Below, piece by piece: positions 1 to 64,000 of a stretch of 64,000 nt of DNA. Position 1 is the first letter of the stretch. Each line of letters begins with the position of its first letter. The stretch comes from Phycisphaerae bacterium (GTDB lineage Bacteria > Planctomycetota > Phycisphaerae > UBA1845 > Fen-1342), in assembly GCA_022072445.1 (NCBI GenBank), contig JAJVHV010000030.1, positions 5,971 to 69,970 on the forward strand, written 5' to 3'. The notes under the pieces were generated by a model. The model was given only the letters and a program-made list of their open reading frames with translations. It made no database searches and was not told the DNA's origin. The position numbers and the translations under genes were made by a program.

Positions 1-175
1 CGACGTTTGGCGCGCCTGGCTGGCAGACAGCGCCGCCAGCCGGCCGTCAAAGCCGGGCGGCGAGTGAATGCCGCCGTCGCGCCGCGACGATAAAGTACGC
101 GGTGGACGCGCTATTCAGGCCGGCGCTGCCGTGGCGAGCGGTCGCCCAGGCGCCCGCCATCCAGACGGCGGCACG

Positions 176-2992
176 ATGCTCCCGATCAAGCTCCAGAATC
201 GTCAGAGTCAGAGCAAGCTGCTGGCGTTCATGACGGGCGCGTCGGCGACGGTGATCGTCGCGTGTCTGTACGCGGCGGGCTCGCTCGACTGGCTGGAGCT
301 GCGGTCGCTCGACCTGCGTTTTCGCCACACCAACTCGCTGCGGCCCGACCCGCGGATCGTCATCGTTGGCGTGTCCGACCGCGCGCTGGAGCTGATCGGC
401 CGCTGGCCCTGGTCGCGCGACCTTCAGGCCCGTCTGATCGACGTGCTCTGCGAAGCCGGCGCCAGCCAGGTGCTGGTCGACATCAACTGGATCGAGCACG
501 AGACGCGGCGCGACGAACTCCCGGCCGATCTCGACGTTGTCGCCGACCCGCGCGTGGCCGGCGCGCCGCCCGATGCCGCCCGCCGCCCCGATCTGGAACT
601 GCGCCAGGCGCTCCGCCGCGCCGGAAACGTCATCGTCGCCACCGTGTTCGGCTCAGGCACGGCGGCGAGTGCGTCGCCCGACGAGCTGGCCATCGTCGCC
701 TACCAGCGCCGTATTCGCGATTGGCTCTCGGCCCACCCGGAGAACCACGACGCGCCGCATCGCTGGTTCGGCCAGCTCTTCGCCGCGCTGACCGACGCGG
801 CCATCGAGGACGACACCAGCGCCAAGGCACGCATCGTCGAGGCGCTGCGGCGCGAGCTGGGGCTCGCCGCCACGCTGGCCCACGGCTTCCCATCCTCGCC
901 ACGACTTGCCGCCGCCGTGCGATCCGGTCGGCGCATCACCCCCGTCCATTTCCGCCTGGCTTCAGCGGCGGCGCACGCCGGTTTCGTCAACTGGGAGCCG
1001 GACGGCGACGGTGTCGTCCGCAGGCAGGTGCTGCTCGCGGAGCAGGACGGCGTCGTACTGCCGCAGCTCGCCCTGGCCGGAGCCATGGCCGCGCTTCAGC
1101 TGACCGCCGACGACCTCTCGGCCACTCCCGGCACACTGACCATCGCCCGGCAGCCGGCCGACGGCGGACCGTGCCACATCCAGATCGAGGAGCGCGCCGC
1201 GCGGCGCGGCGAGATGGTCATTCCCTGGATCGCCGGACAGCGCTGGGAGGACCAGTTCCGCCAGGTCAGCGCCGACGCCGCCTGGCAGGTCTGCGATCGC
1301 CGCCGCATGATCGCCGAGAACGCCCGTGTGATGCGCGACACGCGCGAGCGGACCCTCAGCGAGCTGATACCGAATTCCGACGAGTATGTCGTGCTGCTCG
1401 GCACCTACAAGGATGCTGAGAGCGCCGGGCAACAGACCCGGCTTGGCGACGACCTGGCGGCGACCCGCGCCGCGGAGACGCGTTGCGCCGCGCTGCTGGA
1501 GCAGATCGAGGCCTTCGAGGCCGCCGCCATCGCTCGGACGCGCGCCCGCCTGGCTGAGATCGACCCCATCCCCTACGCGCAGCGCGAGGCCGAAACCGAC
1601 ACGCTCGAGCATCTGCTGCGCGAACTGGAAAAAACCGGGCGCGCCGCCGCCGCAAATCGCGCGCTGGAGCTCGAAACGCGCGGCGTGCTGGAGCGGCTCC
1701 GCTCCGCGATCGACGGCGGAATCTGCCTCTTGGGGTACACCGCCACGGCAACCGCCGACATGGCCCCCACGCCGACGCATCCGCGTGCGCCTGGCGTGAT
1801 GGCGCATGCCAGCATTCTCAACGGCCTGCTCACCGGCCGGACGATCCGCTGGGCACCCGCCTTGGCGAACTTCGCCGCCACCCTCGTCCTCGGTCTGCTC
1901 ACTGCGCTGGTCGCCGGGGCCCGCCCGCTCCGCGACGGCGCCCTCACGGCCGTCACGCTCGCACTGCTCAGCGTTGGAGCCGCGGCGTGGCTCTTCTGGG
2001 CGCACGCCTACTGGCTGGCCGTCGTGCCAGCGCTGGCGGCGGTCGGACTCTCCTTCGTCACGATCTCGCTCTACCGCTACGCCTTCGCCGACCGCGAACG
2101 CCGCCAACTGGCCAACGCGCTCAGCCAGTACACCTCGCGGGCCATGGCCCGGCAGATGGCGCAGAACCCCGAGCTCTGTCGCCGGGCCGAAACACGCGAG
2201 GTCACGGCGATCTTCACCGACCTCCGCGGATTCACACCCCTCTCCGAACGCGTCGGGGCCGCCCGCACCCAGCAACTACTCAACATCTGCCTCGGCGAAC
2301 TCACCGCCGTCATGCTGCGGCACGAGGCCTTGGTGAACAAGTTCATCGGCGACGGCATCTTCGCCTTTTGGAATCCGGTCATCTATCCGCAAGCCGACCA
2401 CGCCCGCCGTGCCTGCGAGACGGCCCTGGACCTGCACACGGCACTCCGCGCCCTGATCGAACGGCAGGCCGCGATCGGCGGCGACGACGCCTTTGCTGAG
2501 CTGGAGCTGCGCGTCGGTGTCGCGACCGGCAGCGCCGTGGTCGGGCCGTGCGGCTCGGAGCAGAAGTACGACTACACGTGCATCGGCGACTCGGTGAACG
2601 TCGCCTCGCGACTCGAATCCGCCAACAAATTTTTCGGAACTCGCTGCCTGGTGAGTTCCGAGACGCGCGCCGCGGCCGGTCCGGGCCTGGTCTACCGCCG
2701 GCTCGGTGTCGTGCAGGTGCGCGGCAAACGTCAGCCGATCGAAGCGCTCGAACTGGTCGGCCGCGACGGGCGATTGCCCGCCGCGGAGCTGGCGTACGCC
2801 GCGGCGTTTAGTGCCGCGGTTGACGCGTTCTGCGCCGGCCGCTGGGCCGATGCCGCCGCGGGCTTCGAGAGCTGCCGGGCGCTGCGTGCCGCGGACGGCC
2901 TGGCGCGCTATTACTCGCTGCGCGCCAAGGCGCTGCTCGCCAGCCCCCCGGCCGATGGTTGGACGCCGATCATCGAGCTGAATGAAAAGTAG
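176..2992 (+). CDS. CHASE2 sensor domain-containing class III adenylate/guanylate cyclase
   Basis: ORF 68..2992; probable start ATG 176 (MLPIKLQ.. then a TM helix). CHASE2-type IVIVGVSDRALELIGRWPWSRD, C-terminal TM cluster, then cyclase core FTDLRGFTPLSE / FIGDGIFAFWN / YTCIGDSVNVASRLE. Confidence 0.85.
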   Translation: MLPIKLQNRQSQSKLLAFMTGASATVIVACLYAAGSLDWLELRSLDLRFRHTNSLRPDPRIVIVGVSDRALELIGRWPWSRDLQARLIDVLCEAGASQVLVDINWIEHETRRDELPADLDVVADPRVAGAPPDAARRPDLELRQALRRAGNVIVATVFGSGTAASASPDELAIVAYQRRIRDWLSAHPENHDAPHRWFGQLFAALTDAAIEDDTSAKARIVEALRRELGLAATLAHGFPSSPRLAAAVRSGRRITPVHFRLASAAAHAGFVNWEPDGDGVVRRQVLLAEQDGVVLPQLALAGAMAALQLTADDLSATPGTLTIARQPADGGPCHIQIEERAARRGEMVIPWIAGQRWEDQFRQVSADAAWQVCDRRRMIAENARVMRDTRERTLSELIPNSDEYVVLLGTYKDAESAGQQTRLGDDLAATRAAETRCAALLEQIEAFEAAAIARTRARLAEIDPIPYAQREAETDTLEHLLRELEKTGRAAAANRALELETRGVLERLRSAIDGGICLLGYTATATADMAPTPTHPRAPGVMAHASILNGLLTGRTIRWAPALANFAATLVLGLLTALVAGARPLRDGALTAVTLALLSVGAAAWLFWAHAYWLAVVPALAAVGLSFVTISLYRYAFADRERRQLANALSQYTSRAMARQMAQNPELCRRAETREVTAIFTDLRGFTPLSERVGAARTQQLLNICLGELTAVMLRHEALVNKFIGDGIFAFWNPVIYPQADHARRACETALDLHTALRALIERQAAIGGDDAFAELELRVGVATGSAVVGPCGSEQKYDYTCIGDSVNVASRLESANKFFGTRCLVSSETRAAAGPGLVYRRLGVVQVRGKRQPIEALELVGRDGRLPAAELAYAAAFSAAVDAFCAGRWADAAAGFESCRALRAADGLARYYSLRAKALLASPPADGWTPIIELNEK

Positions 2993-3067
2993 CGGCGCAT
3001 CGGCGCGCCGCTACGTGCGAGCTCGTCTTGCTCTATCGGACCGCGGTCGATCGCGCGGGCTGCCGGA

Positions 3068-3508
3068 TCAGCAGCCGCCGCCGGTCAAGGCGTCGACGAA
3101 CGGCTCCACGTCGAATCCGTTGACCGAACCGTCGTCATTGGCGTCGCCCGCGCACGGCGCGCAAGGCGTGCCGGAGCCGGTCAGCAGCCCGACAAAAGGC
3201 TCAACGTCAAACCCATTCACCGAGCCGTCGCAGTTCGCGTCGCACGGGACGAACCCGGCGCACGGGTCGCCGGCGACGGCGCCGTTCCAGAAACCGCCGA
3301 CCAGTTCAAACGTCCCGCCCGTCATCGGTGCCGCCGGCGAGTTGGCGTCGGGCTGGCCGATCGTTCCGGAAAGGACGAACGTGCCCCCCGAACTCGTCCC
3401 GCCGCCGCCGTCGATGGTGTACCAATTGATGTCGTAAGTCTGTGAGCTGGCAGTGGATACGGTCGTGATCAGCGCCGCGATCGCGGCAGCGCGCAATTTC
3501 CGCGTCAT
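3068..3508 (-). CDS. secreted protein with two dockerin/EF-hand-like Ca-binding repeats
   Basis: ORF 3068..3562; probable start ATG 3508 (MTRKLRAAAIAALITTVSTASS signal peptide). Gly-rich beta domain ending GGFW, then duplicated DAN(C/D)DGSVNGFDVEPFV motif. Confidence 0.65.
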   Translation of the reverse strand: MTRKLRAAAIAALITTVSTASSQTYDINWYTIDGGGGTSSGGTFVLSGTIGQPDANSPAAPMTGGTFELVGGFWNGAVAGDPCAGFVPCDANCDGSVNGFDVEPFVGLLTGSGTPCAPCAGDANDDGSVNGFDVEPFVDALTGGGC

Positions 3509-3778
3509 GCGAATCTCCAGTGGCACTCCGCTAGTGTAGCGAATCGGCGCGACGAACTGCAACCGTCGCCCTTGGCCCGAGGCCGCTGTGCCATAAACGG
3601 CTCTCTATCTGATAAACGCAAAAACCGGCCAGCATCTGACATCTTTTTGTCGCGTTGCCCACGCGCGCCGATCTCAAACGCCCGGGCCCATCACCACAGG
3701 AGCACCGCGTAGGCCCGGCACAGCGTCCACCTCGGATCATAAGTGCTAGTATATTCAGATGTTATGCCAGTTACCGAA

Positions 3779-6250
3779 TCACGGTGCCGGTCGCTCGCCC
3801 GCCATCTTCACGCCCGCGTCGAGCGGCCGCAAATAGAGCCCATACGCACCGCCCACGTTCGTCACCTTCACCAGCACCCGGTTCCAGCCCGCACGCAGCG
3901 GCGCCCGGAAGATCGCCTGAAGCGGGACGGCGGCATGCGGGCCGGCGTCTTCATGCACCACAGCGTCGTTCACCCAGATGCGGCAGCCGTCGTCGCAGCC
4001 CACGGCCATCCGGATCGTACGCTCGTCGGGCGACTGAATGAAACACTGTGCATACGCCGCCGCGTTCTCGCCGGCCTTCTTCTCCGGATTGATCGCACGC
4101 AGGTCGAGATATCCGCTGCGCCCCGCTTTGAGCGGCTTCCAGCCGACCTTCGTGCCATCCTTGCCGGCATACTCGGCCGCCGGGTCGTCGCCGGTCTCCG
4201 GGCTGGTCGCTCCGGGCGCCGGCGTGAGCGGGAAGTAGCCGGCCACGCGCCAGTCGCGGACGTATTCGCCCGGCAGCAGCGCCTCGATTTCGTCGCGATA
4301 CCTCGACACCAACTTCGCGCCCGCCGCGTCCACAAACGCCAGCACGCGATCGACACTGCCCTGCGGCGCGCTCGCCGCCATCGCGTGCAGAAGCGCCACC
4401 TGAAACGCCGGGTCGCCGGTCGCGGACGCAAGCGTGGCTTCCAGATCGGCGAGCAGCGCGGCATCCTTCAACTGCTCGCAGGCCCGCGCCGCGGCCAGCC
4501 GCACGCTGCGCTGCTCGTCGGCCAGCGCCGCCCGCGCCAGCCCCGCCGCCGACGGGTGCTTCCGCTCCGCCGCCGCGTAAATCAGCATGGCCCGCTCGGC
4601 GGGGCGCCAGTCGTGGAATGAATCGGGCGTTAGCGCGTCGGGTTTCCGCTGCACCAGCGCCAGCGCCTGGTCCGCGACCGAGGTGACCGTGCCATCGCCA
4701 TCCGCGTCGATCCAGACCGGATTAGCGATCGCGATCGGCCGCGCCGGGCGGTCCTGATCGTGCACAATCGGCGCCAGCGATTCGTCACCCTCGACCAGCA
4801 CCGCCAGCCACGCGTCTCGCCCCACTTCCAGCTCGCGCTTGGCCGCGAAGCGCCGAACGTCGCGCGACTGCGGCACCGCGATCGTCTCGATCACGTCGCC
4901 GTTCATGACGATCTTCACGCGGTCGCAGTCGATCCACGAGGCGGCCTGCACCTTGATGCTGAGCGTCACCTTGCCGAACATCGCCGCGATCTGCGCGCCC
5001 ATCGGCTCGCCGTTCGCCCAGTACTCGACGAACGGACCCGTGCTCGCAAAGCTCTGCTGGTGTCGCAGCGCCGTCGCCACGTCGGCCGGCTGGATCGCCG
5101 CCGGATCGTCGGTCGGACTGCGCACGAAGTTGCGCGGCCAGGCCGGCAGCGCCGAGTGCACGTTGTGGCTGTCCGAATTCCCCACCGCCGTGTAGCGCTC
5201 CCCGCGGTTCAGCAGGTTGAACCAGTCGCGCGTCACCGAGTACTTGGCGTCGCCGACCGAAAAGGCCTGCGGCAGGTCGGCGTCTTCATAGCCCCAGCCG
5301 ACGTTTTCATTCATGACTTCGATCGTGTCGAAATCCGCCGAGTAGTTCTCGCTGCGCGGCAACCCGGTCACCGGGTCCAGTCGGGCGCGGCCGAAATAAT
5401 CGATGTTGCCCCAGCGCGGGTGATTGAGCTGAATCACCGGCCGCACGCCAAACTTGTTCGGCTCCTCGCGAATGAGCTTGAAAAGCTGGTTGGCGTTGTA
5501 ACTCATCGGCGGCGGCACGGCCCGCTCCGGATCGAGCGGAAACGCGTTGAAGTGCCCGACCGGCGTCGAGACCTCGTTTCCGACCACGGTCGTCACCTGC
5601 CCCTGCTGCCCCAGCTCGCGCAGCGTCGGCTCGTAGTCGATGTTGTGGTTGTGATCGGTCGCGACGGCGAATTCGAGCCCCTCGCCGATGAACGAGATCA
5701 CGCGCTCCTTCATGTTCGCGTCGCCGTGGCCCGAGTGCGTCAGCGTGTGCAGGTGAAAATCGCCGCTGATCCAGCCGGCCGTGTCCACCTCGTGCCACAG
5801 TTCGGCGTTGAATTCGGCCGTCTCGCCCGCGCGAATCTCGATGGGCTGCTCGACGATCGACCACTCCATGCCGCGCGAGGCATAGGCCTTGTACGTGCCG
5901 ACGGGCACGGTTACTAGCGCTTCGCCCGTCAGCGAATAAATGATGTTGTTGCGGATCGCCAGTTCATTCGGCGCCACCTGGGTGTTGGGGAACAGCTTCG
6001 CGCTGGGCCCCTTCTCGCCCAGCAGCGTCAGCCGCGAGGCGAGCGGCTTGCCTTTGGGGTCGGTGATCTTGAACTTCAGAATGCCGCTTGGCGCATCCGC
6101 AGCCGCCGTCGCCAGCGGCGTCTGCGCCCGCGCCGAAGGACTGGCGAACAGGATAGCGGCCGCGACGGGAACGGCGGCCAGCACAGCGTGAAACGCCGCG
6201 GGCAGCAGGGCGGTCAGCGCGGCGTGCCGTGCAGACGTTCGAGCGAGCAT
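3779..6250 (-). CDS. secreted PHP-family (CehA/McbA-like) metallophosphoesterase with HEAT-like repeats and C-terminal beta-sandwich domain
   Basis: ORF 3779..6538; probable start ATG 6250 (MLARTSARHAALTALL.. signal peptide). PHP-type His clusters ISGDFHLHTLTHSGHGD, VATDHNHN, GNSDSHN. Helical repeat region, then a C-terminal GWNRVLVKVTNVGGAYGLYLRP domain. Confidence 0.7.
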   Translation of the reverse strand: MLARTSARHAALTALLPAAFHAVLAAVPVAAAILFASPSARAQTPLATAAADAPSGILKFKITDPKGKPLASRLTLLGEKGPSAKLFPNTQVAPNELAIRNNIIYSLTGEALVTVPVGTYKAYASRGMEWSIVEQPIEIRAGETAEFNAELWHEVDTAGWISGDFHLHTLTHSGHGDANMKERVISFIGEGLEFAVATDHNHNIDYEPTLRELGQQGQVTTVVGNEVSTPVGHFNAFPLDPERAVPPPMSYNANQLFKLIREEPNKFGVRPVIQLNHPRWGNIDYFGRARLDPVTGLPRSENYSADFDTIEVMNENVGWGYEDADLPQAFSVGDAKYSVTRDWFNLLNRGERYTAVGNSDSHNVHSALPAWPRNFVRSPTDDPAAIQPADVATALRHQQSFASTGPFVEYWANGEPMGAQIAAMFGKVTLSIKVQAASWIDCDRVKIVMNGDVIETIAVPQSRDVRRFAAKRELEVGRDAWLAVLVEGDESLAPIVHDQDRPARPIAIANPVWIDADGDGTVTSVADQALALVQRKPDALTPDSFHDWRPAERAMLIYAAAERKHPSAAGLARAALADEQRSVRLAAARACEQLKDAALLADLEATLASATGDPAFQVALLHAMAASAPQGSVDRVLAFVDAAGAKLVSRYRDEIEALLPGEYVRDWRVAGYFPLTPAPGATSPETGDDPAAEYAGKDGTKVGWKPLKAGRSGYLDLRAINPEKKAGENAAAYAQCFIQSPDERTIRMAVGCDDGCRIWVNDAVVHEDAGPHAAVPLQAIFRAPLRAGWNRVLVKVTNVGGAYGLYLRPLDAGVKMAGERPAP

Positions 6251-6602
6251 GACGGTACTCCTTTCCGCGAAAACGCCGCGGCGGCGGACGGGCGGCGGGC
6301 AGCGGGGGACCCAACCAAAGTCAGTCGAGGCCCGACCTCGATAGAATCCTCTCCTCAGTTCCGGCGGCAGAGCCACGGAATCGCCCCGGCCCGGTTCGCA
6401 GCGATCATATCGCGCGCCGCCGCAGGTCGGACAGGCTTTGGCAGCCAAACTTGCGCAATCTTGATCGAATGTGGATCGTCCCGTTCCGCCCCAAAACGAG
6501 CGGCGGCGGGACGTATCCCGCCGCCGCGTGGCTTTCACTCAGTTCCAGGCCGTCCGAGCCGGCCCGGCGATCGCCAGTCCCGGCCGAACGGCGTTGGCGT
6601 CG

Positions 6603-9359
6603 CTAGTGTGCGACCGCTCCAATCCCATCGACGATGAGCTGGAGCGGATCGCCGATCGGCAACACGAACAGGTCGGCGTTGACCAGCTCGTTGCGCAGCG
6701 GCAGCGGGCCGGGGCCGTCGAAGTCGATCGGCGCCTCGACGTTGTGGATGCTGCCGAACACCAGGTTCAGCAGCGCCAGCGACATGAACGGGTTGACGCG
6801 CGTCGCGCCGTTCAGCGCGTTGGCACCGTTGAAGAACTCCGGCGGTGCGAAGGCGGCCAGCAGGTTGACCGTCACGTTGGGCCGGCCGAAACGGAACGCG
6901 TTCAGGCGCGGCTTGAGGTTGCGGGCCACCAGCGCGACGCCGTTCAGCAGCTTCGGCGTGCTCGCCTGCCAGTCGATGTCCTGTGGTGCCGGGAAGCCGT
7001 TGTTGTCGGCGCGGCGGTAGTAGCGTTCGACGAACGTGGAGCGCCAATCGGCCGGGTTGTGCAGGAATTCGCGGAAGTCGAAGACCGGCTCGCCGGCATC
7101 CTGGACGTTGTTGTTATTGAAATCATCGTAGTACGGCGCGCCGTCCGCATCGTAGCCCGGGTTGGCGACGTGCGTGCCGAAGAAGTGCGTCGAGGTCTCG
7201 GGCGCCAGCGTGATGCCCAGAATGGCGGTCGGCGAGATCAGGACGTTGGTCGTCTCGTCGCCTGGCGTAAGCTGCAGCGGGGCGCCGTTGGGGCTGATGA
7301 GCTGGAAGAATCCGGTGCTGTTCGAATCGGGCAGGAACATCACAAAGTACGTGCCCTCGGGGTTGTACGTCGCCACACCCTCGACAAAGTCAACCTGCAC
7401 CGGTTCGCCGTCCGGGCCGAACTGATCCATCAGCACAAAGGCGCTGAAGTTCGGCGGGTTGGTCTCCGGATCGGCCGGCTGGCTGGGATCGAAGTCGGGG
7501 TTCTGAATCCGCAACGCGGGTGCGCCCGGATAGCCCGTGAACGTCTGGGAGAACGCGTCGCCAAACGCCTCGCCATTGACCGTCTCGAACACGGATCCGT
7601 CCATGACGTCGACGATCTGGCGAATACCCTTGCGATTGTGCAGCGGCCGGCCATTGCGACGATCGATGAACTCGACGGCCTGCCCACCCGGCGTCGGGTT
7701 GGCAAATCCGAGGAAGTAGCCGCCGGTGCCGTTACTAATGAAGCGGGCGCTGCTGACGCTGCCGTTGCTGTCCTGAATGATGTCGACGGTGACCGGCGCG
7801 GCGTTGGGGTTCTGGAAGCCGTCCTCGGTGGCCAGGGCGAAAACCTGCGCGGGACCGGAGCGGCTGAACGGCAAATGCGCACGCTGCGCGCGGATGAAGC
7901 GCGCGAACTCGTCCAGGCTGGGAACGCGATCCAGCAGGATACCGGCGTAGATCTCGTCGAACGACGGCTCGGCAGTCGGCGCGAGGAAGTCAATCATCAG
8001 CTTGCGCACGTCGGCCTTGTGCTGCTCGAAGTTGCCGTCGAAGTTAAACATGCCCAGCATCTGAATCTGCTCGTGCAGCAGACCCAGGTTGACCTCGACC
8101 GGGTTGCCGTCGATGCCCAGGAACACCTCGCTGGGCGGTTCGCCCGGGCCATTCGGCCGGACGAACATATAGCGCGCCCCCATGCCGTACTCGAGGTTCA
8201 CGACGATCGCGTGCAGCCCCGACAGGTCGATCGTCTTGCCGTCGAGGAAGAGCTGCGCGAGCTGCGTCAGGATGTGCTCGGAGAAAATCGGCCCGCGGCC
8301 CGGACCGCCGCTCAGATCCTCTTCCGGGAAATTGCGGTCAAACTCGCTGATCGTGGAGTAGTAGAGATCTGGACCCGTAACCGGCACACCCTGTGCCGCG
8401 TCGTCGCCGTGCTCAAAGTGAAAATCCTGGAACGCGACCTTCTGCACCGCCGGCAGCGAACCCAGGAACGAGAGGTCGATGCCGCCCGCGTCGTCGGCGA
8501 TCACGAACCCGCCGCGCAGCATGATCTGCGCCGCGGCCACGACCACGTCGTCAACCGTGTCGGCCTGCGAAAGCTGCACGTTCGCCGCCGCCATGTCCAT
8601 CGCGCGTCGGGCGGCGTCGGGAATAACCGTGTCGAAGAGCGAAGCGAGCACGTCGTCGGCCAGACCCAGCAGCTCGTCGATCGTGATCTCCTCATCTACG
8701 CCCGAATCGCTGAAGAGATTCTCGAACGCGTCGCGGATGCGCGCGACCAGGCCAGAAAGGCTCAGCTCGAATTCGCGCGGGTCGAGGCCGACCGAGACGA
8801 GCATCGCGCGAATCTTGGCGTGAATCAGCGTGCTCAGCGGGTCGACCACGACGCCCGTCAGCGCACCGTCGGTCGAGTTCTCAGTCGCTGGAATGTTGAC
8901 GATCGTCTTCAGGTCGGCGTCCCCGTCGCCGTCAAAGTCCACGTTCAGCACGATGTCCACACCGACCGGCAGTCCGGAAACGCTGAACGACCCGTCGGTT
9001 GCGATACTGAAGCTGGGATACGGCTCGCCGTTGGCGTCGAGCAGCGCGTCGCCATTGAGATCGGTGAACCACCCGGTGGCGTTCGTTGCGATCGCGCGGG
9101 AACGGAGCTTTCGCGCGGACGGGGAATCGCCGGCGTCGCTGGTGGTGGAAACGGAGTCCACGTTACCGCTCACGGAGCCGCCAAAACTCAGCGCCGTTGA
9201 CGAAACGTCGCCCGCCGCCCCGTCGGTCGAGCCACCCGTGCCGTCCGTCGTGCCGCCCGTGCCGTCGTCATCGCCGTCGTTGTTCCCCTGCTGCGGGCAG
9301 CCGGCAAGCAGCAGGCAGACCGCGAGGGGGGTGATTGCGTGAAGCCACCATCTGGTCAT
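6603..9359 (-). CDS. large lipoprotein of unknown function
   Basis: ORF 6603..9626; probable start ATG 9359 (MTRWWLHAITPLAVCLLLAGC lipobox), then an Asp/Gly/Thr-rich linker. No catalytic motif recognised. Confidence 0.65.
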   Translation of the reverse strand: MTRWWLHAITPLAVCLLLAGCPQQGNNDGDDDGTGGTTDGTGGSTDGAAGDVSSTALSFGGSVSGNVDSVSTTSDAGDSPSARKLRSRAIATNATGWFTDLNGDALLDANGEPYPSFSIATDGSFSVSGLPVGVDIVLNVDFDGDGDADLKTIVNIPATENSTDGALTGVVVDPLSTLIHAKIRAMLVSVGLDPREFELSLSGLVARIRDAFENLFSDSGVDEEITIDELLGLADDVLASLFDTVIPDAARRAMDMAAANVQLSQADTVDDVVVAAAQIMLRGGFVIADDAGGIDLSFLGSLPAVQKVAFQDFHFEHGDDAAQGVPVTGPDLYYSTISEFDRNFPEEDLSGGPGRGPIFSEHILTQLAQLFLDGKTIDLSGLHAIVVNLEYGMGARYMFVRPNGPGEPPSEVFLGIDGNPVEVNLGLLHEQIQMLGMFNFDGNFEQHKADVRKLMIDFLAPTAEPSFDEIYAGILLDRVPSLDEFARFIRAQRAHLPFSRSGPAQVFALATEDGFQNPNAAPVTVDIIQDSNGSVSSARFISNGTGGYFLGFANPTPGGQAVEFIDRRNGRPLHNRKGIRQIVDVMDGSVFETVNGEAFGDAFSQTFTGYPGAPALRIQNPDFDPSQPADPETNPPNFSAFVLMDQFGPDGEPVQVDFVEGVATYNPEGTYFVMFLPDSNSTGFFQLISPNGAPLQLTPGDETTNVLISPTAILGITLAPETSTHFFGTHVANPGYDADGAPYYDDFNNNNVQDAGEPVFDFREFLHNPADWRSTFVERYYRRADNNGFPAPQDIDWQASTPKLLNGVALVARNLKPRLNAFRFGRPNVTVNLLAAFAPPEFFNGANALNGATRVNPFMSLALLNLVFGSIHNVEAPIDFDGPGPLPLRNELVNADLFVLPIGDPLQLIVDGIGAVAH

Positions 9360-9653
9360 TGTTCCACGTCTCCTGAAGTGCCCGAAAGGTGCCGCGCAAC
9401 CTTTGCGCTGCACTGGCGGGGAACTTGACCCCGCGTCGAACACTTTGTCGTGACGCGCCCGCGAGAACTTGAAAACCGCTCGGAAATGGCGCGATTCTGC
9501 GCCCGGAACGGTTGAGCAGACCGACGCCGATCGGCATAATCGAGCGCTAGCGGGCGCCCGCGGGCCGGTGCGGGCCCGCGGCGGCGGCTGGAGTTCCGGC
9601 AAGGGCGCGCAGCGGCGCGCCGACACACGTCACCCTCTGCTCGAGAGTCTGTC

Positions 9654-10451
9654 ATGGCCAAGAAAAAGGCGGCACGGAAAGTGAAGAAGGCGAAGAAAGC
9701 CAAGAAGGGACTCAAGAAAGTCGCGATCGCCAAGGCGAAAAAATCCGCCCGAAAGCGCGCAGCGCGGCCGAAGGCGACCCGAAGCTCCAGGCCCGCCACC
9801 GCCCGCAAGAGCGCCGGCCGCACCGTCAAGAAAGCCGCCGCGACGCGCGCCCCGGCGGCCGGCCGAGCCGCCAGCACGCGCGTCGTGAAGTCCGCCAGCG
9901 CGGCCGAAACACGCGTCGCCGCCCGTGCGCCCGTTCCCCCGAAGATCGCGCCGCTGACACCCGCGGTCGGCGAGCCCGCGCCCGACTTCGCGCTGCAGGA
10001 CGAGCGCGGCAACACGCGCACGCTCAGTGCCTATCGCGGCCGCACGCTGGTGCTCTATTTCTATCCCAAGGACGACACGCCCGGCTGCACGCTTGAAGCC
10101 TGCGCGTTTCGCGATGCGTCCTCCGAGTTCGACGCTCTGGCCGCCGCCATCGTCGGCGTCTCGCCCGACACGTCGGAGAGTCATGCGGCTTTCGCGCAGA
10201 AGTTCAGCCTGCCGTTCACGCTGCTGGCCGATCCCGACCATCGCGTCTGCGAGAAATACGGCGTGTGGCGCGAGAAGAATCTCTACGGCGAGACGCGGAT
10301 GGGCGTGGTGCGGACGACGTTCGTCATCGACGAGAACGGCCGCGTCGCGCAGGTCTTCGAGGGCGTCCGGCCCGACGGGCACGACCGTGAAGTGCTGACC
10401 TGGCTGCGCTCGCGCCAGCCCGCGCCCAGCATCGCCCCGAGCGGGTATTGA
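9654..10451 (+). CDS. bcp: Bcp-type peroxiredoxin with ~100-aa Lys/Ala-rich N-terminal extension
   Basis: Core GEPAPDFALQDERG..LVLYFYPKDDTPGCTLEAC..GVSPDT..LLADPDH. The N-terminus MAKKKAARKVKKAKKAKKGLKK.. is in the same frame with no stop. Confidence 0.85.
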   Translation: MAKKKAARKVKKAKKAKKGLKKVAIAKAKKSARKRAARPKATRSSRPATARKSAGRTVKKAAATRAPAAGRAASTRVVKSASAAETRVAARAPVPPKIAPLTPAVGEPAPDFALQDERGNTRTLSAYRGRTLVLYFYPKDDTPGCTLEACAFRDASSEFDALAAAIVGVSPDTSESHAAFAQKFSLPFTLLADPDHRVCEKYGVWREKNLYGETRMGVVRTTFVIDENGRVAQVFEGVRPDGHDREVLTWLRSRQPAPSIAPSGY

Positions 10452-11380
10452 TGGGCGAGCACTTCGCCGACGCGCTGCTCGCCCGGATTCGGGAGCTGCG
10501 CGCCCCGGCCGCGGTCGGGCTCGATCCGCTCGCCGCGCGTCTGCCGCCCGAGCTGCGCGTCGACCCCGACGATGACGTCGCCGCCGCCGCCGCGTTCGAA
10601 GCCTTCGGCCGCGGCGTGATCGACACCGTCGCGCCGCTGGTCCCGGCGATCAAGATCAACTCCGCGTTCTTCGAAGCGCAGCACGAGCACGGCGTCGCGG
10701 CCTATTTCCGGCTGATCGCCCACGCCCGGCAGCGCGGCCTGCTGGTCATCGGCGACGTGAAGCGCGGCGACATCGGCTCAACCGCCGCACTCTACGCCCG
10801 CGGCCACCTCAGCGGCCGCGCGGCGCCCGACGCCGTCACGCTCGCCGGCTATCTGGGTGAAAACGCGGTCCGGCCGTTTGTCGACGTTTGCCGTGCCGAG
10901 CAGCGCGGCGTGTTCGTGCTCGTCCGACCGTCCGATCCGGGCGCTGACGAAGTTCACGAATTCGCAGGTGCTGCCGGTGCGACGCCCGGCTCGGCACGCC
11001 CGTTCTATCGTCACATGGCATCGCTGGTGGCGCGCTGGGGCAGCGACAGCGATCTGATCGGTCGGAGTGGGTACTCGTGCGTCGGCGCCGTGGTCGCGGC
11101 GAAGGACGCCGCCAGCACGCGCGCCCTGCGCGACGCCATGCCTGGCACGCTATTCCTGGTTCCCGGTTACGGCGCGCAGGGCGCTACCGCCGAAGCGTGC
11201 CGAAACTGCCTGAACGCCGACGGCCTGGGCGCGATCGTCAACGCGTCGCGCTCCGTCATCTTCGCCTACCTGGACGCCGGCGTCGCGGAGCGCGGCGGGG
11301 GCGACTGGCGCCGCTGCGTGCGGCTGGCGTGCGAAGATTTCGTCGCCGATCTACGCCGCGCGGGCCTGGCGCCCGCGTAG
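10451..11380 (+). CDS. pyrF: orotidine-5'-phosphate decarboxylase (type 2)
   Basis: ORF 10448..11380 (TTG, then ATG 10451 overlapping the bcp stop as TGATG). AVGLDP, AIKINSAFFE and GDVKRGDIGSTA motifs. Confidence 0.85.
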   Translation: MGEHFADALLARIRELRAPAAVGLDPLAARLPPELRVDPDDDVAAAAAFEAFGRGVIDTVAPLVPAIKINSAFFEAQHEHGVAAYFRLIAHARQRGLLVIGDVKRGDIGSTAALYARGHLSGRAAPDAVTLAGYLGENAVRPFVDVCRAEQRGVFVLVRPSDPGADEVHEFAGAAGATPGSARPFYRHMASLVARWGSDSDLIGRSGYSCVGAVVAAKDAASTRALRDAMPGTLFLVPGYGAQGATAEACRNCLNADGLGAIVNASRSVIFAYLDAGVAERGGGDWRRCVRLACEDFVADLRRAGLAPA

Positions 11381-11462
11381 CACAGCCGCCCCGGCCGCGC
11401 TCCCACCTGCACGCTTGGGTGCTTGGGCGAGCCGCGGCACATCCACTCCAGGTAGCCGACCG

Positions 11463-12083
11463 TCAGAGCGCCGGAATCAGCTTCTTGCTCAGCAGATACT
11501 CGATGACCTGCGTGGCGGCGTCGGCGACGCTCATGGTGGTGTTGACGATGGTCAGCTCGGGCTTGAGCGGCGCTTCGTAAGGCGCCGAAATGCCGGTGAA
11601 CTCCTTGATCTCCCCGGCGCGGGCCTTCTTGTAAAGCCCCTTCGGATCGCGCGTCTCGCAGATTTCCACCGGTACGTCGACGTGCACCTCGACGAACGGC
11701 AGCTTACCTTCCTCGTGAATCTTCCGCACCAGGTCGCGATCCGCGCGATACGGGCTGATAAAGCTCGTCAGCGTGATCACGCCCGTGTCCGCAAAAAGCT
11801 TGGCCACCTCGCCGATGCGACGAATGTTCTCGGTGCGGTCTTCGGGCGAAAAGCCGAGGTTCTTGTTCAGGCCGTGGCGGATGTTGTCGCCGTCCAGCAC
11901 GTACGAGAGGTGGCCGCGTTCGACCAGTGCGTGTTCGACCGTGTAGGCGATCGTGCTCTTCCCGCTGCCCGACAGCCCGGTAAACCAGATCGTGGTTCCG
12001 CGCTGCTTGAGCATGCCGTAGCGCTGCTCGCGGTCGACGTGTCCGTGGTGCCAGGTGACGTTGGTGGCGGCGATCTTGGTCAT
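11463..12083 (-). CDS. cysC: adenylyl-sulfate (APS) kinase
   Basis: ORF 11463..12620, but the conserved protein begins at ATG 12083 ([13 protein letters not shown]). P-loop [31 protein letters not shown]. Confidence 0.9.
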
Positions 12084-12320
12084 GTGTGGGCTTCCGTTTC
12101 GGAATATCGGGTTTCGGGTCGAACGCGGTAGGATAGGCTGGCGACGAGTCGCCGACAACCATCGGCGGCGGGCGCCACGGCCCGCGCGTGCGCTGTCGCC
12201 GCACCCATCGGCACGTTCACCTGGGGCCGATAATCGGCGCGCCCGAATTCGGGTGATTGACCCGACACTTTGCCCGTCCGACAATGACACCGAAAGTCCG
12301 GGCGGAAACGGAGAGCACGC

Positions 12321-12536
12321 ATGAAGATGTTCCGGTCTCGTAAGTGGATCACGCTGTTGACGCTCGGGGCCGCGCTGCCGGCGATCGCCGCAAGCTGCAC
12401 CGAGGCCCAGTCGCTCGTGGGCGGCACGTCGTTCGACGCGCTGCGCGACAGCTTCAGCACCAGCGGACAGCAGGTCAGTCCGTCCGGGGTTCAACGGATA
12501 TCGGGCCTGCGCCTGATCGCGCCCAGCCGGCCGTAG
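12321..12536 (+). CDS. small putative lipoprotein
   Basis: [26 protein letters not shown] signal/lipobox. GGAG-like sequence upstream of the ATG, and a hairpin terminator downstream. Confidence 0.45.
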
Positions 12537-12571
12537 GCGGCGGTCCGCAGCAGCTCGAGCGCTGAGAGAAG

Positions 12572-12606
12572 AAGCCGCGCCCATGGACGGGCGCGGCTTT
12601 CTTTCG
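12572..12606. terminator. GC-rich hairpin with flanking T/C-rich tracts (possible bidirectional terminator)
   Basis: agccgcgcc (12573-12581) pairs with ggcgcggct (12590-12598), followed by tttctttcgt. It lies between the small lipoprotein gene (+) and the last hsp20 gene (-). Confidence 0.5.
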
Positions 12607-12774
12607 TCATCGCGGCACATCGTATCGGGTGGAATGCCCTTGATTGGGAAGCGGCATGCTCTCGCCGTCAGACGTGAACATGCGGTGTTCTGGGTGACAT
12701 GCTTACGCCCGGCGGCGAAAGCAAGCCACCCATGCCACTCAAGCCTAGTCCACCCACGCCGAATCCAACCGAGC

Positions 12775-13263
12775 CTACTCCGTCCGCACCTTGACGGTCT
12801 TCGGCTTGGCCCCGGCGCTCTTGCCGACGCGAATTGTCAGCACGCCGTCCTTGAATGACGCGTCGACGTCGTCGGCGTCCACGCCGCTCGGCAGGCGGAT
12901 ACTGCGCTGAAATCCGCCGAACTGCCGCTCGACGTAGTGGTAATTCTTCTGCTTCTCTTCGCGATCCGAGCGCTTTTCGCCGCGGACCGTCAGCACGTCG
13001 CCGCTGATCTCGACGTCGACGGCGTCTGGATTGACGCCCGGCAGCTCCATCGTGACCGTGACGGCGTCGGCCGTATCGGCCAGGTCGGTGCGCGGCATGG
13101 CGATCAAGTCCTCGTCGGCCTGCTCCCACGGCCAGGCGAACGGATCGCGCATGAAGCGCTCCAGGACGGACTCCATCTGGTCGCGCAGCAGCGACAGCGG
13201 CTGGTCAATCGGCGCCAGCGCGCTTCCTACCTCTCGCTTTCGTCTCCACGGAACGAGTTTCAT
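12775..13263 (-). CDS. Hsp20/alpha-crystallin family small heat-shock protein
   Basis: Alpha-crystallin domain: [39 protein letters not shown] ... [29 protein letters not shown]. Confidence 0.9.
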
Positions 13264-13348
13264 GTCGAACCTCCTTCCTCGTCAGTTCAGAACTGCGCTC
13301 CGGACAGCTCAGCCGGAGCATACGTCTGGTTCCTTGCGTGGTTGCATG

Positions 13349-13747
13349 TCACGTCGGCTTGACGGCAATCTTCCGCGGCCGAAGCGCGCGGACCTTCGGC
13401 AAATGAAGCGTCAGCACGCCGTCCTTCAGTTCGGCCTCGATCTTCTCGGCGTCAATTCCTTCGCCGATCGTGAAGGCACGATGAAAGTCCCCGACGCCGT
13501 ACTCGCGCCGCAGGTAGCGCGTTCCTGCTTCCTGCCGCGGCTTGACGGTGCCGCGGATCGTCAGTTCGCCGCGCTCGTAGCGCACGTCGACGCCCTCGCT
13601 GGATACGCCGGGCATGTCGGCCAGCAGCAGCAGCTCTTCGGGCGTCTCGACGATGTCAACGAAGGGCACGTAGGTCCGGCCAGCCTGCACGCGCTCGGGC
13701 TTGACGTCCTGGGCGCAGCACGCGTTGTTATTGTCATGTGTCGTCAT
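13349..13747 (-). CDS. Hsp20/alpha-crystallin family small heat-shock protein
   Basis: VDIVETPEELLLLADMPGVSSEGVDVRYERGELTIRG ... FHRAFTIGEGIDAEKIEAELKDGVLTLHLPK. Confidence 0.9.
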   Translation of the reverse strand: MTTHDNNNACCAQDVKPERVQAGRTYVPFVDIVETPEELLLLADMPGVSSEGVDVRYERGELTIRGTVKPRQEAGTRYLRREYGVGDFHRAFTIGEGIDAEKIEAELKDGVLTLHLPKVRALRPRKIAVKPT

Positions 13748-13795
13748 GGTAAATCTCTCCCGCGGGCGCGGCTTCGCCGCCGCCCGTTGTCCTGG

Positions 13796-14233
13796 TTAGT
13801 TGGTTCGCACCGTGATCTTCCGCGGCAGGGCCTCGGGCGACTTGGTCAGCCGCACGGTCAACACGCCGTCGCGCAGCGTCGCGTCGACGTGCTCCGGATC
13901 GACGCGGCAGGGCAGCGTCACGACGCGCGAGAACTCGCCGACGCCGCGCTCCCGTCGCTGATACGTCCGCTCGGCGCCGTCGTGCCGCTCGCGTGAGCCC
14001 TTGATGACGAGTTCGTCGCCGGCGGTGGTAATCTCCACGTCCTCGCGCCGCACGCCGGGGACTTCGGCCTCGATCATCACGCTCTGCTGATCTTCCCAGA
14101 CGTTGATGGCCGGGAACGTCGCCGCACCGCCGAGCTCCGTCGCGACCCGGAATCCGAGATCGTCGAAGAGCCGGCCCATCTGCCGCTGAAGATCGTCCAG
14201 CGGATTCCACAGCAGTGAATTCCTACGCAGCAT
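13796..14233 (-). CDS. Hsp20/alpha-crystallin family small heat-shock protein
   Basis: INVWEDQQSVMIEAEVPGVRREDVEITTAGDELVIKG ... FSRVVTLPCRVDPEHVDATLRDGVLTVRL. GGAAAGGAG Shine-Dalgarno upstream of the ATG. Confidence 0.9.
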   Translation of the reverse strand: MLRRNSLLWNPLDDLQRQMGRLFDDLGFRVATELGGAATFPAINVWEDQQSVMIEAEVPGVRREDVEITTAGDELVIKGSRERHDGAERTYQRRERGVGEFSRVVTLPCRVDPEHVDATLRDGVLTVRLTKSPEALPRKITVRTN

Positions 14234-14302
14234 CGGATGTTCTCCTTTCCGGTCATGCGTGCACGTCGCTGCGCGGGCTTATCATCCGCCGTGCCAGGTC
14301 GG

Positions 14303-14350
14303 TGTATTCACATAACTACTTATGTTGTAATAGGTTATGAGATTCTGAGC
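14303..14350. promoter_or_regulatory. AT-rich divergent control region with perfect palindrome ACATAA-N4-TTATGT
   Basis: This is the only AT-rich stretch between hsp20 (-) and lepA (+). The palindrome lies at 14310-14325. It does not match CIRCE or HAIR consensus sequences. Confidence 0.3.
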
Positions 14351-14515
14351 GGCGAAGGGCTTCGTCGCGGGGCTTGTCAATCTGGCAGCCTGGCAGGCAG
14401 TCGCACGGTCCGCGCCAGCAACCGCGCCGGCCACTACAATGCAGCGTTTCACCGCGCCGCGCAAGCGTGGCACGACGCGGCAGAATCGACCCGCGGCGAG
14501 AGCAACAGCGCAGAC

Positions 14516-16312
14516 ATGGACCCGGCCCGCATCCGCAACTTCTCGATCGTCGCGCACATCGACCACGGCAAGAGCACGCTCGCCGACCGCCTCCTGCAGC
14601 GCAGCGGCGCCGTGGCCGACCGCGACATGAAGGAGCAGATGCTCGATTCGATGGACCTGGAGCGCGAGCGCGGCATCACGATCAAAGCCAGCGCCGTCAC
14701 CATCTCGGTCACCGTCGACGGCCAGGAGCACATGCTCAATCTGATCGACACGCCCGGACACGTCGACTTTCATTACGAAGTGTCGCGGGCGCTGGCGGCG
14801 TGTGAAGGGGCGCTGCTCGTCGTCGACGCCACGCAGGGCGTCCAGGCCCAGACGGTGGCGAACGCCTACGCCGCCATCGCCGGCAACCTCGAGATCATCC
14901 CGGTGGTCAACAAGGTCGATCTGCCCGGCGCGCATCCGGAGGACACCGCCATCGAGATTGAGCACGTGCTGGGGATCGATTCCGGCCACGTGCAATTCGT
15001 GTCTGCCAAGACCGGCCTGGGGGTTGATGAGATGATTCGCGCGATCGTGCGGCACCTTCCGCCGCCGCGCGGCGACGCCGCGGCACCGCTTCAGGCGCTC
15101 GTATTCGACTCGATCTACGACGACTATCGCGGCGTGATCTGCTACATCCGGCTGTTCAACGGAACGATTCGCAAGGGGCAGAAGGTGCTGCTGATGGGCC
15201 GTGGGCGGCACTACGTGGTCACCGAGCTCGGCAAGCTCCGCCCGAAGATGTCGCCGATCGAGACGCTCGCCGCCGGCGAGGTCGGTTACGTCGTCGCGAA
15301 CATCAAGATGCTGCAGGACGTGACGGTGGGCGACACGATGACCGACGCGCTGACGCCGGCCGCCGAGCCGCTGCCGGGTTATCAGCCGCCCAAGCAGATG
15401 GTTTTCTGCGATTTTTATCCGGCGGGCGGGGAGGACTATTCGGAGTTGCGCGACGCACTGCAGCGGCTGAGCCTGAACGACGCGTCGTTCACGTTCGTCC
15501 CGGAGCACAGCGAGGCGCTCGGCTTTGGCTTCCGCTGCGGATTCCTGGGCCTGCTGCACATGGACATCGTGCAGGAGCGGCTGGAGCGGGAGGCGGGGAT
15601 CGACGTGGTGCAGACGGCGCCGTCGGTGACGTACGAAGTGCTGCTGAACGACGGCGCGCAGTTGCAGATCGACGCCGCCGGCGACCTGCCTTCGGCCGAC
15701 AAGTACCAGGAGCTGCGTGAGCCGATCGTCGAGGTGCAGTTGATTATTCCGGCCGACGCGGTGGGGGCGATCATGAAGCTGACCGAGCAGCGCCGCGGGG
15801 CCTACCGCAAGACCGAGTATCTTTCGACTTCGCGCGTGCTCATGACGTACCACATGCCCTTCAACGAGATTCTCTACGATTTCTATGACAAGCTCAAGAG
15901 CGTGACCCGCGGCTATGGGACGATGGACTACCACTTCATCGGCTACCAGGCCAGCGACCTGGTGAAGCTCGACATTCTGGTCAACAGCGTCGCCGTCGAC
16001 GCCCTTTCGGTCATTCTGCACCGCTCGAACGCCGAGCGCCGCGGGCGGCGCATCATCGCCCGCCTGCGTGAGGAGATCGACAAGCACCTGTTTGAAATTC
16101 CGCTTCAGGCCGCGATCGGCTCGCGCGTTATCGCCCGCGAGACCATCAAGGCCATGCGCAAGAACGTGACGGCGAAGTGCTATGGCGGCGACGTGACCCG
16201 CAAGCGCAAGCTGCTGGAGAAGCAGAAAGAGGGCAAGAAACGGATGAAGACGGTGGGGCGGGTGGATATTCCGCAGAAGGCGTTCATGACGGTGCTGGAG
16301 CCGGAGGAGTAG
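14516..16312 (+). CDS. lepA: elongation factor 4 (LepA)
   Basis: ORF 14237..16312; conserved start ATG 14516 (MDPARIRNFSIVAHIDHGKSTLADRLL). G-domain motifs DTPGH and NKVD. C-terminal LepA-specific [25 protein letters not shown]. Confidence 0.95.
   Translation: MDPARIRNFSIVAHIDHGKSTLADRLLQRSGAVADRDMKEQMLDSMDLERERGITIKASAVTISVTVDGQEHMLNLIDTPGHVDFHYEVSRALAACEGALLVVDATQGVQAQTVANAYAAIAGNLEIIPVVNKVDLPGAHPEDTAIEIEHVLGIDSGHVQFVSAKTGLGVDEMIRAIVRHLPPPRGDAAAPLQALVFDSIYDDYRGVICYIRLFNGTIRKGQKVLLMGRGRHYVVTELGKLRPKMSPIETLAAGEVGYVVANIKMLQDVTVGDTMTDALTPAAEPLPGYQPPKQMVFCDFYPAGGEDYSELRDALQRLSLNDASFTFVPEHSEALGFGFRCGFLGLLHMDIVQERLEREAGIDVVQTAPSVTYEVLLNDGAQLQIDAAGDLPSADKYQELREPIVEVQLIIPADAVGAIMKLTEQRRGAYRKTEYLSTSRVLMTYHMPFNEILYDFYDKLKSVTRGYGTMDYHFIGYQASDLVKLDILVNSVAVDALSVILHRSNAERRGRRIIARLREEIDKHLFEIPLQAAIGSRVIARETIKAMRKNVTAKCYGGDVTRKRKLLEKQKEGKKRMKTVGRVDIPQKAFMTVLEPEE
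16061..16312 (+). repeat. direct repeat copy A (lepA 3' end, part of the intact gene)
   Basis: 252 nt, matching 17507..17758 at 249/252 positions. The differences are at 16198, 16201 and 16211. Confidence 0.95.
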
Positions 16313-16350
16313 GCGGGCGTACTGTGCGATGTATCGGTGCAGGGAGGTGC

Positions 16351-16779
16351 GTGAATGAACCCGTCGGACTTCCTTATGATGCTGGCGGTGCTCCTTGGGC
16401 GGTTCTCGCGGTTCAGGTGCAGAAGTGGCTCGAGCTGCTTCGTGCGAGCAAACGTCGCCGTCACGAGCTCTTTCGGACTCTCATGACCACTCGAGCCAGT
16501 CGAATCTCACCGGCTCACGTCGAAGCCCTGAACATGATCGATCTAGACTTCGCCGCGGCTAACGACCGTGACAAAGCCGTTCGGATGCCTGGCGGGTCTA
16601 CCACGATCATTCGAACACGCCTGACGATGACAACGAATCGGTGGCCGGGCGATGAGCTGTTCGTCGAGCGCGGCAGCCGGCCCGCAGAGCACTGGCGATC
16701 CGAGGCAACGTAGGGCAGGGTGAACTGGAGCCAGGAGCGACGCTTCCTGAGCGCGGTAGAATAGTCTTGGAGAGTATCG
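16351..16779 (+). pseudogene. degraded ORF with apparent frameshifts (DUF6680-like by recollection)
   Basis: GTG 16351 follows GGGAGG. WAVLAVQVQKWLELLRASKRRRHELFRTLMTTRASRISPAHVEALNMIDLDF reads well. The protein-like sequence then continues in another frame (DAWRVYHDHSNTPDDDNESV from ~16575), returns (GDELFVE) and shifts again (GELEPGATLPERG). Confidence 0.35.
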
Positions 16780-17046
16780 ATGACCCTGCACATCCCGCTG
16801 ACGGCGGAATCGGAAGCCCGACTGCGCGAATACGCCGCCGCGGTCGGGAAGGACGTTACTAGCCTGGTTGCGGAGGCCATTGAGGAGAAGCTGTCCCTGC
16901 TCGACGGCGCGCGGGAAGCGCAACGGCGTCCGCGCACGACCGAAGAGTGGCTGGCGGAGTTCGACGCTTGGGTGGACAGCCACAAACCGGCCGGAAACGT
17001 CGCGGACGACAGCCGTGAGGGCATCTATGAGGGGCGCGGCGAGTGA
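16780..17046 (+). CDS. ribbon-helix-helix-type antitoxin (VapB-like)
   Basis: MTLHIPLTAESEARLREYAAAVGKDVTSLVAEAIEEKL RHH-like N-terminus. The stop overlaps the PIN gene start (GTGA at 17043-17046). Confidence 0.7.
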   Translation: MTLHIPLTAESEARLREYAAAVGKDVTSLVAEAIEEKLSLLDGAREAQRRPRTTEEWLAEFDAWVDSHKPAGNVADDSREGIYEGRGE

Positions 17047-17501
17047 GAACGCTGCTGGACACCAACGTGCTCGCGCGCATCATCCAGAAATCTCATCCGC
17101 AGCACGAGGCCGCGCGGCGTTCGGTGCGCATCCTGCGAGCGCGTGACGGCGAATTGTGCATCGTCCCGCAAGTGCTCTACGAACTGTGGGTCGTCTGCAC
17201 GAAACCGGCAGGCTCCAATGGGATCGGCCTCAGCATCGCGTCCACACGGGCCGAAATGGCGTCGATCCTGCGATTCACCACGCTGTTTCGCGACGAGCGG
17301 GCGATCTTTGAGCACTGGGACCGCCTGGTCGCCACGCACGACGTGAAGGGCAAGTCCGCTCACGACGCACGGCTGGTGGCCGCCATGTTGCGGCACAAGT
17401 TGACGCACATCCTCACCTTCAACACAGGTGATTTTCGCCGCTACCCAGAGATCGAAGTTCTAACGCCCGCAACGATTGTTAGCGACGCGAGCCGCGGATG
17501 A
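17043..17501 (+). CDS. vapC: PIN-domain ribonuclease toxin (VapC family)
   Basis: GTG start. Acidic PIN residues occur in [23 protein letters not shown] and FNTGDF. Confidence 0.85.
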
Positions 17502-17506
17502 AGGGA

Positions 17507-17758
17507 CGCCTGCGTGAGGAGATCGACAAGCACCTGTTTGAAATTCCGCTTCAGGCCGCGATCGGCTCGCGCGTTATCGCCCGCGAGACCATCAAGGCCA
17601 TGCGCAAGAACGTGACGGCGAAGTGCTATGGCGGCGACGTGACGCGGAAGCGCAAGTTGCTGGAGAAGCAGAAAGAGGGCAAGAAACGGATGAAGACGGT
17701 GGGGCGGGTGGATATTCCGCAGAAGGCGTTCATGACGGTGCTGGAGCCGGAGGAGTAG
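17507..17758 (+). pseudogene. lepA 3' fragment (direct repeat copy B)
   Basis: Encodes the last 83 codons of LepA ([16 protein letters not shown]...VLEPEE*) with no 5' part. ORF 17498..17758 gains a fortuitous ATG overlapping the PIN stop. Confidence 0.9.
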
Positions 17759-17815
17759 CTCCCGGCGATTGTTCTGCCCGGAATCACTATCCTCGACCGT
17801 CCCTCCGCCGATAGA

Positions 17816-18046
17816 ATGGAAATGATGCCAGCCGAGCTTACGATCATCTACGAGCGCGGTGCCGAGGGTCGGTGGGTCGCAACCATCCCCGAAGTACCCG
17901 GCGCGTTCTCTCAGGGCAAGACCAAGGCCGAGGCCCGCGAGAACGTGTTGGACGCACTCAGCGAGTTGATGCTCGCGCGCCGAGATCGGGCGCTGCGAGA
18001 ACGCACCAGTTCCGGTGACGTCGAGACGGTGCCGCTGGCCGGTTAG
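17816..18046 (+). CDS. HicB-like (UPF0150) antitoxin-family protein, no HicA partner seen
   Basis: LTIIYERGAEGRWVATIPEVPGAFSQGKTKAEARENVLDALSELM matches the HicB N-terminal fold pattern. No DNA-binding C-terminal domain is present. Confidence 0.6.
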   Translation: MEMMPAELTIIYERGAEGRWVATIPEVPGAFSQGKTKAEARENVLDALSELMLARRDRALRERTSSGDVETVPLAG

Positions 18047-18204
18047 CGCTCCGCGGGTGGGTCGATCCTTCCCGCAGCAATTCGCAGCCTTGTTTGCGCA
18101 AATGTCGGACGAGCCTGGCGCGCTTCATACGTCCCTACATGGTCTCGCGGCTGCGGCGCGGCCTCTCGGCACCAGGACGCCTCCGCGCTGCTGCGCGCGG
18201 CAAC

Positions 18205-18741
18205 TCACACGTCACGTGTCGCAAGGTATGCGGCTCGCACCCGCTCCTCCACCGCCGGCCACCACAGCCGCTCCTCCGCCCCGAAAAACCGCCGCAATTC
18301 AGCATCGACCCGCCGCCCGCTCGTCCGATCAAGAATCGGCGGACACTCCGGCAGCGGCAACGGCTCGTCCGGATCGAGTTCGAGCGTCTCCAGATACTCT
18401 GGCCACTGAACCTCGAGCGCGCCCCACGCAAACAACCGCCGCGCCCCGCGATCGAGCCGCAGCTCGATTCCCTCGTCGCCAATCCACACGCCAATCGACT
18501 CTGGCCACGCCGCCAGGAGCAGCCAGCGCACGCCGCGCAGCGCCAGCACTCCCGCGGCCAGAGCGGGTACCTGCAGCAGCCAGGCAATCGCGAGGTTGGA
18601 GTAGCGATCCGCGGCGGTTCCCACGTCGAACCGCAGGCCGCGCACGATGAGGTAGACCGGCAGTAGCGCCGCCGCCGCGAGAGCGAGGTACACCACGCCG
18701 CGGGTCGCGAAGGTCGCCCGGCTGATGGGCAGGTGCAGCAT
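18205..18741 (-). CDS. membrane protein of unknown function
   Basis: ORF 18205..18765 (TTG); alternative ATG 18741. Three hydrophobic helices, then a soluble acidic domain. Immediately downstream of the SDR gene. Confidence 0.45.
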   Translation of the reverse strand: MLHLPISRATFATRGVVYLALAAAALLPVYLIVRGLRFDVGTAADRYSNLAIAWLLQVPALAAGVLALRGVRWLLLAAWPESIGVWIGDEGIELRLDRGARRLFAWGALEVQWPEYLETLELDPDEPLPLPECPPILDRTSGRRVDAELRRFFGAEERLWWPAVEERVRAAYLATRDV

Positions 18742-18751
18742 GGCTGCGGGC

Positions 18752-19855
18752 TCAGATCGCCACAAGCTGCCCGGCCGCAGAATCGCGGCGTGCGGGCTCC
18801 GGGTTCCCCATCAGGTCCAGCAGGCTCGGAAGATACTCGGTCATCCGCGCGATCCCCGCAGGCGCCTGTCCCGTCTCCGCCAGCAGTCGCTGGTTGTCGT
18901 ACACCACGTTCATGTTCAGAAAGGGCAGGTAGGGCCGCATGCGGTGAAACGTCATGCGCTGACTCGGAGTGCGGACGTGCTCGCGATGGGTGCTGCCGGT
19001 CCAGGCTTCCGGTGCGATCAACCGCAGTGCCTCCGTGCGGCCGAAATAGCGGTCGACGACACGCCCGATTTCGCCGCACGACGCCGAGCGCGCCTCGCCG
19101 GCCGACACGTGGTAGGTGTCGAACGCGGTCGCGCGGCGCGTCGCCAGGTCGGCGATCGCGTCGGCGACGAACCCGACCGGCACGATGTCGAGCCGCGAGC
19201 GCGGATCGACGGGCAGCGCCGGCATCTGGTTCAGCAGCGGAATGAACCACAGAATGGTCCGCGCGAAAGCACGGTCGTGGAGTCCCTTGCTCAGAATGAT
19301 CGATGGTTTCAGCACGAGAAACGGCAACCCGCTGGCGCGAACCGTTTCCTCCGCCTCTGCTTTGGTTCGTGTGTACGCGTTCCAGTGTCCACCGGCCGTG
19401 GCCGCCTCGTCCTCTCCCAGGCAGCGATTTCGCACGGCCCCCACGCTGTACGCCGTGCCGACGTACGCGATCCGCACCAGCCGCCGGCAGTTGCGCGCGA
19501 AGTCGACGACGTGCTGCACGCCGGACAGGTTTGTCGTCCGACACTTTTGCTCGTGCGTGAACGACAGTTCGGCCGCCGCGTGGATGATGAGGTCGAGCTC
19601 GGCGCGCAGCTCGCCGGAGTCGGCGGCCGAGAGACCGAGCCCGGGCTGCGTGACGTCGCCCGCGACGGCGGTCGCGGACCGCGCGCTGTGCAGGCCGGAG
19701 CGCGCCAGCCGCTGCGCGATTCGCGCCGCTGGATCGCGCCCGTTGCGGGGCCGCACGAGCGTCCAGACGCGGTGCCCGCGCGCCAGCAGCCTTGGCAGCA
19801 GTTCGCCCCCCAGCAGCCCGGTTGCACCGGTCAGGAGGATGTTGGACTGGTTCAT
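18752..19855 (-). CDS. SDR-family NAD(P)-dependent reductase (NAD_binding_4 / thioester-reductase-like)
   Basis: NILLTGATGLLGGELL Rossmann motif, YVGTAY, and YxxxK as NAYTRTK. Confidence 0.8.
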   Translation of the reverse strand: MNQSNILLTGATGLLGGELLPRLLARGHRVWTLVRPRNGRDPAARIAQRLARSGLHSARSATAVAGDVTQPGLGLSAADSGELRAELDLIIHAAAELSFTHEQKCRTTNLSGVQHVVDFARNCRRLVRIAYVGTAYSVGAVRNRCLGEDEAATAGGHWNAYTRTKAEAEETVRASGLPFLVLKPSIILSKGLHDRAFARTILWFIPLLNQMPALPVDPRSRLDIVPVGFVADAIADLATRRATAFDTYHVSAGEARSASCGEIGRVVDRYFGRTEALRLIAPEAWTGSTHREHVRTPSQRMTFHRMRPYLPFLNMNVVYDNQRLLAETGQAPAGIARMTEYLPSLLDLMGNPEPARRDSAAGQLVAI

Positions 19856-20049
19856 CGGGTGCGATCCTCGAACGGGATCTCACATCGCACGCACACCGAT
19901 GATCGCCCGTGTCTGATTGAATGCTGGTTGGAGCATGGCCGTAACGAACACGGCCGCGCCAACACCCCGACCGTAATGCAGCCGAGCGCGAAACGCAACG
20001 TCCCGGCCGCGGCCGGCGCCGATTGCCCGCCTCGCGCCCCGAGGATAGC

Positions 20050-21333
20050 ATGCACAACTGTCGCCCCTCGGGTCTGGTCCGTGTCGCGGAGAGCCGCTTG
20101 CTCGCGCAGTCTGCCTCGTGGTCGGCGTGGCTCTGGCCCGCCATCACGCTTCTCATCGGTCTCGTCTGGCTCCGCCGGCACGCCGACCTGAACACCGCCC
20201 AGCGCGAGAAAGTCCTCACCCCCGACGACGCCGGCTCGTCCGACGCCGCGACGCTGTTCGCCTCGTCAGGCGGCGCGAGCGCGGCGTCCGTGGCGTGGCC
20301 GCGCGTCTCGATGCTGGTGGCGGCCAAAGACGAGGAGGCCAACATCGGCCGCTGCATCGCCGGCCTTCGCGCTCAGGATTACCCGAATCTCGAACTGATC
20401 TTCGTCAACGATCGCAGCACCGACCGCACACCGCAACTGATCGACGCTGCCGCCGCCGCCGACCCGCGGATCGTCGCGTGCCACGTCAAGGAGCTGCGCG
20501 CCGGCTGGTTCGGCAAGAACAACGCGATGCGCGAGGGCGCCGCCCGCGCCGGCGGCGAGTATCTGTGCTTCTCCGACGCGGATTGTGCCTTCGACGCGCC
20601 CCAGCTCGTCCGAGCTGCCGTGCGTCACGCCGTGACCGAGCGCATCGACTTCCTCTCCGTCCTGCCGCGCCTGGAGGCCGTCAGCTTCTGGGAACGCGTC
20701 ATCCAGCCGGTCGCCGGCGGCGTTCTGCTCATCTGGTACCCGCCCCGGCGCGTCAACGACCCGAACTCGCCGACGGCCTACGCCAACGGTGCTTTCATGC
20801 TCCTGCGCCGCTCGACGTATGACGCGCTCGGCGGCCACGAGCACGTGCGCACGCAAGTCAACGAGGACATGCACCTGGCACGGCGCGCCAAGAGCGCCGG
20901 TTTTACGCTCCGCTCGATCCGCAGTCAGGGGCTCTATCGCGTCCGCATGTATGCCGGCTTCGCGCAAATCTGGCGCGGCTGGAGCCGCATTTTCTACGGC
21001 TGCTTCGGCACATTCCCGCGCCTGCTGGCGACGCTGGTCTTCCTCGCCCTCTTCAGCCTCTCGCCCTACGTCACGCTGGCGGCGTCCGCGGCGACGCAGA
21101 GCGCCGCCGGCGTCGCTGCCAGTCTGCTCACCATCGGCGCGCAGCAGAGCGTACTCTGGCGCTTCTGGCGGTTATCCGGAATCCCCGCCCCCTGGGCTCT
21201 CACGTACCCGCTCGGCGCCGCCGTCTGTGCCGGGATGGTGATCGCGGCAATGGCCAAGCTGGGCGGCCTGACGACGACCACCTGGCGCGGCACGACCTAC
21301 CGCGGGCAGACGCTTCACAACACGTCCGCGTAG
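20050..21333 (+). CDS. family 2 glycosyltransferase (membrane-anchored)
   Basis: ORF 20023..21333; ATG 20050 is preceded by GAGGA. VSMLVAAKDEEANIGRCI, FVNDRSTDRT, CFSDADC (DxD), NGAFMLLRR, NEDMHLA. C-terminal TM helices. Confidence 0.8.
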   Translation: MHNCRPSGLVRVAESRLLAQSASWSAWLWPAITLLIGLVWLRRHADLNTAQREKVLTPDDAGSSDAATLFASSGGASAASVAWPRVSMLVAAKDEEANIGRCIAGLRAQDYPNLELIFVNDRSTDRTPQLIDAAAAADPRIVACHVKELRAGWFGKNNAMREGAARAGGEYLCFSDADCAFDAPQLVRAAVRHAVTERIDFLSVLPRLEAVSFWERVIQPVAGGVLLIWYPPRRVNDPNSPTAYANGAFMLLRRSTYDALGGHEHVRTQVNEDMHLARRAKSAGFTLRSIRSQGLYRVRMYAGFAQIWRGWSRIFYGCFGTFPRLLATLVFLALFSLSPYVTLAASAATQSAAGVAASLLTIGAQQSVLWRFWRLSGIPAPWALTYPLGAAVCAGMVIAAMAKLGGLTTTTWRGTTYRGQTLHNTSA

Positions 21334-21366
21334 GGCGCCGCGCCGCCGCGCCAGATCGCGCGATGC

Positions 21367-22365
21367 TCACCCGGCAGGTTCGCCGCACGAGCAGACCGGG
21401 GGCTCAGTCTGAATGAGCAGGCCAGTCGGCAGCGGCTCACCGCCAACGTCGGTTTCGAACAGCTCTGCCGCGAGGATGCGGTAGTTGCGCCCGTAGCGCT
21501 CGCACTCCGCGTCCGCCCACTCCAGCCCGAAGCCCAGCAATTGCCCGCTCGCCAGGTCGTCGGGCCAGCCCAGGCCGGCCGCCGAAAGCGGCAGGTCGAG
21601 CACGAGGAATATCTGCTCGCCATCAGACGGAACATCGACGACCAGATAGCGCTCGTCGCCAAAGGACTCGAGCGGCATCCCGGCCCGCAACCGGACGGCG
21701 GCCAGGCGGAAGACCTCGCATTCCCGCTGTCGGCCGGCGGACGCGGAAAACTCGGCGAGCACGAAGACGCGCAGTACGACCGGATTGCCGGGCCGATAGA
21801 CGTGCGGAATCGCGGCGCGCCAGCCAACCGGATACTCCAGCGTCGGGCTTGAAACGAGCAGCGCGTCGGCCGCGACCTGCCCTTCCTCCGCCGACGCACC
21901 CCGCGCGCCGCCGCGATTGTTCGGATCGCGCGGCGTTCCGTCGGCGCCGAGCGTGACGAAGTCGTCGATGAATACGTCAAAAAGCGGCGCAGCGCTCAGC
22001 CCTGGCGGACCTGGCTCGCCCGGCGGCCCCTGCTCACCGGGTGCCCCCGGTTCGCCCGGTGCTCCCGGCGGCCCAGCGGCACCGTCCTCGCCTTGCGGTC
22101 CCGATGGGCCGGCTGGCCCATCGGCGCCTGGAATGGCGCGCCCCGCCGCCTCCTCCAGTGCCTGATTCAGCTCGTCGTCGAACGCCTGGCGCTGGGCGTC
22201 GAGTGCCGCCAGTGCGATCAGCGCCGCGCCCGACGAGAACAGCAGATCGCGCCCATAATCCTGAAGAAAGAAAGCCGAACCGGGGCTGCATCCGACGCTG
22301 ACGCCGAACATCGCCGCCAGCGCGCAGAATCGGCGCCCGCGGCGGAATCGCCGCTTGTTTCGCAT
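21367..22365 (-). CDS. collagen-like triple-helix repeat lipoprotein with uncharacterised C-terminal domain
   Basis: ORF 21367..22461; probable start ATG 22365 ([26 protein letters not shown] lipobox). 14 uninterrupted G-X-Y triplets ([43 protein letters not shown], nt 22000-22128). Confidence 0.7.
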
Positions 22366-22503
22366 TCCATGCTCCGCAAGCCCGACAGGGTGACGGCAAA
22401 CCGGCGCCGATCGACGCCGGCGCCGCGAGATCTGAGCCCTCGCTGGAACTATAGGCGCCACCCAGGTGGGATCAAGCCGCGGCTGCCCTCGTGTGTTGAT
22501 TTT

Positions 22504-23457
22504 CTAGGACAGGTCAGTCGGCTTGCGGGCGGCGATCCAGAAATTGTCGCTGAGTGGATTCGCTTTCACCGAAATGACCTCGAATCCGACATTGACGATC
22601 AGGCGGCCAAGCGTCGCCGGTGAGAAGTATTGCACGTGCTCGGGCCAGCGATAACCCGACCAGCGTGCTCCGAGAACGCGGCGCAGCAGGCAGTCGTAAT
22701 TCGGCGTTTTGTGAACCGTCACGCCGCCCGGCCGCAGCAGCTCGAACAGCCGGCGCAACACCGGCGCGGGGCGCGGCTCGTGTTCCAGATAGCTGACGGT
22801 GACAGCCAGGTCGAACGAGCCGCGTTCAAGGTCGAAATCCGCCAGCCGGCCGCACAAGACGCGCTCCGCACCCATCCGCCGCGCGGCACGCGACGCCATC
22901 TTCGGCGACGGCTCGACGCCGATCGCGTCGTACCCCCAGCGCAGCGCCAGGGCCGGCAGGCGCCCGTCTCCGCAGCCGACGTCGATCATCCGCGCGCGGC
23001 GCGTGCCGCTTGGCACTTCGGTTCCGCTCGGCGCTGCGCGCGTGCCGCTGGGCGCTGCGCGCGTGGCGTGAAGCTCACTCGGCGTCGCGCCCAGGCTCCC
23101 GTCGACGGCGATGGTCGGCGGGGCGCTGCGGCGAATCCAGCGCAGGGCGCGCGCTTCGCGGCTGGGCTTCATGAAGAGCACGGACATCGTCCAAGCCCGC
23201 GCGAAGGGGTTGCGCATCCAGCGCTCCATCCGCTCGCGCTTGAACGACTCGCTCCACTCGAACTCGGTGTCGATCGCCTCGTCGGTCGGATACTCGGGCA
23301 TGTACGGCAGCCCGCAGCCGGCGCAGCCGACCAGCCGCCAGCGGTCGTGCCGCAGCAGTTCGGCGCCGCCGACAGCGTCGCACACAGGGCAGGGGCGCGA
23401 TTCGGTCCGTTCGGCGGAGTGCGCGTCGCCGGCCCTGATCGTGCGAGGCTCAGTCAT
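22504..23457 (-). CDS. class I SAM-dependent methyltransferase with N-terminal Zn ribbon
   Basis: ORF 22504..23475. ATG 23457 forms an ATGA overlap with the upstream stop. CPVCDA..CAGCG ribbon; motif I IDVGCGDGRL; LRPGGVTV. Confidence 0.8.
   Translation of the reverse strand: MTEPRTIRAGDAHSAERTESRPCPVCDAVGGAELLRHDRWRLVGCAGCGLPYMPEYPTDEAIDTEFEWSESFKRERMERWMRNPFARAWTMSVLFMKPSREARALRWIRRSAPPTIAVDGSLGATPSELHATRAAPSGTRAAPSGTEVPSGTRRARMIDVGCGDGRLPALALRWGYDAIGVEPSPKMASRAARRMGAERVLCGRLADFDLERGSFDLAVTVSYLEHEPRPAPVLRRLFELLRPGGVTVHKTPNYDCLLRRVLGARWSGYRWPEHVQYFSPATLGRLIVNVGFEVISVKANPLSDNFWIAARKPTDLS
23003..23065. repeat. 21-nt tandem repeat inside the methyltransferase gene
   Basis: ccgct(c/g)ggcgctgcgcgcgtg x2 plus a degenerate third unit. 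It encodes TRAAPSG-TRAAPSG-TEVPSG in a linker. Confidence 0.6.
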
Positions 23458-24101
23458 TCCGGCACCTCGCGCCACGTTCGCACCTCTGCGGCGACTGCTC
23501 CGAAGCCGACCGGGAACGCGTTCTCAAGCTCGCCTATAGTCCTCGCGACTCGCTCGCAATGCTCAACCGCGCATTTCGTTGCAAGCTCGAGCGAAGGACG
23601 ATCCGTACCGTAGACCGAGTTCTTGAGTTCACGCATCCGCGATCGCGCCGTCGTGCGTGCCCGTAAGTCCCGTATCCAGGCGACTTCCGTCGCGTGTGGA
23701 TCAATGCCGCAACGGTACCATGCTTCGATGGCAGGCATCGCCACACCGATGGCTACGCTGAACGGCGCGCGTCCGACGACATGCTTCAGCATGTCGCGCG
23801 TCTGGTGAACTTCCCGGCGTACTACGCAAAGTCGGCATCGGTCCGTCGCGCAATTTGCCGCAGGACCGCCTTCGTGTGGCGGCGACCCATTCGAATCAAC
23901 GACTACCACCAAACCTCGCACGTCGCTTTGATAGTACAGGGCGCGCATGACTCCTGGCAGCATCTGATACACGTTGGGCCAGCCACGCGCCCGAAAAGGT
24001 GGGTGCTCTGGCGGTTTTGTCGTCAATCCGAGGATCGCGTTTGCCAGAACGCGCAGTGCGGCTTCGTCGGCCGGGGATTCACTCAGAATTGCCACCTTCA
24101 T
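23454..24101 (-). CDS. small DUF4276/Toprim-like protein (partner of the upstream ATPase)
   Basis: ORF 23454..24140. ATG 24101 forms an ATGA overlap with the ATPase stop. MKVAILSESPADEAAL (acidic strand-helix), LVVVVDSNG, AMPAIEAWY. Confidence 0.6.
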   Translation of the reverse strand: MKVAILSESPADEAALRVLANAILGLTTKPPEHPPFRARGWPNVYQMLPGVMRALYYQSDVRGLVVVVDSNGSPPHEGGPAANCATDRCRLCVVRREVHQTRDMLKHVVGRAPFSVAIGVAMPAIEAWYRCGIDPHATEVAWIRDLRARTTARSRMRELKNSVYGTDRPSLELATKCAVEHCERVARTIGELENAFPVGFGAVAAEVRTWREVPE

Positions 24102-25090
24102 GGCCTGCTCGGAACGCCGCCGAGCACACCCGTGTACCACGCGTCGCCGAGCGGCGCCTGCTGCAATATCTCGTCAATGTCCGGCCGGTCAATGAGCCGG
24201 GTGAACCTCGCTTCAAGGTCATGCTTGTCGGCGATGACCACGCACTCGGGATACTCGCGGAAGAGATCAAGAAAGTAAGGCGAGTGCGTCGTGGCAAGCA
24301 CCTGGACAGCCGGCCGGGCCGCCCCAACGGATTCCGGATGGCACAGCCGGAAGATCGCGTCGCGGACGTCCCGAAGCAGACGCGGGTGCAATCCGCGATC
24401 GGGCTCTTCAAGGCAGACCAGCGGAGGCGGCTCGGGCAGGTGGCTGAGCAGCAGCAGCGCCAGCGCGATCAACGTGCCGTGAGACAGGTCCTCGGCGGCG
24501 ATCTGATGCTTGCCGCTCACAGTCCGAAGTGCAACCGATTTCGCGTTCTGCTTGGGAACCAACTGCACATAATCGTACTCCGGAAGCCAGCGCCGGACTT
24601 CGGCGACGAACGACTCGAAGTTTTCGGGATGCAGGTCCTTGAGATTGTCGATCACCGAAGCGAGCTTTTCGCCACGCTCACCAAGTTCCGGCGATGGCTC
24701 TACGCCAGACGGCTGCTTGAGGACTTGGGCCTCAAATGTGAATGCGCGGATTCGAGAGAAGAACTCCTGGACGTTCGGACTCAGTTGACCGCGACTGGCC
24801 TGAGGATCGACCCATGCTCCCTTCTCCGAACCGGTTTCCCAAACACGCCTGACGACGTTGGAGTCAGAGAGTCGGCACGAAATCTCAATGCCGCGCTTCG
24901 GCGCGCCAACGGAAGCGGATCCGCTCAGTGCCCTACTGACTTTGCCCGCGAGCGCGAGGATGCCATCGACGGCAGTCGACTTCCCGGCACCGTTGGGACC
25001 CACCAGTAACGTGAACGGCCCTAACGGCAGCGTCGTGTCGCGCAGAACGCGAAAGTTCTTGAAATCAATGGATTCGATTGAGAGTGCCAT
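24098..25090 (-). CDS. ABC/SMC-like AAA ATPase (AAA_21-type)
   Basis: IESIDFKNFRVL N-terminus. Walker A GPNGAGKS, signature-like LSHGT, Walker B LVCLEEPDRGLHP, H-loop ATTHSP. Confidence 0.85.
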   Translation of the reverse strand: MALSIESIDFKNFRVLRDTTLPLGPFTLLVGPNGAGKSTAVDGILALAGKVSRALSGSASVGAPKRGIEISCRLSDSNVVRRVWETGSEKGAWVDPQASRGQLSPNVQEFFSRIRAFTFEAQVLKQPSGVEPSPELGERGEKLASVIDNLKDLHPENFESFVAEVRRWLPEYDYVQLVPKQNAKSVALRTVSGKHQIAAEDLSHGTLIALALLLLSHLPEPPPLVCLEEPDRGLHPRLLRDVRDAIFRLCHPESVGAARPAVQVLATTHSPYFLDLFREYPECVVIADKHDLEARFTRLIDRPDIDEILQQAPLGDAWYTGVLGGVPSRP

Positions 25091-25181
25091 GTCCCTCGTA
25101 TCCTAGCACGCGCGCACTAGCCCACGCAAACACACGCCGCGCGCCCGCGCCACCTGGGCGGCCACTCCGACGATTCGGCTC

Positions 25182-26693
25182 TCAGGCGCTCCGCAGCCGC
25201 AGCACCGCGCACACAACGCGCGCCCCGAACCACACAACGATCAGCCCTCCCGCCATCGCACGCGCCGTGACGAGCAAATCGCCAAACGTGAACCGGCCAA
25301 CGATCGCCGTCTGATCGGCCCAGTACCAAAACGCCGCTCCCAGCCCCTCGCCCAGCGCGACGACCAGCACGAAGCCCGCCACCGCCGGCGGGATCGCCGC
25401 GGCGGACGCAAGCACACACAGGGCCGTGTAGCGGCGGATGTCGCGGCGCGGCCGCAGACCGACGAGCAGCGCCGCAACGCTGATGAGCAGCATCCCGGCG
25501 GCACGGATGCCGGCGAAGATCGCGAGCGGGACACATGCCACCAGCAGCCAGTTCCCGCCATTTCCGCCGCCGCGGGCTTCAAGTGCGTCAAGAGTCAAGG
25601 CGAGCGCGGCCAGCGGCGCAGGTATCGCCGCCAGCAGCGATAGCACGAGCGAAACGCCGAGTCGCACGTCGGCGGCGCGGACCACCAGTGCGGTGTCGGC
25701 GAGCATCTGCGGGCGCCGCATGACCCGCCACATGACGCGCAGCCAGTGCCAACGCGAGACCGGTGACCCGCCGATCGCCTCCCGCTCGGCCAGCGCGGCA
25801 AGCGTCGCGGCGATCGGCTGGCCACACTCGGGACACTGACCAGCGAGCGGCAAACCGACCAGCAGGTAGTCGCACCGGACACATCGCGGCGGGACGGCGA
25901 GCGGCTCGCCGCTGTCGGACGGCGCGGCGATGAGCCCGTCGGAAGCGAGTGCGAGAGGCGCTGTCGCGCTCGCCGCCGTTGGCCGTGGCGCGCCTCCGCG
26001 CCCGAGGCGCAGGACGATCGCGAACCACCACGCCATGACCAGCGCCGCCAGCGAAACCAGCAGCATTTCGAACTCATCGCCGTTCAGCTTGGGTCGCGCT
26101 GTGATCCAGGCGAACCCGACCACAAGCCATAGGACCGCGCCAAACGGCAGAATGGCGTTGCTCCACAGCCCAAGCTTGACGCACCGCGCCACCAGGCCGC
26201 CGGTTGTCTCGCGCACCGCGACCCACGGCACGGCGCACAGGCCGAGCACGACCGCAACCGCCGCGACGGCCAGAACCAGGCCCGGAAACGCAAGCACGTC
26301 GCCGAGCGGCGCGGAGCGCAGGTAGAGTGTCGAGACGACGCCCGCCACGATGCGCCGCGGCGGATCGAGCGGCCCGTCCAGCGCGGGCGGAAGCTCGGGC
26401 GGGCCCAGTGTGCCGTCGGTCCGAACGATCTTGATCTGCCACGGGCCGGGGTTCGGAGTGTAGAAAAGACTGTCTGCCAGTGCAACGACCAGAGTCGCCA
26501 GAGCTGACATCAGGACGTGCATGGCCAGCGTGCGGCGCCACGACACGCCGGCCAGCCTGGCGCCTGCACGAAGCGGTGTGAAGACGACTCTCCCCGCCAA
26601 AACGATGGGGTTGCTTCGACCGGCCGCGGCCTGCGCGGCGCCTTTCATCGGCGGAGCTGCGCGCAGCGGTTGGAAGACTGCGCCGTTGGTCAT
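25182..26693 (-). CDS. polytopic membrane protein with embedded Zn ribbon
   Basis: About ten hydrophobic helices. Central CVRCDYLLVGLPLAGQCPECG ribbon. The start forms an ATGA overlap with the upstream gene. Confidence 0.6.
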   Translation of the reverse strand: MTNGAVFQPLRAAPPMKGAAQAAAGRSNPIVLAGRVVFTPLRAGARLAGVSWRRTLAMHVLMSALATLVVALADSLFYTPNPGPWQIKIVRTDGTLGPPELPPALDGPLDPPRRIVAGVVSTLYLRSAPLGDVLAFPGLVLAVAAVAVVLGLCAVPWVAVRETTGGLVARCVKLGLWSNAILPFGAVLWLVVGFAWITARPKLNGDEFEMLLVSLAALVMAWWFAIVLRLGRGGAPRPTAASATAPLALASDGLIAAPSDSGEPLAVPPRCVRCDYLLVGLPLAGQCPECGQPIAATLAALAEREAIGGSPVSRWHWLRVMWRVMRRPQMLADTALVVRAADVRLGVSLVLSLLAAIPAPLAALALTLDALEARGGGNGGNWLLVACVPLAIFAGIRAAGMLLISVAALLVGLRPRRDIRRYTALCVLASAAAIPPAVAGFVLVVALGEGLGAAFWYWADQTAIVGRFTFGDLLVTARAMAGGLIVVWFGARVVCAVLRLRSA

Positions 26694-28204
26694 GGCTGAT
26701 CGTCCATCGCGCTTTCGTCCGGCTCGCTCACCGGAACGAGGCGCGGCTCGTTCGCGGGTGCGGCACGCGGACCTGCGTAATCGATGTCATCCAGCTCGCG
26801 CGACGGGTCGCGCTTGCCGCCGTCGTCGCGCGCGTTGTAGCCACACGAATAGAGTTGAATGCTCCCGTCGTCGCTGTGCACGTAGCGGAACGTCTGACCC
26901 GGAGTGATTGGATCGTCGGGAAGCGCCGCGAGGAATTCCGGGACCAGCTCGCGCAGCTCCGCCGGATAGCGATGATGCACGCGATGAAATCGCTGCAGGG
27001 CGATCAGGACGCTTATCGACCTCCATTGCGCCAGGTTGCCGAGCGGTATCTGGTACGTCCGCGTGCTGAAGGGATGCCCCCGGTCGGGTGACTGCCCCAG
27101 CAGCGGGCCGGCAGCGGCCGAGTACATCTCGACGGTTCTCAGTCCATCCAATCGAGCCACGGCCTGTCGATACGGCAGCTCCACCACCGATTCGGCCCGC
27201 TGGAAGAGCCGGTCGATGCGTGCTTCGATCGTGCGGCGGTCGTCGTAAATCGGCGAGAGCAGATTCCAAAGCCGGCTGCGCGCGGCCGGGGCCACGGACC
27301 CAGTGAAGGAAAGGGTGTACGTGTCGGGCTGGTCCGCCAGGACGAGCCAGCCGTTGCCATCGGCGCCGCGCGTGTAGCACATATTGACCATCAGCAGCAC
27401 GAGCCGGCGCTCGCCACGCAGCGCGCTCTGCCAGCTCGCTACGGCGTCTGGGGGCAATGCGACGAAGGCGCTCATGTCGGCCAGCAGGCCGTCGTCAGGC
27501 GAATTTTCCAGGAGCCACAAGGACGTTTCCGAGAGGGCCAGCGATTCGCATGCCACCCCGACCAGCATGTTGACCATGTAGACATGTTCGATGCCGCGTG
27601 AAATCGCAAGCGCGGCCCGCAAGCACTCCCAGGCCCTTCGCCCGTCGCGGCGCTCCTCGCGGAAGTAACGCGACGCACTACAGAGCAGCTTCACGGCGGC
27701 CCTGACCTCGGAGGAATGGATTGACGTACCGCTGTTGTCAGAGAAAAAAACGTCGATCACGAACGGCCGATCAGCCAAAGCGCACATGTCGGCGAGATGC
27801 GACTGCATCGCCGGATCGTCCAACGTGCGGATCATGCGGCGTAGCCCTGGGCGCTCTGCCGGCGACCAGGGACCTCGGCGCACGTCGTCATAGTCTAATT
27901 GATGAATGGGGCCGGATAGGGGGTCCCATGCAAACCCCGGCGGCGCTGGCTCATCGAACACCGGCGGAGCCGGCAGACGATCAAACAGCCGTCGCCACTC
28001 CGGCGTAGCGTCGTCGGGCCTGCGCGTCAGGTGCGCGGCACCGAGCGATGCGTAGTCGCCCAAACGAACGACACTGCGGCGGTTCCAGCGCTCGACGGCG
28101 AACTGGGAGAACGGTACCAGCAGCGCGATCAGGGCGATGGCAGCGATCAGCAGGACGGCTCTTCGCCCACGCCGCGCCGCCCGCCGGCCCGTCGCGCTGC
28201 TCAT
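26690..28204 (-). CDS. membrane-anchored protein of unknown function
   Basis: N-terminal RRAARRGRRAVLLIAAIALIALLV anchor. C-terminal LYSCGYNARDDGG pseudopilin-like tail motif. Confidence 0.6.
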   Translation of the reverse strand: MSSATGRRAARRGRRAVLLIAAIALIALLVPFSQFAVERWNRRSVVRLGDYASLGAAHLTRRPDDATPEWRRLFDRLPAPPVFDEPAPPGFAWDPLSGPIHQLDYDDVRRGPWSPAERPGLRRMIRTLDDPAMQSHLADMCALADRPFVIDVFFSDNSGTSIHSSEVRAAVKLLCSASRYFREERRDGRRAWECLRAALAISRGIEHVYMVNMLVGVACESLALSETSLWLLENSPDDGLLADMSAFVALPPDAVASWQSALRGERRLVLLMVNMCYTRGADGNGWLVLADQPDTYTLSFTGSVAPAARSRLWNLLSPIYDDRRTIEARIDRLFQRAESVVELPYRQAVARLDGLRTVEMYSAAAGPLLGQSPDRGHPFSTRTYQIPLGNLAQWRSISVLIALQRFHRVHHRYPAELRELVPEFLAALPDDPITPGQTFRYVHSDDGSIQLYSCGYNARDDGGKRDPSRELDDIDYAGPRAAPANEPRLVPVSEPDESAMDDQP

Positions 28205-28213
28205 GTCACCGGC

Positions 28214-30337
28214 TCAGCGCCCCGCGCCGGTCAGCTCATCGGCCAGCGCGCCGGCGTCGTAGATCTTGCGCAGCGCCTCGATGATCGCCCGCGAATCGAC
28301 CGCCACGGCGCGGCCCTGCCGCTCGTCGAACTGAATGTCCCACACAAGCGACTGCAGATTGCCGTCGAAGATCAGCCCGACCACTTCGCCCGCCGTGTTG
28401 ATCACCGGGCTGCCCGAATTGCCCCCGATGATGTCCGCCGTGCAGACGAAGTTGTAGGGCGTATCCAGCTTGAGCTTGCTCTTGCCATCGACCCAGCGCT
28501 GCGGCAGCTCAAATCCCTCCTCGCCGTGCCGCTCCTGCCAGCGCTGGTACAGCCCGGCGAAGTTCGTGAACGGCGGCACATCCCGGCTATCCTCCTGGTA
28601 GCCCTTGACCGGGCCGAACGCCAGCCGCAGCGTTCCGGTCGCGTCGGGATACAGGTCCTCGCCGAAGCGCGCGAACATGGCGGCCGCGACCTTAGCGTAA
28701 TTGGCGCGCTCCACGCCTTCGACCGTGTCCTCGAAGCGCGTCCGCAGGGCGCGGTACTCGGGGTCGAGCGCCGCGGCCAGCTTGATGAGCGGATCGTCGC
28801 TGGCAGCAATGGCCGCCGCTCCGCCCGCGGCGAGTTTCTTGCGGGTCTCGACGTCCTTGAGCGTGCAGCCGCGGACGAGCTGCACGGCCCGCTCGCGCGG
28901 GCTCATGCCCGCCAGCGTCGCCGCGACCGTCGGGTCGTCGCCGCCCAGCGTCTCGGCCATCAGCATCAGGCCGCCGGCCAGACGGTCGATCTCGAGCTCG
29001 TCGTAGATCGGCGCCGGCGAATAGAGCCGCAGATAGACCGACTCGAGCTCCGACTCGCGATACTCGCGCAGGCGGTCGCGGCTGGGCTTGGGCAGCTCGG
29101 CGGCGAGCTGCACGAGCGTGTGCGCGAGGCGAAACAGGTCGCTGCGCAGCGCGCCGCGGATGACCGCGTAGCGCGCGTGGAACTCGCGATATTGCTGAAG
29201 CGCCGTGGCGATGTTGTCCCACGCGTCGCCCCACTGCGCCTGCTGCTGCGGATTGTTCATCACCGCCGCCCGCAGATCCTTCTCGAACGACGCCTTGCGC
29301 TGCATCAGCACCGGGTCGAGCAGCCCGCCGAATCCGCCCGTCATCGCCTTGCGGCCGTTCTGCGTGCCGAACAGGTCGTTCTCGCCGATCCGCGCGTTCT
29401 CGGCGCCGCGCTGCACGAACGTCTTGAGCTGCACCTCGCGCCGCCAGGCGTTCCGCAGATTGAACGGGAAATCCACGTCGCGCAGAAAGCGCAGATGATC
29501 GAGCGTGTTCAGCCGCCGCGTCCGTCCGGGATGGCCCGCGACCAGCACCAGGTCGTTCTCCGCCGCGCCGGCCCTGCTCCACTTCAGATAGTGCTCGCAC
29601 TTCAGCGGCTCGTCGTTCTCGTAGACCCGGAAAAAGCACATGTCCAGGTCGTAACGCGGATACTCGAAGTTGTCGTTGTCGCCGCCGAAGAACGCGATCG
29701 ACTTCTCCGGCGCCATCACCAGCCGCACGTCGGTGTAGCGGCGATAGCTGTAGAGGTGATAGCGCGCCCCCTGGTAGAGCGTGACGATTTCGCAATCCAG
29801 CTTGGTGCGATCCTTGGCCTCCTGTTCGATCTCGCTCATCCGCTTGCGCCGCGCGCTGAACGCGTCGGCCGCGGACATTTCGGGCTTCGCCGCCGCGTTC
29901 ACCTTGTCGGTCACGTCCTCGATCGTCCACAGCAGTCGGACTTCCATGTCCGCGCACTTGAGCTCTTCGGCCGGCGTGCGGGCGTAGAAACCGTCGCGCA
30001 TCAGGTTCCGCTCCGGCGTGCTCAGCTTCTCGAGCTGACCGCTGCCGACGTGGTGATTGGTGAGAATCAGCCCGCGCGGCGACACCAGCGAGCCCGACGC
30101 GCCGATCTTCACCGACGCCTTCTGCACGTGTTCGAGCCAGGCCGCCGTCGGCTCGAATCCATACTTCTCCTTCAGCAGCTTCGTCGGCGGGCGGTTGGGC
30201 AACCACATGCCCTCGTCAGCCAGGGCGCCCACGCCGGATGCGAGCAGCAGGGCGATAGGGACGAGCCGCGCGCCGCGGAGCGAACGCCGGCGTTGACGCA
30301 CGACAGGGGTGATTGTGAGTGTGGATGGGTGATTCAT
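28214..30337 (-). CDS. S46 family dipeptidyl-peptidase (DPP7/DPP11-like serine protease)
   Basis: Signal peptide, then DEGMWLP. LILTNHHVG (His) and GGNSGSPVIN (Ser) chymotrypsin-fold motifs are split by a large helical insert, as in S46. Confidence 0.9.
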   Translation of the reverse strand: MNHPSTLTITPVVRQRRRSLRGARLVPIALLLASGVGALADEGMWLPNRPPTKLLKEKYGFEPTAAWLEHVQKASVKIGASGSLVSPRGLILTNHHVGSGQLEKLSTPERNLMRDGFYARTPAEELKCADMEVRLLWTIEDVTDKVNAAAKPEMSAADAFSARRKRMSEIEQEAKDRTKLDCEIVTLYQGARYHLYSYRRYTDVRLVMAPEKSIAFFGGDNDNFEYPRYDLDMCFFRVYENDEPLKCEHYLKWSRAGAAENDLVLVAGHPGRTRRLNTLDHLRFLRDVDFPFNLRNAWRREVQLKTFVQRGAENARIGENDLFGTQNGRKAMTGGFGGLLDPVLMQRKASFEKDLRAAVMNNPQQQAQWGDAWDNIATALQQYREFHARYAVIRGALRSDLFRLAHTLVQLAAELPKPSRDRLREYRESELESVYLRLYSPAPIYDELEIDRLAGGLMLMAETLGGDDPTVAATLAGMSPRERAVQLVRGCTLKDVETRKKLAAGGAAAIAASDDPLIKLAAALDPEYRALRTRFEDTVEGVERANYAKVAAAMFARFGEDLYPDATGTLRLAFGPVKGYQEDSRDVPPFTNFAGLYQRWQERHGEEGFELPQRWVDGKSKLKLDTPYNFVCTADIIGGNSGSPVINTAGEVVGLIFDGNLQSLVWDIQFDERQGRAVAVDSRAIIEALRKIYDAGALADELTGAGR

Positions 30338-30459
30338 GGGCTCTCTCCGATCTCGGCAACGCGCTTGGTTGCCTCCAATCTACCACGAACGCAACCCGAA
30401 GACATGCTCAGCGGCCCGGTAAACGGCGGTTCGCGGCAGAAAAGCCCAGCCCGGCAACG

Positions 30460-30831
30460 TCAGGCCGGCCCCTCGCGCAGGCGGTCCCAGTCGGGCTCGC
30501 ACCAGGCCACGACGTGCGAGCCCGACGAGGAGACCGTCACCCTGCCGCAGACACGCTGTGCCGGAGTGTCGGCCGATTCGTACTCGTACACCCAGGTCTC
30601 GACCGGATCGCGCGATGCCGGCGAGTCGCTCTCGATTCGCCGCGGTTCGCCCAGCAGCGAGCGCAGCTCCTGCCGCGTCACCGAGCGCGACAGTTTCCGC
30701 CAGCGCGCCAGCAACATCGTGATGCGTGTCAGCGACTGGACGCGCAGCTCCGGCAGCGCTGCACCGCACTGGCGGCAGAATCTTGCAGCCTCCGCATTAC
30801 TCGCGGCGCAGCGCTGACACGTCTGGCTCAT
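30460..30831 (-). CDS. Zn-ribbon domain protein
   Basis: N-terminal CQRCAASNAEAARFCRQCG ribbon followed by a ~90-aa domain. Confidence 0.6.
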   Translation of the reverse strand: MSQTCQRCAASNAEAARFCRQCGAALPELRVQSLTRITMLLARWRKLSRSVTRQELRSLLGEPRRIESDSPASRDPVETWVYEYESADTPAQRVCGRVTVSSSGSHVVAWCEPDWDRLREGPA

Positions 30832-30842
30832 GCTTGCTCACT

Positions 30843-30937
30843 CGCTGGCGCTTCGTGCTCGGATGGGACTCCCGTTCACGCGCTGGCGCTTCGTGCTCCG
30901 ATCGCGCAGGTTCTGCATTCTGCATTCTTCATTCTGC
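30843..30937. repeat. intergenic cluster of short dispersed repeats
   Basis: cgctggcgcttcgtgctc occurs twice (30843-30860, 30881-30898). A heptamer array ttctgcattctgcattcttcattctgc (30911-30937) is identical to the reverse complement of 54252-54278 inside metH. Confidence 0.85.
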
Positions 30938-30946
30938 CTTGCCGTC

Positions 30947-33055
30947 CTACGTCTTCCTGCCGCGGCCGTTATCCGCCGCCAGTGCCGTGTGCACCTCCTG
31001 TCGAATCCGCTCCGCACGCGCGTCGGCCGACGCGCCGCTCCGCGCCGGAGTCGCGCCGCCCGCGGCGGGCGGCCCAACCGACGCGACACCCAGGCGATCG
31101 CTGAGCAGCATGGTCAGCAGGGCTTCCATCACGTTGCTGCCGGCCATGCCAGACTTGCCGTCGCCCGCGCCGCCGCCGATCACCACCTTGGGCACCAGAT
31201 CGACGCCCGAGCGTTCGATCGCCTCGGCGAAACGCTCCATGACCTGCCGCGTGATCTGGAACTGCGGCCCGCCGTACGCCCGCACCTGCTCGTCGATCGC
31301 GATGGCCTGCGCCACGCCGATGCGGGCCGCCTTGTCCGCCTCGGCCTCGCCGACCGCGCGGATGCGCGTCGCTTCGCCGTCGGCCAGCGTGCGGATCTTG
31401 GCGGCTTCGGCTTCGGCGACGGCCCGCATCTGCGCCGCCTGTTGCAGGGCGCGCTGATACTCGGCCTTGCCCTGGTTTTCCTGGATGCGAATCGACACCT
31501 CGCTCTCGGTGAGGGCCTGCTGCTGGCTGGCCTTGGCCTCCGCCTCGCGCAGCTCGCGTTCCTTGACCGCGGCCTTCTCCTGCCGCGCGTAGGTCTCGAC
31601 CTGTTCCTCGGCGATTTGCCGCGTGCGGAGCTGGGTGAGGATGTTCTCGATCTTGTTGTCGCCGGCTGACGACGTCGGCGTGCCGATCAGCACCTCTTCG
31701 AGTTCGAGGTTGTAGTGCGCGAACTTCTCGCGCATCTCCTCGCCCGCGAGCTTCTGGATCAGCGCGCGATCCTGCAGGAGTTGAATGAGCGTTCGCGTCT
31801 GGCCGATGTTCTTGAAATACGCCGAGACCATCGGGTCGAGCGTCTGCTCGACCAGCCGCTTGACGTCGCCGAAGCGCTGAATGACCAGCGGCGCCTTGCG
31901 GTAGTCGATGTGCACCACGACGCTGAGCGGCAGCGACGGCTCAAAGGCGTCCTTGGTGATCAGCGAGACTTCGCGCAGGTTCTCGTCGAACTTGTGCATC
32001 CCGCTCTCGTTGCGGATCCACTTCAGGATGAAATTCGTCGTTGGCACCGGGATGACGTGCCCGGCATACGTGTTGAACGCGTATTTGCCGGGCAGCAACG
32101 CCTCGCTCCAGACGCCGCGCTGCCCCGGTTTTACCAGCTCGCCGTGCTTGTATTCGACGCCGGACAGGTCGGCGCCACGCTCGCCTGTGTACGAGACGAC
32201 CACGCCGACGTTGCCGACGTCGATGACAGTCTTGGGCAGCATCTCCACCGTCGCGAACAGCCGGTTGAGATAATACGTGCCGTCGACGAGCACCTGGAGC
32301 TGCCGGCCCCGGCTTCCGCCGGCGGCCAGGAACACCTCGATGTCCTGGAAGTTGTTGTGAAACGTCGACGGGACGTCCGGGGAATTGCCCACAACGGGGG
32401 CGATGATCTCGCCGGCCGGCAGCGCCGGCCCGTCATGAACGGTGATGACGCCGATCATGTCGTCGCTGCCGCGGATCACGACCGGTTCGAAGCCGTTGCG
32501 ATTCCCGATCTCCGCCTGCATGCTCTGAAAGACCGCCTTGTCGTCGCGCTCCAGCGGCAGGTAGTAGAGCTGATCGTCGGTAACGACCGCGAACTGCGCC
32601 AGGTTGATCGCATACGTGCCTTCGCGCAGCAACTTGCGCTGCGGCCCACGCTGCCCGCCGTCCGCCAGAAAGCCGCGCACGTCCTCGAAATTCTGCGCCT
32701 TGACGTTGCACGCCAGCGTCTGCGTCGGCGGCAGCGGGTGCCCGTCACGGGCATACACGTAGCCGATCTGCCCCTGCGGGATCGTCACCAGCGGCAGCAG
32801 ATGCACGCGATACTGAAACGGCGTCAGAAAATGCAGCCCGCCGCGCAGCACGTCCGGTTGAAAGCCGGCTTCGCCGCGCAGCGCGATCAGCCCCTGACGC
32901 ACCGAGCCGCTGTGGCTCCAGAGCCGCTCGACGATGCCGACCCGGCGGTTCGGAATGTACCGAATACCGCTTAGACCGGTGAGCAAGACCAGGACCACAG
33001 CGAGCACAATCGCGCCCACGACCATGGTCGTAACGTCGATGGCTCCGAGTAACAT
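30947..33055 (-). CDS. SPFH/band-7 (flotillin-like) membrane scaffold protein
   Basis: ORF 30947..33115; probable start ATG 33055 (MLLGAIDVTTMVVGAIVLAVVLVLL anchor). SPFH core, then an Ala/Glu-rich coiled coil AEAEAAKIRTLADGEATRIRAVGEAEADKAARIGVAQA. Confidence 0.85.
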   Translation of the reverse strand: MLLGAIDVTTMVVGAIVLAVVLVLLTGLSGIRYIPNRRVGIVERLWSHSGSVRQGLIALRGEAGFQPDVLRGGLHFLTPFQYRVHLLPLVTIPQGQIGYVYARDGHPLPPTQTLACNVKAQNFEDVRGFLADGGQRGPQRKLLREGTYAINLAQFAVVTDDQLYYLPLERDDKAVFQSMQAEIGNRNGFEPVVIRGSDDMIGVITVHDGPALPAGEIIAPVVGNSPDVPSTFHNNFQDIEVFLAAGGSRGRQLQVLVDGTYYLNRLFATVEMLPKTVIDVGNVGVVVSYTGERGADLSGVEYKHGELVKPGQRGVWSEALLPGKYAFNTYAGHVIPVPTTNFILKWIRNESGMHKFDENLREVSLITKDAFEPSLPLSVVVHIDYRKAPLVIQRFGDVKRLVEQTLDPMVSAYFKNIGQTRTLIQLLQDRALIQKLAGEEMREKFAHYNLELEEVLIGTPTSSAGDNKIENILTQLRTRQIAEEQVETYARQEKAAVKERELREAEAKASQQQALTESEVSIRIQENQGKAEYQRALQQAAQMRAVAEAEAAKIRTLADGEATRIRAVGEAEADKAARIGVAQAIAIDEQVRAYGGPQFQITRQVMERFAEAIERSGVDLVPKVVIGGGAGDGKSGMAGSNVMEALLTMLLSDRLGVASVGPPAAGGATPARSGASADARAERIRQEVHTALAADNGRGRKT

Positions 33056-33716
33056 GACTGGCACTCCTTTTCTCAAGCGTGCGAACGCGGCGACGCCCGG
33101 CCGCGCGATCCGCACCGAGGGTCTCGGCGCAGGGCTGCGCCGTCGACCGGTTCAATGCTGGTTCCATACCGCTTCGGCGCCGGGCGCGGCGCCGATCGGT
33201 AGTCGTTACGCACAATGCTCGTGCGCATGCTAATACTGCCGTCGGTGTAGGTTACGTCGAGGGAGGCGGGCTCATGGTTGCTCCAGCGGTCGCCTGCGAG
33301 GTTAGCTGACGGGCGCGCTGCGCTGATTCAGCGTCCGGCTCCGGCCGGATTAGCCCCTGCGTCGCGGGCCTTGTGCCCGCGCCGCGCTGGGTTCCCCGCT
33401 GCCAGGCCGCCTGGGGCAGCCCGACATTCGGCACAAACAGCATGTATTAGAGTAAGTATAGCACAGGTTTGGCCGACTGGCCGGCCGATAACGCGCGCAC
33501 ACGCGCTCGGTACCGTTTTCATTCGACCAGATCCCGGCAAGTATCCAGCAGATCGCGGGAATCCAACCTAACTCCGAAGACTCGCCAGGCTCGATCGGTA
33601 GAGCCATCTCACGAAAGTATCCTCTCGCGAAGCGCCGGAAGTGAAGGCCGAATCGCAGCCAGTGCCAGTAGTCGGCCACCGTGAGCATCGACTGACGCTG
33701 CCAGAATTCGCCGAAG

Positions 33717-34085
33717 CTAGCCACGGCGCGACCCTGCACCGCGCATACTCCCTCCGCACTCCGGGCACGGCCGATCACCCAGATGGCTGCAATCGTATCC
33801 GCACGACGCGCATGTGTCGGGAAAGCGTTCCAGGGTCATTTGTCGGGCGCGCTTCAAGCGACGGTCAATCCCGCGCGAAGCCAAAACCACGGCGCCAGCT
33901 GTGCACACAAGACCGGCGAGGTCACCCGGAAGAACGAACCGCATCGGCACCGCAACGATCGCCCCGAGCACTGTGCTGCCAACCAGGATTGCAATCGTGC
34001 GCGTCGAGAAGAGCAGTTGACGCGTGACGCGCCGGAAATACACCTCGACTTCGGGATTCGAGGGTTCGAACATCGTCCACCGCAT
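33717..34085 (-). CDS. small membrane protein with C-terminal Zn ribbon
   Basis: Two TM helices, then CASCGYDCSHLGDRPCPECG. Confidence 0.5.
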   Translation of the reverse strand: MRWTMFEPSNPEVEVYFRRVTRQLLFSTRTIAILVGSTVLGAIVAVPMRFVLPGDLAGLVCTAGAVVLASRGIDRRLKRARQMTLERFPDTCASCGYDCSHLGDRPCPECGGSMRGAGSRRG

Positions 34086-34124
34086 CGATGGCGCGCCGAA
34101 GTCGCCGTCCCGTCCGACCGTCCC

Positions 34125-35126
34125 TCAACCCAGACCCGCGTTCAGCAGATCGAGCAGTCGCAGCAGCCCGACCGGCCGGCCGGCGTCATCCGCAACGACC
34201 AGGCTCGTGATCCGGCTCTCCATCATCATTCGCAGACAATCCACCGCCGGATGCGATGCCGACACACTTGAGTGCGTCACCGCCGGCTCGGACGACGTGC
34301 GCCGGCTGCCGCGGTGCGCCTCGCGGGCGGTGATCTTGTGCGGGTCGGAGACGCGTTCGAAGACGCGCCGCAGGTCGCCATCGGTGAACACGCCCAGCAG
34401 CCGCCCGTCGCGCTCCGTGATCAGCGCCAGGCCGAGTTGTTTGGTCGTCATCGAGACGACGAGCTGATCGAACGTGGCGTCGGCGTCGACCAGCGGCAGC
34501 GCCGCGCCTGCGTGCATCACGTCGCCGGCCCGCAGTAGCAGGCGCCGGCCCAGCGTCCCCTCGGGATGAAACTGTGCGAAGTCCTCCTTGCGAAAGCCGC
34601 GCGACGCCAGCAACGCCATCGCCAGCGCGTCGCCGAACGCCAGCATCAGCATGCAGCTTGTCGTCGGCGCCAGGTTCAGCGGGCCCGCCTCCGGCACGTC
34701 CGGCAGGCGCACGAGATGATTCGAGAGCTCCGCCAGCCGCGACTCGCGGGCCTGCGTCACGCCGATCACCGGCCCGCCCAGCCGCCGGAAGTGCGTCACC
34801 AGCCGCAGGATTTCGTCGGTGTTGCCGCTACGCGTGAAGGCCATCAGGCCGTTGCGCGGCGTGACGATGCCCAGGTCGCCGTGCAGCGCGTCGACCGGGT
34901 GCATGAACACCGCCGGCGTGCCCGTGCTCGTCAGCGTGGCGGCAATCTTCCGCGCGATGTTGCCCGACTTGCCCAACCCGCTCACCACAAGCTGGTCGCA
35001 GTCGGTCAGGATGGTCTGCACCACCGCCTCGAAGACTGTCCCCAACTCGTCGGCCAGCCGCCGCAGCGCGTCCGCCTCGTCGCCGATCACCTGTCGCGCG
35101 ATGCGGAGCGCCTCGCTTATGCTCAT
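34125..35126 (-). CDS. kdsD: arabinose-5-phosphate isomerase (KpsF/GutQ family; SIS + CBS pair)
   Basis: SIS motif VVSGLGKSGNIARKIAATLTSTGTPA; C-terminal tandem CBS region. The start forms an ATGA overlap with the TPR gene stop. Confidence 0.88.
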   Translation of the reverse strand: MSISEALRIARQVIGDEADALRRLADELGTVFEAVVQTILTDCDQLVVSGLGKSGNIARKIAATLTSTGTPAVFMHPVDALHGDLGIVTPRNGLMAFTRSGNTDEILRLVTHFRRLGGPVIGVTQARESRLAELSNHLVRLPDVPEAGPLNLAPTTSCMLMLAFGDALAMALLASRGFRKEDFAQFHPEGTLGRRLLLRAGDVMHAGAALPLVDADATFDQLVVSMTTKQLGLALITERDGRLLGVFTDGDLRRVFERVSDPHKITAREAHRGSRRTSSEPAVTHSSVSASHPAVDCLRMMMESRITSLVVADDAGRPVGLLRLLDLLNAGLG

Positions 35127-38100
35127 TTTCCATCCGCCGTCGGGGCCACCGCAGGTTGTCCGCCGCGCTCCTGCGCCGCCAGCTTGGCACGTACCTCGGC
35201 GATGAGCCGCGCGTTCTCGGGGGCGGCGGCCCGCTCCTTGTCGCTCTCGGCCAGCTCGACGCAGCGCGCCCAGGCCCGCCTTGCGCTCTCGGCGTCGCCG
35301 AGCCGGAACTCCGCATCGCCCAGATGGTCGTAGACGGTTGCGTCGTCTCCGTCAAAGATGGTCACCGAGCGCTTGAGGTACTTCTTCGCCAGGCTGAAAT
35401 CGCCGCGCTTGTAATAGACCCAGCCCAGGCTGTCGAGAAACGCGCGGTTCAGCGGATTCTCGGAGACGGCCAGCCGGATCATCCCCGCGGCGCGCTCCAG
35501 CTCGCGCCCCATCTCGACGTACGTGTAGCCCAGGTCGTTGTTGGCGCCCGCGTCGTGCGGCCGCAGCTTCAGCAGCCGCTCCATCACCGCGATGTAGTCG
35601 TCGCGCCGCTCGGCACCTTGCAGCACCTGACTCTTCATCTCCAGCAGCGGGATGATCTGTTCGACGGCGCCACCCGCCTCGGCGTTGCTCAGCCAGCGGT
35701 CGCACCACTCCAGCGCCCGCTCGACCTGCTTCGACTCGACCAGCACACTCACCAGCGTACGCCGCGCCCGCTCCAGTTCGCCGGGAACAAACGGCAGGAT
35801 GCGCTCCTCCAGCAGCGCCGTCAGCGTCTTGATCGCGTCCTCGTGCTGGCCGGCCTCGGATTCGGCGATCGCCCGCCAACCACGGATGAAGATGTCGCCC
35901 GCCGGATCGGACGGCTGAAAACCGTTGATGACGTTCAGCGCGTCGCGTGGGCGCCCGGCCGCCAGCAGCGTCCGCAGCAGCGCCTCGGTCAGCAGCGTGA
36001 CGCTGTTGGACGACGTCGCCGTCGAAATCCACTCGCGCAGCCGCTGCTCGACCCGGTCATACGCTTTGGCCCGCAGACACGCGTCGGCGTAGTGCAGCCA
36101 GCGTTGCTCGTCGGCCGGCGCCTCGTTGAGCCACTCCGTCACCAGCGCCACCGCCTGGTCGTTCCGCCCGGCCTGCGTCAGCAGGTTCCACTTCTGCGCC
36201 AGCAGGTCGTTCTTGTCGCGTGCCTCGGCCAGCCAGCCGTCCAGCCGCGCCAGCGCGCCGTCATAGTCGCGAAACAGCGAGTGCGCCAGGATCAGCTTCG
36301 CCCGCGCCAGGTTCCGCTCCGCGTCGCTCAGCCCCAGCGACAGCAGATGCTCGTACACGCTCCGGGCCCGCTCCGGCTGAAAGTCATTCACGTAGCAGTC
36401 GCCCAGCGTGAACAACAGCGCGCGGCGGTTGGAATACCGCCCGGCCAGCGACTCGAGCTGCGCCAGCGCAACGTCGAAATCCAGCCGCCGTGCCGCGATC
36501 GCCGCCGACAGTAGCCGCGCTTCGTAGTTGTCCGGATCGAAGCCCAGCGCCCGCTGCGCCAGCCGCGCCGCCTCGTCGAAGCGCCGCCGGACGTACAACG
36601 CCTCGCCGCAACGGACCGCCGTCACCCGGTCGTCGGGATACGCTTCGGTCTGTCGCAGAAGCTCGGCGATGTAGTCGTCGGGCGTCCCGCCGGCCCGCGC
36701 AAAGCGGATCGACGTTTGCAGGCGGCGTCGGACGTCCTCCGGCAGGCCCGGCTCGACGCGCTCGAACACACTGATGGCGATCTCGCTCTTGCCGCTGTTC
36801 AGGTAGCTGTCGATCAACAGCTCCACCATCTCCGGATCGTCCGGCGCCAGCGACTGCGCCTGCTGAAAATACCGCTGCGCCGCAACGATGTTGTTCAGCC
36901 GGCGGTAGTGCCGGCCAAACTCAAGCGCGTACTGCGCCTCGCGCGGGTTGAGCCGCAGCGCTTCGCGAAACGCCGCCTCAGCGCCGTCCAGATCATCAAG
37001 CCCCGAAAGCGCCCGCGCCAGGAGATAGTGCGCCGCCGCCAACTTCGGCGACACCTGAAGCGCCTGGTCGGCCTGCTCGCGCGCCTCGTTCCAACGATAG
37101 TGCGCCAGCAACATCTCACCCCACGCCAGGCGAGCCGCCGTAAACTCCGGCCGGGCCTTCAGCGACGTCTCAAACAGCCGGATCGCCAGCGCGTCTTGTT
37201 CAGCCGCTGCCGCCAGCGAACCCAGCGCGTACGCCAGCGCGAAGTCATCCGGCGGTATCGCGGCCATTCTCCCCATCAGCGCCAGAAAGGCGTCGGTTCG
37301 GTCAAGGGGCTTCATCCATTCGGCCAGACGCGCCTGAGGCGGATCGAGCGGCTCCGGCGTCGTCCGGACCACGTCACTCAGCGCGCGCACCGCCGCCTCC
37401 AGGTCGCCGCTGTCCTTCAGCGCCACGGCGAGGGCCCAGGCAGCGTCGACGTCGTCGGGCTTGGCGGCAACCAGCTTGCGCCAGACCGAAGCCGCGATCG
37501 CGTGCTCGCCGACGGTTCCCAGCCCCGTCGCCAGCCGTCGGGCAAGCTGAAGCGACTCAGGCGTCGAAAGCTCGCCGGTCAACTCCTCGCTCCACGCGGC
37601 GAGTTTTCCCGCGGCCCGCGCCGCCCGCACCGCCAGCGACAGGTACGTCGCCAGGTTGTCGCCGCTGAGCTTGCTCCGGCACAGCTCGAACGCTTCGTCG
37701 GCGCGCCCGGCGTTGAGCAGCGTCGTAGCGCACAGCAGGCCGATGTAGCTGTCGTCGGGCTGATGCTGAGCCGCCCAGCGCGCCGCGCGCAGCGCGTCGT
37801 CGGTACGCCCCAGTCCCAGCAGAATGCGCAGCGTCTCTTCAATCATCCCGCGCGGGTGCTGCTGAAGAATCTGCTCGACGAGCGGCTCGTTGCGGTGCTC
37901 CGGATGCGAGTCCCACGCCGCCAGGTCGAATCGCGCGTAGCACTCGCTCGCCGCCGCCAGATACCCCTGTTCCTCCAGGCAGCGCCCCAGCTCGAACCAG
38001 CTCGCCGTCACACGCGCGTTGTTCGGCTCGTGCTCGGCGGCCCGTGTCGCGCTGCGGAAGTGCGCCGCCGCCCGCGGCAGATTGCCCGCCGCCCGCAGCA

Positions 38101-38548
38101 GGCGCCCCAGCAGGTGATGCACGTCGGCCGACTGCGGGCGCAGCAGGGCGGCGAACTCCGCCGCGGCGCGGGCTTCGCCCGTCCGCCCGCTCTCAAAGCG
38201 CGCCGTGGCCAGCAGGTAGTGCAGCTCGAAGCAGTCGTCCGGGGCCGATCGAATGGCCGCGTCCAGACGCGCGATCGCCGCGTCGTACTGGTGATCGTCG
38301 ATCAGATCGCGCGCCGCTTCGTACTCGTCCCGCAGCGCGCCCTGATCGGGAAGCTCAATCCCCGGCCGCGCCGGCCCGGTCGACGCCGGCTCGATCGTCG
38401 AGAGCGGCGCCGCGGCCCGCCCGTCCGTCGCCGGTTGCGTCCCCGTCGGCTGGGACTGACAAGCGGTGGCCCGCGTGGCCGACGCAGCGAACGCAGCGAC
38501 CAGCACGGCGGAGATCATCCGCACGACTTGCGACACGGTGTGGTTCAT
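35123..38548 (-). CDS. large secreted TPR-repeat protein
   Basis: ORF 35123..38758; probable start ATG 38548 (MNHTVSQVVRMISAVLVAAFAASA signal). TPR-like A/Y/L periodicity throughout. Confidence 0.8.
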   Translation of the reverse strand: MNHTVSQVVRMISAVLVAAFAASATRATACQSQPTGTQPATDGRAAAPLSTIEPASTGPARPGIELPDQGALRDEYEAARDLIDDHQYDAAIARLDAAIRSAPDDCFELHYLLATARFESGRTGEARAAAEFAALLRPQSADVHHLLGRLLRAAGNLPRAAAHFRSATRAAEHEPNNARVTASWFELGRCLEEQGYLAAASECYARFDLAAWDSHPEHRNEPLVEQILQQHPRGMIEETLRILLGLGRTDDALRAARWAAQHQPDDSYIGLLCATTLLNAGRADEAFELCRSKLSGDNLATYLSLAVRAARAAGKLAAWSEELTGELSTPESLQLARRLATGLGTVGEHAIAASVWRKLVAAKPDDVDAAWALAVALKDSGDLEAAVRALSDVVRTTPEPLDPPQARLAEWMKPLDRTDAFLALMGRMAAIPPDDFALAYALGSLAAAAEQDALAIRLFETSLKARPEFTAARLAWGEMLLAHYRWNEAREQADQALQVSPKLAAAHYLLARALSGLDDLDGAEAAFREALRLNPREAQYALEFGRHYRRLNNIVAAQRYFQQAQSLAPDDPEMVELLIDSYLNSGKSEIAISVFERVEPGLPEDVRRRLQTSIRFARAGGTPDDYIAELLRQTEAYPDDRVTAVRCGEALYVRRRFDEAARLAQRALGFDPDNYEARLLSAAIAARRLDFDVALAQLESLAGRYSNRRALLFTLGDCYVNDFQPERARSVYEHLLSLGLSDAERNLARAKLILAHSLFRDYDGALARLDGWLAEARDKNDLLAQKWNLLTQAGRNDQAVALVTEWLNEAPADEQRWLHYADACLRAKAYDRVEQRLREWISTATSSNSVTLLTEALLRTLLAAGRPRDALNVINGFQPSDPAGDIFIRGWRAIAESEAGQHEDAIKTLTALLEERILPFVPGELERARRTLVSVLVESKQVERALEWCDRWLSNAEAGGAVEQIIPLLEMKSQVLQGAERRDDYIAVMERLLKLRPHDAGANNDLGYTYVEMGRELERAAGMIRLAVSENPLNRAFLDSLGWVYYKRGDFSLAKKYLKRSVTIFDGDDATVYDHLGDAEFRLGDAESARRAWARCVELAESDKERAAAPENARLIAEVRAKLAAQERGGQPAVAPTADGK

Positions 38549-38552
38549 AGGC

Positions 38553-39470
38553 TCAGGCCGTCTTGGCTCTCTTGCCGCGGTTGGGGCGCGGCTTCGCCGC
38601 CACCCGCTCCGCGACGCCGCCGGTCGGCTTGGGAACGCGCACCCGGCGCGGCTCGCCTTGCGCCTTCGCGGGCGTACGCGACCCCTTGCGCGCCGCGGCC
38701 CGAGCGCCCGCGTCAGGCGTCTCCAGCTCCTCGGGCAGGTCAGCTTCGGGCGGTTCATCCGTGTCGGTCGAGCCGTCCGGCCGCATCGGACGCAGCATGT
38801 TGCGCGATGAGCGGTTCGGCGGCACGCTGCGGATGCGCTCCACGTCGTGCTTTCGAACCGCCGTCCCCACGTCGATCCAGGCTTGCTTGCGGATCAGCAG
38901 GTACACCTCCAGCGCTTCCTTGTCCGGAATCTGCCGCTCCAGGAAGGCCTGCGCCTCGTCCAGCGTGCACTTCTCGTCGACGATCCGCTGCTGACGCGCC
39001 CAGGCCCACATGGCCTCATCCAGCGGAAACGCGTGATGCCGCAGACCCAGCAGCCGCAGCCGGGCCCGCGTGTAGGGCTCCAGCCCGTCGATCCGCGCCA
39101 GAAATTCACGCACTTCCTTCTTCGACGCGCTGTTCATCCAGTCCAGCGCCACGTCGTGCCGGATCGCGAAAATCCGGTTCAACGCCCGCGACATGTCCTC
39201 GCACTTCGTCCACGCGTCCGGATACTCCCCCACATACTCGGCCAGCTCGCGCGGCGACGTTACGCGCAGCTCGTTGTAATCCACGACCATGCTGCGAATC
39301 CGCTCGATCACGTCGTGTGCCCGTGCCTCGGGCATGTCACGCGTGAAAATCCCCAGAATCAGCTGCGCGAGCGGATCGCCCGGCGAGGGCGCCGGCAGGT
39401 CGCCGTGCCGCGCTCGCAGAGCCCGTATGACCTTCTTCAGTCGCCGCGCGCAATCGCTCGCACCCCGCAT
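38553..39470 (-). CDS. HhH-GPD (endonuclease III-like) fold protein with basic C-terminal tail
   Basis: DPLAQLILGIF..; REFLARIDGLEPYTRARLRLLGL..PLDEAM aligns by eye to the EndoIII HhH and Asp region. Lys/Arg/Pro-rich tail. Confidence 0.5.
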   Translation of the reverse strand: MRGASDCARRLKKVIRALRARHGDLPAPSPGDPLAQLILGIFTRDMPEARAHDVIERIRSMVVDYNELRVTSPRELAEYVGEYPDAWTKCEDMSRALNRIFAIRHDVALDWMNSASKKEVREFLARIDGLEPYTRARLRLLGLRHHAFPLDEAMWAWARQQRIVDEKCTLDEAQAFLERQIPDKEALEVYLLIRKQAWIDVGTAVRKHDVERIRSVPPNRSSRNMLRPMRPDGSTDTDEPPEADLPEELETPDAGARAAARKGSRTPAKAQGEPRRVRVPKPTGGVAERVAAKPRPNRGKRAKTA

Positions 39471-39473
39471 GGG

Positions 39474-39887
39474 CTATTCGGCCTCCTCTGCCTGTTCGGT
39501 CCGGCTGCCGTCCGCCTGGGCGCGCGCCGCCTCACGCGCCCGCAGCTCGGCCATTTCATGATCGATCAACTGCGTCAGCGCGAACCCGCGCTTCAGCGAC
39601 TCGTCCAGGTGAAACCGCAGCCGCGGACAAACCCGCATCGTCAGTTGCGGCGCCAGGATGGACTGAATCCGCCCCGCGGCGTGCCGCAGCGCCGCCACGC
39701 ACAGCTCCGCCCCCGGCCCCGCCGACATCACGCTCACGTGCACGTCCGCCACCGAGAAGTCCGGCGCCACATCCACCCGCGTGACCGACGTCAGCGACGG
39801 CACACGCGGGTCGTGCAGGCCATCCTGGATTTGCTCGGCCACGATGCGGCGGATGAGACTGGCTACGCGTTCAGTTCGTCGGGACAT
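39474..39887 (-). CDS. rbfA: ribosome-binding factor A
   Basis: RTERVASLIRRIVAEQIQDGLHDPRV..LTSVTRVDVAPDFSVADVHVS..RFHLDES. Confidence 0.9.
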   Translation of the reverse strand: MSRRTERVASLIRRIVAEQIQDGLHDPRVPSLTSVTRVDVAPDFSVADVHVSVMSAGPGAELCVAALRHAAGRIQSILAPQLTMRVCPRLRFHLDESLKRGFALTQLIDHEMAELRAREAARAQADGSRTEQAEEAE

Positions 39888-39899
39888 CAGCTCGCTGAC

Positions 39900-40181
39900 T
39901 CACCAGATTTCGATTTCATGTTCCACGAGCGACGCCTCGGGATGCGTGCGCAGCTCGTCCACGATGCGGGCCAGCGCGCTCTCGACGAAGCGCGCCTCGT
40001 TTGAAACCATCGCGACGCCCAGCGTCGCCGCCTGCCGGTGGTCCAGATCGTCCACTTCACTGATCGAGACGTTGTGCCGGTTGCCGACGCGGTCCTTGAT
40101 GCTCTTGACGACGCGCCGTTTGTCCTTCAGCGAAAGCGCCCCGAATATCGCCAGTCTTACGCGCAGCACACCTACGATCAT
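39900..40181 (-). CDS. DUF503 (YlxP-like) protein
   Basis: ORF 39900..40520, but the conserved 93-aa protein starts at ATG 40181 (MIVGVLRVRLAIFGALSLKDKRRVVKSIKDR). Typical position between infB and rbfA. Confidence 0.8.
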   Translation of the reverse strand: MIVGVLRVRLAIFGALSLKDKRRVVKSIKDRVGNRHNVSISEVDDLDHRQAATLGVAMVSNEARFVESALARIVDELRTHPEASLVEHEIEIW

Positions 40182-40228
40182 GATCGGTCCGCCGCGGCCG
40201 GCCCGCCGCGCAGCCGCCGGCCGCTTGA

Positions 40229-42961
40229 CTACAGCGTCCGCGCCACTTCCGCGACTTCGTAAATCTCGAACACGTCGCCGATCTTCAGGTCGTCGAACCC
40301 GGCCAGCCGGATGCCGCATTCCATCCCGGCGTTGACCTCCTTCACGTCGTTCTTGAAACGCCGCAGCGACGCGATGTCTACGTTCTCGCGAACCACGCGG
40401 CTGTCGCGGACGATGCGAATCTTGTTCGTCCGAGCCACCTGACCGTCCACAACGCGGCAGCCCGCGATCGAGCCGGCCTTCGGCAGATTGAAGATCTCCA
40501 GCACCTCCACCTTGCCGCACGGCGTGATGCGGATTTCAGGCTCCAGCAGCCCCTCGAGCGCTTTCTTGATGTCGTCGATCACGTTGTAAATCACGCGATA
40601 CGAGCGGATCTCCACGCCCACCTCGTCCGCCAGACGCTGGGCTCCGTCCTCGGCCACGACACAGAACCCGATGATCAGCGCCGACGAAACCTGCGACAGC
40701 CGCACGTCCGCTTCGGTCACGGCCCCGACGCCCGCATGCAGGATGTTCAGCCGCACTTCGTCGGACGGAATCTCCCCCAACGAGCCGCGCAGTGCATCCA
40801 GCGATCCCTGAACGTCCGCCTTGATCAGAATGTTCAGCACCGGCACTTCGTCCGCCGTCGCACCGCGGAACAGCTCCTCCAGCGACATCCGCTTCGTCCC
40901 CGCCGACAGCGCCTTGTCACGCCGCTGCGACCGGACTTCCTCCGCAATCGACTTCGCCGACGCCGCACTGCTCACCTGGTACAGCATGTCCCCCGCCGCC
41001 GGAAGCTCGTCCAGTCCCGACACTTCCACCGGCGTGCCCGGACCGGCCTCCGGCAGGCGACGGCCCGCGCTGTCGTGCAGGGACCGCACGCGGCCGTATC
41101 CCGGTCCGCACACGATCGTTTGCCCTGGACGCAGGATGCCCTCGCGCACCAGCACCGTCGCCGTCACGCCCTTGCCCTCGCGCATCTGGGCTTCGATCAC
41201 CTGGCCGACGGTCGGTATCGTCGGATCGGCCTTGAGATCAAGCAGCTCGCTCAGCGTGCTCAGATGCGCGATCAGGTCGTCGATCCCGACGCCCGTCGTC
41301 GCGCTGGTCTTGATGACGTCGACTTCGCCGCCCCATTCCGAAACCGTCAGCCCTTGCTCGGCCAGTTGCCCGTACACGCGGTTGAGGTCGACGCCCGGCA
41401 GATCGATCTTGTTCAGCGCCACGATGATCGGCACCTTCGCGGCCTTCGCGTGATTGATCGCTTCAATCGTCTGCGGCATGACACCGTCGTTCGCCGCGAC
41501 CACCAGCACCACCACATCCGTCAGGTTCGCACCCCGCGCACGCATCTCCGTGAACGCCTGGTGGCCCGGCGTGTCCAGAAACGAAACGTGCCAGTCGCCG
41601 CGGTCGATCCGGTAGGCCCCGATGTGCTGCGTAATGCCGCCCGCCTCGCCCGCCGCAACGTTCGTCTTGCGGATCGCGTCCAGCAGCGACGTCTTGCCAT
41701 GGTCCACGTGCCCCAGCATCGTGACCACCGGCGGGCGCGGCTGAAGCTTGTTGCGCGCGAGAGCGGCGAACTGCTCCTCCAACGCCTCCAGCGCCGTCCG
41801 CCGCTTCAGCATCTTCACCGCGAGCCCGAACTCCATCGCCAGCAGCTCGGCCGTCTCAAAATCGATCATCTGGTTAATCGTCATCAGCCCGCCGGTGTGC
41901 TCCTGCAGCTTCGGCAGCAGCTTGACGTACGGAATGCCAATCGCCGCGCAAAAGTCGCGCAGCGTCAGCGGCGCGGTGATCTCGACCTCGGCGCGCCGCG
42001 CCGCCGGTGGCGGCGGGGGGGCCCCCTTACGCGTCGGCCGCTCGTCCAGCCGCCGATCCTTCAGCGTGTGCCCCGTCGCACTCGCCAGTCGCTCCTTGCG
42101 CTCCAGCAGGTCCTGATCTCGCCACTCACGCAGCCGCTCTGTCGCAAGTTCGACCCCGTCGTCCCGGCGCACCGGCGACCGCGCACGACGCGCTTCCTCC
42201 TCCGCGGTCGTGCCGCGACCTTCGCGCGGCTTCCGTCGCGGCGTCGTCGTTGACGTTCGGTCCGGCATCGGCGGCGGAACGCCCATCGGTCGCGGCCGCG
42301 GCGTCGGGAGCCGATCCGGAGCTTCCATCCGGATGAGCTGCGGACCCTTCAACTCCGCCGGACGCGGAACCAATTGCGGACCCGCCGGCGCAACCGGCTT
42401 CGACGGTGGTGGCGGCGGCGCTGCGACCCGACGCGGCGCAGGCGTCGCCGGCGCAACCGTCGGCGTTACCACGGGAGGTGCCGGCGGCGCTTCCGGCGCC
42501 GGAGGTGTCGGCGGAGCCACCGCCGCCGGTCGCATTGGCTCAGGAACCACTTCCAGCTCAGGCACCACCGTCACCGCAGGCGGCTCAGTGATCGTCGGGG
42601 CTGGCGCAGGTGGCAGCTCCAGCGCTGGCACTTCAACCGTTTCCGGCTCAGCGGCCAATTCAACCGGAGTCGCCGATTCCTCCTCGAAGGCCTCCGCCAC
42701 CGCCGCCCCGCCCTCGTCTCCCTTGCGGCGGCGACGCTGCTTGCGCACCTTCGACAAATCGACCGGCAAGGCCACTTCCACGGATGTCACGTCGGCGCCA
42801 ACGCTGAACCACTCGCGAATCGACTCCGCCAGGCCCGCCGAAACCACCGACATGTGGTTCTTCAGTGTGTCAATTCCCTCGGCGTCGCACTTGGCAATAA
42901 TGTCCTTGCTCGCGACCCCCAACTCCTGCGCCAGCGTATGTACCCGAAGCTTTTCCGACAC
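40229..42961 (-). CDS. infB: translation initiation factor IF-2
   Basis: ORF 40229..43060; probable GTG start 42961 ([15 protein letters not shown]). Pro/Ala-rich linker. G-domain [25 protein letters not shown]. Confidence 0.95.
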
Positions 42962-43264
42962 TCGACTCTCCGTGGCCGACACGACACCGATCGGATCCGC
43001 ATCCGAAATCGGGTGGCACTGCTCCGCGCGGAGTCCGCCACGACTCGCCGCGCGTCCCAATAATCGACGAACCGCCGGCAGGGCGCACCCTCTCCGGACG
43101 GTCCGCTACATTCGCAATAGAATACTCGCCCGCAACTCGTTTTGCCAGCACGCAAACCACCCCAGCCCCACAGATTGTTTCGCTCAGTCATGTCCGTGAA
43201 CGATCCCGAATCCGCCATTCGGCGTCCGCGCCTCACCCTCAACCAAGCCGTCGTCTTCGGTCGA

Positions 43265-43294
43265 TTGACAGTAACGGCACTCGACCAATATCAT
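43265..43294 (+). promoter_or_regulatory. sigma70-like promoter candidate upstream of the GT4 gene
   Basis: TTGACA (43265-43270), 18-nt spacer, TATCAT (43289-43294); ~135 nt upstream of ATG 43431. Confidence 0.3.
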
Positions 43295-43430
43295 CACGAC
43301 CCTCATTCGACCGGCTATCCCAGTGGTCCGTGCGGGCCGCATGAACCGAGTGGGATGAACGGCCTGAGTGATGATTCTCCCCCGCAACGCGCGGTTTGCG
43401 TCACGCTCGCCGCAGGAGCTTGCGCAGTCC

Positions 43431-44810
43431 ATGAAAGTCTTCATGCTCGGTTGGGAGTTCCCGCCCTACATCAGCGGCGGCCTCGGAACCGCGTGCTTCG
43501 GCCTGACGCGCGCCCTCGACGCTGCCGGCGTCTCCGTGCTCTTCGTCCTGCCGCGCGCCGTCGATAATCCCCGCGCCGAGCACGTCAAGCTCCTCACGGC
43601 GGCGTCCATCCCCCGCGGCACCCTGTTGCGTGAAGAAGTCTCCGAGTTCCGCCTCAAGGAATTCGGTCATGCCGAGTTCGTCACCGTCGACGCCTCCATC
43701 GCGCCTTACGACCGCCCGGCCGAACCGCCGAAAACATCGCGCACCGCCACCCCCACCGAAAAGGAAGTTCTCTACGCCGGCCGCAAGGTCTCGCTCGAAG
43801 ATCTGCTCGCCACGCCCTCCGCCAGCGGGCCCGCGCCCACCGCCGTCGTCCCGATGAACGACGGACCCGGCGCCAACTACGCCGGCGATCTCTTTCGCGA
43901 AATCGAGCGCTACGCGCAGCTCGCCGCGCTGATTGCCCGCGACACCGAATTCGACGTCATCCACGCGCATGACTGGATGACCTTTCCCGCCGCGATCACG
44001 GTCCGCGGCCTGTCCGGCAAACCCCTGGTCGTGCACGTGCATTCGACCGAGTTCGACCGCTCGGGCGAACACGTCAATCAGCGCATCTACGATTTCGAGC
44101 GCGCCGGCATGCACATCGCCGATCGGGTCATCGCCGTCAGCCACCTGACCCGCAACATCGTCGTCAACCGCTACAGCGTCGATCCGAAAAAGGTCTCCGT
44201 GGTCTACAACGGCATCGACGACGACGGCGGCATGAAGGACGTCCGCCTGCCCGCCATTGCCCGCGACGAGAAAATCGTCCTGTTCCTCGGCCGCGTCACC
44301 ATGCAGAAGGGTCCCGAGTACTTCCTCGCCGCCGCCAAGCGCGTTCTCGAACACGTCCAGAACGTGCGCTTCATCATGGCCGGCAGCGGCGACATGATCC
44401 GCCGCACCATCGAGATGGCCGCCCAGATGGGCATCGGACACAAGGTGCTCTTCACCGGCTTCCTGCGCGGCGACGACGTCAAACGCATCTACCGCATGGC
44501 CGACCTCTACGTCATGCCCAGCGTCTCCGAGCCCTTCGGCATCGCCCCGCTCGAAGCACTCTCCAATGACGTGCCCGTGCTCATCAGCAAGCAGAGCGGC
44601 GTCGCCGAGGTGCTCACGCATGCGCTGAAGGTCGATTTCTGGGACATCGACGAGATGGCCAACAAGATCATCGCCGTCCTGCGCCACCCGCCGCTTCAGA
44701 ACACGTTGCGCGACCACGGCCGCATCGAGGTCGGCCGCCTGACCTGGAGCGAAGCCGCCGAACGCTGCGAGGAAGTGTACCGCCAGATGGTCGCATCACC
44801 GCGCCGATGA
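43431..44810 (+). CDS. GT4-family glycosyltransferase (glycogen/alpha-glucan synthase-like)
   Basis: ORF 43368..44810; start ATG 43431 (MKVFMLGWEFPPYISGGLGTACFGL). C-terminal PSVSEPFGIAPLEAL GT-B motif. Confidence 0.85.
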   Translation: MKVFMLGWEFPPYISGGLGTACFGLTRALDAAGVSVLFVLPRAVDNPRAEHVKLLTAASIPRGTLLREEVSEFRLKEFGHAEFVTVDASIAPYDRPAEPPKTSRTATPTEKEVLYAGRKVSLEDLLATPSASGPAPTAVVPMNDGPGANYAGDLFREIERYAQLAALIARDTEFDVIHAHDWMTFPAAITVRGLSGKPLVVHVHSTEFDRSGEHVNQRIYDFERAGMHIADRVIAVSHLTRNIVVNRYSVDPKKVSVVYNGIDDDGGMKDVRLPAIARDEKIVLFLGRVTMQKGPEYFLAAAKRVLEHVQNVRFIMAGSGDMIRRTIEMAAQMGIGHKVLFTGFLRGDDVKRIYRMADLYVMPSVSEPFGIAPLEALSNDVPVLISKQSGVAEVLTHALKVDFWDIDEMANKIIAVLRHPPLQNTLRDHGRIEVGRLTWSEAAERCEEVYRQMVASPRR

Positions 44811-44991
44811 GCGTGGAGCGGGCATCTTGCCCGCTTTCGCTGTCGCATTACCTCCAGTCACAGGTAGGGCAGGTCGCTGTTGGGCGACCTGCCGCTGTGC
44901 TCTGAACAGCAGGGACTGCACGCGAGCCGTCATCCGCGCGCATCGTGATGCGGCCTATTCACCATCGCGCCCTTGGGCTATCCTCTCCGCC

Positions 44992-46197
44992 ATGGCGTCC
45001 GTCTGCTTCTACTTCCAGGTCCACCAGCCCTTCCGGCTCCGCCGCTACAGCGTTTTTGACACCTCGCCGCACTACTTCGACGACCACAAAAACCGCGAAA
45101 TCGCCCTCAAGGTCGCGCAAAAGTGCTACCTGCCCATGAACGCCGTCATCGAGGAGCTCGTCGCTCGCCACAACGGCCGTTTCCGGGTCGCCTACAGCAT
45201 CACCGGCGTCGCCCTTCAGCAGTTCGAGTGGTACGTGCCCGAGGTGCTCGAGTCATTCAAACGCCTCTCCGCCACCGGCTGCGTCGAGTTCATCTCCGAA
45301 ACCTACTATCACTCGCTCAGCTTCCTCTACTCGCGACGCGAATTCCTCGAACAGGTCCAGCTCCACCGCGAGAAGATCCAGTCCCTCTTCGGCCAGACCC
45401 CGCAGGTCTTCCGCAACACCGAGCTGATCTACAACAACGAAGTCGGCAAGGCCGCCGCCCGCATCGGCTACCGCGCCGTGATCTGCGAAGGCGTCGACAA
45501 CCTCCTCGGTTATCGCTCGCCCACCTTCCTCTACGGCGTGCCCGACGCCGACGGCGCGGCCCTCCTGCTCAAGCACTATCGCCTCTCCGACGACATCGCC
45601 TTCCGTTTCGGAAACCGCGGGTGGCCCGAGTGGCCGCTCTCCAGCGAGAAGTTCGCCGGCTGGGTCAATCAGATCAACGGAAACGGCTACGTCTGCAACC
45701 TCTTCATGGATTACGAAACCTTCGGCGAACATCAGTGGGCCGACACCGGCATCTTCGACTTCGTGCGGCACCTCCCCGACTCCATCTTTCGTACAGGCGA
45801 GAACGACTTCAAAACCCCCTCGGAGTGCATCACGGCCTACCCTGTCAGCGGCGAATACGACGTGCCGCACATGATCTCCTGGGCCGACACCGAGCGCGAC
45901 CTCTCCGCCTGGCTCGGCAACGCCATGCAGGCCAACGCCCTGCACGAGCTCTACCGCCTCGAAGATTCGGTCAAGGCCACCGGCGAACCCGGCATCATCG
46001 AAGACTGGCGCAAGCTTCAGACGTCCGATCACTTCTACTACATGTGCACGAAATATTTCGCCGACGGGGACGTGCACAAGTATTTCAATCCGTATGACTC
46101 GCCCTACGATTCCTATATCAACTACATGAACGTGCTCGACAACCTTCGCGCCCGCATCCGCGCCGTCGCCAAATCCGCCGCCGCCTCAGCGCCCTGA
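44992..46197 (+). CDS. glycoside hydrolase family 57 (alpha-amylase/branching-type)
   Basis: ORF 44827..46197; start ATG 44992 (MASVCFYFQVHQPFRLRRY). ISETYYHS and FMDYETFGEHQW motifs. Confidence 0.85.
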   Translation: MASVCFYFQVHQPFRLRRYSVFDTSPHYFDDHKNREIALKVAQKCYLPMNAVIEELVARHNGRFRVAYSITGVALQQFEWYVPEVLESFKRLSATGCVEFISETYYHSLSFLYSRREFLEQVQLHREKIQSLFGQTPQVFRNTELIYNNEVGKAAARIGYRAVICEGVDNLLGYRSPTFLYGVPDADGAALLLKHYRLSDDIAFRFGNRGWPEWPLSSEKFAGWVNQINGNGYVCNLFMDYETFGEHQWADTGIFDFVRHLPDSIFRTGENDFKTPSECITAYPVSGEYDVPHMISWADTERDLSAWLGNAMQANALHELYRLEDSVKATGEPGIIEDWRKLQTSDHFYYMCTKYFADGDVHKYFNPYDSPYDSYINYMNVLDNLRARIRAVAKSAAASAP

Positions 46198-46432
46198 GGC
46201 ATCCCGCGCGCCAGACCCACCCGCGTCGCGCGCCCCCCGATCATCCAAACCCGAGCGGAAGCGACGGGCTTTGTCCGCCAGCGTCCGTACCTTCGCGCAG
46301 GGGCGCCCCCAGCCGAGCCCCGCGCGTCAGCAAGGGGTTCGACCTGAGCGTGCCTCCGGACTCGGCACATCGTGCACGTCGCGAGGCGCAAGAATCGACA
46401 TGCGGCCCGCAGCTCGGCCACGGGGCGCGACG

Positions 46433-47668
46433 ATGGGTCTTCTTCAGATGAGCCTGACCGGCACGCCCACAACCGCACCATCACGCCCGCCGGACCACGC
46501 GGCCTGCCCCGACACGGATTCCCGCATGCTCACGCCTGACGGCGAGAGCACGCCACGCCGCGAAGCCATCGAACTGCCGCCGGCATCGCTGGCCGAGGCG
46601 CTCATTCGTTGCTCGCTCGACATGATCATCTCGGTTGACCTTCAGCGGCGAATTTTCGAGTTCAACCCCGCCGCCGAGCGCCAGTTCGGCTACGCCAGGC
46701 ACGAGGTGCTTGGCCGGCCGGTCGACATGCTCTACGCCGAGCCGGCGGAGGGCGCCGCGCTGTCGGCGCAGACTTTGCGCTGCGGATTCTGCGGCGAGCT
46801 CTGGAACCGCCGCAAGGACGGCACGCGTTTCTGCTGCTACGTATCGGCGTCGCCGCTGCATGACGCCAGTGGGGCGGTAGTGGGTCTGATGGGGATTTCG
46901 CGCGACATCACCGAGCAGCGTCGCTCGCGCGAGGCGCTTCAGCAGGCGCACGCCGATCTGGAGAAGCTGAACGGTGAGCTGGATGAGCTGAATCGTGCGC
47001 TGGAGGGCAAGGTGCGGCAGCGGACGGCGGAGCTGCGGGCCGCGTACGACGATACGCTCGACGCGCTGGTGCTGGCGCTCGACGCCCGCGAGCACGCGAC
47101 GGCGGGACACTCGCGGCGGGTCGCGGTCTACTGCGTCGAGTTGGCGCTGCGTTGCGGTTTGTCGGATGGCGCATTGGAGAACATCTATCGCGGCGCGCTC
47201 CTGCACGACATCGGCAAGATCGGCGTGCCCGACGCGGTGCTGCTGAAGCCCGGCCGGCTGGACGATGCCGAGCGCCGCGTCATCGAACAGCACGTCGTGA
47301 TCGGGGCGCGGCTGCTGGAACGCGTCGGGTATCTTCAGTCGGCGACGACGATCCCGCGCTTTCATCACGAGCGCTACGACGGGGGCGGCTATGTCGCCGG
47401 TCTGGCCGGAGAGGCCATTCCACCGGAGGCCCGCGCTTTCGCAATTATCGACGTGTACGACGCCTTGCGCTCCCAGCGGCCCTACAAGCCCGCGCTCGGC
47501 CACGACGACGCACGGAAGGTGATCCGCGGCGGCGCGGGGCGGGAGTTCGATCCGCGGATGTGCGCGGCATTCGCCGACGTTTCCGAGCAGCGCTGGGCGG
47601 CGCTGGCCGGGGTCGCCGGCCGAACGGATCGGTTTGACGAGGTTCTGGCGGCGTGCCGTGCATCGTAA
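46433..47668 (+). CDS. PAS sensor / HD-GYP phosphodiesterase-type response protein
   Basis: ORF 46271..47668; the start is uncertain (ATG 46400 or 46433). PAS (DMIISVDLQRRIFEFNPAAERQFGY), coiled coil, then HD-GYP core HSRRVA..LLHDIGKIGVPD..HHERYDGGGY. Confidence 0.8.
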   Translation: MGLLQMSLTGTPTTAPSRPPDHAACPDTDSRMLTPDGESTPRREAIELPPASLAEALIRCSLDMIISVDLQRRIFEFNPAAERQFGYARHEVLGRPVDMLYAEPAEGAALSAQTLRCGFCGELWNRRKDGTRFCCYVSASPLHDASGAVVGLMGISRDITEQRRSREALQQAHADLEKLNGELDELNRALEGKVRQRTAELRAAYDDTLDALVLALDAREHATAGHSRRVAVYCVELALRCGLSDGALENIYRGALLHDIGKIGVPDAVLLKPGRLDDAERRVIEQHVVIGARLLERVGYLQSATTIPRFHHERYDGGGYVAGLAGEAIPPEARAFAIIDVYDALRSQRPYKPALGHDDARKVIRGGAGREFDPRMCAAFADVSEQRWAALAGVAGRTDRFDEVLAACRAS

Positions 47669-47764
47669 TCGCGCGGCCTGAGCGTCACCGCGTCGGCATG
47701 GGACCCATGTGGCATGCTCACGCCTGGCGGCGAGAGCATGCCATCGCGTCATCGGGCGCCAGCC

Positions 47765-49144
47765 CTATGGCTCCCGCCCGGCCGCCGCCGGCCACAGGTC
47801 GATCCCCGCGCCGACGTAGCCGGCCCGCGATCCGGCCCGCTCCAGCCGCTCGGCGATGGCGCGGTACTGGAATGCCGGAACGCCGCTGTGCGTCGCTCCG
47901 TCGCCGTCGGCAAACGCTGGCAGCCCGTTCGGCGGCCAGTTGCCGGCCGCGGCACGCCGCAGGCGCCAGTCGCGTGCCGCGCGATCGACGAATCCAGGGT
48001 CGCTGCCGAGCTGCGCTCCGTGATACGTCGTCGCCGGATCGAGCCCGGTCGCTGAGGCGTCGTAGCCCTTGCTGAGCCAGTTGTGGTCGCCGGTAATGAC
48101 GCTGGCGTCGGGGATGTTCGCCAGCTCGTAGAGCCGCGGGCCGTTCTGCCGATCGTTGAAGATCACGTTGTTCACCAGCTCGGCCCGCGAACCCGCCGCG
48201 CTGAGGAAAACAACCGCTCCGTAGTGCGGCGTGACGATGGTGTTGTGCAGCAGGTGGAGCGTTCCGTCGTGGCCGCCGCCGCCGTCCTGGCCGAAGTGGA
48301 TCACGTTCGAGTTGCCGCTGAGCGGGTCGCGCTTGACGATGAAGTTGCCCAGCAGGACGGCGTGCGCGTGCGGCCGGGCGGTGTCCCAGGCGTCGACCAG
48401 GTCAAACTCGCGGTTGGCCGAGTCGCGCACGAAGTTGTAAGCGAACAGGTTGAAGTGCGCCCGGCTCTTGACGTTGTGGCCGGTGAGCGCGTCGCGCACC
48501 TCGCAGAAGCGCAGCGTCACGCTCGTGCCGCCGAGGTAGAGGTTGTGGTTATAGCCCGGCTCGTCCGGCTCGCCGTTGGTGTGGATGATGCAGAACTCGA
48601 TGAGCTGGCCGGACGCGGACGTCGGGTTACCGGCCGCGCCGTTCGACATGATTCCCATCTGGTTGTGATGAATCTCGCAGCGGCGGACCGTCGCGCGGCT
48701 GGCCTGGTTGATGCGCACCCCGGCGGCGTTGTGCGACGCGTTCTTCGCGTTGCGCAGCTCGAAGCCCTCGATCAGCACGTCATCGGCGGCGGCATTGACC
48801 TGGAAGATGGCGCGCGGCGTGCTGCCGACGCCGCTGTAGTCGAAGCCGTCGCCGTCGAGCACGATGCGGGTACTGTCGCCACCCTGCCCGATGAAGCGCA
48901 GACCGGCTTTGGCGACATAGACCGCCGGCCGGCGATAGACGCCGTCGCCCGCAGCGGCATAAACCTCGATCGTGTCGCCAGGATTGGCGGCGGCGTTGGC
49001 GGCTTCGATGGTGGCGAACTGCCGGCCTTCCCCGACGGTGAGCGTAGCGCCCCGCGCCGGGAGCGGCGCCGCGCCCGACAGAAGCCCGGCACGGGCCAGG
49101 AGGAGCCCGGCGTAGGCCAGCGTGATGTGCCGGCGGGTGCTCAT
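47765..49144 (-). CDS. secreted right-handed parallel beta-helix repeat protein
   Basis: ORF 47765..49297; probable start ATG 49144 (MSTRRHITLAYAGLLLARAG signal). Repeated IEGFELRNA / VRRCEIHHN / LRFCEVRD beta-helix rungs. Confidence 0.75.
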   Translation of the reverse strand: MSTRRHITLAYAGLLLARAGLLSGAAPLPARGATLTVGEGRQFATIEAANAAANPGDTIEVYAAAGDGVYRRPAVYVAKAGLRFIGQGGDSTRIVLDGDGFDYSGVGSTPRAIFQVNAAADDVLIEGFELRNAKNASHNAAGVRINQASRATVRRCEIHHNQMGIMSNGAAGNPTSASGQLIEFCIIHTNGEPDEPGYNHNLYLGGTSVTLRFCEVRDALTGHNVKSRAHFNLFAYNFVRDSANREFDLVDAWDTARPHAHAVLLGNFIVKRDPLSGNSNVIHFGQDGGGGHDGTLHLLHNTIVTPHYGAVVFLSAAGSRAELVNNVIFNDRQNGPRLYELANIPDASVITGDHNWLSKGYDASATGLDPATTYHGAQLGSDPGFVDRAARDWRLRRAAAGNWPPNGLPAFADGDGATHSGVPAFQYRAIAERLERAGSRAGYVGAGIDLWPAAAGREP

Positions 49145-49459
49145 GCACAAGAGCATGTGCCGCCGGGGCGCGGCGTGCAAGTGTGGTCGCGGTTGGCGTG
49201 GCTTCGCCGCAGGCGTAGGCATGCACCGCGCAGGTCCCCCGGGCCGTTGGCACACGTGAGAGGCGGGTGCCTTGCCGACGGTTTTCCGCGTCGGCAAGGT
49301 GTCAGCGCGAAGCGCATAGGCTGGGCTGAGCCCTCAAATCCTAGCGATTTGCTATGATCGCGGCATGTTTTCCCCCATGATCCGGCGCGCGGATCAAGAA
49401 GCTGGGCTTCAAACGTCCATCCGAACCCACTACTACCTGCCTGACCGAGGAATACACGC

Positions 49460-50038
49460 TTGAACCGGATCAGAGCACAGGAGCCGCGCATCAGCCGGGG
49501 AACGCCGCGTGCGCATCGCAACGCAGAAACATCGCGCTGGTTGGACCTCCTTGGCCGCCTCGAAGAGCGCCTGATGGAGTGCCACGAGGACGACACCCCT
49601 GACTCGATCAGAAGGCGACTCGTCGAGGCGCGCGCGGTGATCGCCGCGTGGAAACAGATCAAATCTGACACGAGCGCGCCGGTCGACGGCGAGTGCGCAA
49701 ACGAGCGCTGGGCACGCCTGGTTCTACAGACACTCGACATGGCGCGAATTGTGTATGCGTGCAGACGGTCTCGGTGCAAGCGTTCACGCGCGCAACTTGA
49801 AGCGGGCTGTTGGGAGGAGGTTTTCCGAGCACTCACGACTGAGGAAGTTCTTTCGTTGCGTACACTTGCTCGACGGCTCAATAGCCGTCCGAGCACGATC
49901 GCTCAAACACGGCCGTGGAATGCGTATCAGGTGTATTGCGAGCGAACTGGTCGGAGAATTCTGCGCGCGCGACCGATTTTTGTAACATTGGATGAAAAAA
50001 GACATTACGGCACACCACACAATGAACCGGAGGACTAA
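49460..50038 (+). CDS. hypothetical protein (orphan, lower-GC islet)
   Basis: TTG start. The helical sequence is plausible (RWLDLLGRLEERLMECHEDDTPDSIRRRLVEARAVIAAWKQIK). No motif recognised. Confidence 0.35.
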   Translation: MNRIRAQEPRISRGTPRAHRNAETSRWLDLLGRLEERLMECHEDDTPDSIRRRLVEARAVIAAWKQIKSDTSAPVDGECANERWARLVLQTLDMARIVYACRRSRCKRSRAQLEAGCWEEVFRALTTEEVLSLRTLARRLNSRPSTIAQTRPWNAYQVYCERTGRRILRARPIFVTLDEKRHYGTPHNEPED

Positions 50039-50190
50039 ACCCCGGTCGTGGCGCAGTATAGTAGTGGCGGGCGGTAACTCACTGCTGCTGCGTCCTCTTG
50101 CCCTGTCGTACTCCACGATCAAGATCCCATTCAACGTAACCCGAGTCGGTGCATTCCTGCCGCTTGGGTCCTTTCTCCTTGGAGGAACCG

Positions 50191-50568
50191 ATGTTCGCGA
50201 ACACTGAAGAGGGTATGCTCGGGTCTTGCATGTCTTACTCAAAGGCGATGGCGATGCTAGCACAGAAATGGGGCGTGCCGAATCCAGGTCCGTCCCGGGG
50301 CAAGTCCCGGCTTGAAGACCTACTGAAGCTCGTGCAAACCATCGTGCGAGAAGAGGCGCGCCGAGCCGCGGATGAGGCAGTGTTTCGAGCGTTTCGTGTG
50401 GCAGCGAGGTGCCTGCCGAGCGATCCACGTGACGGACTATTCGTGCCGGCGCAACGCATTCGGATCAATACCGCCGATGTCGGGTTGCTAGAGATTCGGT
50501 CCTTTCGCGGGCACCGCGATGATGCACTACCGGAGGACGACGCGTGCCACCTATTAGTCCCCGGCTAG
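50191..50568 (+). CDS. hypothetical protein (orphan)
   Basis: ORF 50149..50568; ATG 50191 is preceded by GGAGG (50181-50185). No motif recognised. Confidence 0.4.
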   Translation: MFANTEEGMLGSCMSYSKAMAMLAQKWGVPNPGPSRGKSRLEDLLKLVQTIVREEARRAADEAVFRAFRVAARCLPSDPRDGLFVPAQRIRINTADVGLLEIRSFRGHRDDALPEDDACHLLVPG

Positions 50569-50897
50569 GCGGCATCGGTAAGTACATTCGCGACGCATCG
50601 TTGCCCGTTCACGATCCGCGCAGCGGATTTGAATCCGAGCACGCGGCGCGGCTGCTGATCCAGGCCGGGGCTCGGTGGATCGAGTTCGCCGATCTTGAGG
50701 TTTCCCGAACGGACGCACTCGACTGGATCGCGCGCGTCGTCAGCTCGATCCGCTCGAAGCCAAACGGCAGCGAGGAACTGACGCGCGCGCTCGAACGGGC
50801 ATCCGCGGAAACGGACAGGATGATTCGCGCGGCGAACTCAGGTCCGCTCGGCCGCGTTCTGGACGCACTCTCTCGGCCCTGGCGCAAGCCGACGTGA
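50544..50897 (+). CDS. hypothetical protein (orphan)
   Basis: GTG start overlapping the previous ORF by 25 nt. No motif recognised. Confidence 0.3.
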   Translation: MPPISPRLGGIGKYIRDASLPVHDPRSGFESEHAARLLIQAGARWIEFADLEVSRTDALDWIARVVSSIRSKPNGSEELTRALERASAETDRMIRAANSGPLGRVLDALSRPWRKPT

Positions 50898-51178
50898 GAC
50901 TCAGCCGTCAGGGCGGCGCCGCGACATCCGAACCCGGAGTCGATCTCGATACATCTTCGGTGATGGGTGCCGGCACTGGATCGCCGTGCTGCACAGGTCG
51001 AAGTCACGGTGGGAAGGCGTTGGCGGTCGTTGACGCGCTCCGTGCGCATGCCGACGCAACGGCCGTCGGCATGGCACCCGTGCATTCATGGGTTTGTGGA
51101 TTGGTGTATTCAAACACGCAGCGCCCTCGCTCGCTCGGCACCTTTGGTGAAGCACCATTGCGCCCCGCGCTCGCAACG

Positions 51179-54100
51179 CTACCTCACACTGAAATACCGC
51201 GCCGCGGGATGATGCGCGATCACCGCGCTGGTGCTCTGCTCCGGATCAAGCTGGTATTCGTCGCTGAGCGAAACGCCGATGCGCTGCGGCTCGAGCAACT
51301 GCATGAGCTTGGCCTGGTCTTCCAGGTTCGGGCAGGCCGGGTAGCCGAAGCTGAAGCGGCTGCCCTGGTAGCCCTGCTGAAACAGCTTCTGCCGCTCGCG
51401 GGCGTCGTCGCCGGCGATCCCAAGCTCCATCCGCACCTGCTTGTGCACGTATTCGGCCAGCGCCTCGGCGGTCTCGACGCCCAGGCCGTGCAGGAAGAGG
51501 TATTGCTGATACTCGTTGCGGGCGAACCACTCGCGGGCCACCTCGCTGACGCGCTGGCCGGCGGTCACCAGCGAAAGGGCGATCACGTCGGTCTCCCCGC
51601 TCTCGACCGGTCGCCAGAAGTCGGACAGACACCAGTGCGGCGGCTTCTGCTGCCGCGGGAAGGTGAAGCGGGCCACTTCACAGCCACGTTGCGACGGAGA
51701 CAAGGGCGAGCGAGAAGGTAGCCCGAATGAGCCACGGAGGGAGGGAGCGGCTCGATCGCTGGACAGGCCCGGAGAAGCGAGCGCAATCGGAGTCGATCCC
51801 GGCGCAGACGCCATCGACTCCAGTCCTTCCTTCCCCTTCGTGCCTCCGTGGCTTCCTGGCTTCGTGGCGCCTTCTCCTTTCGTGGCTTCGTGGCTTCGTG
51901 GCTTCGTGGCTGTGTCCCAGATGATCAGATCGTCGCCGTCGGAGTTGCAGGGCCAGTAGCCGTAGATGGCCTGCGGCCGGAGGATCGCCTCGCGCTCGCA
52001 ACGCGCGACCAGCTCGCGGTAGATCGGCCGCACGTCGCGGTCGATGTAGCGGCGGAAGTCATCGCCGGCGCGGCCGCGCTTGCGGAAGCCCCACTGCACC
52101 TGGAAGAGCATGATCTCGTTCATGTAGCCCAGAGCGGCCTTGAGCGGGATGTGCTCGAGCACGCGCGCACCCCAGAAGGGCGGCGCGGGAATGGCGTTGT
52201 CGATCGGGATTTCGGAGCGGCGGCGCGGCGGCGCGGCGGCGCGGGCGCGGTCAATCGCGCTGGCCGCGACGAGCGGGCCCTCGGCGACGGCGTCGTCATC
52301 CTCGGCGGTCTCGCCGATGGCGGCGAGGCCGAAGCGCTGCTCGGCGTCGAGGTCGAGGCGGCGCGGGGGTTGGGCGGCGGAGATCGACGCTGCTTCCAGG
52401 TCCGGGCGGTCCTTGCGTCCGAAGGAAACCCCTCCCTTACGGTCGGGGCTCGGCTGGGTGGCGGCGCTCGGCTGGGTGATTTCTCGTTCTTCCAACGCTT
52501 CGTCGCGTTGTCGCTTTTCCCCTTGGTCGTTTCGTCGCTCTGTCGCTTCGTCGCGTCGCCCCGTCGTCGCTTCGTCGCTTCGTCGCTTCGTCGCTGTGAT
52601 CTCCCCCATCAGCCGCAGACCCTCGAACGCGTCCTTCGCGTATGAGAGGCTTCCGGCGTAGAGCGGGCGCAGGTCGTTCTCGACGTAGCCGCGCGTCAGC
52701 GCGGCGCCGCCGAGGATGACCGGCACGCGGATGCCCTGCTCCTCGAGCACGAGCAGATCGTCGCGCATCACCAGCGTCGACTTCACCAGCAGGCCCGACA
52801 GCCCGATCGCGTCGGCGGCGTGCTCGCGCCAGGCGGCGATGACGTTGTTGATCGGCTGCTTGATGCCCAGGTTGAACACGCGGTAGCCGTTGTTGGTCAG
52901 AATGATGTCGACCAGGTTCTTGCCGATGTCGTGCACGTCGCCGCGGACGGTCGCCAGCACGATCCTGCCGCGCGACGTGTCGGCGGAGCGGTCCATGTGC
53001 GGCTCAAGCAGGGCGACGGCGGCTTTCATCGTCTCGGCGGACTTGAGCACGAAGGGGAGCTGCATCTGGCCCGAGCCGAAGAGGTCGCCGACGGTCTTCA
53101 TGCCGTCGAGCAGCAGGTTGTTGATGATGTCGAGCGGCGCGTAGGTCTGGAGCGCGACGGCGAGGTCGGCGTCGAGGCCGATTCTCTCGCCGTCGATGAT
53201 GCGGCGTTTGAGGCGCTCCTCGATGGGCAGGTCGGCGATCTTGACTTTCGTGCCGACTTGTTCGGTATCGGAGAAGAGGCCGATAAACCGAACCAGCGGG
53301 TCCTCATGTGGCACAGCCGCCCCCGGCTGTGAATGTGGCACAGCCGCCCCCGGCAGTGGCTGTGGCTGTGCCACATCGTAGATCAAATTCAGCGCCGCCT
53401 CCCAGCGCTCGTCGCTGATCTGATTGCGCGGCAGGATCTTGCTCGAATGCACGATCGCCGCGGTCAGGCCGCGCTGCCGGGCCTCGTGCAGGAACACAGA
53501 ATTGAGGACCGCGCGGGCGGCGGGGACAAGGCCGAAGCTGACGTTGCTGACGCCCAGGATCGACTGGCAGCGCGGGAAGCGCGTCATCACCGCTTCGATG
53601 CCGTCGAGCGTCTCGAGCGCCAGCCGCCGATCGGCCTCGTTGCCGGTCGTGATCGGGAATGTCAGGCAATCGAAGAAGATGTCCTCTTCGGCGACGCCGT
53701 ACTTGCGCGTGAGCAGGTCGTGAATGCGCGTGGCGATTTCGAGCTTGCGCTGCGCGGTCTTGGCCATGCTCTCGATCGGGTCTTCGTCGATCGTGAGCGC
53801 GACGACGGCGGCGCCGTATTGCCGCAGCAGCCGCGCGACGCGGGCCATCTTGACTTCGCCGTCCTCGAGGTTGACGGAGTTGACGATGCACTTGCCGCCG
53901 ATGAGCTTCAGGCCGGCTTCGATCACCTCGGGCTCGGTGCTGTCGAGCATGATGGGGACGTTGACGTCGACGGCGTAGCGGTCGGCGACGCGCGTCATGT
54001 CGGCGACGCCGTCGCGCCCGACGTAGTCGACGCACAGGTCGAGGACGTGCGCGCCTTCCTTCACCTGCTCGACGCCCACCTGCACCAGGCCCTCGATGTC

Positions 54101-55363
54101 GCCTTCCGCGAGCAGGCGTTTGAACTGCCGGCTGCCGTTGGTGTTGCTGCGCTCGCCGACGATCAGAAAGCTGTTGTCCTGGCGGTAGGGCATGGCCTGG
54201 TAAAGGCTGCTGCACGCCGCCTCACGAGATCGGCTCGGCGATGGGCCTAATGCAGAATGAAGAATGCAGAATGCAGAAGCGTCCTCCGTCGTCGAGCCGG
54301 GCTCAGGTTTCGTCGCCGGTGCGGGCGGATGCTCGGCGGACCCAGAAAGGCCGATTGCAGAGGCATCCGGCGACGAAGAACCGGTTTCTGCATTCCGCGT
54401 TCTGCATTCTGCATTGCTTTCTGCATTGCCGTGGAATCCGATCGCCTCCACCACCGCGCGCAGATGCGCCGGCGTCGTGCCGCAGCAGCCGCCGACGATC
54501 CGCACGCCGTCAACGTCGACGAACTCCTTCAGCCAGCGGGCCAGCTCGGCCGGCGCGAGCGGGAAGTGCGTACGCCCGCTGACGAGCTGCGGCAGGCCGG
54601 CGTTCGGCATCACGCTGATCGGACGCGTGCTGTTCCGCGCCAGATACCGCACGTGCTCGCTCATCTCCTGCGGCCCGGTGGCGCAGTTCAACCCGATTAC
54701 GTCGACTTCCGGATACGCCTCGATCGCCACCAGCGCGGCGGCGACGTCGGTGCCCACCAGCATCGTGCCGGTGGTCTCCATGGTTACCTGCACCATGAGC
54801 GGCAAGCGCTTGCCGGTTTTCTCGAACGCCGACAGCACGGCCCAGATCACGGCCTTGGCGTGCAGGATGTCCTGACACGTCTCGATCAGCATCGCGTCGC
54901 AGCCGCCGTCGATCAGCCCGCGGGCCTGCTCGCCGTAGCTCTCGAGCAGCCCGTCGTACGAAATCTGCCGCAGCGTCGGCAGCTTCGTCCCCGGACCGAG
55001 CGAGCCGACGACGAAGCGCGGCCGCGGCAGCGTCGAAAACGCCTCGCACGCCCGCCGCGCGATCTTCGCCGCCGCGACGTTGATCTCGTAGCAGCGGTCA
55101 GCCAGGCCGAACTCGGCCAGCACGTGCCGCATGCCGCCGAAGGTGTTGGTTTCGACCGCGTCGCAGCCGACGTCGAGAAAGCTGCGGTGAATTTGCTCGA
55201 CGGCGTCGGGGCGGGTGAGGTTCAGGACTTCGCAGCAGTTTTCGAGGCCGTTGTAGTCGCTCAGCGGCAGATCGAGCGCGTGGATGCTGGTGCCCATGGC
55301 GCCGTCGAGAAACACCACGCGCCGCCCGACGAGTTCCAGAAACGCCGATTCCGATCCGCGCAA
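51179..55363 (-). CDS. metH: cobalamin-dependent methionine synthase with four repeat-derived in-frame insertions
   Basis: All modules are present: Hcy-binding (VVFLDGAMGT..GGCCGTTP), pterin-binding (FLIVGERSNTNGS), B12-binding (GDVHDIGKNLV), AdoMet activation (PACPNLEDQ). 1394 codons from a TTG start. Confidence 0.95.
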   Translation of the reverse strand: MRGSESAFLELVGRRVVFLDGAMGTSIHALDLPLSDYNGLENCCEVLNLTRPDAVEQIHRSFLDVGCDAVETNTFGGMRHVLAEFGLADRCYEINVAAAKIARRACEAFSTLPRPRFVVGSLGPGTKLPTLRQISYDGLLESYGEQARGLIDGGCDAMLIETCQDILHAKAVIWAVLSAFEKTGKRLPLMVQVTMETTGTMLVGTDVAAALVAIEAYPEVDVIGLNCATGPQEMSEHVRYLARNSTRPISVMPNAGLPQLVSGRTHFPLAPAELARWLKEFVDVDGVRIVGGCCGTTPAHLRAVVEAIGFHGNAESNAECRTRNAETGSSSPDASAIGLSGSAEHPPAPATKPEPGSTTEDASAFCILHSALGPSPSRSREAACSSLYQAMPYRQDNSFLIVGERSNTNGSRQFKRLLAEGDIEGLVQVGVEQVKEGAHVLDLCVDYVGRDGVADMTRVADRYAVDVNVPIMLDSTEPEVIEAGLKLIGGKCIVNSVNLEDGEVKMARVARLLRQYGAAVVALTIDEDPIESMAKTAQRKLEIATRIHDLLTRKYGVAEEDIFFDCLTFPITTGNEADRRLALETLDGIEAVMTRFPRCQSILGVSNVSFGLVPAARAVLNSVFLHEARQRGLTAAIVHSSKILPRNQISDERWEAALNLIYDVAQPQPLPGAAVPHSQPGAAVPHEDPLVRFIGLFSDTEQVGTKVKIADLPIEERLKRRIIDGERIGLDADLAVALQTYAPLDIINNLLLDGMKTVGDLFGSGQMQLPFVLKSAETMKAAVALLEPHMDRSADTSRGRIVLATVRGDVHDIGKNLVDIILTNNGYRVFNLGIKQPINNVIAAWREHAADAIGLSGLLVKSTLVMRDDLLVLEEQGIRVPVILGGAALTRGYVENDLRPLYAGSLSYAKDAFEGLRLMGEITATKRRSDEATTGRRDEATERRNDQGEKRQRDEALEEREITQPSAATQPSPDRKGGVSFGRKDRPDLEAASISAAQPPRRLDLDAEQRFGLAAIGETAEDDDAVAEGPLVAASAIDRARAAAPPRRRSEIPIDNAIPAPPFWGARVLEHIPLKAALGYMNEIMLFQVQWGFRKRGRAGDDFRRYIDRDVRPIYRELVARCEREAILRPQAIYGYWPCNSDGDDLIIWDTATKPRSHEATKGEGATKPGSHGGTKGKEGLESMASAPGSTPIALASPGLSSDRAAPSLRGSFGLPSRSPLSPSQRGCEVARFTFPRQQKPPHWCLSDFWRPVESGETDVIALSLVTAGQRVSEVAREWFARNEYQQYLFLHGLGVETAEALAEYVHKQVRMELGIAGDDARERQKLFQQGYQGSRFSFGYPACPNLEDQAKLMQLLEPQRIGVSLSDEYQLDPEQSTSAVIAHHPAARYFSVR
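51836..51914. repeat. octamer array (tggcttcg)n ending tggctgtg, inside metH
   Basis: The perfect array lies at 51883-51914, with degenerate copies from 51836. It encodes TATKPRSHEATKGEGATKPGSHGGTKG. Confidence 0.85.
52448..52598. repeat. gctcggctgggtg x2 plus octamer array (tcgcttcg)n ending tcgctgtg, inside metH
   Basis: The 13-mers lie at 52448-52460 and 52466-52478; the octamer array lies at 52567-52598. It encodes ATKRRSDEATTGRRDEATERR.. Confidence 0.85.
53306..53376. repeat. 27-nt tandem repeat with hairpin-forming core, inside metH
   Basis: atgtggcacagccgcccccggc(tgtga/agtgg) x2, followed by the inverted ctgtggctgtgccacat. The cacagccg/cggctgtg arms are self-complementary. It encodes PGAAVPH x2. 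Confidence 0.85.
54249..54430. repeat. ~180-bp composite palindromic element inside metH
   Basis: Outer arms are (gcagaat)n at 54251-54280 and (attctgc)n at 54386-54430. Inner arms are ggtttcgtcgccgg at 54306-54319 and ccggcgacgaagaacc at 54367-54382. Confidence 0.85.
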
Positions 55364-55408
55364 CGCGACTTCCTCTGTCTGCTGGCCGGTGAGATTCTAT
55401 GCGAACGC

Positions 55409-55512
55409 CGCCCCTGCTGCCCCCTTTGACCCTTCAACCCTTCGACCCCCTGGCCCCTCGCCCCGTGAGCCCCTCGGCCCCCTCGGCCCCCTCGACCTCT
55501 CGGCCCCTTCGA
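55409..55512. repeat. C-rich short tandem/dispersed repeats in the metH / aldolase divergent intergenic region
   Basis: Iterations of cccctcggcc / ccttcgacc between the metH start (55363) and the aldolase start (55538). Confidence 0.7.
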
Positions 55513-55537
55513 TTTGCTTTCCCCGCGAATCTTCATC

Positions 55538-56275
55538 ATGCTGTATCCGGAGCCGAGCACCTTGGCATTGAACGAACAGACCCTGCGCGAACAGATCTGC
55601 GATGTCGGCCGGCGAATTTACGCCCGCGGATTCGCCGCCGGCAACGACGGAAACATCTCGCACCGCCTCGGGCCGGATCGCGTCCTCTGTACGCCGACGC
55701 TGGTCAGCAAGGGCGCCATGAGGCCCGACGACCTCTGCATCGTCGACATGGAAGGTCGTCAGCTCGCCGGCACACTCAAGCGCACCAGCGAAATCATGCT
55801 CCATCTCGAAGTCCTCCGCGCCGACGCCTCCGTCCAGTCCGTCGTCCATTGCCATCCGCCGCACGCCACCGCCTTCGGCGTCGCGCACGAGCCGATCCCC
55901 TCGTGCATCCTGCCGGAGGTCGAGATTTTTCTGGGCGTTGTGCCGCAGGCCGAATATCAGACCCCCGGCGGCCGCGACTTCGCGGCGACCGTGCGGCCGT
56001 TTCTCGGACGGGCCAACACGGTGGTGCTCAGCAATCACGGCACGGTCAGTTGGGGTCCCACGCTCGAACAAGCTTATTGGAACACCGAAATCCTCGACGC
56101 CTACTGCCGCATCCTGATCCTGGCGCGGCTGCTGGGCCGGGTGGAACGCATTCCGGACGAAAAGGTCCTCGAGCTCCTGAAGCTGCGCGAGAAATTCGGC
56201 GCACCGGCAGACCCGCGCCTGGTCGAGGGTGCACCGATGCGGGTCAACGAGACGTTCGGGCGTCCGCCCGAATAG
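55538..56275 (+). CDS. class II aldolase/adducin-family protein (fuculose-phosphate aldolase or MTRu-1-P dehydratase-like)
   Basis: ORF 55514 (TTG)..56275; ATG 55538. GNDGNISHR, SEIMLHLEV, VVHCHPPHATAF, LSNHGTVSWG. Confidence 0.85.
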   Translation: MLYPEPSTLALNEQTLREQICDVGRRIYARGFAAGNDGNISHRLGPDRVLCTPTLVSKGAMRPDDLCIVDMEGRQLAGTLKRTSEIMLHLEVLRADASVQSVVHCHPPHATAFGVAHEPIPSCILPEVEIFLGVVPQAEYQTPGGRDFAATVRPFLGRANTVVLSNHGTVSWGPTLEQAYWNTEILDAYCRILILARLLGRVERIPDEKVLELLKLREKFGAPADPRLVEGAPMRVNETFGRPPE

Positions 56276-56671
56276 GGGCGGCGCCTACCAGAACCCCGCA
56301 CGCGAGTGCGGCGCGGCCGAACCCAACTCGCATGGTGGGTTCGGTGTACTGCCTCGGAAATATTGCGTCCTATTGGCCGGTGCGAAACGCCGTCCGCACT
56401 GGCCGGAGGCCGATGCGGACCGGCCGGAGGCCAATGCTCCCCTTCGGAATACCGCACGGCATTTCTGAGGCACTACACCAGGCCAAGGGTGCGGACCTCG
56501 AATCATCGGCGGCGAAATCGGAATACCGATACGGGCACGCGGTTTCTGCGCGCTCCGGAAGGGCTGCGGTCGCCGCCGGCGCGCAAGTCGTTGTGCCGGC
56601 TGAACGAAGCGTTCCGCATACGGCGGGTTTTTGTAATGTCGCCAGTGCAGCGGTGAGGTACACTTCCAGCA

Positions 56672-57079
56672 ATGGAAACGTCCCCCGGCATCCTGGGTCG
56701 ATTGTCCGAAAAAGTGCTCGGTTGGATCGCGCTGGGCCTGCTCGTCGCGCTGGGAATCGCCATCTGGCAGACCCCCGCCGACACCAAGCAGGCCATCTGG
56801 AGTGGCGTCTGGCGCGCCACGGCGTGGCTTGCGATCGTCGCGACGTTGCCCTGGGCCAGCCGCCTCTTCATGGGTCGCGTGCTGGAGCAATCGTCGAACT
56901 GGGCCGGGGTGGCGCTGGTCGCCGCTTACTGCCTGGCGGACGTGATCGCGGCGGTGTGCCTGATGACGGTCTGGCCGGCGAGCGGTTGGGCCTGGTTCCT
57001 GAGCGCCGTCGCGCTGGCCATCGCAGGGACGTATAATTATCTGGTTTGCGAGTATGTCGCGGAACAATCGGGCCTATGA
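56672..57079 (+). CDS. small integral membrane protein
   Basis: Four hydrophobic helices (WIALGLLVALGIAIW, WLAIVATLPW, GVALVAAYCLADVIAAVCLM, AWFLSAVALAIAG). Confidence 0.6.
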   Translation: METSPGILGRLSEKVLGWIALGLLVALGIAIWQTPADTKQAIWSGVWRATAWLAIVATLPWASRLFMGRVLEQSSNWAGVALVAAYCLADVIAAVCLMTVWPASGWAWFLSAVALAIAGTYNYLVCEYVAEQSGL

Positions 57080-57122
57080 AGCCGATCTGTGAACAATGCG
57101 GGCGGCTTTGCGGGGTCGAGCG

Positions 57123-58196
57123 ATGAGCACGAAATATCAGACCGGGCTGCGCGTCAGCGAATACGTACTGGAAGAATGCGTCGGCAGCGGCGCGTTCGCC
57201 GAGGTTTGGCGCGCCCGGCATCACATTTGGGAGTCCGAACAGGTCGCGGTGAAACTGCCGCTCCAGCCCGAATTCGCGCGCTATCTGCGGCGCGAGGGCG
57301 CGGTGGTCCACGGCGTGCGGCACGCCAACGTCGTGCGCGTCCTGGGGATCGACCCGTACGGCGAGATTCCGTATCTGGTCATGGAGCTGGTGCGCGGTCC
57401 GTCGCTCAAAAGCGTGATCGTCGAGCATCGCACCGGCGTGCCGGTCGACCTGGCGCTGCGCGTTTTCCGCGGCATCCTGACCGGGTTGGCGGCCGCGCAC
57501 GAAGCGAATGTGATTCACCGCGACATCAAGCCGGGCAACATCCTGCTCGATCTCAATGGCAAGCCGCTGTCGGAGCTGCGCAGCGAGCAGGTGAAGCTGG
57601 GCGACTTCGGCTTCGGGCTGGCCGACGTCGACGCCATGCAGTCGATCGCGCAGTCGGCGTCGATCAGCCGCTCCGACGCTCTGGTCGGAACGATCGCGTA
57701 CATGGCCCCGGAGCTGCGCGACGGGCACGCGGCAGCCGACGAGAAGTCCGACCTGTACGCCGTCGGGGTGGTGCTCTTTGAGCTGCTGACCGGCGAGCGG
57801 CCGGCCGGCGCCGAGCTGCCCAGCAGTGTCCGGCCGGCGATCAGCCCGGCGCTCGACGAGCTATTCAAGAAACTCTATGCGCGGCACGACCGCCGCTACG
57901 CCTCGGCCAACGCCGTGCTGCACGACCTGGACGCGCGGGTGCCCGCCCCCGACGGGGCGCCCGGCGCGCCGCACCTGCCGCCCTTGCCCGAGTCGGGCCG
58001 CCCGCGTTCGTCGCGGGCGAACTGGACGTGCGGCTCGTGCCATCGGCCGGCCGATCCGGCCGACCAGTTCTGCATCCACTGCGGGGCCCAACTGGTCGAG
58101 CGCGTGCGGCGTTGTCCGGGCTGCGATGGGTTTCCCGGCGTGGACGATCGATTCTGCATTTTTTGCGGCGCGTCGCTGCCGCCCGTGACCACGTGA
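57123..58196 (+). CDS. Ser/Thr protein kinase with C-terminal double Zn ribbon
   Basis: ORF 57096..58196. GSGAFAEVWRA..VAVKLP, HRDIKPGNILLD, DFG, GTIAYMAPE. C-terminus CGSC..CIHCG and CPGC..CIFCG. Confidence 0.9.
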   Translation: MSTKYQTGLRVSEYVLEECVGSGAFAEVWRARHHIWESEQVAVKLPLQPEFARYLRREGAVVHGVRHANVVRVLGIDPYGEIPYLVMELVRGPSLKSVIVEHRTGVPVDLALRVFRGILTGLAAAHEANVIHRDIKPGNILLDLNGKPLSELRSEQVKLGDFGFGLADVDAMQSIAQSASISRSDALVGTIAYMAPELRDGHAAADEKSDLYAVGVVLFELLTGERPAGAELPSSVRPAISPALDELFKKLYARHDRRYASANAVLHDLDARVPAPDGAPGAPHLPPLPESGRPRSSRANWTCGSCHRPADPADQFCIHCGAQLVERVRRCPGCDGFPGVDDRFCIFCGASLPPVTT

Positions 58197-58207
58197 GGTG
58201 ACGCGCG

Positions 58208-58504
58208 ATGCACGGCCAAGGCGTCATTGTCCTCTGGGTTTTCGGCCTGCTGTTCGTCGGCGTCATCGGCATCGCCATGCTGGTGCTTGTCGCCGTTCTG
58301 CGCGCCGGCGGCAGGATTTTCCGGCACGTCGGTTTGGCCATGGGCGAGACCGGCGGCCGCGGGTCGGCCCCCTCGGGTGCCGCGGGCCGGCCGCGCTTCT
58401 GCACGCGGCGCGGCTGCCTGCATCCCAACCGCGGCGCGGCCCGCTTCTGCGCCCGCTGTGGTCAGGCGCTCGGCGGCGGGTACGATACGGAACTGTATGG
58501 ATGA
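58208..58504 (+). CDS. small TM protein with cytoplasmic Zn ribbon
   Basis: VIVLWVFGLLFVGVIGIAMLVLVAVL helix, then CTRRGCLHPNRGAARFCARCG. The 3' end overlaps the next gene by 8 nt. Confidence 0.6.
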   Translation: MHGQGVIVLWVFGLLFVGVIGIAMLVLVAVLRAGGRIFRHVGLAMGETGGRGSAPSGAAGRPRFCTRRGCLHPNRGAARFCARCGQALGGGYDTELYG

Positions 58505-59969
58505 GATCGCGCGACAGCGGCAGTTTGAGGAGCAGTTCCTCCAGCAGATCCGCGCCAAGGCCGCCGGCCTGACGCGCGGCACCCTGCCCGCCGACCGCGT
58601 CGTCGTCGAAAAGGTGCCCGACGGCATCGACGGCGTGCGGGCCACGCTGAGCCGCCTGGAGGTCTTCGATCACGAGCTGCTGCACCGCATGCCGGGCACG
58701 CAGGCCTGCCAGCTCAAGTTCACACGCTCGATGCTCGGCGGCCTGATGGAGCGGACCGTCTCGCGGCTGCGGGCCGTCGTGCTCGCGCCGGTCGCCGCGC
58801 TGGCCACCGGTCAGGCGCCCGGACCGGTGACCCGCGAGGACGTGCTCAACGCGCTGGCTCGCTACGACCTGATGCCGCGCGGCATGAGACCCACCGGCGT
58901 GGTCTTCGCCGCGCCCACCGGCTTCAGCGACAGCGCCCGCTCGCTGGTGAACGGGCCCGGTTCGCCTACGGTGATTCTGATGGGCGGCCGGGCCGACGGC
59001 GGCTGGGACGTGAGCATGTCCGATGCGGTCGCGAAGAGTCCCTGGGGCAAGCTCTTCGAGCTCGAAACGCAGGACGAGCTGGTCAAGCGCCTCGCGCATC
59101 ATCTCGACGAGTCCGCCGACCTCGTCGATTCTCGCGGACTGTCGATCGAGGAGCTGAGCGAGAAACTCGGCGTGGACCGCGACAAGACCGAGACCCTGGT
59201 GCGCAAACTGGCCCGCACCGACCCGCGCATCATGACCGTCGCCCACGACGGCCGAACGCACGTGTGCCGTACACCCTTCGCCGAGGAGGGCTCTTCCATG
59301 AGTCTCTGGAGCCGAGTTCGCAGACTGCTGCGGCTGAAGCCGACCGTCGCCGAGCAGGTGCGCGAGATGACCGCGCAGCGCGTCAAGCTGGAGCAGCAGC
59401 GCTTCGAGATCGACCGCGCGGTCAACAAGCTCCAGGACGAAGAGGTGCGCATCGTCAAGAGCGGGGCCGCCGCCACCACCGACGTCGAAAAACGCCAGCT
59501 TGCCAGCAAGCTCGTGCGCCTGCGGCGCGACCTGGGCCGGCAAAAGGCCCAGGCCGACGTGCTCACCAAACAGATCGACATCATCGGCACGCACCTGCAC
59601 CATCTGACGCTGGCCGAGCGCGGGCGCCGCATGGAACTGCCCAAGGCCGAGGAGCTGACGCGCGAGGCGGCCCAGGCCGAACAGGTCATGGCCGATCTCT
59701 CGGCCAACGCCGAACTGGCCGTGGGCATCGAAGTTGGCGGCGGGGCGCAGGCCGTGTCGGATGAGGAAGCGGCGATCCTCGAAGAATTCGCGGCGGCGGC
59801 GGGGACGACGCCGGTGAAGGAAACGCCCGCGGCGGCGCCGGCGGCGGGCGAATCGGGACGGGTGGCGGATGCCGGCCGGTCAGGCCCGGTCCGCGCACCC
59901 AGCGCAGCGCCGCCGGTGCCTGGTGCGGCGGCGTCGAAGCGTGAGTCGGCGAAGCCGGAGATGGGGTAG
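58497..59969 (+). CDS. fusion protein: unknown N-terminal domain + wHTH-like segment + C-terminal ESCRT-III/Snf7-like coiled coil
   Basis: ORF 58227..59969; start ATG 58497 (MDEIARQRQFEE). C-terminal half SLWSRVRRLLRLKPTVAEQVREMTAQRVKLEQQRFEIDRAVNKLQDEE..LVRLRRDLGRQKAQADVL is paralogous to 60721..61326. Confidence 0.65.
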   Translation: MDEIARQRQFEEQFLQQIRAKAAGLTRGTLPADRVVVEKVPDGIDGVRATLSRLEVFDHELLHRMPGTQACQLKFTRSMLGGLMERTVSRLRAVVLAPVAALATGQAPGPVTREDVLNALARYDLMPRGMRPTGVVFAAPTGFSDSARSLVNGPGSPTVILMGGRADGGWDVSMSDAVAKSPWGKLFELETQDELVKRLAHHLDESADLVDSRGLSIEELSEKLGVDRDKTETLVRKLARTDPRIMTVAHDGRTHVCRTPFAEEGSSMSLWSRVRRLLRLKPTVAEQVREMTAQRVKLEQQRFEIDRAVNKLQDEEVRIVKSGAAATTDVEKRQLASKLVRLRRDLGRQKAQADVLTKQIDIIGTHLHHLTLAERGRRMELPKAEELTREAAQAEQVMADLSANAELAVGIEVGGGAQAVSDEEAAILEEFAAAAGTTPVKETPAAAPAAGESGRVADAGRSGPVRAPSAAPPVPGAAASKRESAKPEMG

Positions 59970-59985
59970 AGGGTTTGCAGAGGCG

Positions 59986-60351
59986 ATGGACATGGCAAGT
60001 GCGCTGCCCACAGAGCTGCTGTTGCGTAAGCCCGTCGGCGAAGAAACTCTGCGTGAGCTTGTTCGCCGCATCGCCCAGCTTCGTAGCGACGCTTGCATCA
60101 TTCTGTTTGGGTCGCGGGCGCGCGGGGACGCACGGCCGGGGAGCGATCTTGATCTGATGGTTATCACGCAGGCGGATCGGAGTCCGCTGGCGATCGCGGG
60201 CGATCTCTACGCGGCACTGGCGGACCGTGATTTCGGGTTAGATATCGTCGTCATGCCGCGCGACCGCGTGCGGCGGGCACGAGACGGGTTCGATCCTTTT
60301 CTGAACGAGGTGCTCGCACAAGGCAGAGTCCTGCATGGCCGACTGCATTGA
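59986..60351 (+). CDS. minimal nucleotidyltransferase (MNT/MntA-type antitoxin), pair 1
   Basis: ORF 59869..60351; start ATG 59986. ILFGSRARGDARPGSDLDLMV (GSxxxGxxxxxSDxDL). Confidence 0.85.
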   Translation: MDMASALPTELLLRKPVGEETLRELVRRIAQLRSDACIILFGSRARGDARPGSDLDLMVITQADRSPLAIAGDLYAALADRDFGLDIVVMPRDRVRRARDGFDPFLNEVLAQGRVLHGRLH

Positions 60352-60724
60352 CTTTGAAGACTGGCTGGCCAAAGCGGAGGGAGATCGAGAAGGCGCCATG
60401 CTGCTGATGCGCGAATTCAGCAAATCTATCGCCGGCCTGATTGCCTTTTTGTGTCAGCAGTCGGTGGAGAAGTACCTCAAGGCGCTCCTGGTGCGTCAAC
60501 GAGTCTCTTTTCCTCGTACGCATGACCTGGCGGCGCTTGCGGCAGGCAGCTATCCGGACATCGCTCGAATTCAGCCATCGCTCGCGCGACTTCAGCCGTA
60601 TGCGGTTAATGTGCGATACCCTGGATTTGATCCGGAGCGCCCCGAATGCGAAGAGGCGATCGGCCATCTGGAACGAGTCCGGTCACATTGCCGCGAGCTG
60701 CTCGAATTGGGTGAGTGCGAATGA
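60335..60724 (+). CDS. HEPN-domain protein (HepT-type toxin), pair 1
   Basis: Overlaps the MNT gene by 17 nt. QQSVEKYLKALL..FPRTHDLAAL..AVNVRYP HEPN pattern. Confidence 0.85.
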   Translation: MADCIDFEDWLAKAEGDREGAMLLMREFSKSIAGLIAFLCQQSVEKYLKALLVRQRVSFPRTHDLAALAAGSYPDIARIQPSLARLQPYAVNVRYPGFDPERPECEEAIGHLERVRSHCRELLELGECE

Positions 60725-61326
60725 ACTTCTTCACCTGGCTGACGACCAAACGCAAGACGCTCGCGACGATGAGCGCCGCCGAGCTGCGCGCCCAGGAGAT
60801 GATGCTCGAGAACGAGCGCGACCGCATGCTGAAGCGCATGGAGAAGCTGGCCGGCGAGAAGCACCAGGTGATCGAGCGCGGCGCGAAGGAACGCACGCCC
60901 GAGCTGCGTAAGACCTACGCGCAGCAGTTCGACCTGCTGCACACCGAGCAGATGATGCTCAGCCGGCACCTGAACATCCGCAGCAAGGAGCTGCTGACCG
61001 TCTCGCGGCTGCGCATGCTGCGCGAGACGGCCCAGCGGGCCGGCACCGGCATGGGTGCGTTCGGCACGATTCGCGAAAAGGATCTGGCGGTGATCGAGGC
61101 CCTGATCGAGAACGACAAGGTCACCACCGACATGTACCAGGAGCGGCTCGACGCGATCCTGCAGATCGGCGCGGCGGCGGACGAGGAGGCGACCGGCCTT
61201 TCGGCGGCGGCGGGCGAGCTGCTCAAGGTCTGGAACGACATGGACGCCGGGCTGATCTCCAACACGGCCGAAGCGTTCGACGAGGCGGAGAAGCGGGTGC
61301 GTGAGAGAAACAGAGCAGCGGAGTAG
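60721..61326 (+). CDS. ESCRT-III/Snf7-like coiled-coil protein (paralogue 2)
   Basis: ORF 60715..61326. ATG 60721 forms an ATGA overlap with the HEPN stop. The ~200-aa helical protein has a basic N-terminus, long heptad hairpin pattern and acidic C-terminal part. The family call is by eye only. Confidence 0.55.
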   Translation: MNFFTWLTTKRKTLATMSAAELRAQEMMLENERDRMLKRMEKLAGEKHQVIERGAKERTPELRKTYAQQFDLLHTEQMMLSRHLNIRSKELLTVSRLRMLRETAQRAGTGMGAFGTIREKDLAVIEALIENDKVTTDMYQERLDAILQIGAAADEEATGLSAAAGELLKVWNDMDAGLISNTAEAFDEAEKRVRERNRAAE

Positions 61327-61332
61327 CCTCAT

Positions 61333-61701
61333 ATGCAACGACGCCCGAACCAGCGCGAAAACCGCGAGGCGCTCCGCGGCCCGATTGACAATCGCGTCAT
61401 TGGACAAATCGTAGACCGCTTGTCCAAGCGGTTGCCGGACTGCTGCATTGTGCTTTTCGGCTCCCGGGCCTACGGAACGCCGACCAGCCAGAGTGACGTT
61501 GATCTGCTGGTGGTGGCCCCGTCGCAACGTGACCCGTACGTGCTCTGCGGCGAACTACATCGCGAACTCAGTCCACGGGATTTCTCCGTTGATCTACTGG
61601 TCATGACGCCCGAGACTTTTCGTCAGCGCCGCTCACGGTTTGATCCGTTTTTTGCAGAACTCACCTCAAAGGGCCGCGTCCTGCATGGTCATCTCCCCTG
61701 A
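61333..61701 (+). CDS. minimal nucleotidyltransferase (MNT), pair 2
   Basis: VLFGSRAYGTPTSQSDVDLLVV. Paralogous to pair 1 through the C-terminal KGRVLHG. Confidence 0.85.
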   Translation: MQRRPNQRENREALRGPIDNRVIGQIVDRLSKRLPDCCIVLFGSRAYGTPTSQSDVDLLVVAPSQRDPYVLCGELHRELSPRDFSVDLLVMTPETFRQRRSRFDPFFAELTSKGRVLHGHLP

Positions 61702-62071
61702 TGCGGCGGAATGGGTCGATCGCGCCGAAGGGGACGTGCGCGCGCTTCGGAAGCTCGACCCAGTCGAGGATCGTGTCGTCGTGGCGTTTCTCGCTCAGCA
61801 GGCCGCGGAGAAGTACCTGAAGGCCACTCTGGTCAACAGCCGGATATGCTTTCCAAAACCACACGACTTGGTCGCGCTCGTCTCCCTGTGTCGGCAGATC
61901 AGTGATGAATTCGAGTCGTTGGTGGGCGCTGCCGCCGTGTTGCAGCCCTTTGCGGTGGACGTGCGATATCCCGGACCCGCCCCCGGAGAGGCCGCCGTGC
62001 GGGCGGCGATTGAGAATATGGACGTGATCCGAACCTTTTGCCGCGAGAGGCTTGCGCTGCAAGCGCCCTGA
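61685..62071 (+). CDS. HEPN-domain protein, pair 2
   Basis: ORF 61640..62071; start ATG 61685 gives a 17-nt overlap with the MNT gene. QQAAEKYLKATL..FPKPHDLVAL..AVDVRYP. Confidence 0.85.
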   Translation: MVISPDAAEWVDRAEGDVRALRKLDPVEDRVVVAFLAQQAAEKYLKATLVNSRICFPKPHDLVALVSLCRQISDEFESLVGAAAVLQPFAVDVRYPGPAPGEAAVRAAIENMDVIRTFCRERLALQAP

Positions 62072-62095
62072 ACGGCGATCACGCGGAGATGTACG

Positions 62096-62713
62096 ATGGC
62101 CCTATTCAAGTCAAAAGAAGAGCGCCGCATCGAGCAGGACATCAAGATCCGCCAGGGCATCCGCCGGATCGAGAAGTCCATCAGCGAGCAGAGCAAGTTC
62201 ACCGACGAGTTCGTGAAGAACGCCCGGCATGCGAAACAGATCGGCGACAACGGGCAGTATGTCTTCATCCGCAACTCGCTCAAGAAGACCGCCACCATCA
62301 AGAAGCTGCTCGAACGGCAGCTTCTGAGCGTCAAAAACGCGCTGCTGATCAAACGCCAGGCCGAGGCCTCGGCCGATTTCGCCAACGCCATGAGCCTGAT
62401 GGCCCGCGAAGTGGGCAAGCTCTACGGCGACACCGATCTCGTGAAGACGCAGACCGACTGGGAGAAGGCGCTGCTGCAGAGCCAGACGATGGAGGAGCGC
62501 ATGCAGATGTTCCTCGATTCGATCGAAAGCGGCGCCGCGGCCGACATCGCCGCCTCGCCGACGGCCGCCGAAGCGATCAGCGACGACGAGATCGACCGCA
62601 TGATCGCGGTTGAGGAGCAGGTGGAGAAGGCGAAGGAGACGCAGCAGATGTCGGCGCTGCGGGCGGAGCTGGCGGAGCTGAAGGGGGAGAGTAAGGATAA
62701 GGAGACGAAGTGA
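62096..62713 (+). CDS. ESCRT-III/Snf7-like coiled-coil protein (paralogue 3)
   Basis: GGAG 8 nt upstream of the ATG. MALFKSKEERRIEQDIKIRQGIRRIEKSI.., FANAMSLMAREVGKL, acidic ISDDEIDRMIAVEE, terminal amphipathic helix LRAELAELK. By eye it aligns along its length with CHMP2/Vps2-type proteins. Confidence 0.6.
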   Translation: MALFKSKEERRIEQDIKIRQGIRRIEKSISEQSKFTDEFVKNARHAKQIGDNGQYVFIRNSLKKTATIKKLLERQLLSVKNALLIKRQAEASADFANAMSLMAREVGKLYGDTDLVKTQTDWEKALLQSQTMEERMQMFLDSIESGAAADIAASPTAAEAISDDEIDRMIAVEEQVEKAKETQQMSALRAELAELKGESKDKETK

Positions 62714-62850
62714 GGGCGGGCGTCTCCATGACTCAGGGACAGCTTGAATCGTGGGATGTCGTCCGCGGGCAGGTCCCGATTCTGGAACCAGATGAAGAAA
62801 GAGGACAAGTACAACGCGATTCATGAGCCGGATGACGACACGCCAGACGA

Positions 62851-63549
62851 GTGAGAGCATTGCCGATTAAGCCGCAGAAGTGGTTAGAGATGCTTGCTGA
62901 GGACTTGGTGCGCGACATCACGTCCAACCACTCGTTGCGCAGGTACACGACAAACGCGGATCTGCTTGGGGCGTGGGCTGAAGCGTGCGTACGAAACCTG
63001 ATTGCTCGCATGGTTCATCCGCTGCGAGTCTCACGCGGTGCGATCGTTTACGAAGGCATTTGCCCGGACGAAGTCCCAGAGCTGGATGCCATCGTGTGGA
63101 CCGCCGCACCCGTGCCGGCGGTCTTCGATCTTGGCGACTTTGCAATAGTACCGCGCGGCTCGGCCGTTGCTTTTCTTGAAGTCAAGCGAAGCGCGTACAC
63201 CGGCGTAAGCGACCGGATGCGCAAGACGCTCAACGGTACTGAGTGTCTCATCACACATTGCGAGCAAGAAAAGGGAACGCGCTTGGACGGAGAGGCTCTG
63301 GGTGTCGTCTGCATGAAGAGAGAGGACCAGAAACTCGACCGCACACTCCAAAGGCTCATGGACGACCAGAAGGCTGTTCTGCTCCTTGAGGAGAAGAATG
63401 GGTCCTGGAGGGCCATGGCGAGGGACGTACTTCGGCTTGTGAACTTTCTCGCGGCGGTGCGGGTCCGTGCGTTCGTCCTTGCATCCCAGCTCGGCGTAAA
63501 CACCGAGATTCTGGCTCCGGTACTAGGTAGCGACGGGACAGCGTCATGA
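62851..63549 (+). CDS. PD-(D/E)xK nuclease-fold-like protein of unknown function
   Basis: GTG start (alternative ATG 62890). VPELDAIVW ... AVAFLEVKRS gives a D...E-x-K arrangement. The stop forms an ATGA overlap with the MNT pair 3 start. Confidence 0.5.
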   Translation: MRALPIKPQKWLEMLAEDLVRDITSNHSLRRYTTNADLLGAWAEACVRNLIARMVHPLRVSRGAIVYEGICPDEVPELDAIVWTAAPVPAVFDLGDFAIVPRGSAVAFLEVKRSAYTGVSDRMRKTLNGTECLITHCEQEKGTRLDGEALGVVCMKREDQKLDRTLQRLMDDQKAVLLLEEKNGSWRAMARDVLRLVNFLAAVRVRAFVLASQLGVNTEILAPVLGSDGTAS

Positions 63550-63887
63550 TCGGTATCTGCACGCCCGTTCGAGTCACCGACGAACGGATCGCCGAAGTCG
63601 TGCGCCGCCTGGTCGAGGCGTTGCATCCGCAGCGCATCTACCTCTTCGGCTCGCATGCCTACGGAACGCCTCACGCGGACAGCGACGTCGACCTCCTTGT
63701 GCTGGTTGATGACGCCGAGCTGACGCAGGACGATCATGACCAGCGCGGCTATCGCTCTCTGCGCGGGATGTTTCTACCCATCGAGCTGCACATTCGAGGT
63801 CGGCAGGCGTTCGAACGGCGCGCGGTCGCTCCTCACAGTTTCGAGAACGAGATCCTGCGAAAGGGCAAGCTGCTCTATGCCGCGTGA
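63546..63887 (+). CDS. minimal nucleotidyltransferase (MNT), pair 3
   Basis: YLFGSHAYGTPHADSDVDLLVLV. Confidence 0.85.
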   Translation: MIGICTPVRVTDERIAEVVRRLVEALHPQRIYLFGSHAYGTPHADSDVDLLVLVDDAELTQDDHDQRGYRSLRGMFLPIELHIRGRQAFERRAVAPHSFENEILRKGKLLYAA

Positions 63888-64000
63888 TCCCGCTCTCATA
63901 CGCGAGTGGCTGCAGAAGGCCCGAAACGACCTCGAGACCGCGCGGCGCGCGATGGCCGAGAAGCCCATTCTCGATACCGGGTGCTTTCATTGCCAGCAGG
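63877..64000 (+). CDS. HEPN-domain protein, pair 3 (5' part, truncated by the window end)
   Basis: ATG 63877 lies inside the MNT 3' end. MPRDPALIREWLQKARNDLETARRAM matches the N-termini of HEPN 1 and 2 (..DWLAKAEGD.., ..EWVDRAEGD..). Confidence 0.7.
   Translation, partial: MPRDPALIREWLQKARNDLETARRAMAEKPILDTGCFHCQQ

Follow-up and report, generated by a model that had tools for sequence, protein, structure and literature searches.

Why does the 3′ end of lepA occur twice around a toxin–antitoxin pair, and does the near identity of the two copies mean that the intervening DNA arrived recently? The locus lies in a 64,000-nt stretch from a Phycisphaerae bacterium (hereafter, the window), in which a sequence-only reading had described the last 252 nt of lepA as duplicated at 249 of 252 positions, with three clustered synonymous differences. 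Direct comparison of the copies confirmed this description. The features that define the repeat are the following:

14516–16312, plus strand: intact lepA (EF4), 598 aa, with Pfam domains GTP_EFTU, GTP_EFTU_D2, EFG_C, and LepA_C
16061–16312, plus strand: repeat copy 1, the final 252 nt of lepA with its TAG stop (249/252 against 17507–17758)
16198–16211, plus strand: cluster of the three synonymous differences, just 3′ of a GGCGGCGACGTGAC motif
17507–17758, plus strand: repeat copy 2, an orphan lepA 3′ fragment covering Pfam LepA_C profile positions 28–106 of 107

The two copies are offset by 1446 nt and are 98.8% identical; chance origin of a 252-nt repeat at this identity is impossible. Homology of copy 2 to lepA stops precisely at the TAG stop, and no third copy occurs in the 64-kb window. 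The mismatches (copy 1/copy 2) fall at 16198 (ACC/ACG, Thr), 16201 (CGC/CGG, Arg), and 16211 (CTG/TTG, Leu), with counterparts at 17644, 17647, and 17657 in copy 2. Their confinement to 14 of the 252 nt has P = 0.007, and the synonymy of all three gives P values between 0.013 and 0.055 under different models. At these sites, the intact gene has the states common in relatives; in the orphan, the codons are ACG, CGG, and TTG, the last of them rare. An independent assembly shows both inner junctions as well: positions 16283–17536 of the window, which take in the cassette with 30 nt of either repeat, are identical to Logan unitig L081, from SRR10609163 and reported in 2 samples.

The 1,194-nt spacer that separates the copies (16313–17506) holds what had been read there, a degraded gene and an intact RHH/PIN pair. 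Its features, and those that adjoin the orphan copy, are as follows:

16355–16713, plus strand: decayed DUF6680 gene (PF20385, E = 2e-18; matching part ~16402–16584)
16780–17046, plus strand: RHH/RelB-like antitoxin, 88 aa, overlapping the PIN start by 4 nt
17043–17501, plus strand: VapC-type PIN toxin, 152 aa (Pfam PIN, E = 2.6e-11, above cut-off)
17481–17506, plus strand: old, diverged lepA-derived junction (approximately lepA nt 1520–1545), 17/26 matches to 16035–16060, spanning the PIN stop
17498–17758, plus strand: ORF of 86 aa enclosing the orphan fragment, its ATG overlapping the PIN stop (ATGA)
17816–18046, plus strand: HicB/UPF0150-like antitoxin ORF, with weak Pfam UPF0150 and HicB_lk_antitox matches

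The DUF6680 remnant represents only the N-terminal part of the family (Pfam profile positions 17–75 of 170) and needs at least one frameshift to be read. The antitoxin matches PSK_trans_fac and RelB-like antitoxin profiles weakly, both below curated cut-offs, and its ORF is conserved together with PIN in all relatives. The toxin scores 53.6 bits against an NCBIfam VapC subfamily, below the 73.6-bit cut-off; its acidic residues D6, E47, D108, and D130 are invariant across 24 homologs, and the NCBI record names it VapC. With a PIN domain above cut-off, the pair is a predicted type II VapBC toxin–antitoxin module. The HicB/UPF0150-like ORF 3′ of the orphan copy is the next unit of a small toxin–antitoxin islet, and its place is taken in related loci by MNT/HepT or DUF2442.

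Two boundaries of the cassette are informative. On the right, the PIN stop (17499–17501) had been said to abut the repeat; it does lie 6 nt upstream of the high-identity repeat, but the weaker lepA stretch at 17481–17506 runs across it, and the final codons of the toxin and its stop are thus encoded by old lepA-derived sequence. On the left, the gene between lepA and RHH was considered as a conserved part of the element and rejected: The window has the DUF6680 pseudogene there, locus L084 has an unrelated 195-aa membrane ORF, and L082 has other genes. No nucleotide conservation upstream of the RHH start was found between the related loci compared. The conserved unit is therefore the RHH–PIN pair joined to its lepA fragment (RHH–PIN::lepA′).

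This junction is shared with relatives. The four closest PIN homologs with usable flanks—those of the window, L082, L084, and L173—are each fused to a lepA 3′ fragment that starts at lepA nt ~1516–1525, the position marked in the window by the stretch at 17481–17506. The lepA-fused PINs form one clade in a neighbor-joining tree computed without support values, with sister PINs in unrelated contexts, and the carriers of the junction are four Phycisphaerae-type genomes. The closest PINs are 61–65% identical to that of the window, and identity across the clade carrying the junction is 61–72%; a junction common to PINs this divergent must be old. Linkage to lepA does not extend to all close PIN homologs, since P0005, P0006, P0009, P0010, P0011, and P0012 are located elsewhere. 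One lepA-unlinked close homolog lies after an EF-G-like gene.

Around the shared junction, the loci vary. The layout of lepA, cargo, toxin–antitoxin pair, and lepA fragment recurs in L082, L084, and L173, sometimes as a tandem series in which every cassette closes with a lepA fragment. In L082, the first fragment follows a small two-gene unit and comprises 133 nt of lepA; the second PIN of L173 is joined to a fragment beginning at aa 498; and L016 has 74 nt of lepA directly behind a 23S_rRNA_IVP gene. The left boundaries of the fragments thus differ by cassette type (aa 498, nt ~1520, nt ~1669, and the last 74 nt), which argues against one site-specific core. Locus L167 is a mirror-image case, with a duplication of the lepA 5′ end (~1 kb) around helicase cargo. 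Duplication of the 3′ end is not a general trait of lepA loci, being seen in only 1 of 78 diverse loci (L016). A by-eye reading of the 107-aa ORF of L082 as MqsR-like had no library support and was dropped; the partner of this ORF has a weak YgiT zinc-finger match only (E = 0.0076).

A comparison with relatives for an empty site, as the sequence-only reading had proposed, yielded a partial counterpart. In L001, lepA is directly followed by DUF2442 without a cassette, an arrangement that resembles an empty site for the L082 array. It is empty-site-like only: L001 belongs to a different genus-level lineage, and the DUF2442 proteins of L001 and L082 share 62% identity. No genome of the same species as the window was found. 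LepA of the window is 77–81% identical in amino acids to the LepA proteins of L084, L082, and L001, and L001 is nested among the carriers in a LepA-body tree (neighbor joining, without support values).

Given the old junction, the 98.8% identity of the repeat reflects later events: Either the copy has exchanged sequence with the live gene, by recombination or gene conversion, or the cassette has re-integrated within its lineage. The fragments themselves are mosaics. The window fragment matches the lepA of its own genome at 98.8% and the lepA of other genomes at 89% or less. In L084, the proximal 80 nt of the fragment are 81% identical to the resident gene; next comes a 76-nt deletion flanked by two GGCGGCGA microhomologies; and the distal part, bounded by this deletion, is identical to its own lepA at 129 of 129 positions, with 94–95% identity to the lepA of others. 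The proximal fragment of L082 is 82% identical and the distal fragment 96%. Old fragment parts thus stand at ~80% to lepA, and other parts at 99–100% to the lepA of the same genome; the older fragments of L173 (A and B) have decayed by nonsynonymous changes and truncation. Copies are closer within a genome than orthologues are between genomes, and in L084 the tract of identity ends at a heterology, as in concerted evolution.

The live genes carry a corresponding signal. At conserved residues in the lepA 3′ end, the window and L082 use identical codons at 35 of 40 positions, against a fraction of 0.59 in the gene body (P = 8e-5); the excess recurs for L084–L082 (P = 2e-3) and window–L084 (P = 0.02) in a test that covers 40 codons per pair and three genomes. 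None of the pairs with the noncarrier L001 shows a significant excess. An unusually similar lepA 3′ end among carriers is as expected if the cassette exchanges with, or supplies, that end of the gene.

Duplicated translation genes that evolve in concert are familiar from tufA/tufB in Salmonella, which are homogenized by RecA-dependent gene conversion. The lepA copies resemble them in being closer within a genome (98.8–100%) than between genomes and in the L084 tract of identity bounded by a heterology. They differ in that one partner is a 252-nt fragment, most likely nonfunctional, that lies 1.2 kb away from the live gene and in the same orientation, a placement in which the same recombination can also delete the intervening cassette.

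We consider the locus best explained by an old Campbell-type insertion at the lepA 3′ end, belonging to an integrase-less cassette family whose repeats still recombine with the live gene, with toxin–antitoxin addiction probably opposing loss; we give this reading a probability of roughly 55%. An insertion that supplied a replacement 3′ end had been proposed from the sequence, and the recurrence of the Campbell-type layout in L082, L084, and L173 supports that part; the insertion is not fresh, however, since the junction is clade-wide. We infer that RHH–PIN DNA joined lepA at nt ~1520 in an ancestor of a Phycisphaerae lineage. The junction would have been illegitimate, leaving the toxin ORF to terminate within out-of-frame lepA sequence. 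A single crossover of a circular or otherwise anchored molecule with the lepA 3′ end would then give the observed order of lepA, cargo, RHH–PIN, and displaced 3′ copy. Further small cassettes were added there by events of this kind, with other left boundaries, which built short arrays punctuated by lepA fragments.

The mosaics suggest that the lepA copies are still in recombinational contact, whether by gene conversion or by cycles of excision and re-integration in this lineage; the candidate activities are recombination of the RecA type and a trans-acting recombinase. Such contact would repeatedly reset the orphan copy to the resident sequence, giving 249/252, and would also move sequence into the live gene, giving carriers similar lepA 3′ ends. 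A near-identical repeat need not, then, imply a recent insertion: Here the junction is old, and exchange with the live copy keeps the repeat young.

A crossover between the direct repeats would cleanly remove the cassette, and the segregants, deprived of the antitoxin gene, should be poisoned. The pair may plausibly counterselect such deletions, as had been suggested, and poisoned segregants would explain the persistence of toxin–antitoxin pairs at lepA. Toxin–antitoxin cassettes stabilize repeat-rich or excisable DNA in Vibrio superintegrons, in SXT (mosAT), and in SGI1 (sgiAT). Like them, the lepA cassette places a type II pair inside a repeat-removable segment, for which addiction is a natural explanation of persistence; unlike them, it shows no apparent integron integrase, attC site, or ICE backbone, and the segment consists essentially of the pair and a dead gene. 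If the reading is right, the lepA locus would be a natural setting for the idea that toxin–antitoxin pairs persist by blocking repeat-mediated deletion.

A more active version of this scheme can be entertained only tentatively. The lepA 3′ end may serve in these Phycisphaerae as a homology anchor for integrase-independent mobile cassettes, in which small circles of cargo and lepA tail would enter and leave by RecA-type single crossovers, overwrite the host 3′ end, and accumulate as arrays from which toxin–antitoxin addiction would select the survivors. This would amount to a recombinase-free counterpart of an integron or CIME array. No integrase was found at these loci, and their cassettes are bounded by lepA fragments, features that set them apart from integrons. 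Should the main reading, an old Campbell-type insertion with continuing recombination, hold, a conserved housekeeping gene would be a landing pad for accessory cassettes without a dedicated recombinase, and each landing would leave a datable scar, the gene fragment behind each cassette.

Among the rivals, the one that survives best, though we think it unlikely, is a CIME-like site-specific element whose attL and attR derive from the lepA 3′ end; its cassettes would be integrated, excised, and stacked in tandem by a tyrosine or serine recombinase supplied by a helper element or by another part of the genome. As in integrative elements, the 252-nt direct repeat ends precisely at the lepA stop codon; in L082 and L173, a lepA fragment follows each tandem cassette; the distal 133 nt are near-identical among carriers; and two independent boundaries fall at the GGCGGCGACGTGAC motif, with the window differences just 3′ of it. 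The tandem layout resembles the att-site accretion of CIMEs (PMC5704250) and the Dehalococcoides ssrA islands (PMC3146451). In the first system, elements accrete in tandem at the 3′ end of a conserved gene, as do elements related to ICESt1/ICESt3 at fda; IME/CIME tandems are a further example (PMC5704250). The lepA cassettes share with CIMEs their small size, the lack of integration genes, an intact target gene, and a repeat after each stacked cassette. They depart from CIMEs in showing no cognate integrase or parent ICE/IME, in having repeats of 74–303 nt in place of a short core and differing left boundaries, and in repeats that are 99–100% identical to the resident gene in some genomes with the older part decayed. 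The ssrA islands are flanked by 20 bp repeats, insert at a T-loop point, and carry a conserved serine-recombinase module, dsiB; some units are without integration modules and may be fixed (PMC3146451). Both form arrays that follow a single-copy gene with a role in translation and are interrupted by direct repeats of its 3′ end, but the lepA target is protein-coding, its repeats are long and variable, and no recombinase was found.

The enzyme and the core site that such an element needs did not emerge. No integrase or transposase domain occurs in the ~50 ORFs scanned across the 64-kb window, in agreement with the sequence-only reading, and no recombinase is present among the called genes flanking L082, L084, L173, and L016; the search comprised the window and those flanks, and an enzyme encoded elsewhere in the genome is possible. 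No single core fits the variable left boundaries together with the one ~1 kb 5′ duplication, so a fixed crossover point is not apparent; the repeats of 133–303 nt are far above typical att cores; and the motif at which boundaries coincide is a GC-rich microhomology, found also at the edges of a plain deletion in L084. RNA-based explanations, namely an insertion target in tRNA or tmRNA or a structured RNA within the repeat, were likewise rejected: The window has no tRNA, and the sole Rfam match is an unrelated riboswitch. No terminators or promoters beyond chance account for the repeat. A full-text literature search returned nothing relevant on lepA as an attachment site.

Outside sources of the cassette were also considered and rejected. 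No viral contig encodes a relative of the PIN toxin and no phage matches the cassette DNA, which disfavors a phage or viral origin; the PIN relatives encoded on plasmids (cyanobacterial, Deinococcus, and one planctomycete plasmid) reach no more than 52% identity, which disfavors a plasmid origin. The exact LepA protein of the window has no record in the contig index.

Somewhat less probable still is a static local segmental duplication of the lepA 3′ end beside a resident toxin–antitoxin pair, inherited vertically, never mobile, and kept identical by ordinary gene conversion. It accommodates an old junction common to a clade, the proximity of each young fragment to the lepA of its own genome, and the conservation of the downstream MNT between L084 and L173. 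Divergence of PIN and RHH is of the same order as that of the hosts (the window antitoxin is 65–71% identical to those of L084 and L082), and vertical inheritance with local conversion, without transfer, could explain most of the data. It leaves unexplained the unrelated cassettes that end in lepA fragments with other boundaries, the excess synonymous identity of carriers in the lepA 3′ end, and L001, which sits among the carriers without a cassette and without a carrier-type 3′ end.

We give little credence to the orphan copy as a working gene, an 86-aa LepA C-terminal peptide coupled to the VapC stop (ATGA) and acting with the toxin–antitoxin pair, for instance as a modulator or decoy that binds ribosomes or tRNA. 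The ORF at 17498–17758 is intact; fragment B of L173 likewise forms an ORF, of 96 aa, with a start that overlaps the stop codon of another PIN; and 7 of 8 differences of young fragments from their own lepA are synonymous (window 3/3, L082 first fragment 4/5). Recombination between functional alleles accounts equally for this synonymous bias, and the ATG is left over from a Met/Ile codon context native to lepA. Frameshifts or truncations affect the fragment of L084, the second fragment of L082, and fragment A of L173. Fragment B of L173 has six substitutions in its final 31 residues, five of them at positions identical in 12 of 12 compared LepA proteins, the KQKEGKK motif included. The orphan copy is most likely nonfunctional. 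Among the 12 LepA proteins, the KQKEGKK motif is altered only in L001, at one position.

The weakest alternative, that one lepA 3′ end was duplicated by misjoining a separate or circular cassette contig, could appeal to a short-read MAG as the source and to the inability of a unitig graph alone to tell A-R-C-R-D from A-R-D plus circular R-C, but such an assembly artifact was rejected on the independently recovered junctions and on three further assemblies that have this architecture with copies so diverged that they could be neither collapsed nor misjoined; in the window, the three differences let the copies be distinguished. Repeats of this kind do break short-read assemblies at lepA, and they give rise to spurious small "LepA_C" genes in annotations.

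The final 252 nt of lepA, the housekeeping gene for EF4, occur twice in the window, and the 1,194-nt spacer between the copies holds three features: a DUF6680 remnant, an RHH/RelB-like ORF, and a PIN/VapC ORF. No third copy of the repeat was found elsewhere in the 64-kb window.

12775-14233, minus strand: three tandem Hsp20-like (alpha-crystallin) ORFs of 162, 132, and 145 aa, judged by eye; directly upstream of lepA and divergent
14516-16312, plus strand: intact lepA, 598 aa, with all EF4 domains by Pfam
16061-16312, plus strand: repeat copy 1, the final 252 nt of lepA with its TAG stop, matched by 17507-17758
16355 (likely start), plus strand: DUF6680 remnant, covering profile positions 17-75 of 170 only; a frameshift is needed to reach the start
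16780-17046, plus strand: RHH/RelB-like ORF, 88 aa, by profile searches
17043-17501, plus strand: PIN/VapC ORF, 152 aa, with a 4-nt overlap with the RHH ORF
17507-17758, plus strand: repeat copy 2, the orphan lepA 3' fragment, 249/252 identity to 16061-16312
17816-18046, plus strand: HicB/UPF0150-like ORF, directly after the orphan copy
17958-18128, minus strand: 56-aa ORF, convergent with and overlapping the HicB-like ORF; first ~24 residues HicA-like by eye

The near-identical repeat and the spacer with a degraded ORF and RHH/PIN pair, both described in the sequence-only reading, are confirmed. The copies differ at 16198 (ACC/ACG), 16201 (CGC/CGG), and 16211 (CTG/TTG), all synonymous and just 3' of a GGCGGCGACGTGAC motif. 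Clustering of three random differences within 14 nt has P = 0.007, and all three being synonymous has P = 0.013 to 0.055, the value varying with the constraint assumed for one copy. At these sites the intact lepA carries states common in relatives and the orphan carries ACG, CGG, and TTG, the last representing 6% of Leu codons here. The toxin, named VapC in its NCBI record, has PIN acidic residues (D6, E47, D108, and D130) that are invariant among 24 homologs. Its stop (17499-17501), said earlier to abut the repeat, lies 6 nt 5' of the high-identity repeat, with a weaker lepA-like stretch (17/26 matches) across it.

The nearest homologs of the window PIN are 61-65% identical, and comparison of their contigs revealed three further carriers in Phycisphaerae-type genomes.

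L084: lepA, unrelated 195-aa membrane ORF, RHH, PIN, lepA 3' fragment, MNT/HepT pair
L082: lepA, small two-gene unit (one ORF a weak YgiT zinc-finger match), 133-nt lepA fragment, 240-aa gene on the opposite strand, RHH-PIN::proximal lepA fragment, DUF2442
L173: PIN::lepA fragment (aa 517-573), DUF433, antitoxin, unrelated second PIN::lepA fragment (aa 498-598), MNT

In all four genomes (window, L082, L084, and L173), the lepA homology adjoining the first PIN starts ahead of the PIN stop, at lepA nt ~1516-1525, and the toxin's final codons and stop are out-of-frame lepA sequence. In an NJ tree, these four lepA-fused PINs group as a single clade; their sister PINs occupy unrelated sites (ahead of an M20 peptidase, following an EF-G-like gene, beside DUF2442/UPF0175), and no conservation was found upstream of the RHH start codon across the related loci. 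Because the junction is shared, the PINs form one clade, and conservation stops at the RHH, the inherited unit is RHH-PIN::lepA', the pair with its fused lepA 3' fragment. The proposed insertion at the lepA 3' end with a replacement end retains its layout and displaced 3' copy but is not fresh: the junction formed before these toxins had diverged to 61-72% identity. Related RHH-PIN pairs at L174 1-1500 and at L175-L178 (PIN 59-60% identical) lie 40 nt 3' of an EF-G-like gene (EFG_IV, EFG_C) without a repeat, a second pairing of this toxin–antitoxin family with a translational GTPase gene.

Judged from an alignment and pairwise comparisons of lepA fragments and lepA genes, the fragments are of mosaic age. 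The L084 fragment is 81% identical to its own lepA over the proximal 80 nt and 100% over the distal 129 nt; between these parts lies a 76-nt deletion flanked by two GGCGGCGA microhomologies (L084 4833-4900 versus 6512-6519). L082 has two separate fragments: a frameshifted proximal one beside PIN at 82% identity, and a 133-nt distal one at 96%, whose homology starts at the same GGCGGCGACGTGAC motif, as at the L084 deletion (GGCGGCGA); breakpoints seem to favour this GC-rich microhomology. The window fragment is 98.8% identical to its own lepA over the whole 252 nt and at most 89% identical to lepA of other genomes. The right end of every repeat is exactly the lepA stop. An old junction carrying both decayed and recently reset parts requires recombination between copies; gene conversion with tracts ending at heterologies could provide it, and so could excision followed by re-integration in that lineage.

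A rival reading makes the orphan copy a working gene for a small peptide. The window has an 86-aa LepA_C ORF whose ATG overlaps the PIN stop, L173 fragment B is arranged similarly, and 7/8 of the changes that set young fragments apart from their own lepA are synonymous. Against this, the ATG is left over from the native sequence of lepA, the fragment is no longer intact in L084, L082, and L173 fragment A (truncated), and L173 fragment B decays non-synonymously, with six amino-acid changes in its last 31 residues, five of them where all 12 compared LepA sequences agree; we consider a functional peptide very unlikely.

A Logan unitig of 1,254 nt from SRR10609163, reported in two samples, encodes the exact PIN protein. 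It is identical to window 16283-17536, taking in the cassette and k-1 = 30 nt of either repeat, so an independent assembly contains both inner junctions. The unitig graph alone leaves a tandem layout and an empty site plus circle indistinguishable, but the layout recurs in three other assemblies whose copies differ too much for confusion, and an assembly artefact is the least credible explanation, with hardly any probability left to it.

Recombination between cassette and live gene may also be reflected in lepA itself. Among the window, L082, and L084, the final 133 nt of lepA are 93-95.5% identical versus 73-78% over the first 1,545 nt; against the non-carrier relative L001, these three carriers are 84-86.5% identical over the same 133 nt. 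Counting identical codons at conserved residues only, the distal 3' end (nt 1669-1794) exceeds the first 1,545 nt for window–L082 (35/40 versus 0.59; P = 8e-5), L084–L082 (34/40 versus 0.63; P = 2e-3), and window–L084 (32/40 versus 0.64; P = 0.02), and the excess is significant in no L001 pair. This pattern, from a small sample, fits the proposal that the cassette supplies or exchanges the lepA 3' end. L001 has the nearest LepA in the species-level genome set (79% identical; the rest at most 63%) and, in a LepA-body NJ tree without support values, nests inside the carriers. Directly after its lepA lies a DUF2442 gene 62% identical to the one that closes the L082 array, with no cassette between. 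Within this small sample and such trees, L001 fits an empty-site-like relative.

A 3' duplicate is present at just one of 78 diverse lepA loci, L016 (Pyrinomonadaceae): at 9803-10412, a 23S_rRNA_IVP gene (PF05635) directly follows the lepA stop, followed by a copy of lepA's last 74 nt at 86% identity; here, in another phylum, a small insertion duplicated the 3' end independently. L167 2065-7287 presents the mirror image, with RHH-PIN, a decayed lepA 5' fragment, a DEAD/Helicase_C/MZB helicase, a 222-aa gene, and intact lepA; the fragment takes in ~75 nt of upstream sequence, and its identity falls from 86% at the start to 71%. Counting L016, L167, L082 fragment 1, and L173 fragment B, there are five different left boundaries. 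A single site-specific core does not account for them, whereas single crossovers with molecules carrying different lepA pieces do; insertion is probably not site-specific.

The sequence-only interpretation is partly supported: the cassette lacks an integrase, is anchored in lepA, and carries a displaced copy of the gene's 3' end, but it is old and kept up by recombination, not fresh. Consistent with the earlier claim, no integrase, transposase, or resolvase domains were found among ~50 window ORFs scanned, and a tRNA gene search of the window found none. Each insertion would be a Campbell-type event anchored in lepA, in which a molecule bearing one or another lepA piece joins the chromosome by a single crossover; the junctions would have formed by illegitimate, microhomology-prone joining. 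Ongoing repeat recombination, by RecA alone or with a recombinase acting in trans, would keep the orphan copy young and might also remove the cassette. Such deletants would be lost through VapBC addiction, which would account for the abundance of toxin–antitoxin pairs in the arrays (VapBC twice, MNT/HepT, HicB, DUF2442).

The two closest analogues are CIMEs with tandem accretion at the 3' ends of conserved genes (PMC5704250) and Dehalococcoides ssrA island arrays, whose repeats are 20 bp long and which have a serine recombinase of their own (PMC3146451). Like these, the lepA case is a repeat-punctuated array of integrase-less units; unlike them, it lacks a recombinase, its repeats are long, vary in length, and derive from a protein-coding gene, and they evolve in concert with the live copy. 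Full-text searches turned up no account of lepA serving as an attachment site. No viral contig encoding a relative of the PIN and no phage matching the cassette DNA was found, and on plasmids the toxin's relatives reach no more than 52% identity.

The window is ordinary chromosome of a Phycisphaerae MAG, part of a 207,637-nt contig, with genes for a CHASE2-domain adenylate/guanylate cyclase and an OMP-decarboxylase-family (pyrF-like) protein, and an ORF resembling APS kinase (cysC) by eye. The HicB-like ORF 3' of the orphan repeat is followed by a reductase and a glycosyltransferase and, farther along, IF-2, RbfA, and MetH. The convergent 56-aa ORF has no match in Pfam or NCBIfam; 17816-18128 is probably a decayed HicAB pair. 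Elsewhere, a 364-aa ORF with a collagen-like G-x-y repeat stretch lies at 21367-22461 (minus strand). At 23454-25090 (minus strand), an AAA_21/AAA_15 ATPase (24098-25090) and an overlapping 228-aa ORF with no Pfam match may form a two-gene defence pair. The sole Rfam match in the window, unrelated to the cassette, is a c-di-AMP riboswitch (RF00379, 33276-33443, minus strand; 42.4 bits, above the gathering score); a gene with an SPFH/Band 7 domain (30947-33115) lies downstream of it.

What the first reader, a model, noticed from the sequence alone, without database searches (positions are those of the whole stretch)
22504..25090. ATGA-coupled three-gene module: ABC-type ATPase + DUF4276/Toprim-like protein + Zn-ribbon methyltransferase
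Three minus-strand genes are chained by two ATGA stop/start overlaps, at 24098-24101 and 23454-23457. Gene 1 is an SMC/ABC-like ATPase with Walker A GPNGAGKS, LSHGT, Walker B LVCLEEPD and TTHSP. Gene 2 is a ~215-aa protein with acidic motifs ILSESPADE, VVVVDSNG and AIEAWY, reminiscent of DUF4276/Toprim partners. An ABC ATPase with a small Toprim-like partner is the logic of OLD-family nucleases and of the split PARIS (AriA/AriB) and AbiL-type defence systems. A tightly coupled class I SAM methyltransferase as third gene is not part of any described system that I know. It does not look like a DNA N6/C5 methyltransferase. The module sits among unrelated envelope genes.
Basis: partly seen in the sequence, partly recalled or inferred. 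Interest (0 to 1): 0.66.

Follow-up and report, generated by a model that had tools for sequence, protein, structure and literature searches.

The report
ATPase–nuclease pair inserted beside unrelated methyltransferase
The three overlapping genes are real, but only the first two (an ABC-type ATPase and a small Toprim-like partner) form a conserved, horizontally moving two-gene cassette of a known candidate anti-phage type, and the methyltransferase is a resident host gene next to which the cassette happened to land.

Summary
All three minus-strand ORFs, their motifs and both ATGA overlaps are present as described. The proposed trio is not a module.

**The pair is conserved; the trio is not.**
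- In 80 related loci from many phyla, the ATPase sits immediately upstream of the 215-aa protein in 78. The other 2 are cut by a contig end.
- 58 of those 78 junctions have the same 4-nt overlap.
- A methyltransferase follows in 0 of 80.

**The pair is an insertion.**
- A sister contig whose methyltransferase is 87% identical carries the same operon: S46 peptidase, two membrane proteins, methyltransferase, collagen-like protein. It lacks the pair.
- The pair has lower GC (0.61 against about 0.70) and lower GC3 than its neighbours.

**What the pair is.**
- The ATPase is a clear ABC/AAA_21 ATPase. Its best PADLOC match is HEC-01A (3.6e-42), and its fold is closest to PtuA, Rad50 and OLD.
- The partner matches no curated model itself. 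Its family gives consistent sub-threshold hits to HEC-01B, mad4, RloB and DUF4276.

**Verdict.** This is a divergent member of the ABC-ATPase plus Toprim-partner class (HEC-01-like). Its function is untested. The novel three-gene claim is refuted.

The parts
24098..25090 (-). g1: 330-aa ABC-type (AAA_21/AAA_15) ATPase, HEC-01A-like. Walker A at aa 31-38, signature LSHGT at 202-206, Walker B at 224-231, H-loop TTHSP at 267-271.
   Evidence: - Pfam: AAA_21 1.8e-24, AAA_15 8.2e-18.
- PADLOC: HEC-01A 3.6e-42, mad3 3.3e-31, AriA 8.8e-25.
- PDB by sequence: OLD 6p74 at 2.3e-12.
- AF2 model pLDDT 91.2. Foldseek: PtuA, Rad50, OLD and SMC heads at E about 1e-12.
- Motif positions.
23454..24101 (-). g2: 215-aa Toprim-like partner protein. 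Conserved acidic residues E8, D12, D69 and E126 follow strands beta1, beta2 and beta3. The family has no curated model.
   Evidence: - The window protein has no hit in Pfam, PADLOC or NCBIfam.
- Family hits among 150 representatives: HEC-01B 52, 49 and 10 members on three models; mad4 31; PDC-M38B 17; AbiLii 3. Pfam RloB 20 and DUF4276 10.
- The hits are collinear from the N-terminus.
- AF2 pLDDT 91.7.
- Conserved columns.
24098..24101 (-). ATGA stop/start overlap between g1 and g2. This is conserved translational coupling.
   Evidence: Sequence. 58 of 78 related loci have the same 4-nt overlap.
25091..25181 (-). 91-nt leader upstream of g1. It is absent from the sister contig. It contains an extended -10-like box TGCTAGGAT (25108..25100) 9 nt before the ATG. 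A promoter role is inferred, not shown.
   Evidence: - Alignment to L081 stops right after the upstream gene's TGA.
- Similar TAnnnT boxes lie upstream of g1 in many loci.
- The box was not called by the strict sigma-70 scan.
23417..25180 (-). Segment of about 1.76 kb present in the window and replaced by about 76 nt in sister contig L081. This is the inserted cassette: leader, g1, g2 and a remodelled methyltransferase 5' end.
   Evidence: - blastn: window 30246..25650 matches L081 2970..7532, and window 23416..21365 matches L081 8075..10136.
- Junction alignments.
- GC 0.615/0.614 and GC3 0.72/0.64 for g1/g2, against GC 0.66-0.71 and GC3 0.77-0.90 for neighbours.
- No flanking repeats.
23454..23457 (-). 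ATGA overlap between g2 stop and methyltransferase start. It is specific to this genome and is probably a by-product of the insertion.
   Evidence: - Sequence.
- The g2 family normally ends at W210 plus 0-3 aa. The window copy has an extra tail, REVPE.
- The first roughly 12 codons of the methyltransferase differ from the sister orthologue.
22504..23457 (-). g3: resident class I SAM methyltransferase (Methyltransf_23) with an N-terminal CxxC...CxxC motif. It is a neighbour, NOT part of the cassette.
   Evidence: - Pfam Methyltransf_23 8.6e-24.
- Orthologues at 46-87% identity across Planctomycetota.
- Six orthologue contexts lack an ATPase or g2.
- 87% identical orthologue in the same operon without the pair.

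Best explanation
**What is there.** The region holds two unrelated things that are physically joined.

1. A self-contained two-gene cassette (window about 23454-25181).
   - It encodes a compact ABC-type ATPase (g1) that is translationally coupled to a small Toprim-like protein (g2).
   - It probably carries its own promoter.
   - The cassette is horizontally mobile. In this Phycisphaerae lineage it was inserted into a pre-existing operon, between a membrane-protein gene and a methyltransferase gene.
2. The methyltransferase (g3).
   - It is a resident gene of that operon and works without the pair in relatives.
   - Its ATGA overlap with g2 arose at the insertion junction.

**Most likely mechanism of the pair.** This is inferred by analogy with OLD, Gabija, PARIS, AbiL and MADS mad3/mad4.
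- The ATPase dimer acts as an ATP-dependent sensor or regulator that binds the partner.
- On sensing an invading phage or mobile element, or a perturbation it causes, the ATPase licenses or releases the partner.
- The partner is a metal-dependent nuclease using E8, D12, D69 and E126. It cuts nucleic acid (DNA or tRNA) and stops the infection or the cell.

**Shown.**
- Gene pairing and coupling.
- Independence from the methyltransferase.
- The indel polymorphism and foreign base composition.
- The ABC ATPase identity of g1.

**Inferred.**
- Toprim nuclease activity.
- Complex formation.
- A defence role.
- The promoter.

**Sub-confidences.**
- The pair is an autonomous unit unrelated to the methyltransferase: about 0.92.
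- g2 is Toprim-like: about 0.7.
- The role is anti-phage or anti-MGE defence: about 0.5.
For: **The pair is conserved.**
- g1 lies immediately upstream of g2 in 78 of 80 genome loci. The other 2 are truncated at a contig end.
- The loci span Acidobacteriota, Planctomycetota, Verrucomicrobiota, Binatia, Gemmatimonadota and others.
- 58 of 78 have a 4-nt overlap.

**Flanking genes are not conserved.**
- Flanks are shared only within clades and are mostly housekeeping.
- No methyltransferase is adjacent in any of the 80 loci.

**The pair is an insertion.**
- Sister contig L081 has the same operon without the pair.
- g1 and g2 have lower GC and GC3 than their neighbours.
- In Binatia the same cassette sits either right after a tmRNA gene or at another site.

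**g1 is an ABC ATPase.**
- Family hits.
- Predicted fold is nearest PtuA, Rad50, OLD and SMC heads.

**g2 is Toprim-like.**
- Convergent weak hits go only to partner families of such ATPases: HEC-01B, mad4, PDC-M38B, PDC-M25B, AbiLii, RloB and DUF4276. Noise families each hit 2 members or fewer.
- PH0156 is listed elsewhere as the best structural match of a DUF4435/AriB Toprim protein (PMC11381338).
- Nearly invariant acidic residues sit at the C-terminal ends of strands.

**Literature.**
- HEC-01 is defined as an ABC ATPase plus a TOPRIM protein with a conserved metal site (bioRxiv 10.1101/2024.01.29.577857).
- mad3 and mad4 are needed for MADS defence (bioRxiv 10.1101/2023.03.30.534895).
- PARIS AriA/AriB mechanism: PMC11464382.
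Against: - The window's own g2 hits no curated model even at E <= 10.
- Every family-level hit is below curated thresholds. The best are 6e-6 to 1e-4.
- Foldseek against the PDB gives nothing below E 0.001 for g2. A profile search of PDB sequences gives nothing relevant.
- The second Asp of the canonical Toprim DxD is not conserved. It is D or N in the family and N71 in the window.
- The one HEC-01 representative tested experimentally protected against none of the phages tried.
- Most contexts are housekeeping genes, not defence islands. Only one of about 20 inspected neighbours is a defence gene (HsdR in L009).
- The family is absent from the plasmid collection.
- Indel polarity (insertion here or deletion in the sister) rests on base composition and patchy distribution, not on an outgroup.
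Confidence: 0.6

Rival explanations
1. The three genes form one new defence system in which the class I methyltransferase is a functional third component, for example in self-marking or effector modification.
For: - There is a real ATGA overlap between g2 and g3.
- g3 gives a weak PADLOC hit to mad2 (7.8e-13), and g1 hits mad3.
- All three genes are co-oriented with no terminator between them.
Against: - 0 of 80 pair loci have the methyltransferase. 0 of 6 methyltransferase-orthologue loci have the pair.
- The sister contig has the methyltransferase in the same operon without the pair.
- The methyltransferase has host-like GC and GC3 and the pair does not.
- The mad2 hit covers only the generic SAM-binding core, profile positions 293-401 of 492.
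- The mad3 score is 109 bits against a cutoff of 420.
- There is no DNA-methyltransferase family hit.
Confidence: 0.03
2. The pair is primarily a selfish addiction or toxin-antitoxin-like module. A toxic nuclease is held in check by the ATPase. The module persists because its loss is harmful, not because it defends against phages.
For: - Solitary cassettes sit among housekeeping genes without defence-island context.
- Distribution is patchy and cross-phylum, and there is an indel polymorphism.
- The Pfam AAA_21 description links the family to AbiEii/type IV TA.
- The tested HEC-01 showed no phage protection.
Against: - There is no direct evidence of toxicity.
- Related pairs (mad3/mad4, PARIS, AbiL) act in defence.
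- The two roles are not mutually exclusive, because abortive-infection systems are often TA-like.
Confidence: 0.2
3. The pair is a housekeeping DNA-repair or maintenance complex, analogous to the RecF (ABC ATPase) and RecR (Toprim) pair, with no role in conflict with mobile elements.
For: - The ABC ATPase fold is close to Rad50 and SMC heads. There is a weak RecF TIGR00611 hit at 9.7e-07.
- Neighbours are housekeeping genes.
Against: - The pair is present in one of two closely related genomes and absent from the other.
- Its base composition is foreign.
- Its genomic position varies even within a clade, and it occurs at a tmRNA site.
- The best family matches are all defence-candidate models.
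Confidence: 0.07
4. The cassette is an inactive remnant in this genome. It would have been transferred in and would be decaying, with no current function.
For: - N71 replaces the second Asp of the DxD-like motif.
- g2 has a non-canonical C-terminal tail that runs into the next gene.
Against: - Both ORFs are intact and full length, with every nearly invariant family residue present: E8, S9, D12, D69, E126, W128, K160, Y164 and the GFG motif.
- All ATPase motifs are intact.
- N at this position is common across the family.
Confidence: 0.05

Closest known systems
HEC-01 (Hma-embedded candidate 01; PADLOC; Payne et al., bioRxiv 10.1101/2024.01.29.577857)
   Same: - Two genes in the same order: an ABC ATPase followed by a roughly 200-aa TOPRIM-like protein.
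- g1's best match in PADLOC is HEC-01A (3.6e-42).
- The g2 family's most frequent weak matches are HEC-01B models. They are collinear and of similar length, 204-213 aa.
   Different: - g2 itself is not detected by any HEC-01B model.
- g1 is shorter, 330 aa against models of about 400 aa.
- The pair is not embedded in an Hma/MADS system. It is solitary among housekeeping genes.
- HEC-01 itself has no demonstrated defence phenotype.
MADS mad3/mad4 (methylation-associated defence system, P. aeruginosa; bioRxiv 10.1101/2023.03.30.534895)
   Same: - An ATPase (mad3) plus a small partner (mad4).
- g1 hits mad3 at 3e-31.
- 31 of 150 g2-family members hit mad4 weakly.
- mad3 and mad4 are required for defence in that system.
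   Different: - MADS is an eight-gene system whose mandatory MAD6-8 are absent here.
- g1 scores 109 bits against the NCBIfam MAD3 cutoff of 420.
- The adjacent methyltransferase is not a mad2 orthologue. The hit covers only the SAM core.
PARIS (AriA/AriB) and OLD-family nucleases (P2 Old, Gabija GajA)
   Same: - The logic is an ABC ATPase plus a Toprim nuclease.
- g1 hits AriA models (8.8e-25), Old and GajA, and Ts OLD 6p74 by sequence.
   Different: - g2 has no DUF4435 or Toprim_Old hit.
- g1 lacks the AriA insertion/coiled-coil size (330 aa against about 450-500 aa).
- The pair is split rather than fused, unlike OLD and GajA.
- No trigger or target is known.
AbiL (AbiLi/AbiLii) and RloA/RloB-type pairs; DUF4276 proteins
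   Same: - An AAA_21-type ATPase plus an RloB-like small partner.
- g1 hits AbiLi at 3.7e-13.
- g2-family members hit RloB (20 of 150, best 1.2e-4), DUF4276 (10 of 150, best 3e-3) and AbiLii (3 of 150).
   Different: All hits are below the Pfam gathering thresholds. The window protein itself hits none. The sequence family is distinct, with no curated model.

Membership tests
HEC-01 (PADLOC candidate system) | Component A matches HEC-01A (ABC ATPase) | tested here: met
   PDLC04182 at 3.6e-42. Several other HEC-01A models score between 1e-39 and 1e-19.
HEC-01 (PADLOC candidate system) | Component B matches HEC-01B (TOPRIM-like protein) and is adjacent to A | tested here: inconclusive
   - Adjacency and gene order are met.
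- The window g2 has no hit at E <= 10.
- Family members hit HEC-01B models in 52, 49 and 10 of 150, with best E-values of 7e-6 to 4e-5, collinear.
HEC-01 (PADLOC candidate system) | Anti-phage phenotype | not testable with these tools
   The published representative showed no protection against the phages tested.
Toprim domain (Aravind 1998 definition: conserved Glu after strand 1, DxD after strand 3, Rossmann-like fold) | Conserved catalytic Glu and DxD in a Toprim fold | tested here: inconclusive
   - E8 after beta1 and D69 after beta2 are invariant or nearly invariant, and E126 follows beta3.
- The second Asp is D or N in the family and N71 here.
- Foldseek gives no significant hit.
DUF4276 (PF14103) | Match to the Pfam model at or above the gathering score | tested here: not met
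   - The window g2 has no hit at E <= 10.
- Only 10 of 150 family representatives give weak hits, the best at 0.0031.
RloB (PF13707) / AbiLii | Match to the model at or above the gathering score (31.5 bits) | tested here: not met
   - The family consensus scores 17.2 bits, E 0.0059, collinear over residues 55-191 against profile 60-177 of 195.
- 20 of 150 members hit RloB, the best at 1.2e-4. 3 of 150 hit AbiLii.
- The evidence is compatible with remote homology, not with membership.
PARIS (AriA + AriB) | AriB = DUF4435 Toprim protein | tested here: not met
   - No DUF4435 hit in g2 or its family. No AriB hit in PADLOC.
- AriA models hit g1 at 8.8e-25, but more weakly than HEC-01A.
MADS (mad1-8) | MAD3 equivalog score, and presence of mandatory MAD6-8 | tested here: not met
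   - g1 scores 109 bits against a cutoff of 420.
- The neighbours are an S46 peptidase, two membrane proteins, a class I methyltransferase and a collagen-like protein. There are no further mad-like genes.
- MAD6-8 are mandatory.
DNA methyltransferase of an R-M-like system (for g3) | N6/N4/C5 DNA methyltransferase family match | tested here: not met
   - Only generic class I families hit: Methyltransf_23, 11, 25, 12 and 31.
- NCBIfam gives weak UbiG, BioC and similar small-molecule methyltransferase hits.
ABC ATPase (SMC/Rad50/OLD-type) for g1 | Walker A, signature motif, Walker B, H-loop; ABC head fold | tested here: met
   - Motifs located.
- Pfam AAA_21, AAA_15, AAA_23 and SMC_N.
- AF2 pLDDT 91.2.
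- Foldseek: PtuA, Rad50, OLD and SMC heads at E about 1e-12, probability 1.00.

The most novel reading that the evidence does not exclude
The g1-g2 family may be a distinct class of minimal, promoter-bearing two-gene element that spreads across soil and aquatic phyla and inserts precisely between genes of housekeeping operons.

- The family has at least 697 clusters at 50% identity and no curated model.
- No recognisable integrase or transposase accompanies it.
- The most novel reading is that the ATPase and Toprim nuclease promote the cassette's own insertion or retention, in a homing or addiction-like way, and are not merely a passive defence gene pair.

The data do not exclude this. The supporting observations are precise indels, different sites within one clade, placement at a tmRNA 3' end, absence of flanking repeats and absence of mobility genes in the contexts examined. 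The data do not positively support it either.
Probability: 0.07. Interest if true: 0.7.

Novelty: new member of a known kind. Interest (0 to 1): 0.25.

Why it matters
**Annotation.** This is a useful caution. A 4-nt ATGA overlap and co-orientation do not make a module. An inserted cassette has become physically coupled to an unrelated host gene here.

**Biology.**
- The pair adds a sizeable, divergent branch to the ABC-ATPase plus Toprim-partner class (OLD, PARIS, AbiL, HEC-01, mad3/4).
- The branch is found mostly in uncultured Acidobacteriota, Planctomycetota, Verrucomicrobiota and Binatia.
- Current Pfam, NCBIfam and PADLOC models do not recognise its partner protein, so automated defence finders would miss it.
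- The HEC-01 type still lacks any demonstrated phenotype. The clean presence/absence polymorphism found here offers a natural comparison, but it does not open a long-standing question by itself.

Tried and rejected
- **Single-sequence scans of g2.** Pfam, PADLOC and NCBIfam gave nothing. The signal appeared only when many family members were scanned. NCBIfam stayed empty.
- **Foldseek of the g2 model against the PDB.** No hit below E 0.001; the top hits are noise. The afdb50 library was unavailable.
- **Profile of the g2 family against PDB sequences.** Only spurious ARF GTPase hits.
- **tblastn of g1 and g2 against plasmids.** Essentially nothing. No annotated relatives could be harvested for a profile-profile test against DUF4276 or RloB.
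- **Repeats at the indel borders.** A search for direct or inverted repeats (target-site duplications, terminal repeats) found only short chance matches.
- **A conserved third gene.** Flanking ORFs of the 80 loci were clustered. Nothing is shared beyond clade-level synteny.
- **A MADS fragment.** This was considered because of the mad3, mad2 and mad4 hits. It was rejected on scores, domain coverage and gene content.
- **Strict sigma-70 scan.** It did not call a promoter upstream of g1. The -10-like box is only an eye-level observation.
Full report
**Observation**

The three minus-strand ORFs exist exactly as described.
- g1 is at 24098-25090 (330 aa).
- g2 is at 23454-24101 (215 aa).
- g3 is at 22504-23457 (317 aa).
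- ATGA stop/start overlaps lie at 24101..24098 and 23457..23454.
- The window comes from a Phycisphaerae MAG. The three proteins are deposited there as two hypothetical proteins and a 'ubiquinone biosynthesis O-methyltransferase'.

**Identity of the three proteins**

g1 is an ABC-type ATPase.
- Pfam gives AAA_21 at 1.8e-24 and AAA_15 at 8.2e-18.
- Its best PADLOC matches are HEC-01A models (3.6e-42), then mad3 (3.3e-31), AriA (8.8e-25), PDC-M07A, Old, AbiLi and GajA.
- NCBIfam MAD3 scores 109 bits against a cutoff of 420.
- The closest solved sequence is the Thermus OLD nuclease.
- An AF2 model (pLDDT 91.2) matches PtuA from retron/Septu complexes, Rad50 and SMC heads, and OLD, at E about 1e-12.

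g3 is a generic class I SAM methyltransferase.
- Pfam gives Methyltransf_23 at 8.6e-24.
- It has a CxxC...CxxC N-terminus.
- It has no DNA-methyltransferase family hit.
- Its PADLOC mad2 hit covers only the SAM-binding core.

g2 alone hits nothing in Pfam, PADLOC or NCBIfam.

**Is the trio a module? No**

From the g2 side:
- A genome-collection scan found 387 relatives, of which 80 loci were fetched.
- A g1 homologue lies immediately upstream in 78 of 80. The remaining two are cut by the contig end.
- 58 of 78 junctions are the same 4-nt overlap.
- A g3 homologue is adjacent in none. The only hit is 3 kb away on the other strand in one locus.
- Flanking genes are shared only within clades and are otherwise unrelated housekeeping genes. 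Examples are an oligopeptide ABC ATPase, a heptosyltransferase, MoaA, TonB, sulfatases, trigger factor/ClpP and NAPRTase.

From the g3 side:
- g3 has a clear orthologue family in Planctomycetota at 46-87% identity.
- Six inspected contexts contain no ATPase or g2.

**The decisive comparison**

Contig L081 has a methyltransferase 87% identical to g3. It carries the same operon as the window: S46 peptidase, a 502-aa protein, a 490-aa membrane protein, the methyltransferase, then a collagen-like protein. In L081 the methyltransferase ATG lies 3 nt after the upstream stop, and there is no g1 or g2.

- At the DNA level, window 30246..25650 aligns to L081 2970..7532, and window 23416..21365 aligns to L081 8075..10136.
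- Homology on the left ends right after the upstream gene's TGA.
- Homology on the right resumes about 40 nt into the methyltransferase.
- About 1.76 kb in the window therefore replaces about 76 nt in the sister.

Base composition points to acquisition.
- g1 and g2 have GC 0.615 and 0.614, and GC3 0.72 and 0.64.
- Their neighbours, including g3, have GC 0.66-0.71 and GC3 0.77-0.90.

The g2/g3 junction looks accidental.
- The g2 family normally ends at W210. The window copy has five extra residues that run into the ATGA.
- The first dozen or so codons of the methyltransferase are remodelled relative to the sister.
- The g2/g3 overlap is best read as a by-product of insertion into an already tightly packed operon. 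That operon uses ATGA junctions elsewhere too.
- No terminal or target-site repeats were found.

**What g2 is**

Family and conserved residues:
- The family is compact and consists almost entirely of stand-alone proteins of about 210 aa.
- It has 1566 hits in the 90%-identity database and 697 clusters at 50% identity with E <= 1e-3.
- Nearly invariant residues are E8, S9, D12, D69, E126, W128, R90, K160, Y164 and the GFG motif.

Structure:
- The AF2 model is confident (pLDDT 91.7).
- It is an alpha/beta fold in which E8, D69 and E126 follow strands beta1, beta2 and beta3.

Family scans of many members gave a consistent sub-threshold signal, aimed only at partner proteins of AAA_15/21 ATPases.
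- PADLOC: HEC-01B models hit 52, 49 and 10 of 150 members (best 7e-6 to 4e-5). mad4 hit 31, PDC-M38B 17, and PDC-M25B, PDC-M31B and AbiLii a few each.
- Pfam: RloB hit 20 of 150 (best 1.2e-4) and DUF4276 hit 10 of 150.
- No unrelated family hit more than 2 members.
- The matches are collinear from residue 1 and of matching length.

Structure searches:

Caveats:
- Foldseek and sequence-profile searches of the PDB are negative.
- The second Asp of the canonical DxD is D or N in the family.

I conclude that g2 is a remote Toprim-like relative of the RloB/DUF4276/HEC-01B/mad4 group, with a probability of about 0.7. It is not a member of any of those families by their own thresholds.

**What the pair is and how it probably works**

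The nearest described entity is HEC-01, an ABC ATPase plus a TOPRIM protein found embedded in Hma systems.
- It has a conserved OLD-like metal site.
- It showed no protection against the phages tested (bioRxiv 10.1101/2024.01.29.577857).
- mad3 and mad4 of MADS look like the same kind of pair and are required for defence there.
- By analogy with PARIS (AriA sequesters and releases the AriB Toprim nuclease, PMC11464382) and with OLD and Gabija, I propose an ATP-dependent sensor ATPase that controls a metal-dependent nuclease effector.

Evidence that the cassette is mobile:
- It occurs across phyla.
- It is an indel between sister genomes.
- In Binatia it sits either about 45 nt after a tmRNA gene or at another site, with the same proximal leader.
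- In one tmRNA-site locus its neighbour is a type I restriction R subunit.
- Many copies, including the window's (TGCTAGGAT at 25108..25100), have a -10-like box just upstream of g1. This suggests an own promoter. It is inferred, and the strict scan did not call it.

Evidence against a defence role:
- Most contexts are housekeeping.
- There is no plasmid carriage.
- HEC-01 has no published phenotype.
- A toxin-antitoxin or addiction-like role is the main rival, and it need not exclude defence.

**Verdict**

The pair is a divergent, currently unmodelled member of a known class of candidate defence modules. The methyltransferase is an unrelated resident gene. Interest is modest.

Noticed in passing
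L008 4543-4894 and L009 4601-4952 (tmRNA); g1 starts about 45 nt downstream; L009 6688-9732 (-): - In two Binatia genomes the same ATPase/partner cassette lies directly after a tmRNA gene, a classic island integration site.
- In L009 it is followed by a type I restriction R subunit (HsdR).
- In related genomes (L010, L012, L018) the cassette has the same roughly 45-nt leader but sits at a different locus.
   Followed up: partly
window 25100-25108 (minus strand), and upstream of g1 in many of L001-L058: - An extended -10-like box (TGCTAGGAT in the window; TAnnnT variants elsewhere) lies 10-45 nt upstream of the ATPase start codon.
- This suggests the cassette carries its own promoter and a very short leader.
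- The consensus promoter scan did not detect it.
   Followed up: partly
window 22999-23065: - A 21-nt tandem repeat (3.3 copies) lies inside the methyltransferase gene.
- It encodes a low-complexity TRAAPSG-like insert.
- The insert is shared with the 87%-identical sister orthologue, whereas more distant orthologues are about 275 aa.
   Followed up: no
window 21367-22461 (-): - A collagen-like Gly-X-Y repeat protein lies immediately downstream of the methyltransferase.
- It is conserved in the sister contig (Pfam Collagen) and contains 9- and 18-nt tandem repeats.
   Followed up: no
window 25182-28204 (-); L081 5020-7997: - Two conserved proteins of about 500 aa have no Pfam domain. One has many predicted hydrophobic segments and a CxxC...CPEC motif.
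- They form an operon with an S46 peptidase and the methyltransferase in both genomes. Their function is unknown.
   Followed up: no
L048 1044-2039, L075 6624-7313, L033 6641-7663, L046 1594-3156 and others: - In roughly 10-12 of 80 loci an unrelated co-directional housekeeping gene starts within -4 to +20 nt of the partner gene's stop. Examples are a heptosyltransferase, an oligopeptide ABC ATPase, TonB and MoaA.
- The cassette therefore repeatedly sits inside host operons without a terminator.
   Followed up: partly
L084 6883-7707, L086 2066-2887, L088 6208-6903: Orthologues of the methyltransferase in other Planctomycetota often have a second, different class I methyltransferase gene nearby.
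   Followed up: no

What the first reader, a model, noticed from the sequence alone, without database searches (positions are those of the whole stretch)
51179..55363. metH carries four in-frame insertions made of dispersed short repeats, all at linkers or loops
The ORF is 1394 codons, against 1227 in E. coli MetH. The excess maps to four patches. (i) 54249-54430 lies between the Hcy- and pterin-binding modules. (ii) 53306-53376 (PGAAVPH x2) lies before the cap/B12 module. (iii) About 52250-52620 (RRSDEAT-type repeats) lies between the B12 and AdoMet-activation modules. (iv) About 51700-51925 (HEATKP-type repeats) lies in a surface loop of the activation module. Each patch is built from octamer, heptamer or hairpin repeats of the kind normally seen in intergenic DNA, yet every one preserves the reading frame. 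An essential multidomain enzyme therefore seems to tolerate, or exploit, repeat invasion specifically at inter-domain hinges.
Basis: partly seen in the sequence, partly recalled or inferred. Interest (0 to 1): 0.55.

Follow-up and report, generated by a model that had tools for sequence, protein, structure and literature searches.

The report
Intergenic-type repeats translated inside methionine synthase
The methionine synthase gene of this uncultured Phycisphaerae bacterium carries four in-frame patches of short repeat DNA, of kinds that mostly lie between genes, and all four sit in flexible linkers or a loop, which extends a known phenomenon with an apparently undescribed class of repeat.

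Summary
ORF 51179-55363(-) is an intact 1394-aa MetH with all five Pfam domains. Against 119 Phycisphaerae/Planctomycetota homologues (typically about 1200 aa) it has four extra patches:
- R1, aa 313-372, Hcy-Fol linker.
- R2, aa ~664-686, Fol-Cap linker.
- R3, aa 924-975, start of the Cob-Act linker.
- R4, aa 1151-1221, a beta-hairpin loop of the activation domain.

All four have non-native codon usage (GC3 0.50-0.65 against 0.91 in the core) and low AlphaFold confidence.

Their DNA content is:
- R1: a 179-nt hairpin whose arms are TGCAGAA heptamer arrays.
- R2: two copies of a small GC hairpin.
- R3: a GCGACGAA octamer array plus a REP-like motif.
- R4: a GCCACGAA octamer array plus a degenerate tail.

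The same repeat types are common in environmental genomes and metagenomes. They are mostly non-coding there, but also occur in frame in IleRS, ValRS, AlaRS, CarB and TGT. Other Phycisphaerae MetH genes carry different array hairpins at the same four sites.

The most likely reading is tolerated, translated "junk" insertions at permissive hinges, analogous to Rickettsia RPEs. Exploitation is not shown. I judge it a new variant of a known kind, of moderate interest.

The parts
51179..55363 (-). metH ORF, 1394 codons, TTG start; cobalamin-dependent methionine synthase
   Evidence: ORF list. Pfam PF02574, PF00809, PF02607, PF02310 and PF02965. Thermus MetH 8g3h_A at E=0. Identical to P0001 from a Phycisphaerae MAG.
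54248..54427 (-). R1: 60-codon insertion (aa 313-372) in the Hcy-Fol linker. It is a hairpin element with TGCAGAA-heptamer arms (54386-54427 and 54249-54278) and a nested inner inverted repeat containing the CGACGAA motif (about 54367-54382 and 54306-54319).
   Evidence: Inverted repeat 30 nt, 90% complementary, 107-nt spacer. RNA fold z = -5.8. GC3 0.50 vs 0.91 in the core. pLDDT <50. Region 81 vs median 21 aa.
53306..53376 (-). R2: about 19-23-codon insertion (PGAAVPH x2) in the Fol-Cap linker. Two tandem 27-nt units, each holding the small hairpin CAGCCG-GGGG-CGGCTG, plus an upstream complementary TGTGGCACAGCC.
   Evidence: TRF period 27 x2.3. Fold z = -3.4. GC3 0.58. pLDDT about 58. The same motif sits at the same site in P0002, and between genes in L001 (5756) and downstream of the IleRS ORF in L144 (4305).
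52496..52595 (-). R3a: GCGACGAA octamer array (12.5 degenerate units, about 3.9 perfect at the 5' end) encoding (ATKRRSDE)-type peptide at the start of the Cob-Act linker.
   Evidence: GC3 0.65. The same octamer occupies the same place in P0065. Modelled as an extension of the last Cob helix with falling pLDDT.
52429..52478 (-). R3b: an 18-nt direct repeat and one arm of a REP-like motif (CCAGCCGAGCCCCGACCGTAAGGGAGGGG), encoding TQPSPDRKGG.
   Evidence: TRF period 18. The motif recurs as an intergenic hairpin just after metH in L001 and many times in L003. It occurs twice at the same place in P0009 and next to octamer arrays in L204 and L240.
51701..51913 (-). R4: 71-codon insertion (aa 1151-1221) in a loop between two beta-strands of the AdoMet-activation domain. 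GCCACGAA octamer array at 51836-51911, followed by a non-repetitive tail with weak inverted complementarity to the array.
   Evidence: Inverted repeats I11/I15 at 79-81%. GC3 0.63-0.64 and 26-35% rare codons. pLDDT 30-46 between strands 1145-1149 and 1229-1234. Region 81 vs median 17 aa.
30911..30937 (+). Second copy of the heptamer array (TTCTGCATTCTGCATTCTTCATTCTGC) in a convergent intergenic spacer, 27/27 identical to the right arm of R1.

Best explanation
Short repeat DNA of the kinds that populate intergenic regions of Phycisphaerae and other GC-rich environmental bacteria has become lodged in frame at four structurally permissive places of metH. The repeat kinds are hairpins whose arms are tandem 7- or 8-nt units, free octamer arrays, and small REP-like palindromes.

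How it works. The patches are transcribed and translated with the gene, giving low-complexity, probably disordered extensions of three inter-module linkers and one surface loop. The enzyme stays functional because MetH is a string of modules that move on flexible tethers.

Why only these copies are seen. Purifying selection passes only copies that keep the frame, contain no stop codon and sit outside the folded cores.

What is shown and what is inferred. The origin as non-coding repeat DNA and the placement are shown. Translation, near-neutrality and the insertion mechanism (copy-paste or gene conversion from other genomic copies, plus local slippage) are inferred.
For: 1. The gene is intact and all four patches map to gaps between aligned blocks of solved full-length MetH. 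Catalytic and ligand columns are conserved: C227, C293/C294, D809-H811-G814, G1340-Y1341-P1342.
2. Codon usage. The core has GC3 0.91 and 5% rare codons; the patches have GC3 0.50-0.65 and 23-38% rare codons. The 12 worst 30-codon windows of the gene all fall in or at the edges of the four patches. The native part of the long linker has GC3 0.89.
3. AlphaFold2. Domains score pLDDT >90, while the patches score about 30-60.
4. The same repeats occur outside genes:
- The heptamer array is 27/27 identical in an intergenic spacer of the window.
- TTCTGCA-array hairpins are found in many phyla.
- The REP-like motif and the R2 hairpin lie between genes in relatives.
5. Recurrence. Other MetH genes carry different array hairpins or arrays at the same four sites, and 8 of 9 sequenced R1 inserts fold as hairpins. 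One of these is the cultured strain RAS1, which argues against a MAG-specific artefact.
6. Signs of translation:
- The units found in genes are stop-free in every frame they pass through.
- In RAS1 the GTAGCGA array is interrupted just where a third consecutive unit would read TAG.
- In the 8 Pfam-verified octamer-array host genes the sampled array always lies in the hydrophilic ATK(R/P)RS(D/H)E sense.
7. The phenomenon is not confined to MetH: in-frame arrays occur in IleRS, ValRS, AlaRS (same site twice), CarB (twice), a MiaB/RimO-type enzyme, DUF58 and TGT.
Against: - There is no protein or transcript evidence that the full-length product is made.
- There are no population data. The nearest known relative is only about 77% identical in the core, so the insertions cannot be dated precisely and copy-number variation cannot be seen.
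- Within this window the octamers, the R2 unit and the REP-like motif have no clear second copy. Their dispersal in this particular genome is therefore inferred from other genomes.
- R1-type arms are more alike between lineages (67-89% identity) than fourfold-degenerate sites of the same genes (55-65%). That fits young or repeated insertions, but also fits some constraint, which pure neutrality would not predict.
- Five of the six clear 7/8-nt arrays in 64 kb lie in one gene. Tolerance alone does not obviously explain this concentration.
Confidence: 0.72

Rival explanations
1. The insertions are exploited. Longer, disordered or charged tethers could tune the large domain swings of MetH. Alternatively, the strong mRNA hairpins and rare-codon clusters at module boundaries could slow ribosomes to aid co-translational folding.
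For: - All patches sit exactly at module boundaries or in a loop.
- Rare codons are concentrated there, and the R1 and R2 RNAs are significantly structured.
- The same hinge is occupied by hairpins in many lineages, and hairpin complementarity is kept.
- The arms are more conserved than silent sites.
- The octamer-encoded charged stretch is modelled as a helix continuing the last Cob-domain helix.
Against: - About 80% of the homologues have no R1 or R4 insert and are presumably functional.
- Insert sequences differ completely between lineages.
- The same DNA occurs in non-coding positions and in unrelated genes.
- R3 and R4 RNAs are not more structured than shuffles.
- The placement is what selection against disruptive insertions would produce anyway.
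Confidence: 0.15
2. The 7- and 8-nt arrays act as phase-variation switches. Gain or loss of one unit shifts the frame and turns MetH, or its activation module, off and on.
For: The unit lengths are not multiples of three. The 5' ends of the R3 and R4 arrays have about 4 perfect units each.
Against: - Most of each array is degenerate (72-75% matches), which suppresses slippage.
- Four perfect units is short for a contingency locus.
- The host genes are housekeeping enzymes, not surface or restriction genes.
- No variant alleles are available.
Confidence: 0.04
3. Artefact or decay: a mis-assembled or chimeric MAG contig, or a pseudogene.
For: The source is a metagenome-assembled genome, and short repeats are classical assembly traps. 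No second contig with this protein is on record.
Against: - The frame is kept across four separate patches in a 1394-codon ORF, with uniform core GC3 of 0.91 and conserved catalytic columns.
- Each array is shorter than a typical read.
- Equivalent insertions occur in independent assemblies from NCBI, JGI and ENA and in the isolate RAS1.
- No core segment has a much closer relative than the others, although that test is weak.
Confidence: 0.04
4. The patches are removed before the mature protein forms, by intein-like splicing, RNA processing or ribosomal bypass of the hairpin.
For: R1 forms a very stable hairpin (about -88 kcal/mol over 201 nt), reminiscent of bypass elements.
Against: - There are no intein or other extra Pfam domains.
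- All inserts in all lineages keep the frame and avoid stop codons, which removal would make unnecessary.
- Octamer arrays are orientation-biased towards hydrophilic peptides.
Confidence: 0.02

Closest known systems
Rickettsia palindromic elements (RPE) inserted in frame in protein-coding genes (Ogata et al., Science 2000; summarised in PMC3733652)
   Same: Dispersed hairpin-forming repeats found both between genes and in frame inside housekeeping genes. They are translated as extra surface or linker peptide and are compatible with function.
   Different: RPEs are 100-150-bp families with a defined consensus, confined to Rickettsia. Here the elements are arrays of 7- or 8-nt units, often as inverted pairs, plus small REPs. 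They occur in free-living GC-rich phyla and hit the same hinge repeatedly.
REP / REPIN elements, including REPs located inside ORFs (Di Nocera et al. 2013, PMC3733652)
   Same: Short palindromes, often in inverted doublets, mostly downstream of genes and occasionally inside ORFs. R2 and the R3 motif look like this. A related copy at 11376-11392 supplies the TAG stop of a gene, as described for GTAG REPs.
   Different: The GTAG/CGTC tags and the association with RAYT transposases were not established here. The heptamer and octamer arrays are not classical REPs.
Cyanobacterial STRR (short tandemly repeated repetitive) heptanucleotide arrays (Mazel et al. 1990; from my own knowledge)
   Same: Dispersed tandem arrays of 7-nt units. 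The genome scan for TTCTGCA arrays also hit Moorena and Nostoc.
   Different: As far as I know, STRR are described as intergenic, with other unit sequences. Hairpin pairing of arrays and in-frame residence in enzymes are not part of that description.
Tandem repeats creating disordered regions in Borg proteins (Schoelmerich et al. 2023, PMC9879509)
   Same: Nucleotide tandem repeats inside ORFs that add low-complexity, disordered peptide without breaking the gene.
   Different: Here the units are 7-8 nt, so every frame is read in turn, and the same arrays exist elsewhere in the genomes.
Canonical MetH (E. coli, 1227 aa from my own knowledge; Thermus structures 8g3h, 8ssc)
   Same: Same five modules in the same order, with conserved ligand and catalytic motifs.
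   Different: About 200 extra residues in four patches. In addition, the whole Phycisphaerae clade has a Cob-Act linker about 70 aa longer than Thermus, with a conserved EQR(Y/F)GL motif.

Membership tests
Cobalamin-dependent methionine synthase (MetH) | Five modules in the order Hcy - Fol - Cap - Cob - Act | tested here: met
   Pfam PF02574 (18-307), PF00809 (403-639), PF02607 (715-787), PF02310 (799-916), PF02965 (1230-1393). Four aligned blocks to 8g3h_A.
Cobalamin-dependent methionine synthase (MetH) | Conserved ligand and catalytic motifs: Zn cysteines, DxHxxG cobalamin motif, GYP of the AdoMet site | tested here: met
   Invariant or near-invariant columns C227, C293, C294, D809, H811, G814, G1340, Y1341, P1342 in 120 sequences, query included.
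REP / REPIN | Short imperfect palindrome able to form a hairpin | tested here: met
   R1 arms 30 nt at 90% complementarity. R1 z = -5.8 and R2 z = -3.4 against shuffles. R3 and R4 arrays are not structured (z about 0).
REP / REPIN | Many dispersed copies in the same genome, mainly extragenic | tested here: inconclusive
   Only 64 kb of the genome is available, giving one extra heptamer copy (30911-30937) and one weak R2-like copy (11376-11392). In other genomes and metagenomes the families are abundant and mostly non-coding.
REP / REPIN | Association with a RAYT (IS200/IS605-like Y1) transposase | not tested
   No transposase search of the window or genome was made.
MITE | Terminal inverted repeats, size 70-300 bp, target-site duplication | tested here: inconclusive
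   R1 has 30-nt terminal inverted arms and is 179-180 nt long. Only a trivial 'GGC' is shared by the two flanks, so there is no convincing duplication.
Rickettsia palindromic elements | Sequence homology to an RPE family consensus | not tested
   No RPE consensus was available in the tools, so the resemblance is functional only. Rfam gave no match to any family in 50800-55800.
Phase-variable contingency locus | Long perfect repeat tract with length heterogeneity in populations | not testable with these tools
   The tracts have about 4 perfect units and are otherwise degenerate. No second assembly of this lineage exists.
Intein or other self-removing insert | Hint/intein or homing-endonuclease domain | tested here: not met
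   Apart from one sub-threshold overlap (CdhD, 18.2 bits vs the 24.8 cut-off, inside the pterin-binding domain), Pfam finds only the five MetH domains at E<=0.01. The patches are low-complexity.

The most novel reading that the evidence does not exclude
'Array hairpins' are palindromes whose arms are tandem 7- or 8-nt units (TGCAGAA, GTAGCGA, AGTCAGA, GGGGATC, NNNACGAA and others). They may form an undescribed, cross-phylum class of self-propagating or self-maintaining DNA element. On this reading they repeatedly settle in the same hinge codons of large housekeeping enzymes (MetH, aminoacyl-tRNA synthetases, CarB, TGT). They would be kept there by some constraint, since the arms stay complementary and are more conserved than silent sites, so they would be more than passive junk.
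Probability: 0.2. Interest if true: 0.7.

Novelty: new variant of a known kind. Interest (0 to 1): 0.5.

Why it matters
The finding shows how far a large, mechanically demanding enzyme can absorb non-coding DNA. About 200 residues (14% of the protein) have been added at exactly the tethers that MetH uses for its domain rearrangements.

It also points to a family of periodic hairpin and array repeats spread over Planctomycetota, Acidobacteriota, Verrucomicrobiota and others. My text searches did not find these described. They inflate and diversify housekeeping proteins in uncultured bacteria.

Practical consequences:
- Such patches confuse annotation. NCBI names this protein "Glutamate mutase sigma subunit".
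- They mark permissive insertion sites that are useful for engineering MetH and synthetases.
- They offer natural linker-length variants for testing models of MetH domain dynamics.

Tried and rejected
- Rfam, E-value mode, on 50800-55800: no RNA family matched.
- Literature searches for the exact repeat strings and their peptides (TGCAGAATGCAGAA, GCGACGAAGCGACGAA, SDEATKRR and others): zero papers. Searches combining Planctomycetes/Phycisphaerae with repeat terms found nothing specific.
- I suspected that the exact 27-mer with the TTCTTCA variant unit was a conserved cross-phylum element. Only 2 of 134 sampled arms carry it, so I rejected this. The arrays vary freely between loci.
Two overlapping halves were modelled instead.
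- Look-up of the source contig by exact protein: not on record. No further genome sequence and no population variants were obtainable.
- Chimera test by segment-wise nearest neighbours: uninformative, because every relative is 70-84% identical.
No total counts or taxonomic frequencies can be given.
- The neighbour-joining tree has no support values. 'Independent gains' versus 'ancient gain with many losses' at the R1 site is therefore not settled.
Full report
**1. What is in the sequence**

The six-frame ORF list gives a single open frame at 51179..55363 on the minus strand, 1394 codons with a TTG start.
- Pfam finds the five modules of cobalamin-dependent methionine synthase in canonical order: S-methyl_trans 18-307, Pterin_bind 403-639, B12-binding_2 715-787, B12-binding 799-916, Met_synt_B12 1230-1393. 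It finds no other family above its curated threshold.
- Against the PDB the best matches are the full-length Thermus MetH structures 8g3h and 8ssc (E = 0). The alignment breaks into four blocks: query 7-310, 383-928 (with an internal 19-residue gap at 669-687), 1041-1150 and 1223-1393.
- The translation is identical to a database protein from a 'MAG: Phycisphaerae bacterium' on a 207,637-bp contig. NCBI names it 'Glutamate mutase sigma subunit', which is a mis-annotation. The next relative is only 63% identical over the full length.

**2. Size and position of the excess**

I aligned the 120 best homologues, all Phycisphaerae/Planctomycetota, most of them 1190-1210 aa. I then measured four regions between fixed conserved anchors.

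| Region | Query | Median of 120 | Note |
|---|---|---|---|
| R1 (aa 306-386) | 81 | 21 | longest of all 120 |
| R2 (662-690) | 29 | 10 | |
| R3 (922-1050) | 129 | 82 | range 35-204 |
| R4 (1146-1226) | 81 | 17 | longest of all 120 |

Codon usage draws the borders sharply.
- The core of the gene has GC3 = 0.91 and 5% rare codons.
- aa 313-372 (R1) has GC3 0.50.
- aa 668-686 (R2) has 0.58.
- aa 924-975 (R3, repeat part) has 0.65.
- aa 1151-1221 (R4) has 0.63-0.64.
- The patches carry 23-38% rare codons.
- The remainder of the long Cob-Act linker (976-1045) has a native GC3 of 0.89.
- The twelve lowest-scoring 30-codon windows of the whole gene all lie in or at the edges of these four patches.

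The insertions therefore total about 200 codons. Range (iii) is too wide: only about 52439-52595 is foreign.

**3. What the patches are made of**

R1 (54248-54427)
- It is bounded by 30-nt inverted arms, 54249-54278 and 54386-54415, 90% complementary with 107 nt between them. The arms are tandem TGCAGAA heptamers.
- Its spacer holds a second, nested inverted repeat containing CGACGAA (read).
- The RNA folds at -88 kcal/mol, z = -5.8 against shuffles.

R2 (53306-53376)
- It is a 27-nt unit repeated 2.3 times. Each unit contains the small hairpin CAGCCG-GGGG-CGGCTG. Fold z = -3.4.

R3
- It begins with 12.5 degenerate GCGACGAA octamers (52496-52595).
- These are followed by an 18-nt direct repeat and one arm of a REP-like motif, CCAGCCGAGCCCCGACCGTAAGGGAGGGG (52429-52478).

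R4
- It begins with 9.2 GCCACGAA octamers (51836-51911).
- A non-repetitive tail follows that is weakly complementary to the array (79-81% inverted repeats).
- The R3 and R4 RNAs are not more structured than shuffles.

Chance does not explain any of this: 0 of 100 dinucleotide shuffles reach the observed motif counts.

**4. Structural placement**

Two AlphaFold2 models were built with 71-sequence alignments.

N-terminal half, residues 1-720 (mean pLDDT 83.5):
- Both barrels score above 90.
- R1 and its flanks score below 50 (segments 312-314, 327-352, 356-377, 387-397). R2 scores about 58.

C-terminal half, residues 700-1394:
- The Cap, Cob and Act cores are confident.
- Residues 954-999 and 1031-1041 (R3) and 1157-1216 (R4) score below 50.
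- R4 lies between two strands (1145-1149 and 1229-1234), so it is a beta-hairpin loop of the activation module.
- The charged octamer-encoded stretch (923-955) is modelled as a continuation of the last Cob-domain helix, with steadily falling confidence.

Together with the gaps in the alignment to the crystal structures, this confirms 'linkers or loops' for all four patches.

**5. Are these repeats of the intergenic kind?**

In the window itself:
- Only the heptamer array recurs. 30911-30937 lies in the spacer between two convergent ORFs and is 27/27 identical to the right arm of R1.
- A weaker R2-like copy (GTAGCACAGCCGCCCC) overlaps the TAG stop of the ORF ending at 11380.

Evidence from elsewhere is much broader:
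I estimate about 70 chance hits for the whole collection.
- It returned many GC-rich Acidobacteriota, Thermoanaerobaculia, Verrucomicrobiota, Planctomycetota and Chloroflexota contigs. The array often occurs there as an inverted pair forming a near-perfect hairpin next to gene ends.
I estimate fewer than one chance hit.
- By a codon-periodicity test, 107 of those 120 loci are non-coding and 13 lie inside genes.
- The REP-like motif forms an intergenic hairpin directly after metH in L001 and occurs several times in L003. It sits next to octamer arrays in L204 and L240.
- The R2 hairpin occurs between genes in L001 and downstream of the IleRS ORF in L144.

**6. Relatives**

DNA was obtained for ten other MetH genes.

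R1 site:
- Eight of the nine genes that carry an R1 insertion, this one included, have a hairpin with heptamer-array arms.
- TGCAGAA-type arms occur in this genome, P0012 and P0024.
- GTAGCGA-type arms occur in P0006 (the cultured strain RAS1), P0003 and P0015.
- AGTCAGA-type arms occur in P0002 and P0060.
- P0030 keeps a one-armed remnant.

Other sites:
- P0065 has the same GCGACGAA array at the same place in R3.
- P0009 has two copies of the REP-like motif at the place where this gene has one and a half.
- P0002 has the same GGGGCGGCTGTGCCACA hairpin in R2 and a GGGGATC-array hairpin in R4.
- P0024 has GGCACGRA octamers in R4.

History of the sites:
- In a neighbour-joining tree the R1-bearing sequences are interleaved with many sequences that lack an insert. 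Some (P0006/P0015/P0003 and P0054/P0060) are adjacent.
- The history is therefore probably a mix of inheritance and repeated gain or loss. The tree has no support values, so I leave this open.
- The R3 composite looks older, being shared with P0009 and P0065. R1 and the large R4 are specific to this lineage in the present sampling.

**7. Signs that the patches are translated and filtered by selection**

- A 7- or 8-nt unit passes through all three frames. Most of the units found inside genes (TGCAGAA, GCGACGAA, GCCACGAA, GGGGATC, AATCCAA, AGGGAAC, GGCACGAA and others) are stop-free in all six frames.
- Several of the array units found between genes are not stop-free in all frames.
- GTAGCGA would give TAG in its third frame. 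In RAS1 the array is interrupted after two units by a variant, and the frame reads on.
- In the eight Pfam-verified host genes with octamer arrays, the sampled array is always in the sense that encodes hydrophilic ATK(R/P)RS(D/H)E, never the hydrophobic FVASSLRR.
- All lineages keep the frame.
- These points argue against removal by splicing or bypass, and no intein-like domain is present.

**8. The phenomenon is not peculiar to MetH**

- In the flanks of the relatives, the tgt gene carries CGTGGGAA arrays or hairpins in two genomes.
- Among the scan hits, in-frame arrays lie in:
  - IleRS (L144);
  - ValRS (L065, with a TGCAGAA hairpin);
  - AlaRS (L169 and L220, at the same site);
  - CarB (L152 with two hairpin inserts, and L200);
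  - a MiaB/RimO-type radical-SAM enzyme (L161);
  - a DUF58 protein (L231);
  - a GDE_N protein (L110).
- Even so, in this window five of the six clear 7/8-nt arrays sit in metH, which is 6.5% of the sequence. MetH, with three long tethers, seems unusually permissive.

**9. Interpretation**

The best-supported reading is that intergenic-type repeat DNA has entered metH at permissive places, is translated as disordered tether or loop, and is tolerated. I give this about 0.72.
- Shown: the insertions, their repeat nature, their non-native codon usage, their placement, and the existence of the same repeat families outside genes and in other genes.
- Inferred: translation, near-neutrality and the mode of entry.
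- On the mode of entry, the 27/27 identity with an intergenic copy suggests copying from another locus rather than local slippage alone. No target-site duplication or transposase was identified.

One observation does not fit pure neutrality comfortably. R1-type arms of different lineages are 67-89% identical, while fourfold-degenerate sites of the same genes are 55-65% identical against 41-46% expected from composition. The arms also remain complementary.
- Internal repetitiveness inflates such identities.
- Recent re-insertion would also explain the pattern.
- Even so, some constraint or self-homogenisation cannot be excluded.

This keeps alive the rival that the hairpins or tethers are exploited (about 0.15). 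I give less weight to phase variation through 7/8-nt slippage (about 0.04), to assembly artefact or pseudogene (about 0.04) and to removal before maturation (about 0.02).

**10. Comparison with what is known**

In-frame residence of palindromic repeats in functional genes has been known since the Rickettsia RPEs and was catalogued for REPs by Di Nocera et al. (PMC3733652, read). Tandem repeats that create disordered regions are known from Borg elements (PMC9879509, found). Heptanucleotide STRR arrays are known from cyanobacteria (my own knowledge).

The points that appear new are:
- the repeat class itself, meaning periodic 7/8-nt arrays, often as hairpins, together with a very conserved REP-like motif;
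- its spread over several phyla;
- the repeated occupation of the same hinges of one enzyme;
- the orientation and stop-codon filtering.

Text searches for the repeat strings and peptides found nothing. The library is incomplete, however, so the absence is weak evidence.

**11. Verdict**

I class it as a new variant of a known kind. I set interest at about 0.5: solid and somewhat surprising in extent, but without evidence of function.

Noticed in passing
window 55438-55511: A 9-nt tandem array (CCCCTCGGC, 8.8 copies) fills most of the spacer between the metH start (55363) and the divergent ORF starting at 55514. It may overlap the promoters of both genes.
   Followed up: no
window 30839-30937: This intergenic spacer between convergent ORFs holds two about-26-nt direct repeats (CAC(T/G)CGCTGGCGCTTCGTGCTC(G/C)GAT) followed by the TTCTGCA array. 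A similar composite (CGCTCGGGGTTCGGA repeats, a TTCTGCA array and GTAGCGA units) is seen in Phycisphaerae locus L079.
   Followed up: partly
window about 52325-52345 (aa 1005-1012); alignment A1: The Cob-Act linker of the whole Phycisphaerae clade is about 70 aa longer than in Thermus MetH. It contains a nearly invariant E-Q-R-(Y/F)-G-L motif modelled as a short helix. This is native sequence (GC3 0.89), not an insertion, and its role is unknown.
   Followed up: partly
L002 2234-2334; L003 7052-7080 and 7707-7733: The tRNA-guanine transglycosylase gene (tgt, PF01702) near metH carries CGTGGGAA/TTCCCACG octamer arrays or a hairpin inside its ORF in two distant Phycisphaerae genomes.
   Followed up: partly
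L169 5831-8752 and L220 4261-6057: Two AlaRS genes from different metagenomes carry octamer-array insertions at the same place (after '...GTLP'). L220 has a second insertion further upstream. CarB in L152 has two hairpin-type octamer inserts.
   Followed up: partly
L204 about 9399, L240 about 879, L140 about 1005, L147 6359, L079 2060, L003 (several), L125 13093: The motif (C)AGAGCCGCGACCGTAAGGGAGCGG is almost identical across many unrelated contigs and often sits beside GCCACGAA arrays. This suggests a composite element or a conserved protein- or RNA-recognition site. The window's copy of the motif (52429-52478, inside the 50800-55800 stretch searched) matched no Rfam family; the other loci were not searched.
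   Followed up: partly
window 11376-11392: A REP-like sequence (GCGTAGCACAGCCGCCCCGGC) related to the R2 unit provides the TAG stop codon of the ORF 10448..11380. This matches the behaviour described for GTAG-tagged REPs in PMC3733652.
   Followed up: no
window 51179-55363 (database entry P0001): The public record names this full-length MetH 'Glutamate mutase sigma subunit', presumably from the B12-binding domain alone. This is an annotation error.
   Followed up: yes
L125 15584-16624 and 2896-4086: In the relative with the longest MetH (P0009, 1458 aa), a Transposase_mut (PF00872) gene lies about 1.2 kb downstream of metH and a phage-type integrase lies upstream. I did not examine whether this relates to the repeat load.
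   Followed up: no
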